Positions 1 through 64,000 of a stretch of 64,000 bases of DNA are shown here, one piece after another (the stretch's first letter is position 1; each line of letters starts with the position of its first letter). The notes beneath the pieces are model-generated. The model was not told the DNA's origin and searched no databases. It saw only the letters and a list, made by a program, of their open reading frames with translations. Made by a program: the position numbers and the translations under genes. Source of the DNA: Oopsacas minuta (lineage: Eukaryota; Animalia; Porifera); assembly GCA_024704765.1 (NCBI GenBank), contig JAKMXF010000321.1, positions 124,001 to 188,000 on the forward strand, given 5' to 3'.

Positions 1-290
1 AAAATGAATTTCTGTAGAAGTTAGATTTGGACCGATAAAGCAAGACACTTGGTCACAATATGACACTTAATTTAATTATACGAAAAGTTCCGGGTCTATG
101 CGCTATGCTACTTTGCTTAATTTCGAGGCGTTAGTTCCAGATTCGCCTAAATATTCTAGTGTCAAATACTTTAGTGTATGAAGGCTGCAATATGATTGGT
201 GGATTTAATGTTGCTATAAATAGAATGATCATAAATATACACAATGAATTACAGACTACTACTAGCTACCTCAACCAATCAAAATGCACG

Positions 291-1144
291 CTAGTCATCC
301 TTAGATCCATATTTGATTATTCTAATAAACTGAATATAATCAAAAAGACCATTTTCATCAGGTGTTACCGCTTGGAACATATTGTCCACTTGTTCATTAT
401 TGAATCTGTCCCCCATGGTAGTGAGGAGTTCCCTTAACCTGTCTTCATGGATCTTCCCTGTACCCTCTTCATCAAAACAAGCAAATGCATTCTTGATCAC
501 GTCCTCTGGGTCTGTCCCACTTAACTTCTCTCCAAACAGAGTTAGAAACATTGTGAAGTTTAGATTCCCTCTGGACTCCTCCAACATTTCTTCTATATAC
601 CTCTCTGGGACCTCTTTACCTAATTTGAAGGGACATGTTAAACTGGAACTATAAATATACAAACCAGAACTATACTTATCAATCCTTTCTAACTATCTGC
701 CTGTATTTCTAATTTTATATGTGTTTTCCATTATGCGAGAAATAATCAATATTTTCCCTGATTAGCAAGCATGCATAACCCTTTCAATGGTCCTCTCCCT
801 CATTGAGGGGTGTAGACAAATACCAACGAGGTAACCATGGAAACTGGGACATAACACGTCATAGAAGCGGGCAGGGAGTTGGTGAATATATTTCTGGAAT
901 GTAATAAGTGATAATATATTATGTCCCCAGTATAAGGGTGTTATAATATATAATTCCACTTACCAAGTGACACCATCATCTCTTTCAAATCTTTAGCATC
1001 AATAAAGCCATCTCTGTTCTGATCGATTATATTAAAGGCCTCTTTGAATTCTTGTATTTGAGATTGATCGAACATTGAAAATATATTTGAGGTCCTGGGT
1101 CTACTTCCACCATGTTTTGACTTCTGAGCTCTGGTTTTAGACAT
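291..1144 (-). CDS. Myosin regulatory light chain (EF-hand), 2 exons (1144-964, 619-291)
   Basis: [33 protein letters not shown] and [30 protein letters not shown] are typical MRLC (MYL9/12-like) sequence; phase-1 GTAAGT...TAG intron 963-620 joins the frames. Confidence 0.93.
781..950 (+). mobile_element. Dispersed repeat family A, copy in the MRLC intron
   Basis: Core ctttcaat..ctccctca.tgaggggtgtag.caaataccaa.gaggtaa.catggaaactgggacata also occurs at about 24063-24170 (same strand) and about 21190-21315 (inverted). Confidence 0.75.
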
Positions 1145-1356
1145 GATTGGAATTGGAACTAATTAATATTCTAAATTGGAACTAAGAAAATAAATGGTAT
1201 GATAATTGCCTATGGATCGGTCGAAGCCCCTGGAGGGTGAGGATATTAAAAGGTGTTAATTTTATAACCTTACCTAGGACTAGGGGATACGGGACAACAA
1301 ATTATAAATAGGTGTGCGGAACTGGAACTAAGATATATGAATATATAAATAAGTAG

Positions 1357-4300
1357 CTATAAAATGGCGCAAACTTTAGAAGTGACAGGGTCGCTATTGT
1401 AACTTAAATTAGTCTCAACAACATTATCTAAAGATATATTCTGATTGGTAGACTCTTGGATGCTAGTTCTAGTTCCAATTTCCTCTATTTCCTCGTCACT
1501 TGTCTCAAAAATAGGCGCCAAAACCCCTGGTCTTCGAGGTACCAAATATATCTGTTCGAATTCTGGATCTTTAGGAAATAACCCCGGCATTTCATTGGCT
1601 GACAAACATTCGAACTGATCGCTGAATTCCAATACACCATTTATGTCGTTAAGATTATCAGTTAGTACTGGATAGCTTTGAGTATATTCACCTAATGGAT
1701 GTGAACATATTAAACAGGAACTATAAAATAACCACGGGTAATATGGAACTAACATTACCGAATTGATGTATTTTATCGCTCTGTTTGAAAAGATAAGGTC
1801 CTGTTTCAAATAGGATATTCTCTTCCAAACTGGAACTAACAGAAACCATCCCAATTGAGCCACAAACGGAACTATATGCCACAACACTTCCTGCCAAATT
1901 GCAATCAATAGAAGTAATAGACTCTCCCAGACAGAAACTAGCCAATAGAACCAATTCTGTAAATTCCAATAAATGGATGTATCCGTCTAAACTGGAACTA
2001 ATTATATAGCTTGGTTCCAGTTTGTTTAAGTATTTCACTCCTGTGATTGTATCTTTATGAACTCTAGATTGTGTCGCAAGTGGTTTGCCCGCCCCAATTG
2101 TCCATCTATTATGAAAAATATAAATACAAAAAGTGTCAAACTGTGTCTGTATTCACATACTTATAAATTGTGCCATCTTGCGTGCCACAAATTGCCTGCC
2201 ATTTATGAGAGATTGTGTCAATACACGTGACACTATCGGAAGTGTGAAAAGTTGAAACTAAAGTAGCTTGGCTCACATTCCAAAGCGTAACAGTTCCATC
2301 TTGACAACCAGCTAGTAGGTAAACTATGTTATCTCTAAATAATAAATAATTGCATTCAAACATTACAAATTGATTGGCTAATGTAGAATTAATCACAAAA
2401 CACCTTTTCAATATGACTAAAGTAAACGTATAAAATTGACCCTAGAGTACAAACGGGACACCAAACAAACAAACAAACAAACAAACAAACAAACATTATC
2501 GTAAACATAATTACAAGTGACTCAGAGGTAATTTGAATAATAGAAATTGCAGTTTCATATAATCATCATGTAATAGGAACTAAAATATGATTATTTAATT
2601 ACATAACAGGAATTTATATAAAGTCATTCCACGGGACAATGGGGACCATATGGTGCCCCGATGGGTCCACTTTATGATACTATGCTCCTCCCTCTCAATG
2701 GGGCAATAAAGATTCTAGGGTGTGTACACATTCCATTTTAACATACTAGTTGTTAGGAAGGAAAATTCAAAATCGAACGAAATATAAGTGAATTTCCTTA
2801 CTTGTAAACAAACTGTAGTTCAGATATAGATTCAGTTAGTTCCGATTCAAGTTCTAGTTTCCAGTCAATATCATCAATCTTCCATAAAAATATGTTCCCT
2901 TTCCTGTCACCTGAAGCTATTATCTCTCCTTCCTCTGTTATTGCGACACTTGTAAGTGGCGCATTGTGTCCGTAATAATCACTAATTGCCCGGGCGTTTT
3001 CTCCATGCCACAATTTTAGTTTCCTAAAATGTATTAAAATTGTATTTCTCAGTTGCAATTGGAACTCTGAAACTATGGATAAGTGTGGACAGCAACTATA
3101 TCTCCATTAAGGATATAAATTAATCAATTAGTTCCATATGTAACCATGGATAATATACTTAGTTCCGTTTTGTAATAAACTGCTTCTGAATAGATTACAA
3201 ACATGGACCATGGATTGTCACTAAATTTAGAATCCAAAGAAATTATTGGCTGATTTGAGCTAGGAATTTCAATCCCAATTGTTAGTTCCGATTACATATA
3301 TTTTGGTTCCTATAATTCCAAATTTACCTGTCATTACCAGCTGTAAGGAACCTCACAGAATCTCTATGTATAACTATATCATTAATAGGTTGAGGATGTC
3401 CCCATAGTGATAGTTCCTCTTTACAAGAATTGAGGTCTAGAATGGTCACATACCCATCTGCCCCAACCGTTACTAAGAACTGCTCACACGGTGAAAACCT
3501 GATTCGACTAATCAAACTATCGTGTGAGTTAGTTGTCCTGAATCCTTGAAATGAAAATAATTAGAAATTTTGATAGGCCAAGGGGGGATTTATGGGACCA
3601 ATTCACACCTCCATAGATTTCCAATTGTTGTATATATGGACATGATCAAGGTGTGAAAATATGAACTTCAGAATTTCATGACCCCAAGGACCATGGGGCA
3701 AACCTACCTTCTAAAAATAGGTCCTTCCCAATTAACCATACTTTTATAGTTCCATTTACATCTCCACTCACACCCCACATTCCATCTGTCGCCATTGTAA
3801 CACACTTGATAGCACAGGAATGTCCAGAAATAGAATTCTTGTTCACTCCAGTTTTTGGGTCAATGAGCATAATTCTTCCGTTATTGGAACCAATCAAACC
3901 AAGCAAGCAATTTGATTGGGCGAGGCATACACTATTAATAGTATAGGAATTGGCGGGACTTGATTGGATGAGCGTACATTCTTTTGTCCAAGTTTTAACA
4001 GTTCCATCCAAACTGGAACTAAGAAATATGTCACCTAGAACTGAGACTGAAGCTATAGGTCCGATGTGTCCACTCATTGTGCCACAATTTCTACTCGATG
4101 CCACATTCCAGGTCTTAAGAAAAGTATCATCTGAACCTGTGACAAACATCTGGTCATTCTGTAACAAAGCCAGACATCTGATTGGTTGGTTATGAGCTTG
4201 TAGAGTGTATATAATATCACCGAAACAGGAACTATCCCTGTGACAGTTCCATATACATATTTTGCCATCTGATCCAGCGGACAAACCAATGCGTCCATTT

Positions 4301-7300
4301 TTAGTCAAAGCGACACAATTGACAGAATCTACAAAACAAATTCGATCCATAAATTAATGTGGAACTAATAACAGAACCAATATTTCAATAAATAAAGAGT
4401 GTCAGTGGATTAATAAATAAGTATAAATGAATAAATAGGTTAGTAACGGAATTGGTATAATGGAATCTAAAAGTATTAATAAAGTGATTTCCTATCAAAC
4501 CGCTTGCTTCTCGTTGCTACGATTTTCGTTGGAATATTGGAGATATCCCGGACTGCCCATGGGTCCACCTCATCAATATTTGTCACCTTCCATCTACGGT
4601 CCTTTGGCCTCTTATAAACGGCTACCCTTGATGCCTCTTCTGCTAATTGGATCGTAGAGGGAGATTCCTCTAATATGGGGTCTAAATTGGCGTGCGTCGA
4701 CACATTCCTTAAACGCTGAGTGGCACCGGGTGTTACAAATGTGTCGAGGACATGGAAGTGTTTGTCTAGCTCATCCCAAGTTAGTTCCGTATTAAGTTCC
4801 GGTTTGAATTTATTGATTTCTTTCAGCAAAATGTTCTCATCCTGTGCCAGGCGGATAGCACCTGAATGCGGCATTCTGAGTGGTAGAGCTGCGACCATGT
4901 CTTCATCAGAATCGGAACTATTCCCAGGAATTTCTTTGGTTAAGAAATCTGAAATATCCCCCGGGGTAACACGCAGGTCGTCATCAAGTGATATCTTTCG
5001 TTTCAGAACTGTTTTAGTTTCTTTGGGAACTAACCCTTGCTTTGGTTCCGATTTGGCATAGAATGCTTTGGGCGGGGATGTATTAGTTGCAGTTGGATCA
5101 AATATTCTACGTTTCTCAGCAACCATTTCTGAGATAGTTCTCTCTTTTGACACCTTTCTTTTGGAAAATTCCGATTGTCCATTTTGGTTTCTAAGTGAGC
5201 GAGAAGGCGAGAATCTATGTTCATAAGGCGCCAGTTTAGTTTCAGGAATTTCAGTTTTGGCATAACTCAAACTTCTCGAACGTCTTACATCAGGTGCTAG
5301 TTCCAATTTGTCGGTTAGTTTCAGCTCCAAATCATCGCTAGAATAGGATTTCCCACCAGTAGTGGAACCAGCCAATGAGAGATGAGACACCTGATCTTCT
5401 GTCTGTGGTATGCCTATTAATTGTCCGATATAAGCTGACTTCTGATTGGCTAATCCATCAGTGAATACCGGGTTCTCGTGTATGACACCTTCCTGTACAA
5501 ACATGTCGGAAATAGAATTTCTGTGAGAACTGGAACTCTTAAACGAATGTTTGCGACGCAAGGAAATATTGGTACTGTGTCGTGAGCCACCTTTTGAACC
5601 ATCTGAGAGGTGATGGATATATTTCCGGACCTGTAGCATGGATATGAACAGGCATACTACGGTAACGAATACACACAAGATAGTTCCAATAACAATGGCA
5701 ATTATAACACCTTCTGATAACATGATTGGCTGGAAAGGTGACACAATTATTCTTTGTTTCAATTGTGTGCATTCATTGGCTATCAAACATTGATACTCGC
5801 CTGTGTCTGATATTGTAGCATCCTGAATTGATATGGTGTTAGTTCCAGTTCCAATCAAGGAACCATTCCGGAACCAAGAATAAGATAGTTCCGGTATCCC
5901 ATCGGCTCTACAGAAAATATCAAAATCTTCACCAAGAGTTATAAAATAGTTGAGGGAAGAGAGAACTTTGATTGGCTGATAGACTGTAATTTGATTGGTT
6001 GAATAAATTTCTGACGTCATAATATTGCTACACTCGTAATCTCCGGAATTTGATTGGTCAACTGGGTCGAATTTTATTGAAACCATTTGTTCGTAACTTT
6101 GGTTTATCCTGCCATTCACTTTCCAGATTATATGACTTTCAACGCCTGGCTGTAAATTAGAACTACAGTTCAGGCACCAACTAGAACCAATCAGGACACA
6201 TTCCTCAGTGGATTGAGTGTTGAAAATTGCTTTTGTAAACAATAATACAAACAATAAACAAATTTTAGAATTCATATTGAATGTCTATTGAAATTAAACC
6301 ATAATTTCTCTAAACTTCTATTGGCCAATCTTCTAACCGATGAATATTCTCACAGACAAATTATGGTTACTTAAAATATACAAACAAATGTTAATCTAAA
6401 CATACCAGAGTGTCCATTTAGTCGCTGAAGACAGGTGGCATTCTTTGTGTCCCACAGACGAATTGTGGCATCATCTGAGCCAGAAATAGCTATAGTGGCA
6501 TTGACAGACATGTCACAACTTTTGACACCATTTTCATGACCAACGAATACTAGCAACAGATTTCCTGCAAAGGAATGTTGAAATAAAAATTCTATATTTT
6601 GAAAATATAAATTTAATTTTACCAGTTTTGAGTTCCCAAAGTTTGAGAGTTGAGTCGATTGAAGAACTTAGGACTAGCATTCCATTTGACTCATTGGTAT
6701 CTTTGATACGAATGCAAGTTATTTCGTCACGATGGTTACAAAACTCATAAACAAATTCCGTTCCTATCTCATCGTTGCCAGGAGACAGAGGAATAAAATT
6801 TGGAGGTTCAAAGGAATTCATGGCAGATTTGATTAAGCCAATCAAAAGTGAGTATTTCGTGTCTATTTTAGGATTACGCAATTTCAAACCCGAGTCTTTG
6901 ATTGGCTCATTTTTGAATACAAAAGCCATCAAATGATTGGTCAGAATCTGCGGTAAACATTTAGGATCTCGACCAATAGAATTGTAGGAATTCTGTAACG
7001 CTTCTTTTAATATTCTGAGTTGACCAATTAAATCTGACTCTTCATTCGACGGCAATTTATCGAACAAAAGTGAGAAATCTTTCAAAATTTCAAAAGTACC
7101 CATCGATTCTATTTTTAGCATCAACCATCTCAGATTGGTAAGCAGACCAATCAAAACACGAGTTTGTCCTGTCTCAACTAAATGTAATGGCAATTCTAAC
7201 ATATTTCTTGGATTGAAATATGCACATTCCTCAGTGATAACTGCGTTGCTATGGGCGACAGAGGTTGGTTCCAATTGGAATACATTTTTAAGTTTCGTAT

Positions 7301-9834
7301 TCTGATAGTAATCTGCCATTAATTTGTGATAGTACATTATTTTCTCTGGAGTAGACAGGTATCGTTGTTGTGCTACATTTCTAAAAATAGAATGACTCCA
7401 TCTGATGACACAATATGACCCAGGGGCGACAACGTGAACCAGAAATGGGAAGCTTAATTCCAGTTTCAGCCTTGCCCAGAAAATAGGAGAGATCCGTTGG
7501 TTTTGACTGGAGTTAGGTGTTAGTTCCTGTTTTAGTTCCAAATTGTTTGAAAGTAAATCTTCTAATTCACATTCTGTAACTCCGTACCTGAGAAAATAAA
7601 CTGAATAACTCTTAAATCTGATAGGTCAGGATATTTGTGAATATTTCGCTAATATCTAACATTCCTAATGACAATACTCCGTTGCTAGTACCAACCAGTT
7701 CCTCAATAAATTCGGACACCAAATATGAAAAATGAAAATCCGTTTTATATAATATATTTATGCCTATTTGTCTCAGCCAATCATCATAATACCTAAGTAA
7801 ATTAGTGACCGTAACTATATCATGCTTAGTTCCAATTTACCATCTGAAACACTGATAAGGATTTGGCCAATCAATTTGCCTACATATATTACGCACTTAC
7901 CTAGCAACCGTAATGATAGATAGGCATTCTGTAACGAAAAGTTTTGAATATTTATTTTCAAGTTTTGTAAAAATTGAATTAAGCATTCCACCGACACTAA
8001 CACTCAATTCTGATTGGTCTACTTTAGAGAAAGATTTCCACTTTATTGCATCTTTGAGTAACAAATTCACATAAAATGGTGTTGTTAAACTGGAACTATG
8101 CATGAAACTAAGTACAATATGGAACTGAGATGATGTCATCTTTCTATTATGTGCTGACAATAAACTTGATAAGAATAAAGATAGTTCCGGTTCTGGGAGG
8201 GGCGATAGTTCCAGAAAGGATTCATTTCGTAGAAGAGATCGTGCGCCAAATAAACTTAATCTCTTCACTTCCGGTCTTGTCGTCAATATCAACCGGACAT
8301 TAGGCGCCAAATAGTTCGGTAACCAATCAATACTACTACCATTATCAATGAAATCCAGATAGTCTACGCCGTCCAATAGAATTACGAGTTTCTTATTGAT
8401 CGGTTCGCCAATGAGCCTATTGAAATATTCCTTCAGTTTAGTGTAAGTGTTAGGTGGATTCTGATTGGTTAGCCCTAGAATGGATGCCAGCTGTTCACAT
8501 ATACTTCTCAAAAGCGGGCAAATTGATTGGGCGGTTAGAGTTAAGCCTACAAATCTAACAACCAATCTTAATTCAGGGTTGTTTTCCAAAATTCGCGCCA
8601 CTATTCTTGAGATGACAGCTGTTTTCCCGGTACCTTGATCTCCAAATAATACTAACGGTGTTCTGAAATTAGAACCATCAATATAGGTGTTAATAGAAGC
8701 GACACAATTATCTGCTACTTTGTGGAACCCCCATTTTAAATGTGACATATTCTTCGCAAATTCCAAATGTGTGTTAACTTCGTTGCTAAGCTGAGACGAA
8801 AGAATGTTTGGAATTTTATTAGTAGAATTCTTTATGAGATTTTCGGTCGAACTTTTGAAAGAATTTTCAAAATCGGACAAATATTCTTTGAAACTTTCAG
8901 ACTTATTTGTGTCGATTAAATCTTGTCCAAACACTAATTTATGCTCGATAATATTCTCAGTTCCAATTCCAGTTCCATCTTGAGGAATCTTCAGTTCTTT
9001 TAACGCGTTTAACGCTTTTTTAGAATCTTGGTCTATTTCTTTAGTTCCATTTAGAAGATCGATATATTTAGTAACATAATCATGTGATAACAAAAATTTG
9101 TAAATATCAATAATTTGAGTTTTGAAGCATAGACAATGGTCATTCGGGTTGCCATGGTGATTCAACAAGCCTTCATATATCTCCAATTCGAATATGGAAC
9201 TAGCGATATTGTGTAGTTTCAGTTTGTCATTCTTGAAAACTGTTTTGGCAGCTCGGCGGAGTGAGCGACCAATCAGGTGGTTTTCTTTCTGCCACTTTTG
9301 TCTATCTGCATATTTGTCGTTGCTATGTTTCGTATCATGAGAGAAGAAATATTTATAACGAGTTGAAATCGGAACTAACGAATAATCATTCGAGAGGGAA
9401 TTGCCATCAATCCGGAACCAATCAAAGAACATTTTCTTAGCAATCGAATCATCCATGGTCCCGATTAGAGATTGCACCTCTTGGGAGCTAAATGTGTCTG
9501 GAAGTGGCCGATACCCATAACGCATGCCCGCCAAAATAACCAACCCAGGTCCCAAGCTGATAACACGTGAGTATACCACTTCTTGGCGACACAATTGAGC
9601 CACCAAAATGTCATTTATTATATCATCATTCATGTGATATCTCAAATCGATAAGTTGAAACTGAAGTCCATAATTCTCACAAAATTCTCTGAAGTGGTCG
9701 TAGAGTTTATTGATAATTTGGCGCTCAAAATGTTTATCCTGATAAACGGAACTAACATAAATACGGATATGTGAATACCCTATATGTGTTAGTTCCAGTT
9801 TGAAATCTGAGGAATGACTGAGCTTTTCTGGCAT
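1357..9834 (-). CDS. NACHT and WD40 repeat protein (NWD1/NWD2/TEP1-like), about 9-10 exons, ending in CAIL
   Basis: N-terminal IRIYVSS...LIDLRY domain, Walker A GDQGTGKT, Walker B ILLDGVD, many GH..V..W WD40 repeats; phase-compatible splices checked at 6405/4329 and 1758/1692; some internal exons only approximately placed. Confidence 0.85.
2462..2494 (+). repeat. (AAAC)n microsatellite
   Basis: Direct reading. Confidence 0.9.
4476..6275 (-). CDS. Intronless type I membrane protein: signal peptide, two Ig-like domains, TM helix, long cytoplasmic tail; nested in an NWD intron
   Basis: Hydrophobic N-terminus; C..IIW..DSGDYEC and FCRADG..YSW..DTGEYQC Ig signatures; TM VIIAIVIGTILCVFVTVVCLFI. 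Confidence 0.85.
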   Translation of the reverse strand: MNSKICLLFVLLFTKAIFNTQSTEECVLIGSSWCLNCSSNLQPGVESHIIWKVNGRINQSYEQMVSIKFDPVDQSNSGDYECSNIMTSEIYSTNQITVYQPIKVLSSLNYFITLGEDFDIFCRADGIPELSYSWFRNGSLIGTGTNTISIQDATISDTGEYQCLIANECTQLKQRIIVSPFQPIMLSEGVIIAIVIGTILCVFVTVVCLFISMLQVRKYIHHLSDGSKGGSRHSTNISLRRKHSFKSSSSHRNSISDMFVQEGVIHENPVFTDGLANQKSAYIGQLIGIPQTEDQVSHLSLAGSTTGGKSYSSDDLELKLTDKLELAPDVRRSRSLSYAKTEIPETKLAPYEHRFSPSRSLRNQNGQSEFSKRKVSKERTISEMVAEKRRIFDPTATNTSPPKAFYAKSEPKQGLVPKETKTVLKRKISLDDDLRVTPGDISDFLTKEIPGNSSDSDEDMVAALPLRMPHSGAIRLAQDENILLKEINKFKPELNTELTWDELDKHFHVLDTFVTPGATQRLRNVSTHANLDPILEESPSTIQLAEEASRVAVYKRPKDRRWKVTNIDEVDPWAVRDISNIPTKIVATRSKRFDRKSLY

Positions 9835-9954
9835 AATCTAATTTTAGTTTAATATGGAACTAAAAATATTCAAAAGTGCCAAAGGTGAGAGAATTAAGTA
9901 AAACAAAAATAGTGCAAACTCAAATTAAAATAAGTTCCAATTAAGAGTAAATAA

Positions 9955-12625
9955 CTACAGATCTTTAGTTCCAATTTCACCATTGGTTCCTGTCCCATTA
10001 ATAGCTCCAGTTTCATTTCCAGCATCAAAGAGCTTCTTGCCTTCACCAGAACTCAGAAAAACAACTTCAGTCAATCGCCTCTTTTGCACATAGTGTGAAG
10101 TAGAACTTGGTTCTGGTTCTGGTATTTTATGTTCTCGGCGACACAAACATTTTTTGAAGACAGAAAGCCAGAAAATACGCGCCTCTTTGACCGCCAAAGT
10201 GGACAGTGCGACAACTCCCCAAATGGAAAAAAAGAAGTCATTCAAAACAGTCAATTCTGGGTGATAAAATTGTGTATAATTGTCCTCACAACAAGAGGTG
10301 TTAGTTCCATATCTAGTGATACAAGCCCAATACAACTCCACATATGATATAAAAGGTTTCGAGAAACTGACTCTAACACCAAATTCGACAATTAGATACA
10401 AACAAATAACTGTGAAACAAACAATAACAGCTAGAGTTCTAAAGATAAACTGGTTTTGTTTATTATTCATATTTGATGTTTTGTGATTTCTTAATCGCAG
10501 CTGATTAATGACCAGCTGATTGATTATGAGAATAACAGATGTGAGGGACAAACCAAGGATGAGTGTAAGTGGAACTATGAACATGGCAACTATTCCAGTC
10601 GGTGTTGGTAAACAAACCAGAGGGTGGTTAACAATCTCATACCGTTTTGAATCGATCGCCCAGAATATTCCAAGAATTAACAAAGGAAGACCAACTGCTA
10701 CTATAAATAGAACAAGATGAGGCTTCCAATTGGCCCCCTCAGTAACCCTGAAGGTGAATGGGAACATGAGTATCAAGAGGACAGCTGCCACATAGAACAA
10801 ATACCAAAAGACAAATATGAAACTGACGTAGTGATATACAGCACCTATATGATATAGAACATATTAATAGATAATTTAATAATGAATAAGGTACATGTGT
10901 TAAGGACAATCAGATTGAGAGGGCGTTGGAGGGATGTATTACAGAAGACTCTGCTGAATAGGGTACTGTCCCATCGGATGATAGGGTCACTTGGCCAGAA
11001 AGAGAACCATACAAATACTTCTGGTACAAAATGACCCAATTCTAATGTACCAGTCCAATAATAAGAACAATTCCAGTCTTTTGCCGTGTTGTACAGTAAA
11101 CATTGGATATAACGACACTCATTTTGACAAGCAAAAAAGGTCGTTACATCCGATGTTTACTGTAGTTCCAAGTTGTAAATCAAAAAATAGCAATTTAAGG
11201 CAAGGACAGTCCAATTCCCCTTAATACGTGTTAAAATCGGAATTACCCTATGGTACCCTAATGCCACTATCTCTGTCTGACACATATATGTATGTATACA
11301 TGTATCAGGAACACAAGTGTCTGTGCCATATATAACAGCTACTTACCCTGGATATAACACTGTATAGTGGGTTCAATTCTTGAACTAATCAAATCCTCAT
11401 GACTACAGTAGAACTTCACGTAATGTATCTGTCCGATTAGTATACAAATAGCTAGAATATATTAATATGAAATTACACTAGACTCTGCTTAATAGACCCA
11501 CAGGTTTAAAATAGGGCCACTTGGACAGAAACAGAACCATAAAAAGTGTTAATTACTCAGGTTAATCGGGTCCAAATGGCCTCTGGTACCGATGTGATCC
11601 TATTAAGCGGAGTCTAGTCAGTCTAATGTATATTAATCACATACCAACACCTTACCTTGGATACCAGCACATACAAAGAGGTAGAAAGGAATTACTTGAG
11701 GAAACGCGAATCTAAAAATAGAAATAATGAATTTTTTGTTATTAATGTAATTACGAATTGGTAAGAGTTAGAAAATTGAAATTTGGTAAGTGTGTGGAAT
11801 GTGATAAATCTAGGAATAATTCCAAATTTCTAAGCGATATCTCAACATATCTCTGAGATAGGTGACAAAATGTGTAGACCTATCAGATTTGAGGGTTATG
11901 TAGACTGAAATTCTATTGGTTTAATGGATTATTTGGATTCATTTTATAACACTTTTGGTTGTGGCACAACCACTTAAATATTGATATATCTCCAAAAATA
12001 TAAGTCCGATTTAAGTGCTCAAAATAGCAAAAATGTACCCCAGAGTGCCATCTTCTCTAAAAACTATGTCACAGGACAATTCATAGTTATATTCATTGAG
12101 ATTACTGGTGTCTTATTAAGAGAAAACGGAAACTTACAATTTCTTCCCAATTATCAACCAAGTGATAATTCCGAGTATTGAGAAGATGAGAGAAATTGTG
12201 GAGGCGACACAAGAGACCACTCGTGTCACAATATGATACACGTGACCACCTGGATGCCACGTGCCACAAATCGGTACACAAAGACTTCCATTGTTTGTGT
12301 AAGGAAATTCACAGGTCAGGTTCAAATTGGAACTACGATTATCTAAAATTAGATACATAAATATACACATAACTCTGAGAAAAGGCGCCAAAAAGTCTCA
12401 GACCAATCAGATTTTAGGGTTAGGGTACATGGACTACGGGAGACAGTAGGGGATCTACACGATCTATTGTAGTCTATGGGAGGGACCCATAAGATATGTT
12501 ACAATTAGTAGAGGGGAATAGGGGGGCGCTGGCTTACCTTGAAAGCCAAGTGTAGAGTTATTAACAATACCGCAAATACTGTCAATCCTTTCTGTTTGCG
12601 CGTTCAATGAACCAGCAACATTCAC
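9955..12625 (-). CDS. Frizzled/Smoothened-like 7TM receptor, multi-exon; 5' end unresolved
   Basis: Linker CEFPY..LCVPICG before TM1; TM3 exon GAVYHYVSFIFVFWYLFYVAAV; further TMs in ORF 9955-10800; exon 12625-12538 splices in phase to the 12372 exon; no CRD seen. Confidence 0.6.
11477..11618. mobile_element. Tc1/pogo-type MITE, family B
   Basis: 19-bp TIRs ACTAGACTCTGCTTAATAG / CTATTAAGCGGAGTCTAGT (1 mismatch); related ends at about 10940, 13604-13840, 45700-45731, 49225-49322 and 54427-54540. Confidence 0.75.
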
Positions 12626-12904
12626 CTGTAATAATAATAATAATGGAGTGAAAATAAATCGAGCGAATTCCTATTCTCATACAAATGAACCTCCACACAA
12701 ATAGGGAAACTGGCAGACACGAGGTAGCATTTTCAGCGTTCTGGCGCCTATTGTGGAGGCTACACTGTATCTCATTATTTAATGACGTCATCATAATACA
12801 AAGTGTCCAATTCATGGAAAAAAGGAAGCGAAAATAATTTGTAAATTGGTATAGGGGTGCACGGGTGAAAAGGGTTGGGATTTGGAAACCGCTGGCCTAG
12901 GGTG

Positions 12905-13216
12905 TCAGCCCATATAAACAACGAGTAAACAACTCACGTCTGGTCCCAAGAAAAATCTGATTAAACTTGAGTAAGGCAGGAATACAACAAACCAAGACAA
13001 AACAACAAAAATAAAACACAAAATTTTCACACCAAAAATATTCCAATCAAATCTCTGTTTTCCCTGCTTTTTGATTGGTGAAATAGTTATTACAGAATTT
13101 GGCCGAATTTTGTGATTAAAAATTTTTGCATTTTTTTGTCTCAAAATATTTTCATCAACAGATTCATAATCTGACACATTTGGCAGTTTCTTGATTGGAC
13201 TGGAATGCGCCGACAT
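12905..13216 (-). CDS. Hypothetical small membrane protein, or an upstream exon of the Frizzled-like gene
   Basis: ATG-started 103-aa ORF with a C-terminal hydrophobic stretch; no recognised domain. Confidence 0.3.
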   Translation of the reverse strand: MSAHSSPIKKLPNVSDYESVDENILRQKNAKIFNHKIRPNSVITISPIKKQGKQRFDWNIFGVKILCFIFVVLSWFVVFLPYSSLIRFFLGPDVSCLLVVYMG

Positions 13217-13639
13217 TTGAAAAATTCCTTTTGAACATTTTCGTTACTTTTTAATATTTATAAGCAAGTTTGGCGCCCAAACTTTGAAATGCATGCATAT
13301 TGAAACCACAATCTGATTAGTCAATAGAAAAGTGGCTCAAGAAATATTCGAAATTGAATAACAGACCATTGTCAATTAAATTAAATAACGATATGGAACT
13401 AATTAAATGATAGTTCCATATTGTCAACAGTATATATGTATTTTGTGAAAATTATGATTAAAGTGCTTATTAAAATATAGTCAGAATTGTTGGGTTTCAA
13501 TAGTGGCCGTGGAAAGTGTCATTAATTAGATTTAAATTAGCATATGGTACATTTTATGGGACACATGTGGACCTGAAGTGAATATTTCATAAAGGGTATA
13601 CTCCACTTAACCGGGTCAAAATGGCCTCTGGTACCGATG

Positions 13640-13884
13640 TAATTAGAATAATTAATTTTGTATATACATTTGTTTTAACACCTTTGTACAGAGGTTTTCT
13701 AGGTGATTGGCTGACACCTAAAGTGTCATTCAACAACCATGAAAGAGGACACAATGTGCTGACTGCTGTAATTAGTACAGAATCAAAATGATATATCCCA
13801 CTATGAATATTTATAATTCCAGTAGACTCCACTCAATAGTGTTATACAATAAACACAACAAACAAACATTTCCAAACAATAACA
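13640..13884. repeat. Copy 1 of the duplicated flank of the 684-aa ORF (contains a micro-inversion)
   Basis: 13640-13770 is the reverse complement of 16365-16494; 13842-13884 is a direct match to 16495-16537. Confidence 0.9.
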
Positions 13885-13932
13885 ACTTATTGTTTCAACT
13901 AATGAAAGTAATAATTAACTAATTTGGTAGAA

Positions 13933-13933
13933 T

Positions 13934-13973
<40 letters not shown>
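13933..13973 (+). repeat. (AAC)n microsatellite
   Basis: Direct reading. Confidence 0.9.
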
Positions 13974-13975
<2 letters not shown>

Positions 13976-14214
13976 ATCTAAATATGACTTTCGCCATTGA
14001 AAATTAAATTTTGAGATTTTCAGTTTCATAGAAAGCAATTATGCAATTGTGTCGCTAATTGTGTCTATTATTAAGCCACATTATGAAACACATTACTTCA
14101 CATAGAAAGTAATACTTAATTCTAATACAAATTCTAAAGAAGAGATATTTCTATAAAAGAACTGAAGACAACATTTATAATAAATAAATATTAACTGAAG
14201 ACAAAGAATTTGAA

Positions 14215-16269
14215 ATGGCAACAAACATGAGCCAGGTAACACCTTCAAAAGCTGAGAAGATGTTGAAGAAGTACCAGGATAGATTAAAGGAAATTCTGTC
14301 CATTGACTTACTAGAACTTACAGTGAACGAAATTTCCGAATTGTCTAGAGGGTTCCAGTTGGAAATGGAAACTCTAAATAGCAAGAAGGCCTCCGTACTG
14401 TCCACAGAAACACGTGTATCCTTGAAGGAACGATATACCGGAATAATACAGGAGTACAGGAATATTGCTAGGATACCAAATATCCTCAATGAAATGGAAA
14501 GAATTACAGCGACATATGACGTAAACATTGATAGAATTCTTAACAAGTTATCACCTCTCTACAAAGATTATGAATCTGTAATCTCCAGTAAAATACTTCC
14601 TGTCCCTCTCAAAGATTCATTCCAGGAGCCATACGACCAGCATTTAGAGAAAATATCTCTACTAATCATCCATGACTACCTCCCTACTGATATCAAAGAC
14701 AGCCTCTTCTACATAGAGAGGACTCTAGCAGAACCTTCCCTATACTCCCTAAACGGTCTCATCATGTGGAAGGAGACAGCTGAGCAAAAGATTCATAGAA
14801 TTCAGAATTTGCTAGTCCCTAGACTCCCAAAACCGATCGAGAGTGTGATAGTAAAGAGATACGAATCTCTGAGATTGAGACTGAAGGCAGAGATCTTAAA
14901 GATGAGGACTTATCCTATTCCAGAACCTTGGTGTTCATGTTGTATGAGGAAGGAAATGACACACTTGATTGAGGGAGAATTCATTTTCTATGTAGATCCT
15001 GAAATAAAGGAAGACATGAAACCAGTGAATCCATCCAAGAGAGACCTGCTTCCCGGGGGTATCACACGTCAGGAGTATGACATGAGGTTAAACAGACTCA
15101 ATATGGAGTATGCGATAGCTAGAGATGAGTTAGAAACCAGGAATGCAGATAGGATAGAAGAGAAATGCAAAGAGATGGAGGATTGTTATGCAGTTGTTGA
15201 GGAGAAGAGAGTGACTTTCACATTCAATGAACTATCTTTCCTGTACAGAGACGCTAGGTCTCTAGAATATCTCGTCAGGAAGAATAAGGAGGATAAGGAT
15301 TTGAAGGAAATATATGATATAATACAAAGAACGATCCGTCACTATTACGACAACAGAATAGACATTCCTTCATTTGCTATCGACACTGATAACGATCCCA
15401 TGTGGATAGCTCCACCCAAAGAAGAGAGGAACAGCCCTGTAGCATCTGGTGTTGATAGAGGTGGAGGAAGTCACCAATTAGATACACTAACTGATATAAT
15501 TGCGGTTATGAATAACGTAATAGTAGCGGATAGATACGGTGATACAGTCACACTCTACAGGGCTAGAGATCTTGCAGCTACAGTTTCGCATCATGATCCT
15601 CATTTAGCTACTACTCCTGTCTCATTGACATACTTCAAACAGTCCGTATTCGTGTGCTATACGAGTTTATTAGTACAATTCAGCTTAACATGGAAAGATA
15701 GTAAAGTACATATACCTGACATGAATCGTGAACACACCATCTCAATACCACAGGCTTGTTGTACCTCCCCTAACAGTAAGCATTTGTATGTGGGGACTCT
15801 TAAGCCCAGTCTCATCCGTATGCAGGTAGATCCTCTCCGTATAGAACAAGAATACCCACTCAATCCTATCTTGCATACCAAGATACCTAACAGGCATCCA
15901 TGGCTACAGAACATGAAGGCTGTTGGGGATTATGTTATATGTCTCTTCACAGGATCTCCCTCTCCTCTACAAATCTTCTCTCTAAAAGGAGTACTCATAA
16001 GGTCTATACTCACAGAGGATCAGATAGTAGGAGCATACAACTTCAACCTGTTCTATAATCCTATCACAGATGAATTGAGAATATACATATGTGATTTCTG
16101 GGATAATTCCATCAAAGTGTTTGGCCTGTCTGGTAAATTCATAGAAACAGTTTGTGAGACAGGACATGGACTGTGTCAAATATTCCGTCCCTCTTGCATA
16201 TTTATAGAAGACTCTGGCTATGCTACAGTTGGTGACATGAAGGAGGACAACTGTCTACAGAGGCTCTAA
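14215..16269 (+). CDS. Intronless 684-aa protein: helical/coiled-coil N-terminus, NHL-like beta-propeller C-terminus
   Basis: Long uninterrupted ORF; C-terminal IYICDFWDNSIKVFGLSGKFIETV..GHGLCQIFRPSCIFIED resembles NHL repeats. Confidence 0.7.
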   Translation: MATNMSQVTPSKAEKMLKKYQDRLKEILSIDLLELTVNEISELSRGFQLEMETLNSKKASVLSTETRVSLKERYTGIIQEYRNIARIPNILNEMERITATYDVNIDRILNKLSPLYKDYESVISSKILPVPLKDSFQEPYDQHLEKISLLIIHDYLPTDIKDSLFYIERTLAEPSLYSLNGLIMWKETAEQKIHRIQNLLVPRLPKPIESVIVKRYESLRLRLKAEILKMRTYPIPEPWCSCCMRKEMTHLIEGEFIFYVDPEIKEDMKPVNPSKRDLLPGGITRQEYDMRLNRLNMEYAIARDELETRNADRIEEKCKEMEDCYAVVEEKRVTFTFNELSFLYRDARSLEYLVRKNKEDKDLKEIYDIIQRTIRHYYDNRIDIPSFAIDTDNDPMWIAPPKEERNSPVASGVDRGGGSHQLDTLTDIIAVMNNVIVADRYGDTVTLYRARDLAATVSHHDPHLATTPVSLTYFKQSVFVCYTSLLVQFSLTWKDSKVHIPDMNREHTISIPQACCTSPNSKHLYVGTLKPSLIRMQVDPLRIEQEYPLNPILHTKIPNRHPWLQNMKAVGDYVICLFTGSPSPLQIFSLKGVLIRSILTEDQIVGAYNFNLFYNPITDELRIYICDFWDNSIKVFGLSGKFIETVCETGHGLCQIFRPSCIFIEDSGYATVGDMKEDNCLQRL

Positions 16270-16364
16270 TCTCCTGTCCCATTGTTTATTATTATTATTA
16301 TTATTATTATTATTTGTTGTTTATTTCCCAATTATAGTGATTAGTGTGTTTATACATTTACTAG

Positions 16365-16537
16365 TACAGCAGTCAGCACATTGTGTCTCTTTCATGGCTG
16401 CTGAATGACACTTTAGGTGCCAGCCAATCACCCAGAAAACCTCTGTACAAAGGTGTTAAAACAAATGTATATACAGAATTAATTATTCTAATTATTATAC
16501 AATAAAAACAACAAACAAACATTTCCAAACAATAACA
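16365..16537. repeat. Copy 2 of the duplicated flank
   Basis: Matches 13640-13770 (inverted) and 13842-13884 (direct). Confidence 0.9.
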
Positions 16538-16585
16538 GTCAATAAGTTATAAATTAGGGAAAACAAACAAACAAACAAACAAATC

Positions 16586-17026
16586 TCAATTGAAATGTGA
16601 TAAAAATGTGACACAAGTTAGAATATAATTCATTTCATCAATCAGTTTCCATACCAATCTAGCTGTTGAGTTGCTAGGCAATTCTTCAGGAATTGTTACT
16701 TCTTTAACCACTGTCACATTTTTAAATTCATAAAGTGGACACCCAAAACAACATTCACACCCATTTTCACTCATTAATTTAACCGACACATTTGCATGTT
16801 TAAAATAGAATCTGGCATTCAGTGTCATTGTCACATTTTTGACATCTATTATTGGCATAAAATTCATTGACACCTTTACGGATTCATTACGTGTGAAATT
16901 ACACATATTATTCACACATCCGGTTATGTCCACATCGAAAAGTGCCGCGTGTTCTGAGCCACAATCTCGAAACGAAAAGAAAAGTGGCAGACAAATAAAT
17001 ATCAATATAAATATGATGTATCGCAT
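16586..17026 (-). CDS. NPC2-like ML-domain lipid-binding protein
   Basis: Signal peptide followed by FRDCGS..VDITGC..C.F.RN...GCPL..LVWKLID....TC, the ML-domain cysteine pattern. Confidence 0.82.
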   Translation of the reverse strand: MRYIIFILIFICLPLFFSFRDCGSEHAALFDVDITGCVNNMCNFTRNESVKVSMNFMPIIDVKNVTMTLNARFYFKHANVSVKLMSENGCECCFGCPLYEFKNVTVVKEVTIPEELPSNSTARLVWKLIDEMNYILTCVTFLSHFN

Positions 17027-17808
17027 TTGACCAATAAGAATTGAGAGCGCCTAGCGAATTTGTATTTGTAGGTGAATGGGAAAACTTAGACTGAAAAGCA
17101 GATGTAACCAGCCAATGAAATCAATGGAAACACTAATTGTTTGCTTAATGTATGCATTCAAATACGCAGAATTTATTTATGATATTTGAGTAAACAAAAA
17201 CACATCAGTTTTGATGGGATATTACGCTGATTATATTCATGTACGAAAGTACGATTTTGAGCTGTGCGGACAGCGATGGCGAAATAAGTGAAGGCATATA
17301 AAACAATTTTGTTGTTAAAATACAGTTTTTGTTCGCATATAGAGTTAAGTATATCTAAGCTTAAGGGACCGTGATAGTTACTTAGATATAACCTATGGAA
17401 TATATGCTACTTGACTGTTTATTATCATATTTGTATTGACATATAATCCACCTTCATGCCTGCGACACATGCTTAATAGGCAGAGGATTGGGGACTTAAA
17501 ACAGCCCTGGAAACTATTCGGAAACAAATTAAGCTCGTCAACTAGCGGCCCACCAGGAAAATTTCCTGGTGGCCCCTGTCAATATAAATAAGCTGTATGA
17601 CACAAGACAATATGTGGCTCATATTTGATAGTTACCCTTAGAGTTAATATTCACTTTTTATAAAATCAATGAAATAATAATTCACTCAAATATACAAGAT
17701 GATATCACATATATATCTATTTTCACATAAGTTCCAAAATAAAAAAGCCGAGGGGTAAATAAAAGATTGAAATTCAATAAATTTGTTTAGAAAACCAAAA
17801 AAAGGAAA

Positions 17809-18252
17809 TTATTTGAATAATGAAATAAAATCGGAAAAAATTTTTTTAACTTTCGTCATCACCCATACACAGGCCCCTTTGATGCCTTCATACACAGCCT
17901 GAAATACATCTCTAATACTCTTCATTAACCATCTAAAAGCCTTCTTCAAATATTGTATCATCTCTTGAAAAAAATTCAATTTTTCTCGTCTTTCCTTTTT
18001 GGTATCATTCATTGTCGATCTACAAAAGTTTCGAGCCGTGTGATAACATTCGTCGGTACTATTCTTTATTTTCTTATCCACCCTATCGTTATATCTGTCA
18101 AGATCTTCTTGAGTTTGAATTTCTGAATTAGCCATATCCGTAAATTCTTTAGCAAGACCTTCAGATAGCTCGGAAACATTACTGTTCAGGTCACTAAATA
18201 AATCATCCCTTCTTCGCCCCTGTTCCACGTCAAGTTCCGGTAATTCGTCCAT
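17809..18252 (-). CDS. Orphan helical protein with amphipathic C-terminal helices
   Basis: Intronless ORF from ATG 18252; periodic hydrophobic pattern YLKKAFRWLMKSIRDVFQAVYEGIKGACVWVMTKVKKIFSDFISLF. Confidence 0.55.
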   Translation of the reverse strand: MDELPELDVEQGRRRDDLFSDLNSNVSELSEGLAKEFTDMANSEIQTQEDLDRYNDRVDKKIKNSTDECYHTARNFCRSTMNDTKKERREKLNFFQEMIQYLKKAFRWLMKSIRDVFQAVYEGIKGACVWVMTKVKKIFSDFISLFK

Positions 18253-18727
18253 TCTCCTAGATTTCAATAAAATTCGGACGTATTATTTCAGTACATTATT
18301 ATCAAATATTACATAATTTGGTTAACTATTCCTGAGATTTCTCATTAACAATTCGAGAACTACTGTTTGGATGCAAAATAATAATGGCAGAAATCAGCCC
18401 ATCAGGTGTTAAGTCACCAAAAAATTGTAGATTGAATGTGTAATACATATGATACAACTGAGTACAGCTCTTATAGGGGGATGTCCTATTGGCATGGACA
18501 ATGTAGGACGTTTGTCCGTATGCAGTGTCCTTGGAATTCTCACAGGCCAGTATGTTATGAAATTGGTACATTTTGGGATATGGTGCACAATAAATGTAGA
18601 GTAAACAAGGGTGCTATAGTTATAAAAGTAGTAAACAAAAAACAAAAACACAAATAGTTATTCTCAAATCATAGCAACTTCTTTACAAATCAGAGTTCAT
18701 AAACTGAATTTGTAATTTATTTATATA

Positions 18728-19972
18728 TTATTTTAGTTCCTCTTCAGTAACACCTTGTACTGCTAGTTCCATTTTGATATTTTTCAGGAAATTAGGGTCT
18801 GGGAATCCATGTCCTGAGGTATTAGAGTGTGGCTCAGTCTTGTGATGGATGTTATTCCATACGACACAATTCGGGCAGCCAGTTGTGACACTAGTTCCAA
18901 TTGTGAAAATTAGGCGCCGTTTCCAAGCTAAGTTCAATAGTTCCAAAACGGTTTTCCCTTCAGGACAATCTGGTACATAACAAACACGTGGGAAACCAGC
19001 CGCATTATACTTGGTTCCAGTTTCACTTACTCCGTGATGGAAACCATACCGAATTTTTATAGTTCCATATCCCTCATAACCTGGAACTGAACTACCTTCA
19101 CGTGTTACAAGCATAGTTCCATTTACAGGTTGGTCTCCAGTTTTAACACCATGGATAGTTTGGCAAATCGGACAAGAAATCGATAATTCGTTTACTTTCA
19201 TATTTGGTGTCGAATCAAGCATAGTTCCAATACAAACCATGTGGAAAATGTGTGAACACTTTTTGAGCGCGCAAACCACATCAAGTGGCATACTGGAACT
19301 ACGGGATTTTTTAGGAATATCTACGTCAGCTGGTTCCAGGAGAAGTGTTAGGCAAATAGGACACATTTCATCTTTCGGCACTTTTTCGCCATTTTTTATT
19401 TCAGTGTAATTATGGAAAAAAGTGTCGTATGTACCAATGGCACGCGGGAATTTATTAGGTTCGTGTTTGTATTTCTTTCTTGGCATTATGGGAGGTGCAG
19501 AAATTGTGTCGTCATGTGACGGAGGTGGTTTAGGTGTCGGGCTTGACTTTGTGCCACTTTTCCTGGGAGCGGAAATTGGCCGTGAAAATGAGAGATCTGA
19601 AGTGGCAGGAATAGTTGCAATTGGAACTGGGAGTGGCATATGATATGTGAAACTTGCTGGTTGCAGATAAGTGGCAGGGATTTGTGGCATAATTGAAGCG
19701 CCATGTGGCACTAATGGAAGCCTAACAGGAAGTGACATAGTGTCAGTTCCAATTTCACTCCTTTTGATATCTCTTTTTGTTCCAGTAGAAATATTTATTT
19801 GTTTCTTATTTAACAAATCAACAGTATAAGTATGACTATATGTTTTTATACATAGCTCTTTAGTTCCAGTTTGGTAAGTATTCTCGATTGAAGTGTTAGA
19901 ATTTACATCATATGGTGTCCAATTGGCACCATCATTGAAATACCATTGAACCATGCCACCTGAGGAAGCCAT
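18728..19972 (-). CDS. DTX: Deltex-family E3 ubiquitin ligase (one WWE, RING-H2, DTC domain), intronless
   Basis: WWE VQWYF..WTPYD..IE; RING CPICL..CSHIFHMVC..CPIC; DTC FPRVCYVPD..LAWKRRLIFTIGTS..IHHKT..GHGFPDP. Confidence 0.92.
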   Translation of the reverse strand: MASSGGMVQWYFNDGANWTPYDVNSNTSIENTYQTGTKELCIKTYSHTYTVDLLNKKQINISTGTKRDIKRSEIGTDTMSLPVRLPLVPHGASIMPQIPATYLQPASFTYHMPLPVPIATIPATSDLSFSRPISAPRKSGTKSSPTPKPPPSHDDTISAPPIMPRKKYKHEPNKFPRAIGTYDTFFHNYTEIKNGEKVPKDEMCPICLTLLLEPADVDIPKKSRSSSMPLDVVCALKKCSHIFHMVCIGTMLDSTPNMKVNELSISCPICQTIHGVKTGDQPVNGTMLVTREGSSVPGYEGYGTIKIRYGFHHGVSETGTKYNAAGFPRVCYVPDCPEGKTVLELLNLAWKRRLIFTIGTSVTTGCPNCVVWNNIHHKTEPHSNTSGHGFPDPNFLKNIKMELAVQGVTEEELK

Positions 19973-20186
19973 TGAGAGGTGACAATAATTGGAATTATGT
20001 ATTAAACAAGCTAGTATGTGTAACAATATTCATATAAAGTTATTAAACTGGAACCAAAGGTGTTACAATTATAACATACCCGAGAGAGGTCATAAAATGG
20101 TCCAAATTACCCCAATGAATAACACCTACATATATTGACACCTCATAAAAATAGTTTAATGCTGATATTTGATTGGTTTAAATAAA

Positions 20187-21117
20187 TCAATTCTCGGAAT
20201 TTGGTTCCTCTTTTTCTTCAATTAAATCTGAGTTTAAGTTTATAGGTGTATATGGTTGTAAATTGGCGCCCGTTTCAAAGCCCCCTGTTGGCACATAGGG
20301 TTCATAATCTGATCCCAACTCTGTGATCTCATTGGTCGACAGAGAACTGATCCCTTTCGACTCCTGGGCGCCAAATGGACTGATAAGTTCATCAGCCAAT
20401 GAAATGTCTCCCCGCTGTATTTCAGTTGGCACTGTGGGTATATAAGGCTCAATTTCTTGCTCAACTGGCGAGGTGTCAAAATGTGGCGTTAATGTGTCGG
20501 GGGTGAACTCAGAAAGTGGCGTTTGTATAATATCTTGGTTCCGGTTTTGAATCTGGTAGAATGACTGGTCTTTTATAGTTCCAATTTGAAGATCAGTAGG
20601 CTTAATTAGTTCCGGTTCATCTGTTATTTCTGTAGAATATGATTGATTGAATTCTTCCATTAATTGGCCCCATGGATTCTCTAGCATACTAGAACTGTAG
20701 TATTGAGTAATATCAGTTTCATGATAGTTCTAAACAAGTAAACAAACAAGTAAACAAACAAGTAGATAACCAGTAAACAAGCCAATAAACAAATAGGTAA
20801 ACAAGTAAACAAACAAACAAACAAACAAACAAATAAACAATACTTAATACCTTGTGGTAAGATCCTTTTCCTCTGCTTCTCTGCATATTGGAACTGGAAC
20901 CAAATTTATATCTTCCCTTTCCAGAGTGAGATTGTTCAAATTGGAACTGACATTTATAATCACCCGAGTGTCCTGAAGAGAATGGAGAGTTCAATTCTGA
21001 TTGGCCAGGTCGAGGAGGTGGTGGAATAGGTGGTAAAGGTTGGTATCTAGGGTGAGGATTGGAATGTTGTCGCCTGCCACTATTATATCCTCTTTTTTGA
21101 AACCCTCTATTAGCCAT
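20187..21117 (-). CDS. Uncharacterised low-complexity protein(s); the exon join between ORFs 21117-20845 and 20687-20187 is not resolved
   Basis: Arg/Gly/Pro-rich ORF with donor AAG|GTATTA; acidic Pro-rich downstream ORF; no phase-matching acceptor found. Confidence 0.4.
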
Positions 21118-21440
21118 TTCACAGATTTGTTGCTATTATATACAATAAATATTATCTTTAAATAGTAGCCAGGGTGATTATTCATATTTTAACACCCTAT
21201 GACGGGGGGACATAACATATAATCATATACGACATACCATGAATATATTCACCAACGCCCTAACATGCTACTGTGACGTGTTAGGTCCCAGTTTCCATGG
21301 TTATCTCGCTGGTCTTATACCGAACGGCTGCGAGGAGGACACATGGTCCATATTGTGACCCATGAGATCAAAAACATATATAACATTAGATAAAATAATC
21401 AATAATTACTAGACTACAACATTAGTTCCAATTGGAACTA

Positions 21441-24400
21441 TCAATAAGCAATAGCAGAACCTTGAATATCTAATTCCTTACAAGAAATATTATCAAATAC
21501 CCCTGTGACATCTTCTATCCCATTCAACTTGTCCAACACTTGGGCGGTTTCTTCGAATTGATCAGCTGTCAGCTGTGAATGCAATCTGGGAAAAAATTCT
21601 GTCCTTTGTTCTATAATTATAAATTTCTTTTCCCGAATTAGTTTCGAAGCAAATTGGTATGATTCCAGATCAGTTTTGAACTAAAATATGGAAAATTAAT
21701 TCAGAAGCTATTTTCATATTAAAAGGTGTGAAAATATGATTAATCACATGATAAATATGTGTCATGGTACAGTTCGGACTTTGTAAACTCAGAATAGTAT
21801 TCGATGCATTCACTTACCCCTCACAATGTGTGATAATTCACTTACAAGAACCAATTATAGTTCCCTGTTGTTAATATAGAACCATGAATTATATGAAAAA
21901 AATAGAATTAAATAAATTGTCCAGGAGAGTACTCCAGTCCTTATCGAGGGTGTTAAGTGACCTGTGAACGCTAAGTGAGGTCATTTTGCTGACACAATAA
22001 CTACACCTTCCCCGGATGGTCCTACTTTGATCAGTCCAATTTTTGTAGCCCGATTGGGCCAAACACTAGCCCAATAAAGATACAATTCACAATTGAAAAC
22101 TCAAAATTCCACTTTAACCTGCCAAAATTCTGTATCAGACTCATCTTTCTGTATAGAACAATTTTCCGCGCCTATTTCTATTGCAAATTCCTCTATCTAA
22201 ATTGGAACTGAAACTAAACATTTATTCATATAAATACAAAACTATACTCACATCAATTGCAGTGGAATCTGGAATGACTACATCAATTATACCTAAGAAA
22301 ATCTGAAATTAGAACAAATTGGAACTAACTTTTGCGAGATAATATTAATATTTCTCTGGGTACACTAGTTTCTATGGTAACCACAGTTGAACATCGGAAT
22401 TTTCCATTTTGTGTGACAAAATCCTTGAATTCCTTTATACTGCCTGACAACCCGAAATATGTCTGTTTGGCGGCAATTATAACAGTTCCATTTGGAACTA
22501 AGGTTTCATCGATTAGTTCCAATAAAGTGAGATAATTGCTAACTTCATAAATTGTTTCTGACATCAAAATTATGTCGAATATAAGCGAATTTTCTTTCGA
22601 ATATGGAACCAAGCTCGACCATGAACCACTGATATATGTTGCATATTTGAATACATCGTCATGGTTACCGATATTCATGAAAGAATGTGGAATAGTTGCA
22701 CATTGCAAAACTTCAATATTGTATTCCTGGAACCAAACTTTTCCCCCTCTTTTGAGCGCCAAAATCCCAGGTAGCCCGATTCCAGTACCTAGTTCCAATA
22801 TCATTTTCCCGCCAAACTCTACTTCCTGACTGGTCAAATATTCTACTAAATCAACAGCCCCTTCCCATAATCTGAAACCACCTTCATAGATACCCGGAAC
22901 TAAATCAGATGGACCCTTAAACCAATCAAATAACAGTGTGTTGTCCTCTGTTTTGGCGCCTGGATAAATTCCATAAATATTTTCGAGTTCTTTGAGAGTT
23001 GGATTGAGGGATAAATTCAATTCTATTCCGTTTATTACACGAACAGTAGGAGTGGAGTAATATGGAACTAAAGTTGGTTCCTGCTGCAGGAATGTGAGTT
23101 CTACCTTTGTGACACTTTTATCCAAAAACTCAGGTTTAGTTTCGATGGTTTCATTTGTGTCACTTGTGACATCAATTGGTGTAAAAAAATTAAATTTGAA
23201 AGCCATTTTTGTATACAAAATTACTCGTAAATGTATGTATTACAAAATTCAATAAAAATATGGTTGGATAACAATTCCACATTTTTGTGACACAATTTTA
23301 ATCTTTTCCAAGGTGGCAACTGAATAATTCAATATTCGATTGGGCCAAATATATTCGCAAAATACCGAAAATAATACAACTGGTACAACCTCGATTATCG
23401 GAACCAACACCCTAGCCATAGTCCCTATTCCACCATGTACAAACCACCTCGATCCTCCAGGTGTTATGATATCCTAATTTTTAGACCTGACCCCAATATT
23501 GGATCACTTACGGTACAACCAAATATTCGTTTCGAAAGCTTTCAGCTTGGGTTTTATCTATTCTTACAAACCCATATAATAAAATTTAGAACAAAAATAT
23601 AATACAAAAATTCAAATTCTTAGTGGAACTATGACTTATCAAAACCCTTTACGAAGTGAGGTGTTACAATTATACCGTATGATCCAAAGGACAGCATATG
23701 ATTGGTCAAGCACAACAACAGACAAAACACAAACAGAGAAACAATACATAATAACAGAATCAAGAAAACAATTCAAAAACAACAAACACCTAACAAACAC
23801 AAACATTATTCAAGACAGAATTACAGAAGGCAAATACAGACTTGAATTGGCGCTTCATTACAAGAATCCATTTCCACGGCTAATTAGTTACCCGCTCAAT
23901 TACGTCACCAATAGTAGAGGAAGGAAAAATACAAAAATATTTCGGCAATCAATACCCGTTTATGTCAAATCAACTTTTGATAAATAACCTTATTTGTTAG
24001 TATAATTCTTACAAATACAACTGTGTACTCATATGCCTATTGCACCATTTTGATAGTTGCCCCTTTCAATGATCTCCCTCACTGAGGGGTGTAGCCAAAT
24101 ACCAAGGAGGTAAACATGGAAACTGGGACATATCACGTTAGGGGTGTTGATGAATATATTCGTGTGTGTTTCAAGTAATACAACAGATCATATCTATTAC
24201 TTCAAATTATATATACAAAATTCACACTCTATAAACAAAACAAACAAATAGTTCCAGTTCCAGTTATGATGCTTTCAATAACCCAAGATCCTTAAGCTCC
24301 TTTTCATTTTCCTTCATGAAAAACTCAATTTGGGGAATTTTGTCCCCTCTTTTTGTCGGTTTCACTGCCTCCAAAAGTTGATTGAAAGTAAATTCTCCCA

Positions 24401-26113
24401 AATGATCAAAATGGAAAATAATATCCATTATCCCAGTCATTGCAATCTTCTCAACCTCTGACAATAGTGGTTCATATTCCTTCTTCATTTCCAAAAATTC
24501 CTCATTCGAGAAACTCCCCGGTTTGAAAAAATCGAGCAGAAACACTCGAGACTTTAAGGATCGTTTTAAGGGTGTACCGAGGATCGTCTTGTGATCATCG
24601 TCCATAACAAATCGAATCAACAAACTATAATTATGGTCACGTTTATAATGGGTCTTTCGGAAGTCATCCATCTTCCTAATTTCAGTGATCACATCTTTAA
24701 ACTTCGGCAGGTCTAAGTAATCCAACCATTCTTCCATGAGACTCAAACTAAAGAGTCTTTTGGTTGCTAATAGATAGATCAAAGCCATCCCTCTTGTTTT
24801 TGGCGTTTCATCTGGTTTTTCAAATCGCCCCAAATCCCATGTTTGGAAACAGTATAGGAAAGCTATCCGATGAACCGTTTCCATATTACCAATAAGATGG
24901 GCATTGTCGCTTAAAAGGTTTCTGGCGCTTTCCGGTAGTTCCATGAATTGTCCAATTTTGTTCCATTCTGGGTCATGCAATTGAGGGAAATTTTCTGGTT
25001 TGAAATGTGTGCCTTTTGGTATTCTTCCAAATAGTGTTTGTTCTTGCTCTCTTAGTTGTTTGTCCTCTCCATAGTAAAGAGTGTTTTGTGCCATTCGTTG
25101 TTGCTAATTTGTTGGTACTTTGTTATTAAAATATGAAATAAACAAATATAAATCTCTATTTACACCTCTGTGCTGACGTAATCATAGTAGTAAACACAAA
25201 TAATCGCATTTAACCGAAGGGAAAATATTGATACAAACCTTTCTCTAAGAAAAATGAAGAATCACTTCCAGCTTGTAATATCGTTAGACTAGAAATAGGA
25301 ACTATAAATTATATAGTTCCAGATTAAAATTTGATGAATAATACTGTATTGAAGCCTATTACATTATGTCGGTGAGTATAATTTTCAATTCAACTCCCTG
25401 GCAACGTAAAGGCATAAAGGAATGTTGTAACTAACCTGTGTTTTCTGGAAATTTTTTTCAACTCGGATCTTGATTGGTTGATTATACTCGGGGAACCATA
25501 AATACAAACCAGAACTAAGTAATTTGAAGGACCTCTCAAAATAACCTTATGTTCTTTGAAAGATTTTGCCTAAAATATAGTGTTACAATATGGAACTATG
25601 GATAGTTGCAATTGGAACTAACCAAACTTATAGTTAAAGCTCGTTCTAAGGTCGCTTTTGGAATCTGTAATTCTTTTCCTCTGTCCATAAGATCAATTAA
25701 TTCCGGATGTTGTTCCGAGTTACCATTTTCTAAATTAGAAAAAGGTGTGACATGTGTCGCATATGCCCATGCCATTTCGAAAATAATATTATTAATTTCA
25801 ACACCCTCTAAGGAGACAAAAGACTTAGTTCCAATTGGAACTATAACTTACTAGCTACATGTTTTCGTATTCGTGTGACATGTCTTGAAATCATATTACT
25901 CCTCTGCATATCGGCTACCAATTTCTTTCTAGCTATTTTCGACCATTTATTGTGTCCCGCGAATCTCAGTTGTGTCTCGTTTAACTGGAACTTAATTACA
26001 ACTTTATGTTGTGTCAATTTTGAATAGGTTCCGGTTTGTAACACCTGTCTTTGTGCAAACATAAACAAGGTTGGTAAATACCATAGTCTATTTAATATTC
26101 GATTTGTTAGCAT
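21441..26113 (-). CDS. TACO1: Translational activator of cytochrome c oxidase 1 (YebC/PmpR family), 7 exons
   Basis: FAGHNKWSKIARKK start; ..IPKATLERAL; exon 25288-25239 SLTILQAGSDSSFFLEKG; exons 22292-22252 and 22196-22119 IIDVVIPD..IEEFAIEIGAEN; last exon 21680-21441 FKTD..EFFP..IEDVTGVFDNI; phases checked across the 25288-21441 exons. Confidence 0.88.
22325..23206 (-). CDS. METTL18: Histidine protein methyltransferase (HPM1/METTL18), intronless, nested in TACO1
   Basis: MAFKFNF start; DLVPGIYEGGFRLWEGAVDL; SAM motif ILELGTGIGLPG; SETIY; AAKQTYFGLSGS. Confidence 0.9.
   Translation of the reverse strand: MAFKFNFFTPIDVTSDTNETIETKPEFLDKSVTKVELTFLQQEPTLVPYYSTPTVRVINGIELNLSLNPTLKELENIYGIYPGAKTEDNTLLFDWFKGPSDLVPGIYEGGFRLWEGAVDLVEYLTSQEVEFGGKMILELGTGIGLPGILALKRGGKVWFQEYNIEVLQCATIPHSFMNIGNHDDVFKYATYISGSWSSLVPYSKENSLIFDIILMSETIYEVSNYLTLLELIDETLVPNGTVIIAAKQTYFGLSGSIKEFKDFVTQNGKFRCSTVVTIETSVPREILILSRKS
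23631..23987 (+). CDS. LYRM1: LYR motif-containing protein 1, nested in TACO1
   Basis: EVLQLYRMIQR..W..EKQYIITESRKQFKNNKHLT..RLELALHYKNPFPR matches the LYRM1 pattern. Confidence 0.85.
   Translation: MTYQNPLRSEVLQLYRMIQRTAYDWSSTTTDKTQTEKQYIITESRKQFKNNKHLTNTNIIQDRITEGKYRLELALHYKNPFPRLISYPLNYVTNSRGRKNTKIFRQSIPVYVKSTFDK
24264..25094 (-). CDS. Intronless 276-aa protein with putative tandem death-effector-like (DED) domains, nested in TACO1
   Basis: IAFLY..GMALIYLLATKRLFSLSLMEEWL and RVFLLDFF..FSNEEFLEMKK..KRGDKI resemble DED helices (inference). Confidence 0.5.
   Translation of the reverse strand: MAQNTLYYGEDKQLREQEQTLFGRIPKGTHFKPENFPQLHDPEWNKIGQFMELPESARNLLSDNAHLIGNMETVHRIAFLYCFQTWDLGRFEKPDETPKTRGMALIYLLATKRLFSLSLMEEWLDYLDLPKFKDVITEIRKMDDFRKTHYKRDHNYSLLIRFVMDDDHKTILGTPLKRSLKSRVFLLDFFKPGSFSNEEFLEMKKEYEPLLSEVEKIAMTGIMDIIFHFDHLGEFTFNQLLEAVKPTKRGDKIPQIEFFMKENEKELKDLGLLKAS
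25095..25186 (-). promoter_or_regulatory. Shared 5' region/promoter, copy 1, with CRE/ATF-like TTACGTCA
   Basis: Near-identical to 26942-27035; both directly abut an ATG. Confidence 0.7.
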
Positions 26114-26305
26114 TCTAAAATTAATATAATCTGGAATACGAACAATATAAACATATTGGAACTTATATAAACTGGAACTAATAGAATTTAAGTATTACAT
26201 AAAGTAATTGCAAAAGTCACTCATTTCATTATAAACAAAAATATATACAAATAGGATGTAAACAATTTTCCAAAAATACATCAACAAAAATTCAACACAA
26301 CAAAG

Positions 26306-26941
26306 TTAGTTCCAGAATTGTAAATGTGACTTATGAAAATCTTTCATTTTTTTTACTGCCTTAACTTTTCCGTTATTAAATAAAAACACTTGTAATATAT
26401 CACAAACGTCAGTAATCTTTGTCCTCGACAGTTCGTCATACAAAACAACCTCCAAGAGTGTTTTACACTGTTTATCTTTCACAGGTGACAAATTATACAT
26501 ACTTCTAAGTTCCAAATTATCGTCAGGTGTGAACATTTCTTCTCTTAAAATTTCGACAAGTAATTCCCGGAATTTAAGGCACCGAATTGAAAGGGTTCCG
26601 TCAGTGTCATTCAAAGATGCTTCAACGTCCTGCATAGCTTCGTGATCGGATTCCAAAAATTCCCGATTTGTACCCAATTCATCCTCAATTTGTCCCGCCA
26701 GTTTATCTAAACAACTTACGCGAAGAAATCTGATTAACAGGTGACAATTTATATTTTCTTGGTTTGACAGTATTTCTAAGAAATTTGTAGAAATATCCAC
26801 GCAGTCTCTGTTTTCTTCATTGTAAAGATATGAAAGTATTCTCACATTCCTTTCAGTTAGATAGTCGTTAAGATTAGAGATTTTTGTCGCTAACCCTTTG
26901 GGCACATTTTCTAAAGATCTTAGACAATTTCTTTCCGCCAT
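26306..26941 (-). CDS. Intronless 211-aa putative tandem-DED protein
   Basis: LNDYLTERNVRILSYLY..HLLIRFLRVSCLDKLAGQI and FRELLVEILREEMFTPDDNLELRSMY resemble DED helices 1-2 and 5-6. Confidence 0.55.
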   Translation of the reverse strand: MAERNCLRSLENVPKGLATKISNLNDYLTERNVRILSYLYNEENRDCVDISTNFLEILSNQENINCHLLIRFLRVSCLDKLAGQIEDELGTNREFLESDHEAMQDVEASLNDTDGTLSIRCLKFRELLVEILREEMFTPDDNLELRSMYNLSPVKDKQCKTLLEVVLYDELSRTKITDVCDILQVFLFNNGKVKAVKKMKDFHKSHLQFWN

Positions 26942-27035
26942 TTGTTTTTGCTAATTTGTTGGTATTTTTGTTGTTAAAATATGAAATAAACAAATATAAA
27001 ATCTCTATTTACACCTCTGTGCTGACGTAATCATA
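26942..27035 (-). promoter_or_regulatory. Shared 5' region/promoter, copy 2
   Basis: Near-identical to 25095-25186. Confidence 0.7.
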
Positions 27036-27145
27036 AAATGTACCCATGTCCAAATTTTCATACCAATCGGCCTAGTAGATTTCTTTGGACACCGCAGACG
27101 GACAGACGGACGTCATACATCGTCCATGCCGATAGTGCCTCTTTT
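27036..27145. mobile_element. Possible HINE/DINE-1-like (Helentron-associated) fragment
   Basis: aaattttcataccaatcggcc..cagacggacagacggac..tagtgcctctttt: a GACG/GACA microsatellite in the arrangement typical of such elements. Confidence 0.35.
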
Positions 27146-27234
27146 AAAAATACAAAATTAGAAACTGTGGGACAGCTTAGTCTATTGAATAAATTGGAAC
27201 TGTAATTGTAGGCACTAAACGTATTTGGTCAAAT

Positions 27235-27524
27235 TTTCATTTTATAGTGCAACTTTAAACAAATGGAAATCTACTGGTGGACGGGTGGCGGATGAGTGTG
27301 GCAGGTGGCGCGATATTACCTGGGGCAACGTAAAAACAGTATACGCCATTGGCGGTAGTACGCTGGCCTCGTTGTCGGTTGGGCAGGTGGCCGCTATACT
27401 AATACAGAGGTCATGAATCTTGACTCATTATGATGGGGAAACGGAGTGGAATGCTTGTAGGTAGCCATTATGTACAGGTGTTGTTATACTGAGGCTGCCG
27501 TTAAGCAAGTTTGCGTTTAACTGT
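27235..27524. mobile_element. Degenerate Tc1/pogo-type MITE with caggtggccgctat sub-repeats
   Basis: Repeated caggtgg(c) motifs and an end in ..ttaactgta; similar sequence at about 42580-42830. Confidence 0.45.
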
Positions 27525-27651
27525 ATGGAAAAGTGGTGAATATTATAAGAAATAAAATTATCAATAATTGAGAACACTAATTGAATAAATAAATTAACTT
27601 AACAAGTTTCGGAATGTAAATAAGAATATTTGTAAATAAAATACTGAATTA

Positions 27652-29259
27652 TCATTGGTTGTATTTCCTAATTGCATTAATAGCTTTATCGATGGATTCA
27701 GGTGTCCTAGCAAATGAAAATCGCATAAACCTATCTGCAAGGTGACTATGTGGTTCAGAATAGAAGGCACTAGGTGGTATAACACCGACACCAACCTCTT
27801 CATACATCCATCGTGCCAGCTGGTAATCACGTGTGCCACTACCGAATTTCCCAGGTGTGAAAGGTGTGCCAAATATGTCCATATTACCCAATAGGAAATA
27901 AGTTCCAGATGGCGTAATTGGAACTATGCCAACTGATTTAAGCCCAGAACACAATTCATCCCTTCTATCTAAGAAAATATTTTTGATGTTACAACATGAA
28001 AAGTGGCACAAATGTGCCCTCCTAGAGAGCCACATAACTCACCTTGTAAGTAATTCCTCAATTCTTCAATATAAGATCTAGTTGGATCATTGACCAATGA
28101 GCTTTCACGCTCAAAGCCTTCTGCCAAAGCAATCTGAGTAGGCCTAACGGTACAATACAAACTGCTAGAATGAATTACAGCTATGGAATCTAACAGGTCC
28201 TTAGGGCCAATGGTCCAACCGGTTTTCCAGCCTGTTACTGAGAATATTTTACCAGCGGAGTGTGTTGTTAGTGTCCTCTCCCACATGCCATCTAGTGTCG
28301 CCATGCGTTCGTGAGGCAGCCCATCGAAAGTGTTAAATTCATATACCTATATGCAAAATAAAAATAAAAATGTGGCATACCTTCAAGTGGCAGTTTTCTA
28401 ACAAATGGTGACATAAATTGGTATGGAGCAAATCCAGCAGCCACTTGACACCTATAACAGCTAGTCAATACTTTTACGCGCCCATTTTCAGTCACCACAC
28501 ATAACTAACCTCATCTGAGACACAAATAGTGTCATATTTCTGGCACAGATCAGCCACTACTTTCAGTTCCGGTTTAGAATATACTTTGCCAAGAGGATTA
28601 TTGGGATTGTTTATTATCAACAATTTTGTTTTGTTTGTAAAAGCTTTGGCCAATTCATCTGGATCAATCGCCCAATCTTGTGAAGTTTTGGGGTCAGCCT
28701 TTGTGGCACGAAGTGGCACAAATTTTAAGTGTCCTCCACCCAGCATGACTTGGTTAATATAACAATCATAAAATGGCTCAATTATAACCACTTCATCGCC
28801 TGGGTTCACAAACGCCTGAGAAGTGGCATAGAGACATCCATACGCGCCATTTGACACTGAAATATTAGAATTTGGGTTCAGTTCTCGTTTATACAATGGC
28901 GAATAGTAACGCGCGATGGCTTCCAAAAGTGGTGTGTGCCCTTTGGACAGAGGGTACTGATGTGCCGATGGATCGAGGGCCGCCTTATGGAGGGAGTCCA
29001 GGAGGAATTTTGGGGGATCAAAATCTGGGAACCCTTGTCCCAAATTACTGACCGGTTTAAATTTTGCAACCATTTGGGTGAATTCTACCCAAACAGATGG
29101 CCTCAAACCTTCAAGCCGATTAGCTGAAGATTTGGAGGATAAGGAGGGAAGTGAAGTAGTGAAGTGTCGTGATTGTGTCGCGCGGAAAATGAAGTGATTA
29201 GATTGGTTGAAAAAGTGTCGGAATTGTTGCATTCTAAGTGCTAAAGTTCCAGTTCGCAT
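27652..29259 (-). CDS. Kynurenine aminotransferase / cysteine-S-conjugate beta-lyase (KYAT1/KYAT3-like), about 3 exons
   Basis: NLGQGFPDF, HQYPLSKGH, NNPNNPLGKVY, SDEV, PLP-lysine motif SAGKIFSVTGWKTGW. Confidence 0.92.
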
Positions 29260-29680
29260 AAAAGAATAATAAGTTTAATACAAAACATAAAAACAAATAT
29301 ACACATAACATAGCTGTGTAATCTCATCCGCTACTTGTTTCTTTCTACTTTCCTTGCCAAGTGACATTTCAATACTATTTGTGACACTTTTTGTGCCACT
29401 CCTCTCCAAATATTCAAGGCCAGTATTCATATGGTAATCCACTTGTAACGAATTTCCAACACTTGACAAAAGGTGTCATCATTTTGTGGATTTTCATTTT
29501 TATCGAGTGACATCTTGAGCAATATTAAAAATACTTTGACCAATAAAATTACAGAGTTCTCCCTTATATATTTTGTAATTTAATTATCTCCATAACAACC
29601 AGAAAATACAATGGAATTTGAACTATAAACACATATTCAGATATTGTAATAAGTGAAAATGAACTATTCGACAATCGGAA

Positions 29681-30869
29681 CTATAATTTAATGAGACTGT
29701 TAATAATTGTGGAATTTGTCGGCGCTGTTGTAAATATGACACCAACAAACACGTTCACACCCCAAGTGGCATGTCGGACACATTTACAGCAACCCAGATC
29801 TTCTATTGTGAATCCAAAGTGTCGCATTCTGTCATCAATTTCTGTCATATGGTCACTGCCACTTTCTCCTAGAAACTAAAATTAAGGTCAAGAAAAATAC
29901 GGTAACAAGAGTTCAACCATAAATCAAAGGTGTGGTAAACTGGAACTATAAATGAACTTACTGGTTGTCCAGAGGATGGATCAATTAAGTCTGCCCAAAA
30001 TCCATGTTCTTCTATTCTGGCGCAAATTTCTTTGGCGCTATTTATAAACTAAAAATAGGATAATAAAAGCGGGAAATTCCACATTTTTGGAGGGATATCA
30101 CAAGTGGCACGTCCCGCCAAAAGTGGTATTAGCTAAATATGTTAAAATATGGACACATGACTGACATTTAGAGTAAGGTCTTCTCTCTCTTCTGCCATTC
30201 TTTGAGACCACTTAGACATATCATTAATCGTGTGTTCACTCAAACATATGACACTAAGCTTATCAGTTAGTTCCGGTATACCAGGAATTAGTTCCATAAA
30301 GGATTTCAATAGAAAAGAAGGTGATTCTTGAACCAAGACTTCAACTTTTGTGTCGCCAAATGGTTTCTATAAATAGTTTAAGTGTCAAAGTGAAATAGAA
30401 ATTAGAAATGGAAAATACCTGAAATTGTTGATTACAAAACTTAGAAATATGGTCCTCAAATAAACCATCAATTGAGCCATATTGTGTCGCGGTGTCGAGT
30501 GGTGGAGGTGACAAAATGTGACATAGTGGCACCCCAGTGGCTGAGGGCAAGGAAAATCGTTTGTCAATGGAGAAGAGATTCGGAGAAACTCCTTCATTTC
30601 CTAAAAATAATTCAAAATTCAATAATATAATTATCCTGACCAATAGAATTACCAGGAATTATACTTTTAGGCGCCAATTCAATAGTCTTATCTTTGCAAG
30701 AACTTTTCAAAGAATGACAGCTATCACTGGCATCACCTGACGAATCAGCTTTTAGGGTTTGTATAGGCATATTTCCATTTAGAACAGGCGCTATAGGGTG
30801 ATGAAAGGTGCGGACTCTCTGTAGTAAAGCAGTCAAACTGGGTAGATAGGATATCATGCGAGTTTTCAT
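29681..30869 (-). CDS. MMADHC: Cobalamin trafficking protein CblD, about 5 exons
   Basis: RMISYLP N-terminus; [23 protein letters not shown]; [32 protein letters not shown]. Confidence 0.9.
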
Positions 30870-31433
30870 ACTCAAATTCTATAAGTATACAAATATATAT
30901 AATCTTTTGGAACTAAGTTCTCAACTGTGACACATTTTCGTGTCACTTTTGTGTCGGGCAGATCACCAATACATCTTACTATTTTGGGGAAAATGGACAT
31001 ACTTCCCTGGATATCTGTAAAATCCTGGATCATCCAAGGATCCCGGGTGTGTTGGCCTTTGCACATCAAGGATCACACAATAGGACCCATAATTACATAA
31101 TATATTGTGTCACTGACTCAAATACAATTATAATATTCAGTATGAAAGGTGAATATTATCTTACCTTAGCGAGTTGATAGCTAGACATACACAAAAATTC
31201 TAGAACAAACTGGACAAATAAATAAAGAATAAATTTATGGAACTAAACAAAATGGAGAAAATGTTTTGAGGACATTCTGGACAACTTAGGAAAGTGCCAC
31301 ATGTTTTTGAAAAAGAAAATATATTCAGAAATCAGAACCAATCAAATTCTTAGTTCCTGTAAATATTTGTAAAAGTTATGGGTGAATAACTTATATCTTT
31401 CAAAAGATGCAAAATCAATAGTTAACAATCATA

Positions 31434-31517
31434 GTCAGGATGGCCGAGCGGTCTAAGGCGCTGCGTTCAGGTCGCAGTCTACTTAGGTAGGCGTGGGTTC
31501 GAATCCCACTTCTGACA
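31434..31517 (+). tRNA. tRNA-Leu (CAG)
   Basis: GTCAGGATGGCCGAGCGGTCTAAGGCGCTGCGTTCAGGTCGCAGT..GGGTTCGAATCCCACTTCTGACA; long variable arm; followed by T-runs. Confidence 0.97.
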
Positions 31518-31613
31518 TTTCTTTTTGCCACTTAGAGAAACATTTTTTATCCAACCAAAAATCAATTTTTTGGAAATATAACTTGACAGATTTTTTGTTC
31601 GAAAATTAGTGAA

Positions 31614-34600
31614 ATGGCATCAGTAGCTCGGACAGGACAATTGAGACAGAGGACAAAACTTGTCCAAGGTTCAGTTCCAGTTCCAGATCCAGTTACAGTT
31701 ATGGTTCGGGAGATACAACAGAATATCCTCAATATGCAGAAACAATATGAATGCCCTATATGGTAATTTCACCCCTTAATATGTTTGTTACCCAATCAGT
31801 TTACTACCTCTATTCTTAGTTTGGAGTTGATATCGGAACCACGTGCCACTGATTGCGGACACTATTTCTGCAGGTATGTAAATTCTATCAATTCTATGAT
31901 AATACAGAACTTGGTAATAATACTTGTTCTTCCAACCGGTATAATATACAGGAATATATGAGAACCAGTTTCCAGAGTATGGTGCTTATAAGTTATAACT
32001 GGTATCTGCTGTATATGTGTGATTCCAAATTTGCACAAAAGTGGCATTGTGGCAGTTATAAAAGTTTCTAATTCTGGAAAATTGGGGCTCTGTTTTGTTG
32101 TTATTTACTCTAGAAAGAATGCTTACTTTTTGCATATTTACTATTAGAGAATGCATTATACGTCATGTAAATGTTTCACAGAAAAAAGCTCCAGTGAAAT
32201 GCCCTCTTTGTAAAGAAACAGTAACTAAAAGGTATAGTTCCTGTTCTAATTTACTCTGGAAACAACCTTGAGACCGCAACCTTGGTTCTATTGAATATCA
32301 ATATGGAACTAACGGGAATATATTGTCCTAATAGGAGTCTGGTGGAATGTTCTGGTATGGGAGATATTTCAGAAGCTATTCGGCAACTTATGGATTCATT
32401 TCAACTGGATACCGGAACTATGGGTAAGCTATTGGAACCATAGGTATAGATGTATGAGATTTCATTCTTCCTCTCCCTAGCAACAAACTTTTTCCAGGAA
32501 TGTAGAAATATCCATTGTGACATCCCTAAACCCGAATTCCAAAGGTGACAATTCCGTTTACCAAATTTTATAATAAATTTTCAAACTAATATCACTAAAA
32601 TATTTCGAATAAGTTATCTACAATTCGTATAGTTCCAATTGGAACTATAATTTAGCCTGCTGCATCAATTCCATTTTGGCTACAAGGGTGAGATGAACTT
32701 CATCAGGACCATCTGCTATTCTCAGAGATCTGGCGCCCGCATAATAAGCAGCTATAGGTGTATCTTGACAAACACCCATGCCACCATGAATCTGTAGACA
32801 TCTGTCAATAACTCTACATGCCATTTGTGGCACTGCCACTTTTATCATTGACACTTCTTTTCTCACAGCCTAAATATACAGACGTTATAAATACTGGACG
32901 TTCCTTGATCCCCATAGCACCTGGGCCAACTAGCCAAGAATGTTAGAGGTTCATGAACCTAATTTTTTGGTCCTTAGACGGAATGAATGGTCCAGATATC
33001 ATCCAGAGGGTCTAGAAAGGATCAATTATATGCACCCTCCCCAATCACATGTATTTCAGAATAGTTTGGCGCCTATGTCAACTTGTCTTGGTCTCTTTTC
33101 ACTTACCTTGGGTCCAGCTTTGTCGATATAATAAGCTGTTTGTAATACTAATAATCTTGCCTGATCAATCTCAATCCTACTCTGAGCTATCGCCTCTTGT
33201 GCCATTCCATGCTGTGCTATCATCTTTCCAAACACCTTCCTATTTAAGGCGCGATTACATGCAAGTTCCAGACACCTCTCTGCCATACCTATGAGTCTCA
33301 TACAGTGGTGGACCCTACCGGGTCCCAATCTGCCCTGCGATATCTCAAATCCGCACCCTTCTCCAAGGATTATGTTCTCTTTCGGAACACGAACCTAAAA
33401 ATGTTTGTAATAAATCGGATCTGTATAAATATTTGTAGTTTCAATTGGAACTATAATACCTGATTAAATTCCAGTTCAAAGTGTCCATGTGGCGCTTCAT
33501 CATAACCAAATACTGTCATTGGGCGGATAAGATTCACACCTGTTGCATCAGATGGCACAATTATGACAGAGTGTCGTTTGTGTCGTGGCAGGTTCCCCTT
33601 AGGGTCACTTGTCCCAAACACCAAATACAACCTCAACCTCTCCTCTCCAACACCTGATATCCACCACTTATGTCCATTAACCACATAATCACTGCCATCT
33701 GGCAGAATTGTACATTTCATATTTGTGGCATCACTAGATGCCACTTCCGGTTCTGTCATCGCAAATGCTGATTTTATGTCACCATTCAAAAGTGGCACGA
33801 GCCACTTGGCTTTCTGCTTGGCTGTGCCATACAACCAGAGTGTCTCCATATTTCCGGTGTCGGGGGCGCCACAATTAAAGATGGCGGGTGAAAACATGAA
33901 TCTTCCTGTTTCCTCTGCAATCAGTGCATACTCCATTTGTGTCAATCCACACATTCCTATATTATAAATGGTTGTTAAGATAACTTATAAATTGTCCTAC
34001 CTCCCCAACCCAAGAGAGGATTTGACACTTATGTTACCCCCAGGGTGTGTTCAGAGGTCCAAATATGTACCTATCCTCACCCATGGGGCAAAGTTTCATA
34101 TATCAAATCCCGGGTTGAGAGGGACATGGAACTGAAACTTACCAGGAAGAAATAGGTTCCATAAACCTTCGCTCTTAGCTCGAACTTTCAATTTCTCTAA
34201 AGTTGGTATCATTTTCCATCTGGTTGGCGGATCATTTATTTCGCCCACAATTTTGAGTTCATTTGGGTACACAAATTCGTTCATAAATGTTTTCACACGA
34301 AATAACATGTCTCGTCCCTTGGGTGATAAATTTATGAAATCTGGGATAGTTGGCTGGACATATCCTATAGTTCCAGTTAGTTTAAGCGCCAATTTGATTA
34401 TAGGCCCTATTACGCCACCAAATGACTCGGCTTGGTCGCTAGAAGCATTTCCGGTAAAAGCGCGTCCATATACACCTTGAAGAATGGAAGCATATTTAAA
34501 AAGACCCAAAACTTTAAAATATGTCCATTCTTGTTCAGACGGAGTCTTGATTTTGGTTAAATTGCAATATAACCGTAATACGTCACGTTCCTCTGGTGTC

Positions 34601-37437
34601 CCAAGTGCCACTTTATTCTCCATTTGTCCCAAAATGTTCCAAAGTGACTGTGGTTCCTTTAGTCCCGGTATCAGTTCACTGAAATCTATAAAAGTTATGC
34701 AGAAGGAAGCCAAATCTGATAGAGGTAGGCCTATAGTGCTTAGTTCCCAATCAAATACAGCTGACACGAACGGTGGATTCTGATTGGCCATCGCTACATT
34801 TATTAACGTGTAGTCTCCGTGGACAATTGTATAGCGACAACCTTGCTCGCTTGGAATGTTGTTTTTGAGCCAGGCGATTAACTGTGCCATTTCAGGGTGT
34901 TTGGGAACATCTGGTGTCGCGTTATAGTTCTTCTCCCAAATGTGAATTACGCGGGAAACGAAATTTGAAGGATTTCCATAGCCACCTAAACCTAATTGGT
35001 TATAATCGTAAGAATGGAGTTTTGCTAAAGTGTCAATCATGCTTGTATATGCTACATTCCTGTCCTGAGGGGACAAACCCACTAATTCAGGGGTCTCAAA
35101 CACGCGCCCGGGTCTGTACTCCATCACATAAAACTCAGTTCCAATTACACTGGTGTCTCTGCAATAGAAATAAGGCTTTGGACATGGAAAATCAGTTTTG
35201 GCGAGGGCAGACAATATTCTGAATTCACGGTTTATCAGATGAGCTCTGTACAATAGAATTCCGTGTGGTTTCTTGCGTAGCACATATTTATTGCACTGAA
35301 CGGTATCTAGGAGGTAGGTTGGATTTGATTGGCCAACTGAGAAGGCTTGTATGCCATCTGTGCCACTTTTGAGTGTCACATTTAGTTTTTCAGCCAATAG
35401 AATTTTAAGTTTTGCTGTCTCAAAAGGAATTCCCATTTCTAAAAATAGTAACGAAATTATTAATATATGTATATCTATTTTTAGTATCAGTTCCGTATGT
35501 TAGTTCATTCCCTAAACCAGCCAGTGAAAAGCAAGTATTACCTAGTCGCCCACCAATACCAAAGGTATTTTATCCATTGTCCAATTTCTAGATTATGAAT
35601 AATACAAAATTAATTTTTCCAGGATATAATTGGAACTAAGAAGGAACAATGTAAACCAATTTCACGCTATGAAGTGGAACAATATGAAACTGGAACTAAT
35701 GAAGGAGAAAACAGAACTGAAACAAGTTTGGAAAATAAGATAAAAGGGTTAGCAATATCAGAGAAATAACAACATACCTAAGCGTTACCATGACAACACA
35801 TGCTACTTATATTGTGTAGCATCATTATGCATAAATACTGGAATTAATTATTGGAATTATCGAAGAAATTATCAAAAATATTCATTCGATTTTAGAATTT
35901 TTTATTTTTTAGCTCAACTATGGAATTCCGGCCTCAAACCGGAACTAATTTTAGAGGATTTGGCCAATCAAAACGCCCTCAAATGAACCAAACTAAAAAG
36001 AAAAATATTACAAATATTATTAGCGAAATTTTGGGAATTTCTGGAACTCCTGGTTGTAGTTTCAACCAATCAGATGCGAGTTTTGCTTCATTTCAGACAC
36101 CCACTATTTGTTCCGCACGAGATATGATGATTCCTAAATTGGAACTAAGTACTGGAACCAATGACGAGCGAAAAACGCCCGATTTTTCAAGCGGATTTCA
36201 ATTTTTGTCTAACAGAAAAGTTGATTCAGAGCTCAGTGTGGATACTTACAGAAACAAACGAATGAAAATTGGAACTGAAACTAACTCATTTATTTCTGGA
36301 ATGAACCTATTGGACTCAGTAACCAAGGATAAGGAATGTGAAGATAAAATAATCACATCTAATTGGTTCAATAATGATAATTCGCTGCTATCGATCGGGT
36401 CAGATATTTTTTCGGCAGCTACCGAGAGTATATCATGTTTGGAGGATTTCTCCCCGGTAAAATGCTTTGCTAAACCGAAACTCAACTCAACATATGATAT
36501 CCTACCTATAGCCGACCCGGAACCAACTACTGAGCAAACTGGAACTATAATTTCTAACTCAAAACCTGAAGAATATACTTATGAAGGAGACATTTTGAAT
36601 ATGACCTTCTCTGACCAATCAAATGATTCTAATTCAGTGGCCAAAACTGAAAGTGAATCTAACCTAAACGAAATTGCACCGATAGAAGATGAAAATGAAA
36701 CTATCGAAAACGAATACGGAATAACTTTGACACAATTTCTCACACAAGTCCCTCTCTCGACTCAGGAAAATCTTAGTTCCAATTTACACCATGAAACTTT
36801 ACACAAGAATGTGAATATACTGGAACCATCTTTCACAAGTGTGAATACAGTTAAGTTCCAAGACGATCCATCTATACCAGTATTTTCAATTGAAACTTCA
36901 AAAGACATTCAAAGTATAAACCAATCCAAATTTGAATTGGAACTAAAAGAGTTAATTTCTGAAACTGAAACTTTGGATTCACTTATTTTCACACAACCTC
37001 AAATCACTGGATATTCATTACCCAATCAAAATGCACCGGGACTAATTCAATATTCACTTACGGATATTTTCTCACCAACACAGGAAAATACATCTTCACC
37101 CAAATTAGTACGAACTAAATTGGAACCAAACACCTCTCAAAATGGAACTATGGATCAAACCTTAACAAATATTTCCTTTGAGAATTTTGATAATACAACC
37201 CGTATCACTTTTCTAAATGACAGCCAATCAAATGAAAAGCTTGATACATGCCAACGCTCCCCATTGGTTGCTATGGAAAATTCTCAAAATGAGGCAGTCA
37301 TCACTGAGGAAAATTTCAATTTTTCAAATTTTTCAGAAATATTCAAATCCGGAACTAGCGGAATAATTGGTTCAAATTCCTTCTCGCATCGAGTTTCTCA
37401 TTTGGAAGAATTTCCCTTTATGGAGCTTAGAACTTAA
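31614..37437 (+). CDS. BRCA1: BRCA1-like RING protein: RING exons 31614-31762, 31820-31873, 32148-32231, 32335-32423; probable continuation 35521-35564, 35623-35747, 35913-37437; no BRCT found
   Basis: Spliced [46 protein letters not shown]; the RING part is secure, the downstream join is inferred from matching splice phases. Confidence 0.7.
32645..35436 (-). CDS. ACAD10/ACAD11-type APH-phosphotransferase + acyl-CoA dehydrogenase fusion, 4 exons
   Basis: [27 protein letters not shown]; [13 protein letters not shown]; [10 protein letters not shown]; [11 protein letters not shown]; no HAD domain seen (ACAD11-like). Confidence 0.93.
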
Positions 37438-37568
37438 TTGGAACTAATTATCTAATAACTGGAACTAACATAAATGTATTTGTTGTGTTTGCATGATATC
37501 TTACACATTCTAACCAATCAAATTTCGTTATTAATTAGAATTTGACACTTTTTAATAAATATATATAG

Positions 37569-39897
37569 ATGTTATTTTTCAGGAATTTTATCAGACATAA
37601 AGGTACAAATTGGAACCGAAACCTAAGTTATGACGTGATTGTGATTGGTGGCGGTCACGCGGGAACCGAAGCTTCAGCTGGTGCTGCAAGAATTGGCGCC
37701 AAAACACTTCTTATAACTCAGAAATTTAGTAAAATTGGCGCCATGTCATGTAATCCATCTTTTGGCGGGATTGGTAAAGGACACATTATGCGGGAAGTAG
37801 ATGCTCTTGGTGGCATTTGTTGCCGAATTTGTGACCAATCAGGTGTAAGTTTCAGAGTAATTAATACCAGTCATGGATCAGCTGTTCGTGGTTTGCGCGC
37901 TCAAATCGATCGTAACTTATACAGCTATGGTATACAGCAAGCTCTAACGAACCAATCAAATTTGGATATTATCGAAGCTACAGTTGAAGATTTGGAATTG
38001 GAACCGGAACCAATTAGTGGCAGATTAATTATAAAAAGTGTCATTCTTGGAAATGGTCAAAATATACAAACAAGTAAGTTGCTAATTTTAATAAGCTTGA
38101 AATTAATTGGTCTGTTTTATAGATAAAGTGGTACTAACTGCTGGAACATTCCTACGCGGGATGATTCGTATTGGAACTGAAACTATCCAAGCTGGTAGAC
38201 GAGGGGATGAACCTGCAATTGGATTAGCTAACACTTTAGATCAACTTGACTTGAAATTGGGCAGATTAAAAACTGGTACACCGCCACGGATTTCAATGGC
38301 ATCTGTCGATTTTTCAAAAACTGTCCTTCAGAGCCCAGATTTGGAACCAATCCCATTTTCCTTCCAATCAAGAGGTGTGAACTTTATGTACCCAAAACAA
38401 CTATCATGCTATTTCACATTGACCAATCAGAAGACAAGGATGGTTGTCGAGGAAGCGATTGAGGAATGTGATTATTTAAGACAAGATATAAATGGACCGC
38501 GATATTGTCCGAGCATCGAATCAAAGGTGTTAAGGTACCCAGAGGAACATCATAGTGTCTTCCTTGAACCAGAAGGGTGGCACTCCGATCTCCTTTACCC
38601 CCAGGGTCTCAGCTGTTCCATGCCACAATTGAAACAAGTGGAAATGGTTCGAACAATTTCTGGACTTAACAATGCAGAATTAGCTGAGCCAGGTTATTTG
38701 GTGGAATATGATTATGTTGATCCACGGGAACTAGACTATACACTGGAACTAAAGAGGGTGTCAGGTTTGTATTTAGCAGGACAGGTAATTGGAACTACGG
38801 GCTATGAGGAGGCAGCAGGGCTTGGGTTAGTTGCAGGTGTTAATGCCGGTTTGAGTGCAACTACTTCTTCGAAAAAATTGATTTTATCAAGATCGGAATC
38901 TTATATAGGTAAGTTTCTAGAAATGGAATATGTCTGTTGCTGGCGTTTATTTTGGTGTTTTGGCGGGCTTTGAGACTCAAATTAGTATAGGTTCAATATG
39001 TTACCGTGTGCCATCCAGGAGAGCCCCTGTAACCCCTGATCTGTCGCCCAAATTGGAAAAGTGGATCAAAGTGATTGTCACCTCATAGGTGTTAGATATG
39101 TGACACATTGAACCGACCATATATCAAAATTGCAAAAATGTTGGCACCATTATTTCATGTATAAATAATATAAGTTCCTATTGTAGTTCCATATCGATAA
39201 CTGGTTCCATATTGATATTTGATATATAGGAGTAATGGTTGATGATTTGGTGACACTAGGTGCTACGGAACCTTACAGAATGTTCACTTCTCGTGTGGAA
39301 CACAGACTCTTTCTTAGACCTGATAATGCTGATATACGATTGGTTAGAAAAGGTGTTGAAGTTGGTTGCATTCCAAAGAAAACAGCTGATGCAACTTTTG
39401 AATTGGAACTAAGAATATTTAACACTTTAGAATGTTTGAAAAGTATCAAAATGGATGTAAACGATTGGTCAGCTCTAACTAAGCAACCAATACGTATGAA
39501 AGGAATGCGATCTGCTTTTGACATTCTAGAATCTCCAAATATTTCATCTGAATTAATAATTCACACCTTAGCGGATCGAATCCCAGGAATAGAAAACATG
39601 AAAAGCGCACCTGATTACCCAGGCTCTTTTGCCGATAGAATTAAATCTGAATGCCAATACAGCAAAGTCGTTGCTAAGCAACAAAGCAAAGTTGAAGAAC
39701 TGCAAAGAAATGAGAAAATGGAAATTCCATCTGACATTGATTATAATTCCATCCAATCGCTTTCATTGGAAACGCGTGAAAAATTGTCACTTATCAAACC
39801 CAAAAATATGGCACAAGCGAGCCGAATAGAAGGTGTCACAAAATCTGGGCTAGTGTTCCTCATGACCCTTGTTAAAAAAAGGGCGCGCAATCAATGA
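37569..39897 (+). CDS. MTO1: Mitochondrial tRNA uridine modification enzyme (GidA/MnmG family), 3 exons
   Basis: [71 protein letters not shown]. Confidence 0.95.
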
Positions 39898-40852
39898 CCA
39901 AGTAAATAGTTCTTAAGTTAGTTTCAATTTGTATTTGTTAATTTCTACTCATTCACAATCTACAACCATATGTAAGTGTCCAAAAGTATTTGTTGTTTAT
40001 TCGAAAATTGGATAAGTTGCAAATAAACTGCCAATTGGCCAATATTCAGTGACATGAATAATCGCTGAATAAATACATTCATAAGGTTCATTTTATCATA
40101 TCATATGAATACAAAATGTAACACTGCAATTATGAACCAAAGATTCATAACTAATATATTACTCAAACCTTATTTAGCCTCTACGTAATATATTCCGTTA
40201 GCACATAATTTTGGCGCTTAATATGGTTTCTAATTAAACCAGAACATGCCACAAATACAATATTATGTCAGTATTATCTGAGTTATTGATAACTTAGGCG
40301 CCAGACTAGGCCACGTGACCCATGGCCTTGACGCATAATGGTGTCGAACTCTACCGAAATGTAGGCCATTAAGCCGCCAGTCTCTGTATTCCAACATCCT
40401 AGATGAGTGTGTCTCAGAGCGTTGTGGGCCACCAAAAATACAAAATGCTAGCGAAACTTAGCACAACTGTTTTACTAAAGTTGTATTCTATTTTGACAAA
40501 GGTATCTTGAAAATGTTAGACGATATTGTGGTCCAGTTGGAAAATGGTCACTGCCCTAGGCCATGCGACCCACCGCTTAGTTCCAATACCAAATTCAAGA
40601 GGATCATTTATTGGTGTGTTCCATTGGTCATAGCGGAACTGACTTCCTCCAATTTTCCCTAGATTTAAGTAAAATTCTAATTCCCGATTTGCTGAAAAAT
40701 TTTGTGCATTTATAGTTCCATACGTTAACACATTTGTGGCATATTAATATATACAAATTATATGTGTAAATATTTGTGTATTTTTACGTTTAATAATATT
40801 ATTGTAAATATTTTAGCAAATATGAAATATTAGCAAAAGTGTAAACAATGAA

Positions 40853-41730
40853 TTATTGTTGAATTGGGAATTTTGGGAGTGTTAATTGTAATTTTCCAAC
40901 ACCTTCAATATCCATTGGGAACTTTTGATAATGGTTGACAACGTCTAGAAGTGTCAGGAATTGTTTTTCTTTGCATGAACCGAGTGTGAACTTCCCTTTC
41001 TCTTGGTCAATCATCATATGAATATATCCGAATTGATACCTAAAATATTGAAGAAATTATTCAATATGAGTAATGTGATTAAACTGGTGACAATTGGAAC
41101 CTTTTGGTCCTGGTACAAATTTATAATTTTTGGGCAGAAAAGTAGTGTCAAAATGGAATGGAGCTATAATATATTGCGCGCTTGTAAAAGGCTCAAATCC
41201 CGCGTTTACCCGCCTAACGAAAGTGGTAAATTTTCGCGCCAATTCTCCTAAAAATTCCACCGCCAAATATTCTATTTTTATAACACAACTTACTTGAGTG
41301 AAATAGTATACTCGCTCTCTCCCTTTTTTCTGACAAGGAATGCATATAGGCTCTGATTAGCCAATAGTTTTTCAGCTTCGCGTCTGTTAATCTCTCCCTT
41401 ATACCAACAGCATTCTGAAAGAAAGTCATCCTCCGCTGAATAGCTCTTTTTGATTGGTTGCGAGTTGACAACGCTAACTGCATTGTGAATTGTTTTCCCA
41501 GGGATACTGTCCCATGGATCCATGTACTCACTTGACACCTGTGATGTTTGTAGAGAAGTTGTTTTACTTAATAGGTTCCGATATGAGTGATCCATAGCTG
41601 CATTTTGGGCCTCTTCTACTTCAATATAATCGGTTGAAACTGTCGGCTCGACTTTTATGTAAAAATCTGCCGCGGCAATTTTTGGCGCTTTAAATTTCTT
41701 TTGGAACATTTTTGAATCGTTGCTACCCAT
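40853..41730 (-). CDS. SH2-domain adaptor (SHB/SHD/SHF-like), at least 2 exons
   Basis: EYMDPWD tyrosine motif; WYKGEINRREAEKLL..FLVR..YTISLK spliced to YQFGYIHMMID..FTLG..VVNHY (exon 41039-40853). Confidence 0.8.
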
Positions 41731-43572
41731 ATTTAATTAAGAATGTTTATTTTAATATTAATCAGTTTATTTAACTATTTATAACAAATCGTGATGTTTA
41801 TACATATAACTTGAAACTAAATTCAAGCAACCACAAATGAATAATCATATGGTTATTTCAATTGTATTATTATTCACTGAAGTAGTTTCACTTTAGCAAG
41901 TGTTGATTAATTACAATGTAGCCTTTTTTTAGCGGAAATATATTTGGATTGCCTTCATCATGAAATTTGCAATGCTACCTTCCAAAATATCAATATTTAT
42001 CTCACGTGTACAACAATGCAAATTTTCGTGACCAAAATATGGGTTTTAACTTAAGTTTTAAAAGTGAAAATGCCAAGTTCGACAATTTTTTGCTTATAAG
42101 CAAATATTTATCAATTAAACCACACACATGCCTTTGAACAATAACCGTAACTAAGGAGTGGAAAAAATATCATATTATTAATTTTACACATGTATATTCA
42201 TGCAATAGTGTGCCTACTATATTATAAACTGGAACTAGTTATAGAACTATGTTCATCTCATATATCACCTAATGGTAGTAAAATTTAATTATCCAACTTG
42301 AAATTTGATTGGTTGATCCACGTAGAACATATCTATCAATAAATTCCTTCATCGTTTCCATGGTGATCGAAGTAGTTTAATGGAATGTTGTAATTTGGGT
42401 CAAACGTTGAATACATAAATTTTAATTCCAGAAATAATATTCAAGTGCTTTGTTGATTCATTGCAATTATTAGTAATTATTTGCATAGTTTAGACAATTA
42501 TCCAGTTTTTAGTTATACAAATATTCATTACACTCAAACTTGTCTATCACGGTCACCAAAAGGGATTAGCCAAAAGTTGTCGTTATGTACAGGTGGCAGC
42601 TATAGAGAAGTGTGGCAGTAACTTTATTTTCTGTAATGATATAGAGAAGATAGCCTTTAAAAGACGAGTAACCGATATATAAGATAATACAGTGTAAGTA
42701 GTAATGATGGTAGCGCAAGGGAATGTCAAAGGTAGACTTTATGGGAGGCGACTACCTTATAAGGTGACAGTTATAGACAGGTTTAGCGCCATCAAGGGAC
42801 CAAAAATTGTGGCCGCTATTGTGAGGTAATTAATGGGAAATTTCTGAACACTTGAGAGCATTTTTCAAACATTGTATGATATGTTTGGGCCTGTTAGTCA
42901 GATTTGTATAATGTAAACTCTATTTTATTAATAAATGTGAACATCATTTTGGTCACCCTTAGTATTGTTTATAGCCTTAGAGGCTAGAGTTAACAAAATG
43001 ATGTTCACTTGAAATATTAAATAATCAAAGTAGTTCACACTTCAATCGCTATAACTCTGAAAATTATTCAAAAGAAATGGTTGAAGATTAAAATGCGAAT
43101 TATCCATTGAATTGCAACCATTTAAGTTTGCTCCATTCTCTACCAACGCTATATTGTAGCTTGCAAGGTTGTCAGAGCATTAAATAGGGGTAAACAGGGA
43201 CGTAGAATTCGATTTTAACATTTTAACATGTCTAACAAGATTAGTAAAATTCAATTTTATCTTTCTTTACTAAAATAAATATTTAGTAGAATAATATACT
43301 TTCAATAATCCACTGAGATCAATTTGGTAAATTTTAGAATATTTCTATTTCCTAGGAATGCTATATTAACAACTGGGGTATTGTGGCATGGATTGTTATA
43401 TTGGGACATTGGATTATTGGCGGACACATTAGTAGGGGTCTGTCTACAAAATTTGGTACGCTTTTTGTTACCTTTCTGCTGACTCCACAATCAACAATTT
43501 CGAAAGAGCGGGACTATTTCATAATTAACCATAATTTTTAGAATTTGATTTTCTAATAAATTGTCTTAACAA

Positions 43573-44761
43573 TTATATAATTTGACATCTCTTGTCAGTT
43601 CGCATTCCATCACTCGTTGCTATGGTAGACATCCTTTGGTCCTCTTTAGTTCCAATTACACTTAATCTTGTTATATCAAATCTTTGTAGATAAATCGACT
43701 CTTTTGTACGATGGATTAAAGACTTTTCTCTTTCGATTTTGTAAATTTGCATTCTTGCATTTATAATGTGTCTTACAATTTCCGACACATTTGTGCCACT
43801 TTTAGCTGAACATTCGAAATAGTCACAGGCGCCAGTTTGGCAAAGTAGGCTTGTAATCTATAAGAATACACAATTCTAAATTCACACGTTTTTAGCCAAT
43901 AGAATTGCAGAGTTACTCACATCTTCTTGGTTGCAAGGTGGGCTAACTCGCCAATTGATTGGTTGATCTGCCATCTGGTGTTCTTTCAAATCTAGTTTGC
44001 ATCCAATTATATAGAGTGGCACATTTTTACACCTTCCATGAATCTCAGGGAGCCACTACAAGGTGTTAAATAGTTAGTTCCAGTTCCAATAATAGTAGTT
44101 CCATATTCAGAAATGTTTAAAATTTGATATTTTTGATAAACTTAAGTTATAATGCTCGTGATTTGATTGGCTACTGACCTTAGTAAATATGTTGTGGTAA
44201 GATTGAGGTGATGACAGGTCAAAACAGAGTAACAGAATATCTGTGTCAGGATAGGAGAGTGGTCTAATATGTGAATAGTTGTCGTCACCAGGAGTGTCAT
44301 ACATTGACACTTGTACCAGTCCCTGATTGCTCTCAATCTCTGAAGCGTAGTTCTCAAACAAAGTAGGCACATATCCCTATATAGTTCCGGTTATTAACAC
44401 CTCAAATAATGGCTCAATATTGCACGAAAGAATGTGATTTTTGAAATTTTGCAATCCGAGCACTGTTCCAAAATATCTACGATATGTTCTATACTTGATA
44501 GTTCCATTATTAGTTCCGGTTTATTAACACCTAAAATAGTGGCTCAATATTACACAGATCTAATTTTGAAATCTCTCGAATTTGCAATTTTTCAAAACAG
44601 AACCTAGACATTACTCTAGCAACACCTTTGTTGATTGGAATGCTGTTTACATTATTGTTTACCTCTGAAAATATTTGTTTACTGATTCTTATTAAAAGTG
44701 AAGATTTCCCGCAAAATTTATCTCCAATAATTACCAATTTTTGTTCAAATTTCTTTTCCAT
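43573..44761 (-). CDS. Atypical Rho-family GTPase A, 4 exons, CaaX CQII
   Basis: KLVIIGDKFCGKS; YVPTLFENY; DTPGDDNY; IIGCKLDL; YFECSAK; ends CQII*. Confidence 0.88.
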
Positions 44762-45226
44762 TTTCAACCAGAGAAGTGACAATATTTTCTATTCTTTATA
44801 GTTCTGATTATACATATTTCTCCTCAATTGTATAGTTCCCTATTGATATTTAATATTTCTCTATAGTCTGAATATTTACATAATTATTGTGTGTAATATG
44901 AATTTGATATATCTTCGCCATGTGGCACAAAATGGCTAGAGAGAGACACTTAAAGAGTGGTCTACTAAAATAAACCAGAGTTGGAATCGGGTCGGGGTCG
45001 GGTTCGAAGTTGATCAGTTCTAACTTTGTATACTCAATGATTAGATTCTATTTTATGAAAAATGATATTTACATTAGAAACATCATATGGAACTTTCATG
45101 ACCTCAATAGGACATTTTTCACTGTATCTGGAACTATAAACACACAAGTAGTTTATAGCAGATATAATATTTTCAATATTGTTATCCAAGGTCCATAAGA
45201 AATTTATGTGTAGTATATCTTAACTA

Positions 45227-45411
45227 CAGTAGAACTCGGATAAGACGTACCCCCTCGGGAAACAGAAATTAGTACGTCTTAACCGAGTGTACGTCTTATC
45301 CGAATATGTTTGCATTACAAATAATGATGACTGATATTTTAAGATATAAGAAATAGTACGTCTTAACCGAGTGTACGTCTTATCCGAGTACGTCTTATCC
45401 GAGTTCTACTG
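45227..45411. mobile_element. Intact 185-bp Tc1/pogo-type MITE
   Basis: Perfect 24-bp TIR CAGTAGAACTCGGATAAGACGTAC; TA duplicated at both ends; internal gtacgtctta.ccgag sub-repeats. Confidence 0.93.
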
Positions 45412-46637
45412 TATTGTTATACTTATCACGCCAAAATTAACACATTAGGTATAACAAAACTAGAGTCAATTCGGATAAGCCGATCCCATTTTCAGATTCC
45501 CCGAGGTAAATATGCATAGAAACGGATCTAACATCTTAGCCAACAAATTGTTTGTTGACCAGTGTAATCAGTACTAATTGGTTATTCGAGGGACAGAATA
45601 ATTCTGTTAATTGGGTTACTTCAGGACCACCAAGCCAGTTTGACCCGATTTGCAAAATTAGTTCTTGTCCTGACAGATGAGCATGTAGCCTAAGATCACC
45701 CCGGTGATCCTATTAACCGGAATCTATTGTAATTATCCTAATAAAGTGGAAGCTACACATTCCACAAGTGGGGTGTCAGGGACGCCGAACTATACTACCA
45801 TGATTCCCCCTTTGTGGGAGCTGGAGTGCGCTCCTTTCCTGAGTAAGGAGCGGGGGGTGGAGCGCCGAGTGCTAAATGCTCTGCTCGTTTCCAAATGCCC
45901 CTATTCGTGCAGGTGACACTATTGATATTATTTGTAATACACCCATAATGTAAATATCTAACATTATTTGTGGTATAAATAGTGTTTGAAACATTAATTA
46001 ACTGTGTATGAGCCAAACAACTCGCTTTACATTTGAGACTAAAGCAAATGTGTCTTTGAAATTGCAAAAATGTACAAATAAAGAAATACAAACAAATAAT
46101 CACAATACTAAATATTTCAAATGAGTTGTAATTCTATACTCGTACTTTTTGTCTATGTTTTAAAATGGAACTAATTATTCAAATCCATTTTTGCAAAATG
46201 CTTGATAATTCTTTTTGTCGGCGGAACATAGACCATACTTACCAACAACTTTTACACATCTCTACATAGTTCCATTATTAGTTCCGGTTATGAATTCACG
46301 TTATTACACCCCGAAAATATCCCGAAACATCGCAAAAATAGCGAATTCTCTGGATTTTCAATATTTTCCTCAGTATGAACTATAAAGTCAAATCTTGGGA
46401 TAATTGAGGGTAAATCACATTTTTGTTTATCTTAATTCTAACACAATAGGTGTCATAAACTCATAACTCATGTCAACAACAAAATTTATGTCCAATTCTC
46501 ATGAAGTTTCCCTAAATATGTGTTAGTTCCATATTGAGTATTCTTTTAACAGTATTCACATGTAATCACTAAGGATTAGGCCAATCAGAATTGAGAGTAT
46601 AAATAGAAGTTTGAATTACAAAATTTTTTAAATTAAA

Positions 46638-48023
46638 ATGAGTGAAATTCAATTTTCAGAGAAAAAATTGGTCGTCGTTGGTGACTCAAAATGTGGCAAA
46701 TCAGCTGTTTTGTATATGTTAGCCAAAGAACTGTATTTGGAGGTAAGACCACTAATATACAATTTTTTAAATGTATTTAATTGGAACTATGAATACGAAG
46801 TTTCAACGGTAATTGTTGGTTCAAATACGAGCGGTTTAAGCAAATATTTTTGGGTATAATTGAGTCATTATTCGAGGTGTTAATAACCGGAACTATATAG
46901 GGATATGTGCCTACTTTGTTTGAGAACTACGCTTCAGAGATTGAGAGCAATCAGGGACTGGTACAAGTGTCAATGTATGACACTCCTGGTGACGACAACT
47001 ATTCACATATTAGACCACTCTCCTATCCTGACACAGATATTCTGTTACTCTGTTTTGACCTGTCATCACCTCAATCTTACCACAACATATTTACTAAGGT
47101 CAGTAGCTTCTCCATCTCCTTAGCGGACCCATTTGGTCCAACTTATAGGGTCCCTAGGTGTCGAGACCCCAGTTTAAGAATCATATCTAACTTAATTACA
47201 AAATTTTAGTCAAATCTGAATTTAAGAATTCTGATTTTTGAATATGAAAGTAACGGAACTAATTAATGAATATGAAAGTAATGGAACTAATTAATGAATA
47301 TGAAAGTAACGGAACTAATTAATGAATATGAAAGTAATGGAACTAATTAATGAATATGAAAGTAATGGAACTAATTAATGAAAATTAGACTAACATTAAA
47401 ATTTTGAAGAATTATAAATATAGAACTTAAAGAATTGGAACTAACTATTTAACACCTTTTAGTGGATACCTGAGATAAGAGAGTACTGTCCTGGAGTACC
47501 ATTCATTATAGTAGGTTGCAAAAACGATCTCATCAATATGGAACTTAAAAAAGCAGATGATTATATTGTATCGGAACTAGCACCTACAACACAAGATGAG
47601 GTAAGTGTCGTATGTATATTTATGTCCTCTTTTCCTCGAAAAGGTGTTAAAATGTGTCCTTTATAGATGGCACAACTGTTGAGTCATACAGGGGCGGTTG
47701 ACTACTTCCAATGTTCAGCTAAATACAACTACAATCTGATTGGTCTATTTTCAAAAGCTGTTGACTCAACTTTTCATAGAAAAAGGAATTCTTCTAAAAA
47801 ATACAGAAATAGAACTTTATCAACAATTCAATCGGAACCATCTATATCTCATAGTTCCAGTTTCAGAAGGCGCGCATCCACTGACGTTTCACCCTACAAG
47901 AAACAGAGGATATATCGAACCAGTTATTCATCGTGTTTACCAACATTCCACAGGCGAAGACCTGTTGTTAACGATGATATATATTTTCGTAGCCAATCAA
48001 ATGGCAATTGTACCATTTTATGA
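46638..48023 (+). CDS. Atypical Rho-family GTPase B, 4 exons, basic C-terminal tail, CaaX CTIL
   Basis: KLVVVGDSKCGKS; exon 46901-47098 YVPTLFENY..DTPGDDNY; IVGCKNDL; YFQCSAK; ends CTIL*. Confidence 0.9.
47240..47379 (+). repeat. Intronic minisatellite, 5 x 28 bp GAATATGAAAGTAAYGGAACTAATTAAT
   Basis: Direct reading; no spacers between units. Confidence 0.92.
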
Positions 48024-49119
48024 AAATAATTTTAAAGCTATTTTTGCTGAAAATTTGATTTTTGATTTTGTATGTGTAATTTGGATTAAAAGCTCTTTAA
48101 GTAGCCAAACACCAGGCCATATTTCAAGGGTGACAAGGGGCGAGGGGTCCAGGAATTTCTGGATCAACTCTTATTGTGCCGTAATACATTGGTCCTTGAA
48201 TCTTGCAGGCATACTTGTCAACCTTCCATCCTGGATTATACCGAATTTGACACGACATCCAAAGGAGAATATTGGATTTCCCCCCCCCCAATTTTCTGAT
48301 AAATAATAGTGAAAAATTCATTAATATTTGCATATCTAATTCTCAATTGTTGTTTGTTTGTTTGTTTGTCCGTTGTCAAGGAAAGGATTTACGGTATGCA
48401 ATTTTGAAATTGTCTCATAACTATGTATTTATTGTGTTTATCAAGGAAGTAAATAGAATTCAATAAAACTTCACTAAATATATCGAATATGCTGAATCCG
48501 ATTTTCACACTTTTGGATTAATCATATGTGTTCGCAGTTCGGTATTATGTAATTTATCGCTGCCGAGTTAGAACCTTTAGGTGTCCGCCAGGTACCTAGT
48601 GCCATCATTTGTTAGGTAATTTGAATACTTGTAATACAATGACTCAAAATCTATTAGATCCTGTCTGTTGTTCTTTTAATATGGAACTATTTCAATTACT
48701 ACCTGGAACTAAACTATAACAGATGTACATTACTAAATTCACACATTTTATAAGTATGTAACTTAGAGCGGCCATGAATAGATCTATAAAATGGAATAAT
48801 GTGGCACAATTGTGTCGTCATATTATTACTATGTTACAAACTTCCATATCGAGAAGTATGTTAAATATCTCTCAAACTCTCTGAGAAAAGGTGTGAATGT
48901 GTCGACGGTAAACCTATCAGATTTGAGAGTTGATATTCTATTTGTTAATTGAATATACAAGTTACGTAGCGGTTTGTATATTTGACACCTTTCTGAGGCG
49001 GTAAGTTGATTGGTTAAAACTCTCAAATAACATTCTGTACAGAAGTAAAATTCACTAGATTAATATTAGTCGGGGATTGTGTCACAAAAGTGTCCGTTTT
49101 AGCAAAAATATCAAATTTT

Positions 49120-49322
49120 ATGTGAATAATAGTGTTAGACATGAAAGTGTTAATATCTACTTTAGTTCCAGTATTACATGTGACTATTAAAACAGGAGGG
49201 GATATAACTTAAAATACAGTATATTCCAATTAATAGAGACACCGGTTAACACCTTTATTCCGCTAAAATGGGTCCAAATGGTCTGGTTGTCCCAATGTGA
49301 CTCTATTCAGAGTCTATTGTAT
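49120..49322. repeat. About 200-bp duplicated segment (MITE-B end plus flank); second copy at about 54332-54540
   Basis: tgtgaataatagtgttagacatgaaagtg..ctctattcag..agtctattgta is nearly identical at both sites. Confidence 0.85.
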
Positions 49323-50916
49323 AATTAAACAACAGTCATTTCCTTGCATTCCATATCTTACACCATAGCAACACATCCTTGAATCGCTTACAAACAAAAT
49401 TGCTAACAGTCAGAAGTGTGCAGCTAATTATAGAAAGGAAAATTTATGTAAACAAATGATAATCAAATAATTACGTAATACATATTACATATTTCTGGTT
49501 GCTATGATTCACAATTAGATAACCTGAGTCATACATGAAGAATTATACTGTTTGTAAGCTTATTTGTTACCAATGTTGTCGAATGGAAGGTTGATATGAC
49601 ATAGTGTAAGATATTATGTCTATAGTTCCATATTACTAATTAGTTACGTATTTAGATTTTCTATTCTGCCAAATTTCTAAAAATGGAATTACTTAGGATT
49701 ATACTATGTTGTATGAACACATGCAAATCATTGGATTTGTTTGTGTTTGTTTCTATGAACTGGCAAGAGCTATACATCTAAAACTTGGTATATGTATATA
49801 AAGTGTTGACATCTAATTGGTGTTAAAATATATAAACAAAATATTCACAAACCTCAGAGAAAAGTCAACTTATGTCTCGCCCAATCAGATATCAGAATTT
49901 CCGCAAAATAGCACTTCATTCCAAATTTGTAAACAAAATATTTACATAACAAATTGTGTCACATATGGTACCCACGGGGTACAGAAGGAGTACATGATTG
50001 TCACCGTGAGGGCAATAATGATCCAATTTTCATATCATTCACATATTTCCTATCTTTTCTAGTCAATATTTTCTCCTTAGTGTGTATTGCGTTATGAAGC
50101 ACTAAAATATCTTCAAAATTTGCAATTGTTATACCATTTATAAACCAGAATAGGCGGGCTTCTAAGACTTACAGGCCAAACATAAAGCATGCCACAATTC
50201 CATCTATTTGACGTATAACATTTGTATTATGAAACTATACCTAACACAACCAAACTTCGTTAGTTTCAGTTACTATCAAAGTAATATTAGGTAACCTGGT
50301 AATACCAAACGAATGTTGCGTCTCACTACTCAGCAATTACTATGGTACTATACCCTGAAATCTGATTGGCTGTAATATGTTTGCCTCTTATAATTTCAGG
50401 TTTTCTAGAAAATGATTTTTTGCAAATAAATACCTTTGTAATCATTTGGTTGCTAGGGAGATTTATGTGCTTACCTTAGGTGCTCACGAATACGAGAAGG
50501 GTCCATATTAATATGTATTGCTACTTTGATTAATAATAACTTGTGACTGTATGTTTAGTATAATCATAGTTCCATATTAATATATCGCCTCTGTGAATCT
50601 TTTTGGTATAATTTTGCTGTGGCACAAGGGGCACAAATGTGTCATTTTTGTGTCTGATCAAAAATCGTATAAAATCTTTAAATGGTATGTAAATTGCAGT
50701 GGCACAGAGTGGTGTCATAATTGATACTACACCAAACAATAATATAATCTACAAATTGGAACTAAGTTCAAGTAATATGATTTGACACTTATTGTCACTA
50801 TTGACGAATACATTTCAATTTTTATTCAAAAGTCATTTGTAATTAATATCACTAATTGACAGGTGTCAAAGATATATTCATAAACAACGCAATGTGTATA
50901 AATACGGAAGTTTGTC

Positions 50917-51444
50917 ATGAAAAATATCAACAAATCAAATCACAATATGCAATCAACTATCAGTTCCAGTTCCGAATATTCACCTTTTGGGAATTATTTC
51001 AGTTTGGCGAATGTTGTCCAAAACAACTTAGAAGATAAGAGCGAATTCCAATCTACTATTCAGTTGCCAAGCGAACCTGGTCTTAACCCACAAGCAGAGC
51101 CATTTATCCCTAGTTTCATTAGTGAAGATAGTTCCAGTCCAGGCGAATCCCGCTCTCCGAACCACACCAATCAGAATGAAGATATTCAATACAAATTACA
51201 GATGCAAAGAAAACGGGCCGTATTGAACAAGAACCAATATTCAAAGGTCAGATTCTGCATATTTTGTCAGAAAAGTGGACAATCGATATTCATACAAAAG
51301 AGCCACACCTTGAGAGATGAAAATGGCTGTGTAATGTGTCCTTACCTTCGTGCCACTGTTTGTCAGCTGTGTGGCGCAACAGGCGATGACGCGCATACAA
51401 TTAAATATTGTCCAGCAAAACAACCAACAGTTATATTTACTTGA
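50917..51444 (+). CDS. nanos: Nanos CCHC zinc-finger protein
   Basis: FCIFCQKSG..SHTLRDENGCVMCPYLRATVCQLCGATGDDAHTIKYCP. Confidence 0.95.
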   Translation: MKNINKSNHNMQSTISSSSEYSPFGNYFSLANVVQNNLEDKSEFQSTIQLPSEPGLNPQAEPFIPSFISEDSSSPGESRSPNHTNQNEDIQYKLQMQRKRAVLNKNQYSKVRFCIFCQKSGQSIFIQKSHTLRDENGCVMCPYLRATVCQLCGATGDDAHTIKYCPAKQPTVIFT

Positions 51445-51813
51445 TTGTTTGTATTTTCTTTCTTTTTATGATTACAAATAAAACACTAATTATAATTCAT
51501 TTATTATTACAATCAGCTGCGAGACCCAAAATCACCCAATTCTGAATCTAAACTCTGTTGATAAAACAATGGATCCTAAATATTCTACATTTTGCAATTA
51601 GAATCTAGAGGAAAATACAAATTTTGTTTGTTTGTATTATTTTATGTAACACTTAACCCAAGATCCATGCTATTATTATGTAAACTCCAGTAAGAAATCC
51701 AGAGGATAAATTGCATGGATTAATCCCTGGGATAATTGCTACTAATTCATAAGGGTTTAGTTCCATATGTAACTGATATATATATCCCAAATAACAGAAT
51801 TTTATTCAAAGAA

Positions 51814-52851
51814 ATGGATTGGATATGGAATGGTTACAATTGTACAACTAACGACAAGGTAGAAATCACGCGGGTAATGCTCGGGCTCGGCATAACATCA
51901 GATATCGCTTCAATTTTAGGCGCCAGTTTTATAATAATCTTATTCTTCAAATATAAAGATTTACAGACACGCGCCAGACAAATTTTACTAATGATTTCTA
52001 TATCTGATTTATTCAATGCTGGCGCGTATTTATTTGGACAATCATGGTCAATGTATAATTTGAATTATTCGAATTGTTATGTTGGAAAGCCACAATATGA
52101 GATATGGAGTTGTGTAACACAGGCAGTTTTCAATAACTACTTTTCAATCAGTTGTTATACTTTCACCATTCTTTTGAGCTTTCATGTGCTTTTCTTGTTA
52201 GCTGGACACAATATTTTCAAGAAAAATGTGGCATTCATAGTGATACTTTTTCTTGGGTGGGGTGTACCACTTGTGATCACATCTGTTGGATTTTGGCCAG
52301 GGTGGTTTGGTCCCGGTAGAAGCGTGACAGTTGGAACTTGTTTTATTCGGGATTTTGGAAATAGTTCCAGTCTTGAACAGAAGGATACTTTAATTGAATT
52401 GTTTGTTGGAAAGATCTGGGACATTGTCACGTTTGTTGTCATCTCATTTGTTTACGCAATAGCTATTTGTTTACTTTGTCGCCGACGGAAAATCATGAAT
52501 AAACCATCTCAAATTAAAGAGCAAGACTTCAAATTAGCATTTATCCCTGTCGCATTCCTATTTTTCAGGATCTGGGGACAGATACACTTGATATTTATGT
52601 ACTACCAAAGAATAAATTTTTTCTTATATTTACAAGCAATATTTGAACCTGGACAAGGATGGGCCAATTTCCTGATTTACGTCTTGTTGACTGATGCAAT
52701 ACGGTCGAAACTTAAATTGTGTGTCTCTAAGAGGTCGAAAAATATGCTATCAGTTTATTCTGGGGGTTATGAGAGTATGGAACGCCCAATGGAGGATTTT
52801 AGTTCCAGTACACTTGTTGTTGAGAATCCTTATCTGCTCTATAAAGACTAG
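51814..52851 (+). CDS. GPR157-like / cAMP-receptor-like 7TM GPCR, copy 1
   Basis: DLQTRARQIL..SDLFNA, GPG..VGTCFI, KIWD, RIWG, EPGQGWAN; first ATG at 51814. Confidence 0.85.
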   Translation: MDWIWNGYNCTTNDKVEITRVMLGLGITSDIASILGASFIIILFFKYKDLQTRARQILLMISISDLFNAGAYLFGQSWSMYNLNYSNCYVGKPQYEIWSCVTQAVFNNYFSISCYTFTILLSFHVLFLLAGHNIFKKNVAFIVILFLGWGVPLVITSVGFWPGWFGPGRSVTVGTCFIRDFGNSSSLEQKDTLIELFVGKIWDIVTFVVISFVYAIAICLLCRRRKIMNKPSQIKEQDFKLAFIPVAFLFFRIWGQIHLIFMYYQRINFFLYLQAIFEPGQGWANFLIYVLLTDAIRSKLKLCVSKRSKNMLSVYSGGYESMERPMEDFSSSTLVVENPYLLYKD

Positions 52852-53213
52852 TAAACAACAACAATAATAAGAATATGGTGATATTTATTTATTTTATTGA
52901 TATATTTATTATTTAAGACTTTTATTTTAGTTTAAAGATTATTCACATATTCCAAACGTCCCGTTTTTATGGTGGGGTCTTTGTGAACCTGTCAAACCAT
53001 CTTAAGAATTTCTGATGGCTACGCCACTTCTGTTGAGCCACTTCCTGTCAAAAACCGTATTTCCCGCTTAACAACTTCCATTTCCCTCAATCTTATCCAA
53101 TCTGGATTTGATCAAAGGTCCGTCAAATTTGTATATTTTTGAGCTTCTCTGGTAATTCATATTTGTTTGTATTTATGTTATTTTAAGATCTATATTTAGA
53201 ACATATTTGCTAA

Positions 53214-54227
53214 ATGGGACTGCAATTTCCAGGACTTCTCACACCTTATTGTAACTATAGTTACAACAATCCTGTAAATCCTACAGATGTTATACCAGTT
53301 CCAATGGTTGCAATTGGTGTCGTTTCTGACACCTTTGCTATTTTTGGCGCCATTTTTATAATATTTACATATTTCGCCTTCAAAGATTTGAAAACCCGCG
53401 CGCGCCAATTTTTGGTTTGGATTGCATTTGCGGATTTGTTCAACGCTATTTTCTACTTGATTGCACAAATTTATTATTTGGTTGACAACCGATATGCTGT
53501 TTGTTATGCGAACAAATCTACAGCTGAAATATGGATCTGCGTAGGCCAAGCATATGGAACTAATTTGTTCTCTCTTCTGTCCTTTTCATTCACGATAATC
53601 CTCGCGGTACACATTTTATTCTTGTTCTTCGGGAAGAATATTTTCAAAAACAGGCCCATGTTCTGTCTATCGATTGTTCTTGGTATCGGCGGTCCGTTCG
53701 TTATTACGACACTCGCATTTGTGTTTGGATGGCTCGGCCCAGGAGGTAGTGTCACAATTGGTTGGTGTTTCATACGAGATATGTCTCAACATAAATATTC
53801 AAAGAGCATTAAATATTCCGCAATTTATGAGTTTTTGGTTGGTAAGATTTGGGATATTCTAACTTTTGTGCTTATTAGTTTCATATACGTTGTAATTATT
53901 TCTCGCTGTGTTTGGAAGCGACACGATCGGCCTATTTGGAAGTATATTAGTGAGAGCGACATCAAACTATTCATCATACCTATCGCATTTGTTTTCCTAC
54001 GAATTTGGGGGGAAATTCACCTCTTGGCATCAATAATAAGCACAACGTCCTCAAGTCCATATTTCCTGTACCCTCAAGCTGTTTTTGAGCCCGCACAGGG
54101 GTGGCTGAATGCTGTCATTTATATTATTTGGACCAAAAATATCCGAAAACGTATTTACAGACTATTTTTTTGCAAGAAAAACAAAGAGTATTTGTCAATA
54201 AACAATGAATATTCAAGTGACAACTAA
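53214..54227 (+). CDS. GPR157-like GPCR, copy 2
   Basis: Same family motifs (RAR..ADL, GWCFI, KIWD, RIWG, QGWLNA). Confidence 0.85.
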   Translation: MGLQFPGLLTPYCNYSYNNPVNPTDVIPVPMVAIGVVSDTFAIFGAIFIIFTYFAFKDLKTRARQFLVWIAFADLFNAIFYLIAQIYYLVDNRYAVCYANKSTAEIWICVGQAYGTNLFSLLSFSFTIILAVHILFLFFGKNIFKNRPMFCLSIVLGIGGPFVITTLAFVFGWLGPGGSVTIGWCFIRDMSQHKYSKSIKYSAIYEFLVGKIWDILTFVLISFIYVVIISRCVWKRHDRPIWKYISESDIKLFIIPIAFVFLRIWGEIHLLASIISTTSSSPYFLYPQAVFEPAQGWLNAVIYIIWTKNIRKRIYRLFFCKKNKEYLSINNEYSSDN

Positions 54228-54652
54228 TTTTATATATTTTTTGGATTTTAGTTTTGTTGTTTATTTATTTATGAATTTGTTGATATTTACGGACATCCTA
54301 AACTCCGTATTTCAGCAAAAGTATTAAATTGTATGTGAATAATAGTGTTAGACATGAAAGTGTTAATATATCTACTTTAGTTCCAGTATTACATGTGACT
54401 ATTGAAACAGGAGGGGATATAACTTAAAATACAGTATATTCCAATTAATAGAGACACCAGTTAACACCTTTATTCCGCTAAATTGGGTCCAAATGGCCTG
54501 CTGGTCCCGATGTGACTCTATTCAGCAGAGTCTATTGTATGTTATTTGTAATATAGCAACAAATTGCATGAAAATATGCCTACTTTTCTTAGCCAAGTAT
54601 ATTTAGTTTCTTATTACTATATAAAGTGGTATTATAGAACTGGAACTAATTA

Positions 54653-55756
54653 ATGTATCTGAGACGTGATTGGTGGATTGGAGATGCAGAATGTGTCGGT
54701 TACAAGGATGCCACAAATGACACATCTGGATCGGGATTTAACTTTGAAAGGATAGTTTCTGGTTTGGCGCTGATTTTCGATATTTTCTCAATAATTGGCG
54801 CCTTATTTATAATTATTACATATTATGCATTTCGAGATTTAAGAACGCGCGCCAGATTGATCCTACTAATGATTTCATTGGCTGATTTGATCAATGCCAT
54901 TTCATATGGCTCCGCTTTCATATATAATATTTTCACACCTGAGTACTCATTTTGCTACCTCGACAAATCAAAATTTGAAATAAGTGTTTGTGTCGCTCAA
55001 GCCACTTTCTCAAATTTCTCAAATAATGCCTCAATAATTTGGACAGCAATTCTTGGCATACAAATCACTTTCCTATTTTCACGCGCCAGAAACACTCTTA
55101 CAAATAAGAAAATATTTTATGTGATAACAATCCTTGCATGGAGTGTTCCCCTCTTAGTTTCAGTTCTGGGTCTCTTCCTGAATATATTCGGACCTGGAGA
55201 TCAAAATGTGAATGTTGGATGGTGCTTCATTAGTTCCTATTACAAACTGGAACCAAATATTACCTCTGATAATGATGATGGACACTTTATCCTACAACTA
55301 TTGATGGCAAAAGTTTGGGAAGTGGTGATATTCTTGGTCTTAGTTGTTACATATTCAATTTCACTTTACAAAGCTTGTAAATATAGAAAAATGCAAAGAG
55401 GCAATTGGGGATTCACAGGGCTCAATGATTTGAGACTTATCTGGATTCCAATAATATTTTTTCTCCTCAAAATCTGGGGGAACATCCGGTGGGTACTGAA
55501 TCTATCTTTAGCCACAAACTCGTCAATGGCTTATTTTGTCACAGATCTTGTTTTGTCGATCCTCCAAGCGATAGGCGACCCGGGGCAAGGCTGGGCAAAT
55601 GCAGTATTTTATATTTTATTTAATGAGGAATTGAGACAACGCACTTGGGCTAATCTTAAGATTTATTGCTGTGTGAGGAGAGGGCGAGGGGTGAAGGGTT
55701 ACAGCGAGAGGACTTCACTGGTCTCCCAACAACCAAGAAAAGAAACTGTTATGTAA
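54653..55756 (+). CDS. GPR157-like GPCR, copy 3
   Basis: Same motifs (LQAIGDPGQGWANA). Confidence 0.87.
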   Translation: MYLRRDWWIGDAECVGYKDATNDTSGSGFNFERIVSGLALIFDIFSIIGALFIIITYYAFRDLRTRARLILLMISLADLINAISYGSAFIYNIFTPEYSFCYLDKSKFEISVCVAQATFSNFSNNASIIWTAILGIQITFLFSRARNTLTNKKIFYVITILAWSVPLLVSVLGLFLNIFGPGDQNVNVGWCFISSYYKLEPNITSDNDDGHFILQLLMAKVWEVVIFLVLVVTYSISLYKACKYRKMQRGNWGFTGLNDLRLIWIPIIFFLLKIWGNIRWVLNLSLATNSSMAYFVTDLVLSILQAIGDPGQGWANAVFYILFNEELRQRTWANLKIYCCVRRGRGVKGYSERTSLVSQQPRKETVM

Positions 55757-56447
55757 TTTATTAATTTTAGTTGTTGTATGCGTTTATGAGATTTTATTAT
55801 TTTATCTTCAAAATATATTTTTGTTTATTTCCAATGGGGTAATATTTATATGTAAATTAGTGGCATTTGGGTGTGGTTTCCTAACGCAAAATATAACACC
55901 AATATGCCACTTTTTGACCCATTTTTCAACTTCTATAAATATTTTTGAAATTCAAATTTTTGAAATAGATACTTATTACCTATGACATAGATCCAATTCA
56001 TTTCTATTTTCTTACAGTAGTCATTCTTTCCAGCTGTCCAGCTTTTAGGACATGTGTTGAGGGCTAATGTCCCGCCAAAACTTGTCAGAAGCCCTCATTG
56101 TCCCAATTTTGTAGCCCATTCTAATACAATTATGCTACGTCCCGCGTTTTCTTCACTCAGTTCAGCAAGTATGAACATATGCCGCACGACTTTACACACA
56201 ATTCGCACTGCTTTTGCGTTTCTTTGATGAAAATTAAATATCAGGATGCCACTTCTAAATTGTGGTATTCCAGACGACACACCTTGTAATTTCATTAAGA
56301 AACAAATTGACTCATTGGTACTTGGGGTCATTTATTGTGATCCCATTCGTGAAATGCTTGTCGAACTTAGTATAATAAACAAATATATATTTAGTAAACA
56401 AAATGTCAACATAACCTTCATCTAAAATACAGTAAACAAAATTCGGA

Positions 56448-57545
56448 TTATTTGATAATTTCTGGCTCATATTGTCCGTAATTTATATGTGAACTTGATC
56501 TTGACACCAAATTATCATTCTCCACTGCCATCTTCTCAGACTTTTCCTTCTTTCTAATACAATCACATTTAAATATTCTCTCTCGCATTGCTTGGTTGAA
56601 TATAATATACAGGAGAGCATTGGCCCAACCTTGTCCAGTGTCTCCAATAATTTGTAAAAACGCGAGGGCAAGATCCTTAGAGGGACAGCTATTAAATGAT
56701 GACCAATTGGACCATTCCAAGCCCCATCGAATGTGTCCCCAAATCCTAAGGACCAGATACACCAGTGGGATCCAGATCAATCGAAAATCATGCCTTTGTC
56801 GAAATGCCCAAATTCTGTCTTTTTGGTAGTTGAAGCGACACAATTTACACCCTGAGACAGTGTACACAATAGTCAAAATGAATATTGTCACAATTTCCCA
56901 AAACTTCGCAAATGCAAATTCTTCAACGATGTGATTACTCATATAATTCCAACTTGAATTACTTGAATAATTCGACACAAAACACCATCCAACATTGACG
57001 CTCTGGGCACCAGGACCTAGGAAATTCAAAATATATGCGGGCGCCACAATTAAAAGTGGTCCACCCCAACAAAATGCATGCGCAAATCCCATTAAATAAT
57101 TGTTTTCAAGTAAATTCTTTCTATAAAACAAACAAGTTATGTGAATACCCAAAACACATGTCCAGCAGTTTGACGCTAAAGTTGCGAACAAATTGAAGGC
57201 GGATTGAATCGCACAAGATTGCAGTGTCCATTCTGTCTTATTCTCATTGCAAAGTGAATAGTACACATCTCTAGCAGTAAATGAGAATGCGAATATGTAT
57301 GCGAACGAATTCACCAAATCGGAGAGCGCGATCATCAAAAGGACGAATCGTGCCTTCGTCCTTAATTCTTTGAAAATTATATATGTTAGTATGATGAAAA
57401 AGGCGCCAAACACTGATGAAACACTAGAAGTAAGCCCAACAGCCACAAGAGAATCTCCGTGTGTGTATATACATGTGTGATCCGTAGCATTTTCCGATAA
57501 ATTGGGACATTTGGCATAACCTATCCAACGATCCGTAACCGACAT
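56448..57545 (-). CDS. GPR157-like GPCR, copy 4
   Basis: Same motifs (LQIIGDTGQGWANA). Confidence 0.87.
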   Translation of the reverse strand: MSVTDRWIGYAKCPNLSENATDHTCIYTHGDSLVAVGLTSSVSSVFGAFFIILTYIIFKELRTKARFVLLMIALSDLVNSFAYIFAFSFTARDVYYSLCNENKTEWTLQSCAIQSAFNLFATLASNCWTCVLGIHITCLFYRKNLLENNYLMGFAHAFCWGGPLLIVAPAYILNFLGPGAQSVNVGWCFVSNYSSNSSWNYMSNHIVEEFAFAKFWEIVTIFILTIVYTVSGCKLCRFNYQKDRIWAFRQRHDFRLIWIPLVYLVLRIWGHIRWGLEWSNWSSFNSCPSKDLALAFLQIIGDTGQGWANALLYIIFNQAMRERIFKCDCIRKKEKSEKMAVENDNLVSRSSSHINYGQYEPEIIK

Positions 57546-58084
57546 AAAGAATTAAATTTATTTATTATATTCCTGCTCTATATATAGAGTATGCATAGGA
57601 ATACGGAATGGTATCGATTTCTAATCATGTTCTAATATGGAACTATATAGTTCCAGTTTGGTAATATATCATAATGAATTGTATATGTGTCGTATTAAGA
57701 ATAGAACGCAAGCGCAAAGTAGTAAAAAATATTTAAACATTAACACCTCAAAGAAAAGCTTGCGACCAAAGTGGCATAATGTGTCGTTCACAGGTGGTTT
57801 CATTCACGTATCAGATATTTTTGGGATGTACTATATATCCTTGAGTTACAAAATGTGTATATATATTTAAATCACGCCAGAATAGGCGCCAGTTTCAAGC
57901 GGCATTAGAGGTGTGATTCCACATGTGCCACTACTTGATATCCTCAGTCTGCAATGAATCCCATGACACCTGTTAAAACCCATTGACAGACGCAAATTTA
58001 ATTACTAAAACGGGATAACAATAGAAAGAGGGTAGTAAACAAAGATAATTATTAATATTTATTACAAATACGGTAAACAAATAA

Positions 58085-59191
58085 TCAATAATAAGACAAT
58101 CTATTAGCTTTTTCATTAACAAGCATATCTGTCTCATTTTCTTGAGAGCTAGGTGTTGATTTTCTTACAAAACAGCAACAAACACGTTTAAAATACTTCT
58201 TAAAAGAACTGAATATTCTTTTCCTGATTGCTTCTGTCAATAAAATATATAAAATCGCATTCGCCCAACCTTGTCCTGGATCTCCTATCACTTGTAAATA
58301 TGCTAACACCTTTCCTGATGGATATTTACATGTTTGTGAATATTCGAAATTATCATCTTGTGGTATGGTCTCGATTAACCAACGCGAATCTCCCCAAATC
58401 CTCAAAATGAAAAACACCAAAGGAATAAATATCAGTTTAAAATCAGGGCCAGAGAAGCTCTTTTCGACACTTCGACATTTTTGTACACAAAGACGAATAA
58501 ACACGATTGTGTACATAATAATAACAATAATCATGGCGGACAAATCCCACATTTTTGCGAAAGTGAACTCAAATACCCAATGTAGTTTATCATTTTTTGT
58601 ATTATTGTCATAAATGTTGTAATTAATAAAGCACCATCCAGCGTTAGAAGTGGGTGGCCCAGGTCCAAGAACGTTTAAAAAGAATGCCACGAGGGTGTTT
58701 AAAAGTGGCAGACCCCAACCTGCCACAAGGATACAGACAAAAACCACTTTCTTTTTGAAATATGCCTTTCCAATGAATAAGAAAAATATGTGAAAACCGA
58801 GTACAACTGTCCAGAAAAACGAGCAAACCGGGAAATACATATCGATCCCAGATTCGATTATGCAAGCCGATAGGACAACGTGGGACTTATTATTAACACA
58901 AATTGAGAAATCTTTGTTGAAGAGTGACCAAATCAGCGCAATGGCGTAGCCGACAGCTGTGAAAAAATCACAAATTGCTATAAATAGAAGAAATAATCTG
59001 GCGCGAGTTCTTTGATCTTCATATACACAAAATGTCCAAATTATGAAAAGTGATCCAATAATTGAAAATATGCTAAAAACTGAACCAACCCATAGAAGAC
59101 CTGTCTCGATACAATCTGTCACATTTCCGAAATTAGGGTAGTTAAGATTACAATCTTTATACGCATTCCAAATACCAAACTTCGTTGCCAT
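58085..59191 (-). CDS. GPR157-like GPCR, copy 5
   Basis: Same motifs (LQVIGDPGQGWANA). Confidence 0.87.
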   Translation of the reverse strand: MATKFGIWNAYKDCNLNYPNFGNVTDCIETGLLWVGSVFSIFSIIGSLFIIWTFCVYEDQRTRARLFLLFIAICDFFTAVGYAIALIWSLFNKDFSICVNNKSHVVLSACIIESGIDMYFPVCSFFWTVVLGFHIFFLFIGKAYFKKKVVFVCILVAGWGLPLLNTLVAFFLNVLGPGPPTSNAGWCFINYNIYDNNTKNDKLHWVFEFTFAKMWDLSAMIIVIIMYTIVFIRLCVQKCRSVEKSFSGPDFKLIFIPLVFFILRIWGDSRWLIETIPQDDNFEYSQTCKYPSGKVLAYLQVIGDPGQGWANAILYILLTEAIRKRIFSSFKKYFKRVCCCFVRKSTPSSQENETDMLVNEKANRLSYY

Positions 59192-59484
59192 GTTTCATAC
59201 TCAGCTATTGAATGGTCTATTTATTATTGAGCCTAATAATATCGATTACATCTACTTAATTCTGAATCATTGCTAATGGTCAATGAACATTCCTGAGGGG
59301 AGTTCACGTTGTCAAGGTAAGTAATGTACTTTGTACAACGTGACTGTTAAATGTATCGATATACCCCGCACTTTATCGGTTGAAATTAATCACATTTTCA
59401 CCTTTGTTAATAATTGAATTTATACCAGTGAACACTTTTAGGCGCGTAATTATGTGTGTATATAGCTAATTAAATTATAGAAAT

Positions 59485-59844
59485 ATGACAGTAGCACAAG
59501 ACAGTGTAAACTTATCAAATGAACTTGAAAACGAATCTTCAAGTTTTCACACAATTAAGAAGAGACTCAAAGATCAGCTGTATAGATTACAAGTGGAGGA
59601 AAGGGCATTGAGGACACTTTTAGCATGTGGCACAACAAACGGAACTAACATGCACGGAACTGAAACTTTCTTCTCAGAAGTTGGGGAATCGGATGGTTCT
59701 AATTTAGACCTCATGGATATAGAAAAGGTCGATAGGAATGATATTAACAAAAAAGAATTGCAAGATTTGACACCAATAAAGTTAGTGAAAGAAAACAATT
59801 TGTCAAATGGAGAAACGGAAAGTGTTGAAGAGATAGAAGACTAA
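59485..59844 (+). CDS. SNAPC5: snRNA-activating protein complex subunit 5 (SNAP19)-like
   Basis: IKKRLKDQLYRLQVEERALR matches the SNAPC5 coiled-coil core as recalled (LKAALHDQLNRLKVEELAL); acidic C-terminus. Confidence 0.75.
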   Translation: MTVAQDSVNLSNELENESSSFHTIKKRLKDQLYRLQVEERALRTLLACGTTNGTNMHGTETFFSEVGESDGSNLDLMDIEKVDRNDINKKELQDLTPIKLVKENNLSNGETESVEEIED

Positions 59845-61004
59845 AAATAGACTTTTATTAGTTCTAGTTACAATATCACTTATTGTTATTATTATTTACT
59901 TATTGGTTAGTTTAATTACAATTCCATTCTTCAAACATGTTGTCAGGGAAATCAAATTTTATATTTTGTGAGTAATCGACACAGTAGACCCTAGCTAATC
60001 CGAACAGGCTATTCAAACTTTGGAAATTCTTTTCAAACGTAAAAGCATATATCCAATTACACTACAGATTAATATCGAATACTATATCACGCATGTTGCC
60101 TCCATTCCATCACTTGTAAACTTTAGAAAAGTCCTCTCAGATTATTTCGTATTGTTTCAATGCATTTCACTAATCCGAAAGTATTATTTTGCAATCGTAA
60201 CAGTGATGTTTGGATTAGCGAGGGTAATACTGTAGTTGTGTAATTTTGAATATTGCTGTGTTATTAAGCAGTTACTTAGGCCTAAGTTGTATAATACATC
60301 ATACTTTATCTATTTTAATGTATTATACGTGTAGGTTAACCTCTAAATGTAAGATTTTGGCATTATTAGACTTGTATAAGTCACATTATTATCAAATATG
60401 ATATAATTCGGTTAACTATGCTGATATTTCTCATTAACAATACGAGAACTATTGTTTTGAGGCAAAATATTTATTGCAGAATTAGCCTAATAGATATTAT
60501 GTCACCAAAAATTGTAGACTGTTTGTATAATACATAATATACATAATACGCCTTCATTGAAAGAATTACTTGGACAATTTGGCTTTAGGCAACATTTTGC
60601 GACGTTGCCATAGCAAAAAGAGACACTCCTAAATTCGTGAGGTATAGCCTTGCACTCAAAATGTTATATTTCCGGTAGTTAAGTCTAATAAGGACAAAAT
60701 TCGGGTTCGTAGTAGATAGTTGTTGCTTACAAGCCTGACTAGTATCTTGCAAGCGGTTAATAAGATATTTCCAAATTTGGTTAACTCACCATATAATTGT
60801 GTCGCGTGCCAAACTTATCAATAATATGAAAACTATATCCATAATATTCAAATCATTTTCCTAACAGTAATACTAATTACTTTGACCTTTAGTTCCATAA
60901 GCAACTTATAGGTATTACGACATACCGTAATGTAACCTAGCAACACAATACGCAGTAAGGAATGATTTCTATAAAATAATTAAAAAAATTTTTGTTGTCA
61001 AAAT

Positions 61005-62123
61005 ATGGATTTTAACTGGAGTTTGAGTGACCATTGGATTCTTGGACCAAAATGTGACAATAGTACAATAACAGACCAATGTCTCGAGAAGGGGGTGCCC
61101 AGCATTGGTTTTGTTTCTGACACCTTTTCTATAATTAGTTCCGTTCTAATTATAGTATCATTTATCGCCTTCAAGGATATGCGTACGCAAGCAAGAACAT
61201 TCCTATTCTACATAAGTGTGGCTGACTTATTCAACTCATTGTGGTTCATGTTTGCCCATATATGGTCATTAGTGAATATACGTTATTCGACCTGTTACGC
61301 GGGTAAGCCACTTTTTGAGGTGTCAATGTGTATAATCCAGGCTGTTATGAATGTGTACTTCACCATGACGTCATTTTATTGGACAATTATCCTTGCTATT
61401 TATATTCTATCGCTTTTGTACAACCGGAAATGGTTTGTAACACGGAAAAGTAGAATTATTTTGGGCGCTATCGGATGGTTCGTCCCAATCCCCCTGACAA
61501 TTATCGGTACGCTTGCCAATCGATTCGGTCCTGGTCGTGGGACCGCGAGTGCTGGTTGGTGTTTCATCTCATATTACACTATCGACCAGAATTTGACAGT
61601 AATACATGCGGTGAGCGAGATTTTAGGCGGGAAAATCTTTGACGTTGCCACCTTGACAATCTTAACAGTAATTTACACAGTGGCAGTTGTGAAATATTTT
61701 AGAAAAAGAATGAAACTGGAACTATGTTTGGTTACAGAACAGGAAGTAAAATTAGCTTTAATTCCAATTGCATATATCTTCATAAGGATATGGGGGAATA
61801 TACGATGGATATTGGAACTATATCAAGCAATACGGAACTATGATCGTATTTGTTATACATTTTTAATATATCTGCAAGCTGTTGGTGACCCCGCACAGGG
61901 GTGGGTGAACGGAATTTTGTTTCTTATATTAACAAAAGAATTAAGAGAAAGGATTTTTGGCGCATTTTTCAGTGTGAAAAATTGTTGTTTTAAGCGGGAG
62001 AATCGATTTGACATAGAAACGAATAAATATGTTAGTTATAACAGCATTCCAAAGGAAGAAATGGTATCTAAGGACTTCAACCAATCTGTTAAGCGGGATT
62101 ATAAAGTGTCACCTTGTTTGTAA
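61005..62123 (+). CDS. GPR157-like GPCR, copy 6
   Basis: Same motifs (LQAVGDPAQGWVNG). Confidence 0.87.
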   Translation: MDFNWSLSDHWILGPKCDNSTITDQCLEKGVPSIGFVSDTFSIISSVLIIVSFIAFKDMRTQARTFLFYISVADLFNSLWFMFAHIWSLVNIRYSTCYAGKPLFEVSMCIIQAVMNVYFTMTSFYWTIILAIYILSLLYNRKWFVTRKSRIILGAIGWFVPIPLTIIGTLANRFGPGRGTASAGWCFISYYTIDQNLTVIHAVSEILGGKIFDVATLTILTVIYTVAVVKYFRKRMKLELCLVTEQEVKLALIPIAYIFIRIWGNIRWILELYQAIRNYDRICYTFLIYLQAVGDPAQGWVNGILFLILTKELRERIFGAFFSVKNCCFKRENRFDIETNKYVSYNSIPKEEMVSKDFNQSVKRDYKVSPCL

Positions 62124-62377
62124 ATAATTTTGTTGTTGAATAAATACATTTTTGTTTGTTTGTCATTTATTAAAACTTAAACGTAAATAAATATATCAAT
62201 TCACACCTGTAATTCACATTTTGAAATATTAACCAAAGGGTGTGAAAATATGATTAATCATGTGATAAATAAGTGTATATACACTTGAAAATAATTAAAA
62301 TTTCTGATGTCAGGTAAACATATGTATATTTTGTAAATATTAATAAACCTCAAAAAATCAAAACAAATGAAATTTTT

Positions 62378-63490
62378 TTAATTATTGACATTACTAACAA
62401 GACTTTCAAGATGTTTTGAAGTGCTATTTTTAATTGTACTTGAGGTGTATGTGAATCCTGGGGTTCTGGTTGTCCTCTTCCGTGCGACACATCGACACTT
62501 TGTTACCACCCAACCACGTACAGCTCTTGTCATAAATAAGAACAAAATTGCATTCGCCCATCCTTGCCCTGGGTCTCCAATCGCTTGTAAATATATCAAA
62601 AAAGTGAAATATTCGCAATATTCCGGCAAAGATTTGATAGGTGAGGGAGATTGGAATTGTATCACCCATCGAAAATACCCCCAAAATCTCAGAAATAAAT
62701 AAGCAATTGGAATTAAAATTAGTTTCAGATCCTGTTCTGTTGATTTCCACATTTTGGATTTAATTCTGTGATAAATGAGATAAAACAGAGCTATCAGATT
62801 TAGAATTGAAATTGAAACTAAAGCGATCATATCCCATATTTTACCAGTCATCAGTTCACTGAAATTGTGGATCAAGCCCTCATTTTCATGGTTTTTATGA
62901 TATCCGACAAAGCACCATCCTGCACTAACAGTGTCAAATCCAGGCCCAAGCCGGTTCAGTATAAGCGCCAGAACTGAAACTATAAAAGGGAATATAGTTC
63001 CAATAGCAACTAAAGTACGAAAAACGCATTTCTTCCCTAAAGTTTGCTTTTGAATTGTAATAAGCAGAACAACGTGGATTGCAAGGATTGTGGTCCAGAA
63101 GTATGACACTAACGAGAAGAATACATTGAACGCTGATTGTGCGACACAATAATATTTTTGAATGTCAGATTTATTTTCGTAACATATTGAATAACCAGGA
63201 TCAGCCAATGACCATATATGGGCTGTCATAAAGAAAAATGCATTGAAGAAATCTGCCACTGAAATGAAGAGTAGGAAATAGCGCGCAATCGTCCTTAAAT
63301 CCTTCATAATGTAGAAACTTAAGACAATCAAAAGGGCGCCAAACATGGAGGCCAAATCCGAAACAAGTCCAATTGCAAAAATAGGCCTTTGTAGACATGA
63401 CCCATTCTGGAAATTGTCGATTGAAGAACTATTTTGGCAAATTATGTTGTCGAAAATCCAAAAATGTTCTATCCAGTTGTCTTTCAGCAT
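62378..63490 (-). CDS. GPR157-like GPCR, copy 7
   Basis: Same motifs (LQAIGDPGQGWANA). Confidence 0.87.
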   Translation of the reverse strand: MLKDNWIEHFWIFDNIICQNSSSIDNFQNGSCLQRPIFAIGLVSDLASMFGALLIVLSFYIMKDLRTIARYFLLFISVADFFNAFFFMTAHIWSLADPGYSICYENKSDIQKYYCVAQSAFNVFFSLVSYFWTTILAIHVVLLITIQKQTLGKKCVFRTLVAIGTIFPFIVSVLALILNRLGPGFDTVSAGWCFVGYHKNHENEGLIHNFSELMTGKIWDMIALVSISILNLIALFYLIYHRIKSKMWKSTEQDLKLILIPIAYLFLRFWGYFRWVIQFQSPSPIKSLPEYCEYFTFLIYLQAIGDPGQGWANAILFLFMTRAVRGWVVTKCRCVARKRTTRTPGFTYTSSTIKNSTSKHLESLVSNVNN

Positions 63491-64000
63491 AATTCCCTAG
63501 TTACCGATAATATACTTAGTTATGCTATATATCATATTCACCTATTTTATTGTAATTGATCATCTGTAATTCTGTATGCAGGCTGATGTAGTAGGCTTTG
63601 TATGAAGTAAACTGGAACTAATTAATCCATAGTTGCTATAATCTAATTTAGTGTCACTTCTTTCGATAGTGGCATATCAAAAACTCCTTTGTGGATAGTT
63701 ACATTATCATAACACCTCTGATGTTGGGCAGTTTCGGCCTCATGCCCCCAAGCACGCCTCTCTTGGACTTGAGGGTCTTTGGGGATGTTTTAGTTTCATA
63801 AATAGAACTTTTTACTGTGCGGGCTAATACTATTACATTACTATAGTGGCTGAGTTATAAAATGGTGGACTTAGTATGTATATATGTTTTCGCTCTGCTG
63901 TTCACACCTTTAGAGATTAAGACACCAAATGGCATATATACTCGTAGTGACATCTAGATGTGCATCTGACATTTGGAAAATTTCTAATGTGTATATTTTC

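Follow-up and report, generated by a model that had tools for sequence, protein, structure and literature searches.

Classic examples of nested genes are the pupal cuticle protein gene within Drosophila Gart and the nests in introns of dunce, where independent genes are located in introns of a host that is spliced across them. The same arrangement occurs at the locus of the mitochondrial translation factor TACO1 in the glass sponge Oopsacas minuta, whose genome is compact; we analyzed it within a contiguous stretch of 64,000 nucleotides of genomic DNA from JAKMXF010000321.1 (the window). Intron 27b of human NF1, which is much larger, harbors OMG, EVI2A, and EVI2B, and all three are encoded antisense to NF1. 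TACO1 intron 4 similarly contains three complete genes in one intron; however, unlike at NF1, two of the three guests are encoded on the host strand and the guests lie within 2.9 kb. Most classic nested genes are antisense or located in long introns, and we know of none in which the coding end of a guest overlaps the 3' splice-site region of its host. A further precedent comes from human CLASP1, one intron of which contains RNU4ATAC; there, as is probable for TACO1 intron 6, a U4atac gene equipped with a promoter of its own resides in an intron of a protein-coding host. The sponge U4atac-like gene differs in that its host is TACO1, its location is conserved in seven genomes, and its score falls 0.1 bit below the Rfam threshold.

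Francis et al. (2023) report that nested genes number 2432 (12.4%) in the glass sponge Aphrocallistes vastus and that only 83 are annotated in O. minuta, the latter number being ascribed to the annotation method. The guests described there are likewise intronless, conserved between species, and under-called in O. minuta by automatic annotation. Compared to the nests presented in that study, the TACO1 locus is distinguished by three protein genes in one intron of 2.9 kb, with an snRNA gene in a nearby intron, and by a same-strand guest whose stop codon abuts the host acceptor. A keyword search of the main texts of two papers did not return the TACO1 nest. The locus is a well-supported new example of a gene nesting already documented in glass sponges and not a new kind. 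It represents an RNA-supported, evolutionarily conserved case of densely nested genes in an animal of an early-branching lineage, and is a compact natural test case both for the passage of a host pre-mRNA through same-strand poly(A) sites and for the coexistence of a guest's coding end with host 3' splice signals.

Exon structure of TACO1 and splicing across intron 4

TACO1 is encoded on the minus strand by seven exons (26113..21441) with lengths of 262+107+134+50+41+78+240 = 912 nt, corresponding to 303 codons plus stop; arithmetic and exon-by-exon translation showed that the frame is held at every junction. Exon 1 (25852..26113), which starts with the ATG at 26113, matched PF20772 positions 1-29 and exon 2 (25623..25729) positions 39-67 of the same family, while exon 7 including the stop codon (21441..21680) matched PF01709 positions 96-160 of 160 (E 3.1e-5); the exons were tested separately, and each one alone stays below the Pfam whole-protein cutoff. 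The PDB entries that matched exon 7 best were human TACO1 and mouse TACO1 (5EKZ, residues 253-293 of 294), in both cases at the C-terminus. PF20772 and PF01709 follow each other in exon order, and the closest solved structures are those of eukaryotic TACO1 rather than of another fold; collinearity with the C-terminal half of YebC/TACO1 had been proposed in the first-pass annotation. Exon 3 (25436..25569) displayed 55-64% identity across six relatives, and exon 5 (22252..22292) 69-85% in those relatives where it was detected; exon 6 (22119..22196) was likewise recovered at the relatives' loci. Exon 4 (25239..25288) is the last one before the nest and ends in a donor, AAAG/GT; each of the seven genomes has a canonical donor here. 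As previously noted, the sequence reads GAGAAAG/GTTTGT at the exon end (25239) and TTAG/GTATAATT at the acceptor (22292). Exon 1 encodes an N-terminus resembling a mitochondrial presequence and, after it, the first part of the YebC N-domain.

Evidence for splicing was obtained from X4, a single public run from one sample and one study, consisting of assembled contigs that indicate the presence of sequences rather than transcript ends, strand, or reliable levels. The run is not labelled as RNA on record; we infer that it is RNA-like because its depth is very uneven and drops to zero in both flanks, and because it contains an adapter loose end. All six GT..AG joints of TACO1 were carried by X4 contigs, including those at 25852/25729, 25623/25569, 25436/25288, and 22119/21680. 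Intron 4 (22293..25238, minus strand), which contains the nest and has a length of 2946 nt, was skipped exactly by a contig joining 25239 to 22292 on the minus strand. By the refuting condition that the first-pass annotation had set for itself, namely that no transcript joins the two TACO1 halves, its reading is thus not refuted. The depth at this nest-spanning joint was 1202, compared to 1116-1434 at the other five joints, and the joints were absent from three DNA-like runs, also of this sample, in which depth was flat. The host exons flanking the nest are hence connected in a transcript. The guest open reading frames are wholly intronic.

O. minuta was compared with six related ENA assemblies, seven genomes in total. 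In each of them, TACO1 retains its seven exons in collinear order. In the six relatives, TACO1 exons 1-4 are followed by the LYR gene (-) and METTL18 (+) and then by exons 5-7; the synteny that had been suggested as a check therefore occurs within the corresponding intron in six out of six. The content of the nest is otherwise variable, with two to five genes per genome, and the intron reaches 5-6 kb in relatives. Divergence is deep (58-71% protein identity), but the layout is nonetheless stable. At two more distant METTL18 loci (L009 and L010), TACO1 and LYR were absent within 10 kb.

The three nested protein genes

The 2946-nt interval contains three complete open reading frames at 22325-23206 (-), 23631-23987 (+), and 24264-25094 (-), as had been described. 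The one closest to exon 5 (22325-23206, on the host strand) is intronless and encodes, counted from its ATG, a METTL18/Hpm1-like histidine methyltransferase of 293 aa with a Methyltransf_16 domain (PF10294, 40.1 bits versus a cutoff of 21). Its best PDB match was human METTL18 (4RFQ, 6.5e-27; METTL21B, 4e-10), and its named homologs are annotated as histidine protein methyltransferase 1. These comparisons agree with the earlier assignment and support that the predicted protein is closest to METTL18 and not to METTL21 or other lysine methyltransferases. As a member of the METTL18/Hpm1 family, the protein would be predicted to methylate a histidine of the ribosomal protein uL3. The stop codon TAG (22325-22327) is separated from the TACO1 acceptor by 32 nt, close to the 30 nt estimated before, and by 15-32 nt across all seven genomes.

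The middle gene (23631-23987, plus strand, opposite to the host) is also intronless and encodes 118 aa with a Complex1_LYR domain (PF05347, 42.6 bits versus a cutoff of 24.8). The three nearest named Atlas clusters were all LYRM1 (0.92, given without alignment or E-value), and we refer to the gene as LYRM1-like, consistent with its earlier identification. A word search of the protein collection yielded only three short unnamed fragments and no self-hit. The start codons of the LYRM1-like gene and METTL18 face apart across 424 nt (23207..23630; about 425 bp had been claimed). Within this spacer, a putative shared promoter region, a degenerate TATGGGTTTGTAATAA-like block was recognized by eye in five of the seven genomes, at a distance of about 50-75 nt from the start codon of LYR; exact 8- to 10-mers common to at least five genomes were not found there. 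Given the conserved geometry, a bidirectional promoter in the spacer is plausible, as is an overlap of the METTL18 3' UTR with TACO1 exons. A conserved AATAAA or ATTAAA does not occur after METTL18; within the first 130 nt, such a hexamer is present only in O. minuta, where an AATAAA lies 99 nt past the stop codon, inside intron 5.

The third gene, at 24264-25094 on the host strand, encodes 276 aa without an intron and is annotated in the public record. Only three database matches were obtained, itself included, and by sequence comparison the gene was found only in glass-sponge-like genomes; orthologs occupy the corresponding position at loci L002, L004, L005, and L006. Neither the protein nor the four orthologs had a Pfam match, a PDB profile search was empty, and an AlphaFold model based on the 5-sequence alignment reached a pLDDT of 40 with no confident fold. 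The label 'DED-like' that had been given to this reading frame is therefore not sustained. DED (PF01335) matches occurred in four of seven members of a 211-aa family encoded upstream (best 6.6e-6). This family is a distant paralog family of the 276-aa gene, and the DED hits are confined to it; the link between the two detected by hhalign is weak (E 0.004, probability 9%). Directly upstream of the 276-aa gene, a promoter/5' UTR block (25095..25170, minus strand) is near-identical to a block at about 26942-27017, which precedes the non-nested 211-aa gene (alignment A3). The block contains TTACGTCA (CRE-like) and TAAATA (TATA-like), and the shared promoter-like sequence is about 100 bp in length. 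DNA contigs break and rejoin at this repeat (records 7 and 14).

A separate observation concerns the motif AGTTCCA/TGGAACT, which occurs 157 times in the window against 10 expected, a 15-fold enrichment, and overlaps several stop codons. A role as gene-end or poly(A) signal was rejected, as the motif is located at the stop in only 4 of 26 long open reading frames and displays no positional peak.

Transcription, processing, and public annotation of the locus

We consider it highly probable that this is a true nested-gene locus in which a single seven-exon TACO1 is spliced across an intron with three separate intronless genes. RNA polymerase would read from exon 4 through the 2.9 kb containing the guests, and the spliceosome would join exon 4 to exon 5, yielding an mRNA for a TACO1 protein of normal length (303 aa). 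Each nested gene is most likely transcribed as a unit of its own. Being located on the other strand, the LYRM1-like gene needs its own promoter; the 276-aa gene would use the TATA/CRE-like block also found at its non-nested paralog, and METTL18 would be initiated head-to-head with LYR from a promoter of its own. The stop-acceptor gap of METTL18 implies that the host polypyrimidine tract and probably the branch point abut or overlap its coding end, and that its mRNA must end in the downstream exons or introns of TACO1. Host transcripts would ignore the nested poly(A) sites; one possible means is that U1 snRNP, bound at the donor upstream, suppresses cleavage, as has been described in vertebrates.

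In the public record (GCA_024704765.1), the locus is represented by two chimeric models, one combining the 211-aa reading frame with the N-terminal part of TACO1 and the other METTL18 with the C-terminal part, and the LYR gene is missing. Such a split of TACO1 had been predicted by the first-pass annotation. The chimeras carry both YebC/TACO1 Pfam families; the N-terminal model passes over the donor of exon 4 and continues as far as the first stop codon, at 25210, and the other (P0004) links METTL18 with a portion of exon 5 via a 52-nt intron (22330..22278). That these models are right, i.e. that two separate fused genes exist and no intact TACO1, is very improbable. The fusion of METTL18 to exon 5 happens to be in frame; however, the 52-nt intron occurs in no X4 contig, whereas exons 4 and 5 are joined there, the GT donor of the fusion at the METTL18 stop is absent in relatives, and the seven collinear TACO1 exons in seven genomes argue against a split. 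Another reading would be that the halves of TACO1 are transcribed apart and joined by trans-splicing. Read-through of two same-strand poly(A) sites would be costly, but nothing direct speaks for separate halves: X4 coverage is low and continuous in all bins of intron 4, consistent with a precursor, the donor and acceptor of this intron are ordinary and conserved, and even the 5-6 kb introns of relatives are still modest in size. We regard this reading as exceedingly improbable. Correction of the annotation replaces two chimeric proteins by an intact TACO1, adds the LYRM1-like gene, and places a likely U4atac snRNA gene. Chimeric models of this type distort orthology tables as well as claims on gene loss in sponges.

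Other readings concern the way in which the same-strand guests are released. The 276-aa gene, and perhaps METTL18, might be cut from the TACO1 precursor by spliced-leader trans-splicing and polyadenylation, making the intron an internal operon. An acceptor-like YAG occurs 1-9 nt upstream of the ATG in the 276-aa family (five of five genomes) and in TACO1 (six of six; in O. minuta TTTTAG, 1 nt upstream), which would fit trans-splicing, and a trans-spliced leader of about 37 nt is reported for A. vastus by Francis et al. (2023). Taken together, these sites and the reported leader leave room for processing from longer precursors. However, the TATA/CRE-like block of the 276-aa gene is that of its non-nested paralog, no conserved acceptor is located near the METTL18 ATG, and a primary transcript of the 276-aa gene's own, if trans-spliced, would give the same footprint. 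In X4, the bins of LYR and the 276-aa gene were far deeper than the TACO1 exons; the highest depth in the region was observed over two bins covering most of the LYR reading frame, and the contig of the 276-aa gene reached 3-6x the depth of host exons, which is weak evidence against an internal operon. An internal operon appears distinctly unlikely. The contig over METTL18 (22370-23190) had a depth of 317, near the intronic background of 133-210. The METTL18 mRNA might extend over exons 5-7, with both intervening introns (5 and 6) removed and the TACO1 poly(A) site shared. Such shared 3' exons would fit the short stop-acceptor gap in all seven genomes, the lack of a conserved poly(A) hexamer in the few hundred nt past the stop, and the stability of the arrangement despite protein divergence. 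The METTL18 stop would, however, lie far upstream of two exon junctions, which normally triggers nonsense-mediated decay; O. minuta has the AATAAA in intron 5, and an X4 contig that continues from exon 6 into intron 6 without splicing (record 23) would equally fit transcripts ending within intron 6. We consider shared 3' exons unlikely. A combination of both, in which the TACO1 primary transcript is a multi-product precursor with trans-spliced same-strand guests and a METTL18 that shares the downstream exons and poly(A) site of TACO1, is likewise unlikely, although the conserved 15-32 nt between METTL18 stop and host acceptor and the conserved acceptors preceding the ATG of the 276-aa gene would be compatible with it; if true, several unrelated genes would depend on a single promoter and a single 3' end, and glass sponges would have retained this layout.

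A U4atac-like snRNA gene in TACO1 intron 6

Within TACO1 intron 6 (21681-22118), a U4atac-like snRNA gene is predicted at 21934..22050 on the plus strand, antisense to the host. The match to Rfam RF00618 was full-length with 52.9 bits (gathering threshold 53, E 3e-8), and full-length matches of 40-47 bits were obtained at the corresponding place and strand in all six relatives. This antisense U4atac-like gene near the nest, present in seven of seven genomes, is a new observation of the analysis. Upstream elements at 21871..21913 (plus strand) are conserved in the seven genomes (alignment A5) and comprise a PSE-like block at 21871-21889 (about -54) and a TATA-like block at 21905-21913 (about -25). 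The Sm site AATTTTTG is invariant in seven genomes; across these, compensatory changes occurred in 5 of 22 pairs, and both hairpins, the 5' and the 3' stem-loop, are kept.

Structure and splicing of the host gene TACO1

The window contains a TACO1/YebC gene of seven exons on the minus strand (exons 1 to 7 at 26113-25852, 25729-25623, 25569-25436, 25288-25239, 22292-22252, 22196-22119, and 21680-21441). The exon lengths total 912 nt, corresponding to 303 codons plus stop, and the frame is therefore kept; every exon is open when translated singly. All tests of family membership were performed on single exons and not on the joined protein. In exon-by-exon Pfam searches, exons 1 and 2 matched positions 1-29 and 39-67 of TACO1_YebC_N, and exon 7 matched positions 96-160 of 160 of the second/third-domain model, all collinear with the family models. 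Among solved structures, exon 7 comes closest to the C-terminal ends of mouse and human TACO1. At intron 4 (22293-25238), the splice sites proposed by the first-pass annotation proved exact, with donor GAGAAAG/GTTTGT and acceptor TTAG/GTATAATT. Three complete ORFs, here referred to as guests, lie within this intron, the nest.

This DNA is present in four public runs from one sample and one study, three of which were taken as DNA based on flat depth and contiguous contigs. No record lists the fourth run, X4, as RNA, but its behaviour is that of RNA and it was read as such. Its depth is 0 in both flanks and reaches up to about 24,000, one of its contigs terminates in adapter, and its contigs contain six joints, all GT..AG on the minus strand, exactly at the six introns predicted beforehand from the sequence. 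The joints skip 438, 55, 2946, 147, 53, and 122 nt at depths of 1116-1434. The 2946-nt skip corresponds to 22293-25238; hence, the two halves of TACO1 are joined across the nest, as had been proposed. X4 consists of assembled contigs from a single sample, from which neither the ends nor the strand of transcripts, nor reliable levels, can be read. The O. minuta genome paper describes the joint preparation of RNA-seq, DNA-seq, and mate-pair libraries, which fits the split into RNA-like and DNA-like runs. One X4 contig runs out into adapter letters at 21500, 59 nt ahead of the TACO1 stop, and another departs from the window sequence at 22216, in intron 5, into more than 255 unrelated letters.

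Identity, expression, and annotation of the nested genes

The guest at 22325-23206 (minus strand) had been named METTL18. This identity is supported by a Methyltransf_16 domain above threshold, by human METTL18 as best solved relative (4RFQ, 6.5e-27), far ahead of METTL21B, and by the named homologs, which are histidine protein methyltransferase 1; the METTL18 search also recovered a protein under the name of Oopsacas minuta. The second guest, LYR, at 23631-23987 (plus strand), encodes a Complex1_LYR domain that passes the threshold; the named Atlas clusters closest to it are LYRM1 (0.92), a lead rather than proof of LYRM1 identity. For the third guest, an ORF of 276 aa at 24264-25094 (minus strand), the earlier designation "DED-like" is unsupported, as no Pfam or PDB match was obtained, profile search included, and DED matches occur only in the family of a non-nested gene upstream of TACO1, encoding 211 aa (26306-26941, minus strand). 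Among 5.8 billion clustered proteins the 276-aa ORF had only two relatives, both in ENA assemblies, and its AlphaFold model was unusable (pLDDT 40).

The 211-aa family was found only in these glass-sponge-like genomes. From its sequences it does look DED-like, with weak yet repeated matches to PF01335 (DED) in four of seven members (best 6.6e-6) and viral FLIPs as weak top PDB matches. In the TACO1 loci of related assemblies, members lie at 3080-3829, 5494-6717, and 7003-7800 (L002), 2353-2994, 5016-6227, and 6268-7137 (L004), 6161-6820 (L006), and 6001-6648 (L005); some relatives carry additional copies in the TACO1 intron, including a two-domain form of 407 aa. The 276-aa protein may at best be a remote paralog of this family (BLASTP 1.5e-5 against one member; hhalign E 0.004, probability 9%).

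All three guests are free of X4 joints, as would fit intronless genes. X4 word depth was about 22,000-24,500 in two bins over most of LYR, 3,400-7,600 over the 276-aa gene, 1,100-1,400 at host exon joints, and 133-210 on intronic contigs. These contig depths, although not reliable as levels, suggest independent expression of LYR and the 276-aa gene; the depth of 317 over METTL18 says little about its expression.

The first-pass annotation had predicted that gene calling would split TACO1 at the nest, and the public record indeed holds two chimeras and misses one guest besides. The first chimera, a 365-aa product (minus strand), extends from 26941, the start codon of the 211-aa ORF upstream, to 25210, the first stop on read-through of the exon 4 donor. 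The second, P0004 ('Histidine protein methyltransferase 1-like isoform X1', 406 aa, 23206-21441, minus strand), carries Methyltransf_16 and YebC domains. Aligned to the window, it follows the METTL18 ORF to ...SRK and continues with ...IIPDSTAID, which needs a 52-nt intron ending midway through exon 5; this intron is found in no X4 contig. The 276-aa gene is modelled at 24264-25094 (minus strand), encoded on contig JAKMXF010000321.1 of GCA_024704765.1. The missing guest is LYR, which gave no self-hit in the protein collection and is absent from the called genes.

Conservation and geometry of the nest

Homologs of the guests led us to six ENA assemblies, with contig names resembling long-read metagenome assemblies. 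These are very likely other glass sponges, because gene order and AGTTCCA enrichment are common with O. minuta. Exon-by-exon tblastn placed TACO1 exons 1-4 upstream and exons 5-7 downstream of the guests in all six, and LYR (opposite strand) and METTL18 (host strand) lie inside the intron between exons 4 and 5 in all seven genomes, O. minuta included. The remaining content of the nest differs: L007 contains only these two genes, L008 additionally an NHL-repeat gene on the opposite strand, O. minuta the 276-aa gene, L005 its ortholog and one DED-like paralog, and L002/L003 (one genome), L004, and L006 the ortholog and two DED-like paralogs (407 and 265 aa), amounting to five genes in about 5-6 kb. 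Protein identity to O. minuta is 58-71% for METTL18 and 43-58% for the 276-aa gene, indicating that the nest arrangement outlived substantial divergence. At two more distant METTL18 loci (43% identity, without motif enrichment), neither TACO1 nor LYR was found within 10 kb.

In all seven genomes the METTL18 stop codon, noted at first pass about 30 nt from the TACO1 acceptor, is a TAG situated 15-32 nt upstream of the exon 5 acceptor. Given this distance, the METTL18 mRNA must end in exon 5, intron 5, exon 6, or intron 6, or continue to the TACO1 3' end. An AATAAA close after the stop occurs in only one of the seven genomes, O. minuta, 99 nt on, in intron 5. The host polypyrimidine tract starts right after the METTL18 stop codon, and its position suggests that the host branch point is probably at or within the end of the METTL18 coding sequence. 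The exon 4 donor is canonical in all seven genomes. In the short TACO1 intron 5 (22197-22251), a 16-nt block, TTTAGTTTCAGTTCCA, directly before the acceptor is kept in five genomes, which is unusual for an intron at such divergence.

The ATG of the 276-aa gene is located 144 nt from the exon 4 donor. About 100 nt upstream of this ATG are near-identical to the upstream region of the 211-aa gene (25095-25170 versus about 26942-27017, minus strand) and contain TTACGTCA and TAAATA about 60 nt before the ATG. As the block is common to a non-nested gene, it argues for a promoter inside the intron; its near-identity next to barely alignable proteins suggests promoter conversion or recent copying. The LYR-METTL18 spacer measures 153-424 nt in most genomes; at about 50-75 nt from the start of LYR, five genomes share a degenerate block that is conserved. 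In L005 (8769-8880), the spacer is filled by five tandem units of ~22 nt containing AGTTCCAATTTG.

In A. vastus, a trans-spliced leader of ~37 nt occurs on 4% of long reads (Francis et al. 2023). Our spliced-leader check covered the genomic footprint at start codons. A pyrimidine-preceded YAG is present 1-5 nt before the TACO1 ATG (window 26113) in six of six genomes. For the 276-aa family (ATG at window 25094), the YAG is 1-9 nt ahead of the start codon in five of five, although pyrimidines do not precede it in every case; no conserved acceptor-like site precedes the METTL18 ATG among the genomes compared. The sites at the TACO1 and 276-aa starts would fit trans-splicing of those mRNAs, and this footprint does not show that the guests are cut from a host precursor.

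A U4atac-like snRNA gene in intron 6 and repeats in the window

An Rfam scan of the region yielded a full-length U4atac match at 21934-22050 (plus strand), in TACO1 intron 6 and antisense to the host, with 52.9 bits (0.1 bit below the gathering score of 53; E 3e-8). In all six relatives, a match of 40-47 bits lies between exons 6 and 7 on the strand opposite TACO1 (minus strand of the loci: L002 10709-10826, L004 10607-10722, L005 10115-10235, L006 10368-10484, L007 11140-11256, L008 10416-10532). The seven copies share a mean identity of 80%, an invariant Sm site, AATTTTTG, and both hairpins, with compensatory changes in 5 of 22 pairs. Upstream, a conserved PSE-like block at ~-54 and a TATA-like block at ~-25 resemble snRNA promoters. 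Intron 6 is long in every genome (438 nt to 2.4 kb) because it houses this gene. Thus, the 4.7 kb over which the 912 coding nt of TACO1 are spread also accommodate three protein genes and one snRNA gene.

Francis et al. 2023 report 2432 nested genes (12.4%) in A. vastus and only 83 in O. minuta, the latter put down to annotation settings, and describe nested genes as often conserved; the O. minuta genome paper, searched by keyword, makes no mention of nesting. Gene nesting is already documented in glass sponges, and the TACO1 nest is a well-supported further case. It differs from the usual picture in that two of three guests are on the host strand, a guest stop codon (METTL18) abuts the host 3' splice site in seven genomes, and a conserved snRNA gene occupies a following intron.

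The motif AGTTCCA/TGGAACT occurs in 157 copies in the window compared to about 10 expected, and in 23-42 copies per 17-19 kb in the related loci compared to 3-4 in two outgroup loci. In the window, it coincides in part with several stop codons and with sequence flanking start codons; as a general gene-end signal it was rejected, being at the stop in only 4 of 26 long ORFs. A dispersed repeat, with DNA-run word depth 20-50 times that of its flanks, forms a 41-nt inverted pair (24098-24138 and 21276-21316, 83%), with copies also at about 21716-21760 and 24074-24132. One copy separates the convergent 276-aa and LYR genes, another sits within TACO1 intron 6, and one comes just after TACO1; such insertions partly explain the longer spacers in O. 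minuta than in its relatives.

Follow-up and report, generated by a model that had tools for sequence, protein, structure and literature searches.

The ampliconic palindromes of the human Y chromosome undergo intrachromosomal conversion from arm to arm around a unique spacer, by which their inverted arms stay identical, and inversion polymorphism of such spacers is known. The two Rho GTPase genes of the glass sponge Oopsacas minuta that we describe here likewise have identical inverted arms around a unique spacer. However, the Y palindromes have arms of kilobases to megabases that contain whole genes, whereas the Rho arm measures 234 bp and lies within gene bodies that otherwise look unrelated.

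Conversion tracts of about 200-500 bp are known from paralogs that are closely spaced and inverted (PMC5714168; PMC3966223). In poeciliid fish, the opsin genes LWS-1 and LWS-3 form a pair of inverted neighbouring paralogs with recurrent conversion (PMC5714168). As in the Rho pair, their duplication is older than the species, the copies lie close together in inverted orientation, the within-species tracts are about 200-500 bp long and vary in extent by species, and functionally divergent parts can stay unconverted. The opsin genes can, however, be aligned throughout, with conversion affecting 13-42% of the sequence (PMC5714168), whereas everything outside an island of about 400-600 bp is saturated or unalignable in the Rho pair, which moreover concerns Rho GTPases in a sponge and the DNA of one species. 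Further cases read as interlocus conversion come from Caenorhabditis, namely the hsp16 inverted modules, col-12/col-13 and fog-2/ftr-1 (reviewed in PMC3966223). These share with the Rho pair the near-identical segments beside fully diverged flanks in adjacent paralogs, the extension of conversion into introns, and the functionally divergent regions left unconverted, but in most of them whole ORFs or large parts thereof were homogenised, as opposed to one of the four exons in the Rho pair. Short-tract conversion between inverted neighbours is a known process, and the present locus is a clean but ordinary case of it.

Two Rho genes and an identical tract

The window, a stretch of 64,000 nt to whose numbering all coordinates refer, carries two predicted Rho GTPase genes of four exons each in head-to-head orientation: gene A on the minus strand, encoding a protein of 238 aa with C-terminus CQII, and gene B on the plus strand, encoding a protein of 265 aa with C-terminus CTIL. 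Every intron in both genes is GT-AG and in phase 0. The database searches on these genes were carried out with single exons as queries. The features of the locus are as follows.

44663-44761, minus strand: gene A exon 1, 33 aa, with ATG, GT donor and P-loop GDKFCGKS; Pfam Ras match (E 1e-4), top solved-structure matches Rho1/RhoA
44179-44376, minus strand: gene A exon 2, 66 aa, with switch I core, interswitch and switch II; Pfam Ras match (E 1.9e-11), aligns with RhoA 34-95
43921-44055, minus strand: gene A exon 3, 45 aa, with G4 CKLD and Rho-insert region; top solved-structure matches RhoD, Rac1
43573-43857, minus strand: gene A exon 4, 94 aa plus stop, with CSAK, tail and CAAX box CQII; Pfam Ras C-terminal match
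46638-46742, plus strand: gene B exon 1, 35 aa, with P-loop GDSKCGKS; top solved-structure matches Rnd3/RhoE, Rnd1
46901-47098, plus strand: gene B exon 2, same sequence as gene A exon 2
47463-47600, plus strand: gene B exon 3, 46 aa, with G4 CKND; top solved-structure match RhoA 99-126
47667-48023, plus strand: gene B exon 4, 118 aa plus stop, with long basic Ser-rich tail and CAAX box CTIL; ortholog fragment P0008
44170-44403, minus strand: perfect inverted repeat, arm A, comprising, within gene A, 9 nt from intron 2, the whole of exon 2 and 27 nt from intron 1
46874-47107, plus strand: perfect inverted repeat, arm B, comprising, within gene B, 27 nt from intron 1, the whole of exon 2 and 9 nt from intron 2
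44404-46873: spacer of 2470 bp between the perfect arms, containing exon 1 and the 5' part of intron 1 from each gene, as well as a divergent promoter region of 1.9 kb

A first-pass annotation, made by eye, had read 44170-44403 as the exact reverse complement of 46874-47107, and direct comparison confirms this at 234 of 234 bases; in an inverted-repeat listing of the window, the pair was scored as 270 nt at 96%, its arms lying 2398 nt apart. Within the whole 61.46-Mb assembly the tract has two copies, the two arms only, and no third paralog was found in either the window or the genome, where the next Rho exon-2 matches reach at most 50% amino-acid identity. In both genes the tract is made up of the 3' end of intron 1 (27 nt), exon 2 (198 nt) and the 5' end of intron 2 (9 nt). 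The annotation was also right to include the synonymous sites of exon 2 and short intron flanks: about 44 synonymous and 36 intronic sites lie within the tract without a single difference, which places the 95% upper bound on divergence within it at about 3.8%. Since the identity reaches these neutral sites, purifying selection on the protein cannot explain the tract. Chance is excluded as well, a run of 198 matches at the background match rate of 0.55 having a probability of about 1e-51.

Could the assembly have produced this identity? Assembly of the O. minuta genome was done with hybrid SPAdes, with k up to 99, followed by SSPACE, Pilon and GapFiller (PMC10280926). If copies that are similar rather than identical had been merged by SPAdes, or if wrong repeat resolution or GapFiller had made one of the two contexts chimeric, the tract would be an artefact. 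A repeat of 234 bp is longer than k and therefore forms a repeat node in the graph, in which small differences between copies can be merged, and reads mapping to both copies cannot be used by Pilon for restoring such differences. However, these steps would only lift an already very high identity to 100%, and cannot make a homology island between sequences that are unalignable. Furthermore, each context yields an intact, in-frame GT-AG gene model, the homology decays on both sides of the tract, which is a natural signature, a check of the sequence found no Ns in the window, and 234 bp is easily spanned by PacBio reads and 150-bp pairs. We therefore regard an artefactual origin as very unlikely, although the figure of 100% may be overstated by the hybrid SPAdes assembly.

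Divergence around the tract and its limits

Outside the tract, A and B are, judged by their sequences, ancient paralogs that have diverged to saturation. Amino-acid identity between them is 45% for exon 1, 43% for exon 3 and 30% for exon 4, with nucleotide identities of 59%, 51% and 49%, respectively, and the NG86 estimates of dS are 3.0, 2.2 and 1.1 for these exons versus 0 for exon 2. When exons 1, 3 and 4 are pooled, dS amounts to 1.45 and dN to 0.67, where both are 0 in exon 2, so that the strong divergence reported for these three exons at first pass is borne out. No A/B alignment (z <3) was obtained for intron 3, for introns 1 and 2 in their 5' parts, or for the 300 nt on the upstream and downstream sides. 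Identity in the tract is thus far above that of its flanks and has sharp limits (234/234 versus unalignable flanks), and the tract was very probably left by a recent, non-reciprocal event of interlocus gene conversion, in which the partners were two ancient Rho GTPase genes lying head to head, 1.9 kb apart. The GC3 of exon 2 (0.41) is the highest of the eight exons, the others ranging from 0.21 to 0.37, which agrees weakly with GC-biased conversion.

Some homology is left beyond the tract, and is interrupted on one side in gene B:

44404-44439, minus strand: gene A intron 1, 36 nt immediately upstream of the tract with leftover homology (about 72-76% by window) to 46838-46873; z 7.7 versus shuffles
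46838-46873, plus strand: gene B intron 1, the corresponding stretch immediately upstream of the tract, with leftover homology to 44404-44439
44042-44130, minus strand: gene A, end of intron 2 (~75 nt) and first 14 nt of exon 3, with leftover homology to ~47394-47476; z 16.4
47394-47476, plus strand: gene B, end of intron 2 (~69 nt) and first 14 nt of exon 3, the counterpart of that stretch; z 16.4
47108-47393, plus strand: B-specific, unalignable stretch of intron 2 directly after the tract, about 290 bases; z 0.2 versus gene A intron 2

The last 31 bases of intron 2 are 94% identical between A and B. The B-specific stretch, which likely acts as a stop for conversion on that side, includes a minisatellite (28 nt x 5.1, at 47239-47382). 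The description of the identity as exon-limited, given at first pass, therefore holds roughly, but the tract enters both introns and weaker homology persists beyond it (z 7.7 and 16.4). Because such homology flanks the tract in introns 1 and 2, earlier conversion tracts would have been wider. The present limits seem to trace to lost homology and not to the exon itself, and the leftover homology suggests repeated conversions with a shrinking reach. It should be noted that constraint on the 3' splice region could be part of the cause of the decayed intron homology on which this reading of recurrence is based.

The word GGAACTA was considered as a splice or branch signal behind the conserved intron ends, and is not supported as such: it is 24-fold over-represented, yet equally common inside and outside long open frames, without a clear strand bias, and no closer to YAG than a rough chance estimate. 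Separately, the 3' end of gene A intron 1 is duplicated 130 nt upstream (44521-44555 versus 44391-44425, 91%). This is a small intronic duplication; that it marks a decayed old exon 2 within gene A intron 1 was rejected, since the 65 nt following the upstream copy are unlike exon 2 (237 of 500 shuffles scored as high). Elsewhere in the spacer, 46256-46529 is a possible decayed copy of A exon 1 and intron 1 at an offset of 1768, without an open frame; this match is the best of 58,451 ungapped offsets, yet has 44.5% identity and z 5.8. A search for RNA genes in the spacer gave no Rfam or tRNA matches.

So how could the tract have come about? We infer the following repair mechanism and recurrence of conversion. 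One of the genes would have suffered a break or nick, within exon 2 or close to it, and repair would have copied from its inverted neighbour on the same chromatid, probably through synthesis-dependent strand annealing without crossover. Copying would have stopped as homology gave out, both 9 nt into intron 2, where the introns turn unrelated, and, on the other side, 27 nt into intron 1, within older and partly decayed homology. The decayed homology on both sides suggests that this was the latest of a series of conversions. Exon 2 would have stayed similar enough for conversion to continue because its region is, to our knowledge, the most conserved part of any Rho protein. Meanwhile, indels (e.g. 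the minisatellite in B intron 2) and divergence would have shrunk the convertible island to its current size, and the remainder of each gene would long have escaped conversion and diverged to saturation.

If repair between the arms proceeded with crossover instead, a possibility raised at first pass, it would flip the 2.47-kb spacer and swap promoter and exon 1 between the genes, and frequent exchange of this kind would maintain the identity. The geometry fits, with perfect inverted arms of 234 bp around both promoters and both exons 1, and as all introns are in phase 0, both chimeras would be in frame. Such a recombination switch would give four proteins, each of two P-loops being combined with each of two bodies and tails while the switch module stays invariant, and flips in some individuals or cells would amount to recombination-based isoform switching in an early-branching animal. 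However, the assembly holds one copy of each context and no second orientation, arms of 234 bp are on the short side for crossover to be efficient, neither a recombinase nor a target-site feature was seen, and the identity can be explained without frequent flipping. We consider this possibility extremely improbable, and continue with non-reciprocal conversion as the preferred explanation.

Relatives, age of the duplication and selection

The exon 4 of gene B has a counterpart in P0008, from an ENA contig of a related glass sponge, with 62% identity over 97% of the exon and a C-terminus of CSIL, as compared to 30% identity between the exons 4 of B and A. No fragment of an A-type ortholog was found with A exon 4 as query, and of 174 pattern matches for DNA of a relative in JGI metagenomes, none was a relative. 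The presence of a B-type exon 4 ortholog in a related glass sponge indicates that the duplication is older than the species split. Exon 2, in contrast to its 100% identity between A and B, is 77-89% identical to fragments from relatives; given the older duplication, it was therefore homogenised after that split. Gene conversion between head-to-head inverted paralogs, as already proposed at first pass, is thereby upheld on two counts: neutral sites are identical in an otherwise saturated pair, and the B-type ortholog shows the duplication to predate the tract. Furthermore, in one relative, two exon-2 fragments with matching contig-length fingerprints share their first 47 aa exactly, including a substitution (DNNY) that was not seen in any other species. 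This hints, on the basis of one amino-acid site, that the same conversion process may operate in that relative.

Even where conversion is real, it may be selection that keeps its product in place, which is the adaptive version put forward at first pass. The same switch regions would then mean the same effectors or regulators and the different tails different places, with converted alleles favoured in exon 2 and rejected elsewhere. In agreement with this, the tract coincides with the switch regions, and the remaining protein, including tails and CAAX boxes, is strongly different. The B tail is 62% conserved in the relative with its CAAX box kept, which points to constraint on the tails, and the exon 2 fragments of relatives are well conserved, at 77-89%. 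However, a neutral, self-perpetuating island of homology on the most conserved Rho exon gives the same pattern, and conversion can persist in exon 2 without selection for identity. In addition, the limits of the tract follow the loss of DNA homology instead of protein domain limits, and there is leftover homology in the introns. Maintenance by selection therefore seems improbable to us, and we favour conversion that persists by virtue of the homology itself.

Predicted character of the two proteins

Both proteins carry a G domain of the Ras superfamily, as seen from the Pfam Ras matches by exon and from GxxxxGKS, the switch I T, DxxG, CKxD and CSAK in the translations. They are assigned to Rho/Rac rather than Ras/Rab, the top solved-structure matches across exons being RhoA, Rho1, RhoD, Rac or Rnd, and the extra residues after G4 in exon 3 point to a Rho insert region. 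The motifs read by the first-pass annotation (GDKFCGKS and GDSKCGKS, CQII and CTIL) are the same in our translations. Its assignment of switch I and switch II to exon 2 needs some adjustment: the exon contains switch II in full, together with the switch I core (RhoA 34-95), while the first residues of switch I are located in exon 1. A and B would thus share a switch I core and switch II, but differ in P-loop, insert region, tail and CAAX box.

At the position of RhoA Gly14 (Ras G12), A reads GDKF and B reads GDSK versus GDGA in Rho1, so that A has K and F at the Gly-Ala positions of the P-loop, and at the position of RhoA Gln63 (Ras Q61), both read DTPGDD versus DTAGQE in RhoA. Without equivalents of Gly14 and Gln63, A and B are probably slow or non-hydrolysing, Rnd-like switches. 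Rnd proteins also lack the catalytic Gly and Gln. The likeness to Rnd/RhoE consists of K or S and D at the equivalents of Gly14 and Gln63 in A and B, the G4 motif GCKxD, and, in gene B, the P-loop GDSxCGK and the long C-terminal extension; in contrast, the CAAX boxes of A and B end in L or I, not M. In the single-exon searches of solved structures, Rnd came out on top only with B exon 1; for exons 2 and 3 the top matches were RhoA, RhoD or Rac. This likeness may be convergent.

With a dS of 0 in exon 2 and about 1.5 in the other exons, this locus illustrates unusually cleanly how far a conversion island can shrink, and the limits of that island are marked by decayed older tracts and by an intron insertion. 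It adds a record of interlocus conversion from the glass sponges, for which there are few such data. Rho trees or datings of duplications in hexactinellids that make use of exon 2 or of whole-protein alignments would be misled at this locus. The pair itself would be a natural domain-swap experiment on the contributions of tails versus switch regions in Rho proteins that are probably deficient in hydrolysis.

The gene pair and the perfect inverted tract

Two four-exon Rho GTPase genes, A and B, were modelled from sequence signals only as regards expression and splicing.

Exons of the A and B gene models (window coordinates)
44663-44761, minus strand, A exon 1
44179-44376, minus strand, A exon 2
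43921-44055, minus strand, A exon 3
43573-43857, minus strand, A exon 4
46638-46742, plus strand, B exon 1
46901-47098, plus strand, B exon 2
47463-47600, plus strand, B exon 3
47667-48023, plus strand, B exon 4

As the first-pass annotation had proposed, the genes are head to head: A is on the minus strand, B on the plus strand, and 1876 bp separate their 5' ends. Each of the six introns is GT-AG and phase 0, at positions that match between the genes. The predicted proteins measure 238 aa (A, ending in CQII) and 265 aa (B, ending in CTIL). The exact inverted tract claimed for this pair was recovered base for base: 44170-44403 is the reverse complement of 46874-47107 (234/234 bases), and it does consist of the entire exon 2 with short flanks of 27 nt (intron 1) and 9 nt (intron 2). 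A repeat finder lists the same arms as 270 nt at 96%, as weaker similarity runs on along the inner side. Because a DNA search of the whole assembly (61,460,524 bases, 365 contigs; the window being C321:124001-188000) gives two copies only, the A and B arms, the tract is not a dispersed repeat. No third copy exists in the O. minuta genome, where no other Rho-like exon 2 exceeds 50% identity.

Within the 64-kb window there is one other inverted repeat of at least 80 nt (13640-13747 and 16387-16494; 108 nt at 95%). Its arms, separated by 2639 nt, enclose an intronless open frame of 684 aa (14215-16269); the repeat has only two full copies and two partial matches in the genome, and could represent transposon ends or another short conversion tract. 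A 158-nt direct repeat (49153-49310 and 54368-54525; 96%, 5.2 kb apart), beside or within a GPCR array, may likewise be such a tract, because the genome holds only two full copies. The spacer between the two genes carries a 189-bp element (45225-45413) whose terminal inverted repeats (26 nt) are perfect and which also has internal repeats of 15-17 nt; copies at 93-98% identity number at least 40 genome-wide (365 first-look candidates), which marks it as a young MITE family. Furthermore, 46256-46529 (minus) is a possible decayed copy of A exon 1 and part of intron 1, offset by exactly 1768 bp from the real one. It includes 24 nt without mismatch and, over the P-loop codons, 17 matches in 18; its ungapped identity is the best among 58,451 offsets (44.5%, z 5.8), and it has no open frame. 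Either a relic of a third copy or a chance match favoured by the word GGAACTA may account for it. With 159 occurrences in the 64 kb, where 6.6 are expected, that word (wider consensus AAnTGGAACTA[A/T]) outranks every other 7-mer, AT-rich simple words included. Its sites include 44075, 44096, 44382, 44499, 44511, 46783, 46889, 47255-47367 and 47437; it is equally dense inside and outside long open frames, it shows no clear strand bias, and we found no paper on it.

Predicted properties of the two proteins

Single exons served as queries in the database searches, and they match Pfam Ras. Against solved structures, exon 2 aligns with RhoA 34-95, comprising switch I YVPT, the interswitch strands, DxxG and switch II. 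The assignment of both switches to this exon thus holds, apart from the first residues of switch I, which the end of exon 1 encodes. B exon 3 aligns with RhoA 99-126 and A exon 3 with RhoD and Rac1, while the best alignments of exon 1 are to Rho1/RhoA for A, and to Rnd3/RhoE and Rnd1 for B. As the structure hits of exons 2 and 3 place Rnd below RhoA, RhoD or Rac, neither gene is assigned to the Rnd subfamily.

In the structure-hit alignments, the G-A positions of the Rho1 P-loop are K-F in A and S-K in B, and exon 2 has DTPGDD at the position of RhoA DTAGQE. Therefore, both proteins lack equivalents of RhoA Gly14 and Gln63. From Ras-superfamily catalysis and from Rnd and RhoH, such missing residues are linked to poor GTP hydrolysis, and hydrolysis by A and B is predicted to be very slow or absent. 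In the long B tail (exon 4, 47780-48010) are an RRRAS motif and a Ser-rich basic stretch; this tail may serve in regulated, phosphorylation-dependent targeting, in a manner reminiscent of Rnd proteins. Both features are kept in P0008, a fragment from a putative glass-sponge relative (RRRAY there).

Divergence outside the tract and the age of the duplication

Divergence between A and B by exon (dS by NG86)
Exon 1: amino acid identity 45%, nucleotide identity 59%, dS 3.0
Exon 2: amino acid identity 100%, nucleotide identity 100%, dS 0, dN 0
Exon 3: amino acid identity 43%, nucleotide identity 51%, dS 2.2
Exon 4: amino acid identity 30%, nucleotide identity 49%, dS 1.1

The divergence claimed for exons 1, 3 and 4 is borne out by their amino acid identities (45, 43 and 30%) and by the CQII and CTIL tails; pooled, these exons give a dS of 1.45 and a dN of 0.67. 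The global alignment of the loci collapses outside the tract, and intron 3, the 5' portions of the first two introns, and the flanking 300 nt upstream and downstream stay at shuffle level when aligned locally (z -1.3 to 2.7). Inside it, none of the ~44 synonymous or 36 intronic sites differs (upper 95% bound for neutral divergence ~3.8%), which rules out protein-level constraint as the source of the identity. Recent copying is the only process able to give zero-difference neutral sites here.

When exon 2 was used as query in a word-based protein search, seven ORF fragments came back, 77-89% identical, on ENA contigs of 29-839 kb that belong to other genomes, taken to be relatives; all seven continue into intron 2. 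With B exon 4 as query a single fragment was obtained, P0008, which ends in CSIL and is 62% identical across 97% of the exon; its contig, at 264,800 bases, has the same length as that of the exon-2 fragment P0007. The equivalent search with A exon 4 found no fragment. No relative turned up when JGI metagenomes were scanned. Since the B tail is 62% identical to its ortholog versus 30% to A, the duplication predates that species split, and the perfect identity of exon 2 arose after it. In one relative, the exon-2 fragments P0002 and P0004 (both on a contig of 297,969 bases) are identical over their first 47 residues and share DNNY, where every other species has DDNY, DDDY or DEDY. Read from protein fragments alone, this one site hints at within-species homogenisation there too. 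Beyond residue 47, the sequence of P0004 is AT-rich and looks non-coding; truncation of the second exon-2 copy in this species, its interruption by a new intron, or conversion of only a part of it may be the cause.

Gene conversion and its possible recurrence

Together, the dS of 0 in the tract versus 1.45 elsewhere and the older duplication uphold the earlier claim of conversion between A and B, and interlocus gene conversion between inverted neighbours is well supported. The most likely route would be non-crossover repair of a break, with the paralog at 2.5 kb distance on the same chromatid as the template that was copied. Flipping of the spacer, also raised earlier, is permitted by the geometry, and both chimeras would be in frame; its assembled orientation rests on the sequencing reads.

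Could the assembly itself have produced the identity? The published genome (365 scaffolds, ~61 Mb, 36% G+C; the window has 35.7% G+C and zero N) was built with SPAdes (k up to 99) from Illumina and Canu-corrected PacBio reads, then processed with SSPACE, Pilon and GapFiller (PMC10280926). Because the 234-bp repeat exceeds k, a few true arm differences could have been merged, raising identity from, say, 98% to 100%; the homology island between A and B, however, is beyond what merging could create.

Neutral-site homology also reaches beyond the perfect tract. The 36 nt of intron 1 upstream of it are ~72-76% identical (z 7.7; 26/36 per base), and intron 2 ends in ~75 alignable nt (44 nt at 75%, then 31 nt at 94%), which lead into the first 14 nt of exon 3 (z 16.4). 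The unalignable stretch before this patch is ~44 nt in A and ~290 nt in B, where it holds a 28-nt x 5.1 minisatellite (47239-47382) with GGAACTA as its core. The simplest reading is that earlier conversions extended over the last part of intron 1, exon 2, intron 2 and the first part of exon 3, that insertions and divergence then split this convertible island, and that the latest conversion was limited to the 234 bp still contiguous. Constraint on the 3' splice region may contribute to the 94% patch, inseparably here from conversion. Third-position G+C is highest in exon 2 among the eight exons (0.41; others 0.21-0.37), which weakly fits GC-biased conversion. At the 3' end of A intron 1, 44391-44425 is duplicated 130 nt upstream (44521-44555; 35 nt, 91%), and the sequence following that copy is not a decayed exon 2.

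It has been proposed that selection holds the effector face of A and B identical. However, exon 2 is the most conserved Rho exon, and a neutral, self-perpetuating homology island therefore accounts for the pattern equally well. Conversion as such has known parallels. The LWS-1/LWS-3 opsins of poeciliids share with A and B an inverted arrangement and an old duplication, and carry within-species tracts of ~200-500 bp (PMC5714168). In Caenorhabditis hsp16, collagen and fog-2/ftr-1, near-identical segments similarly stand beside diverged flanks, and conversion enters introns (PMC3966223). The tract shared by A and B adds a new, very clean case of a process already known.
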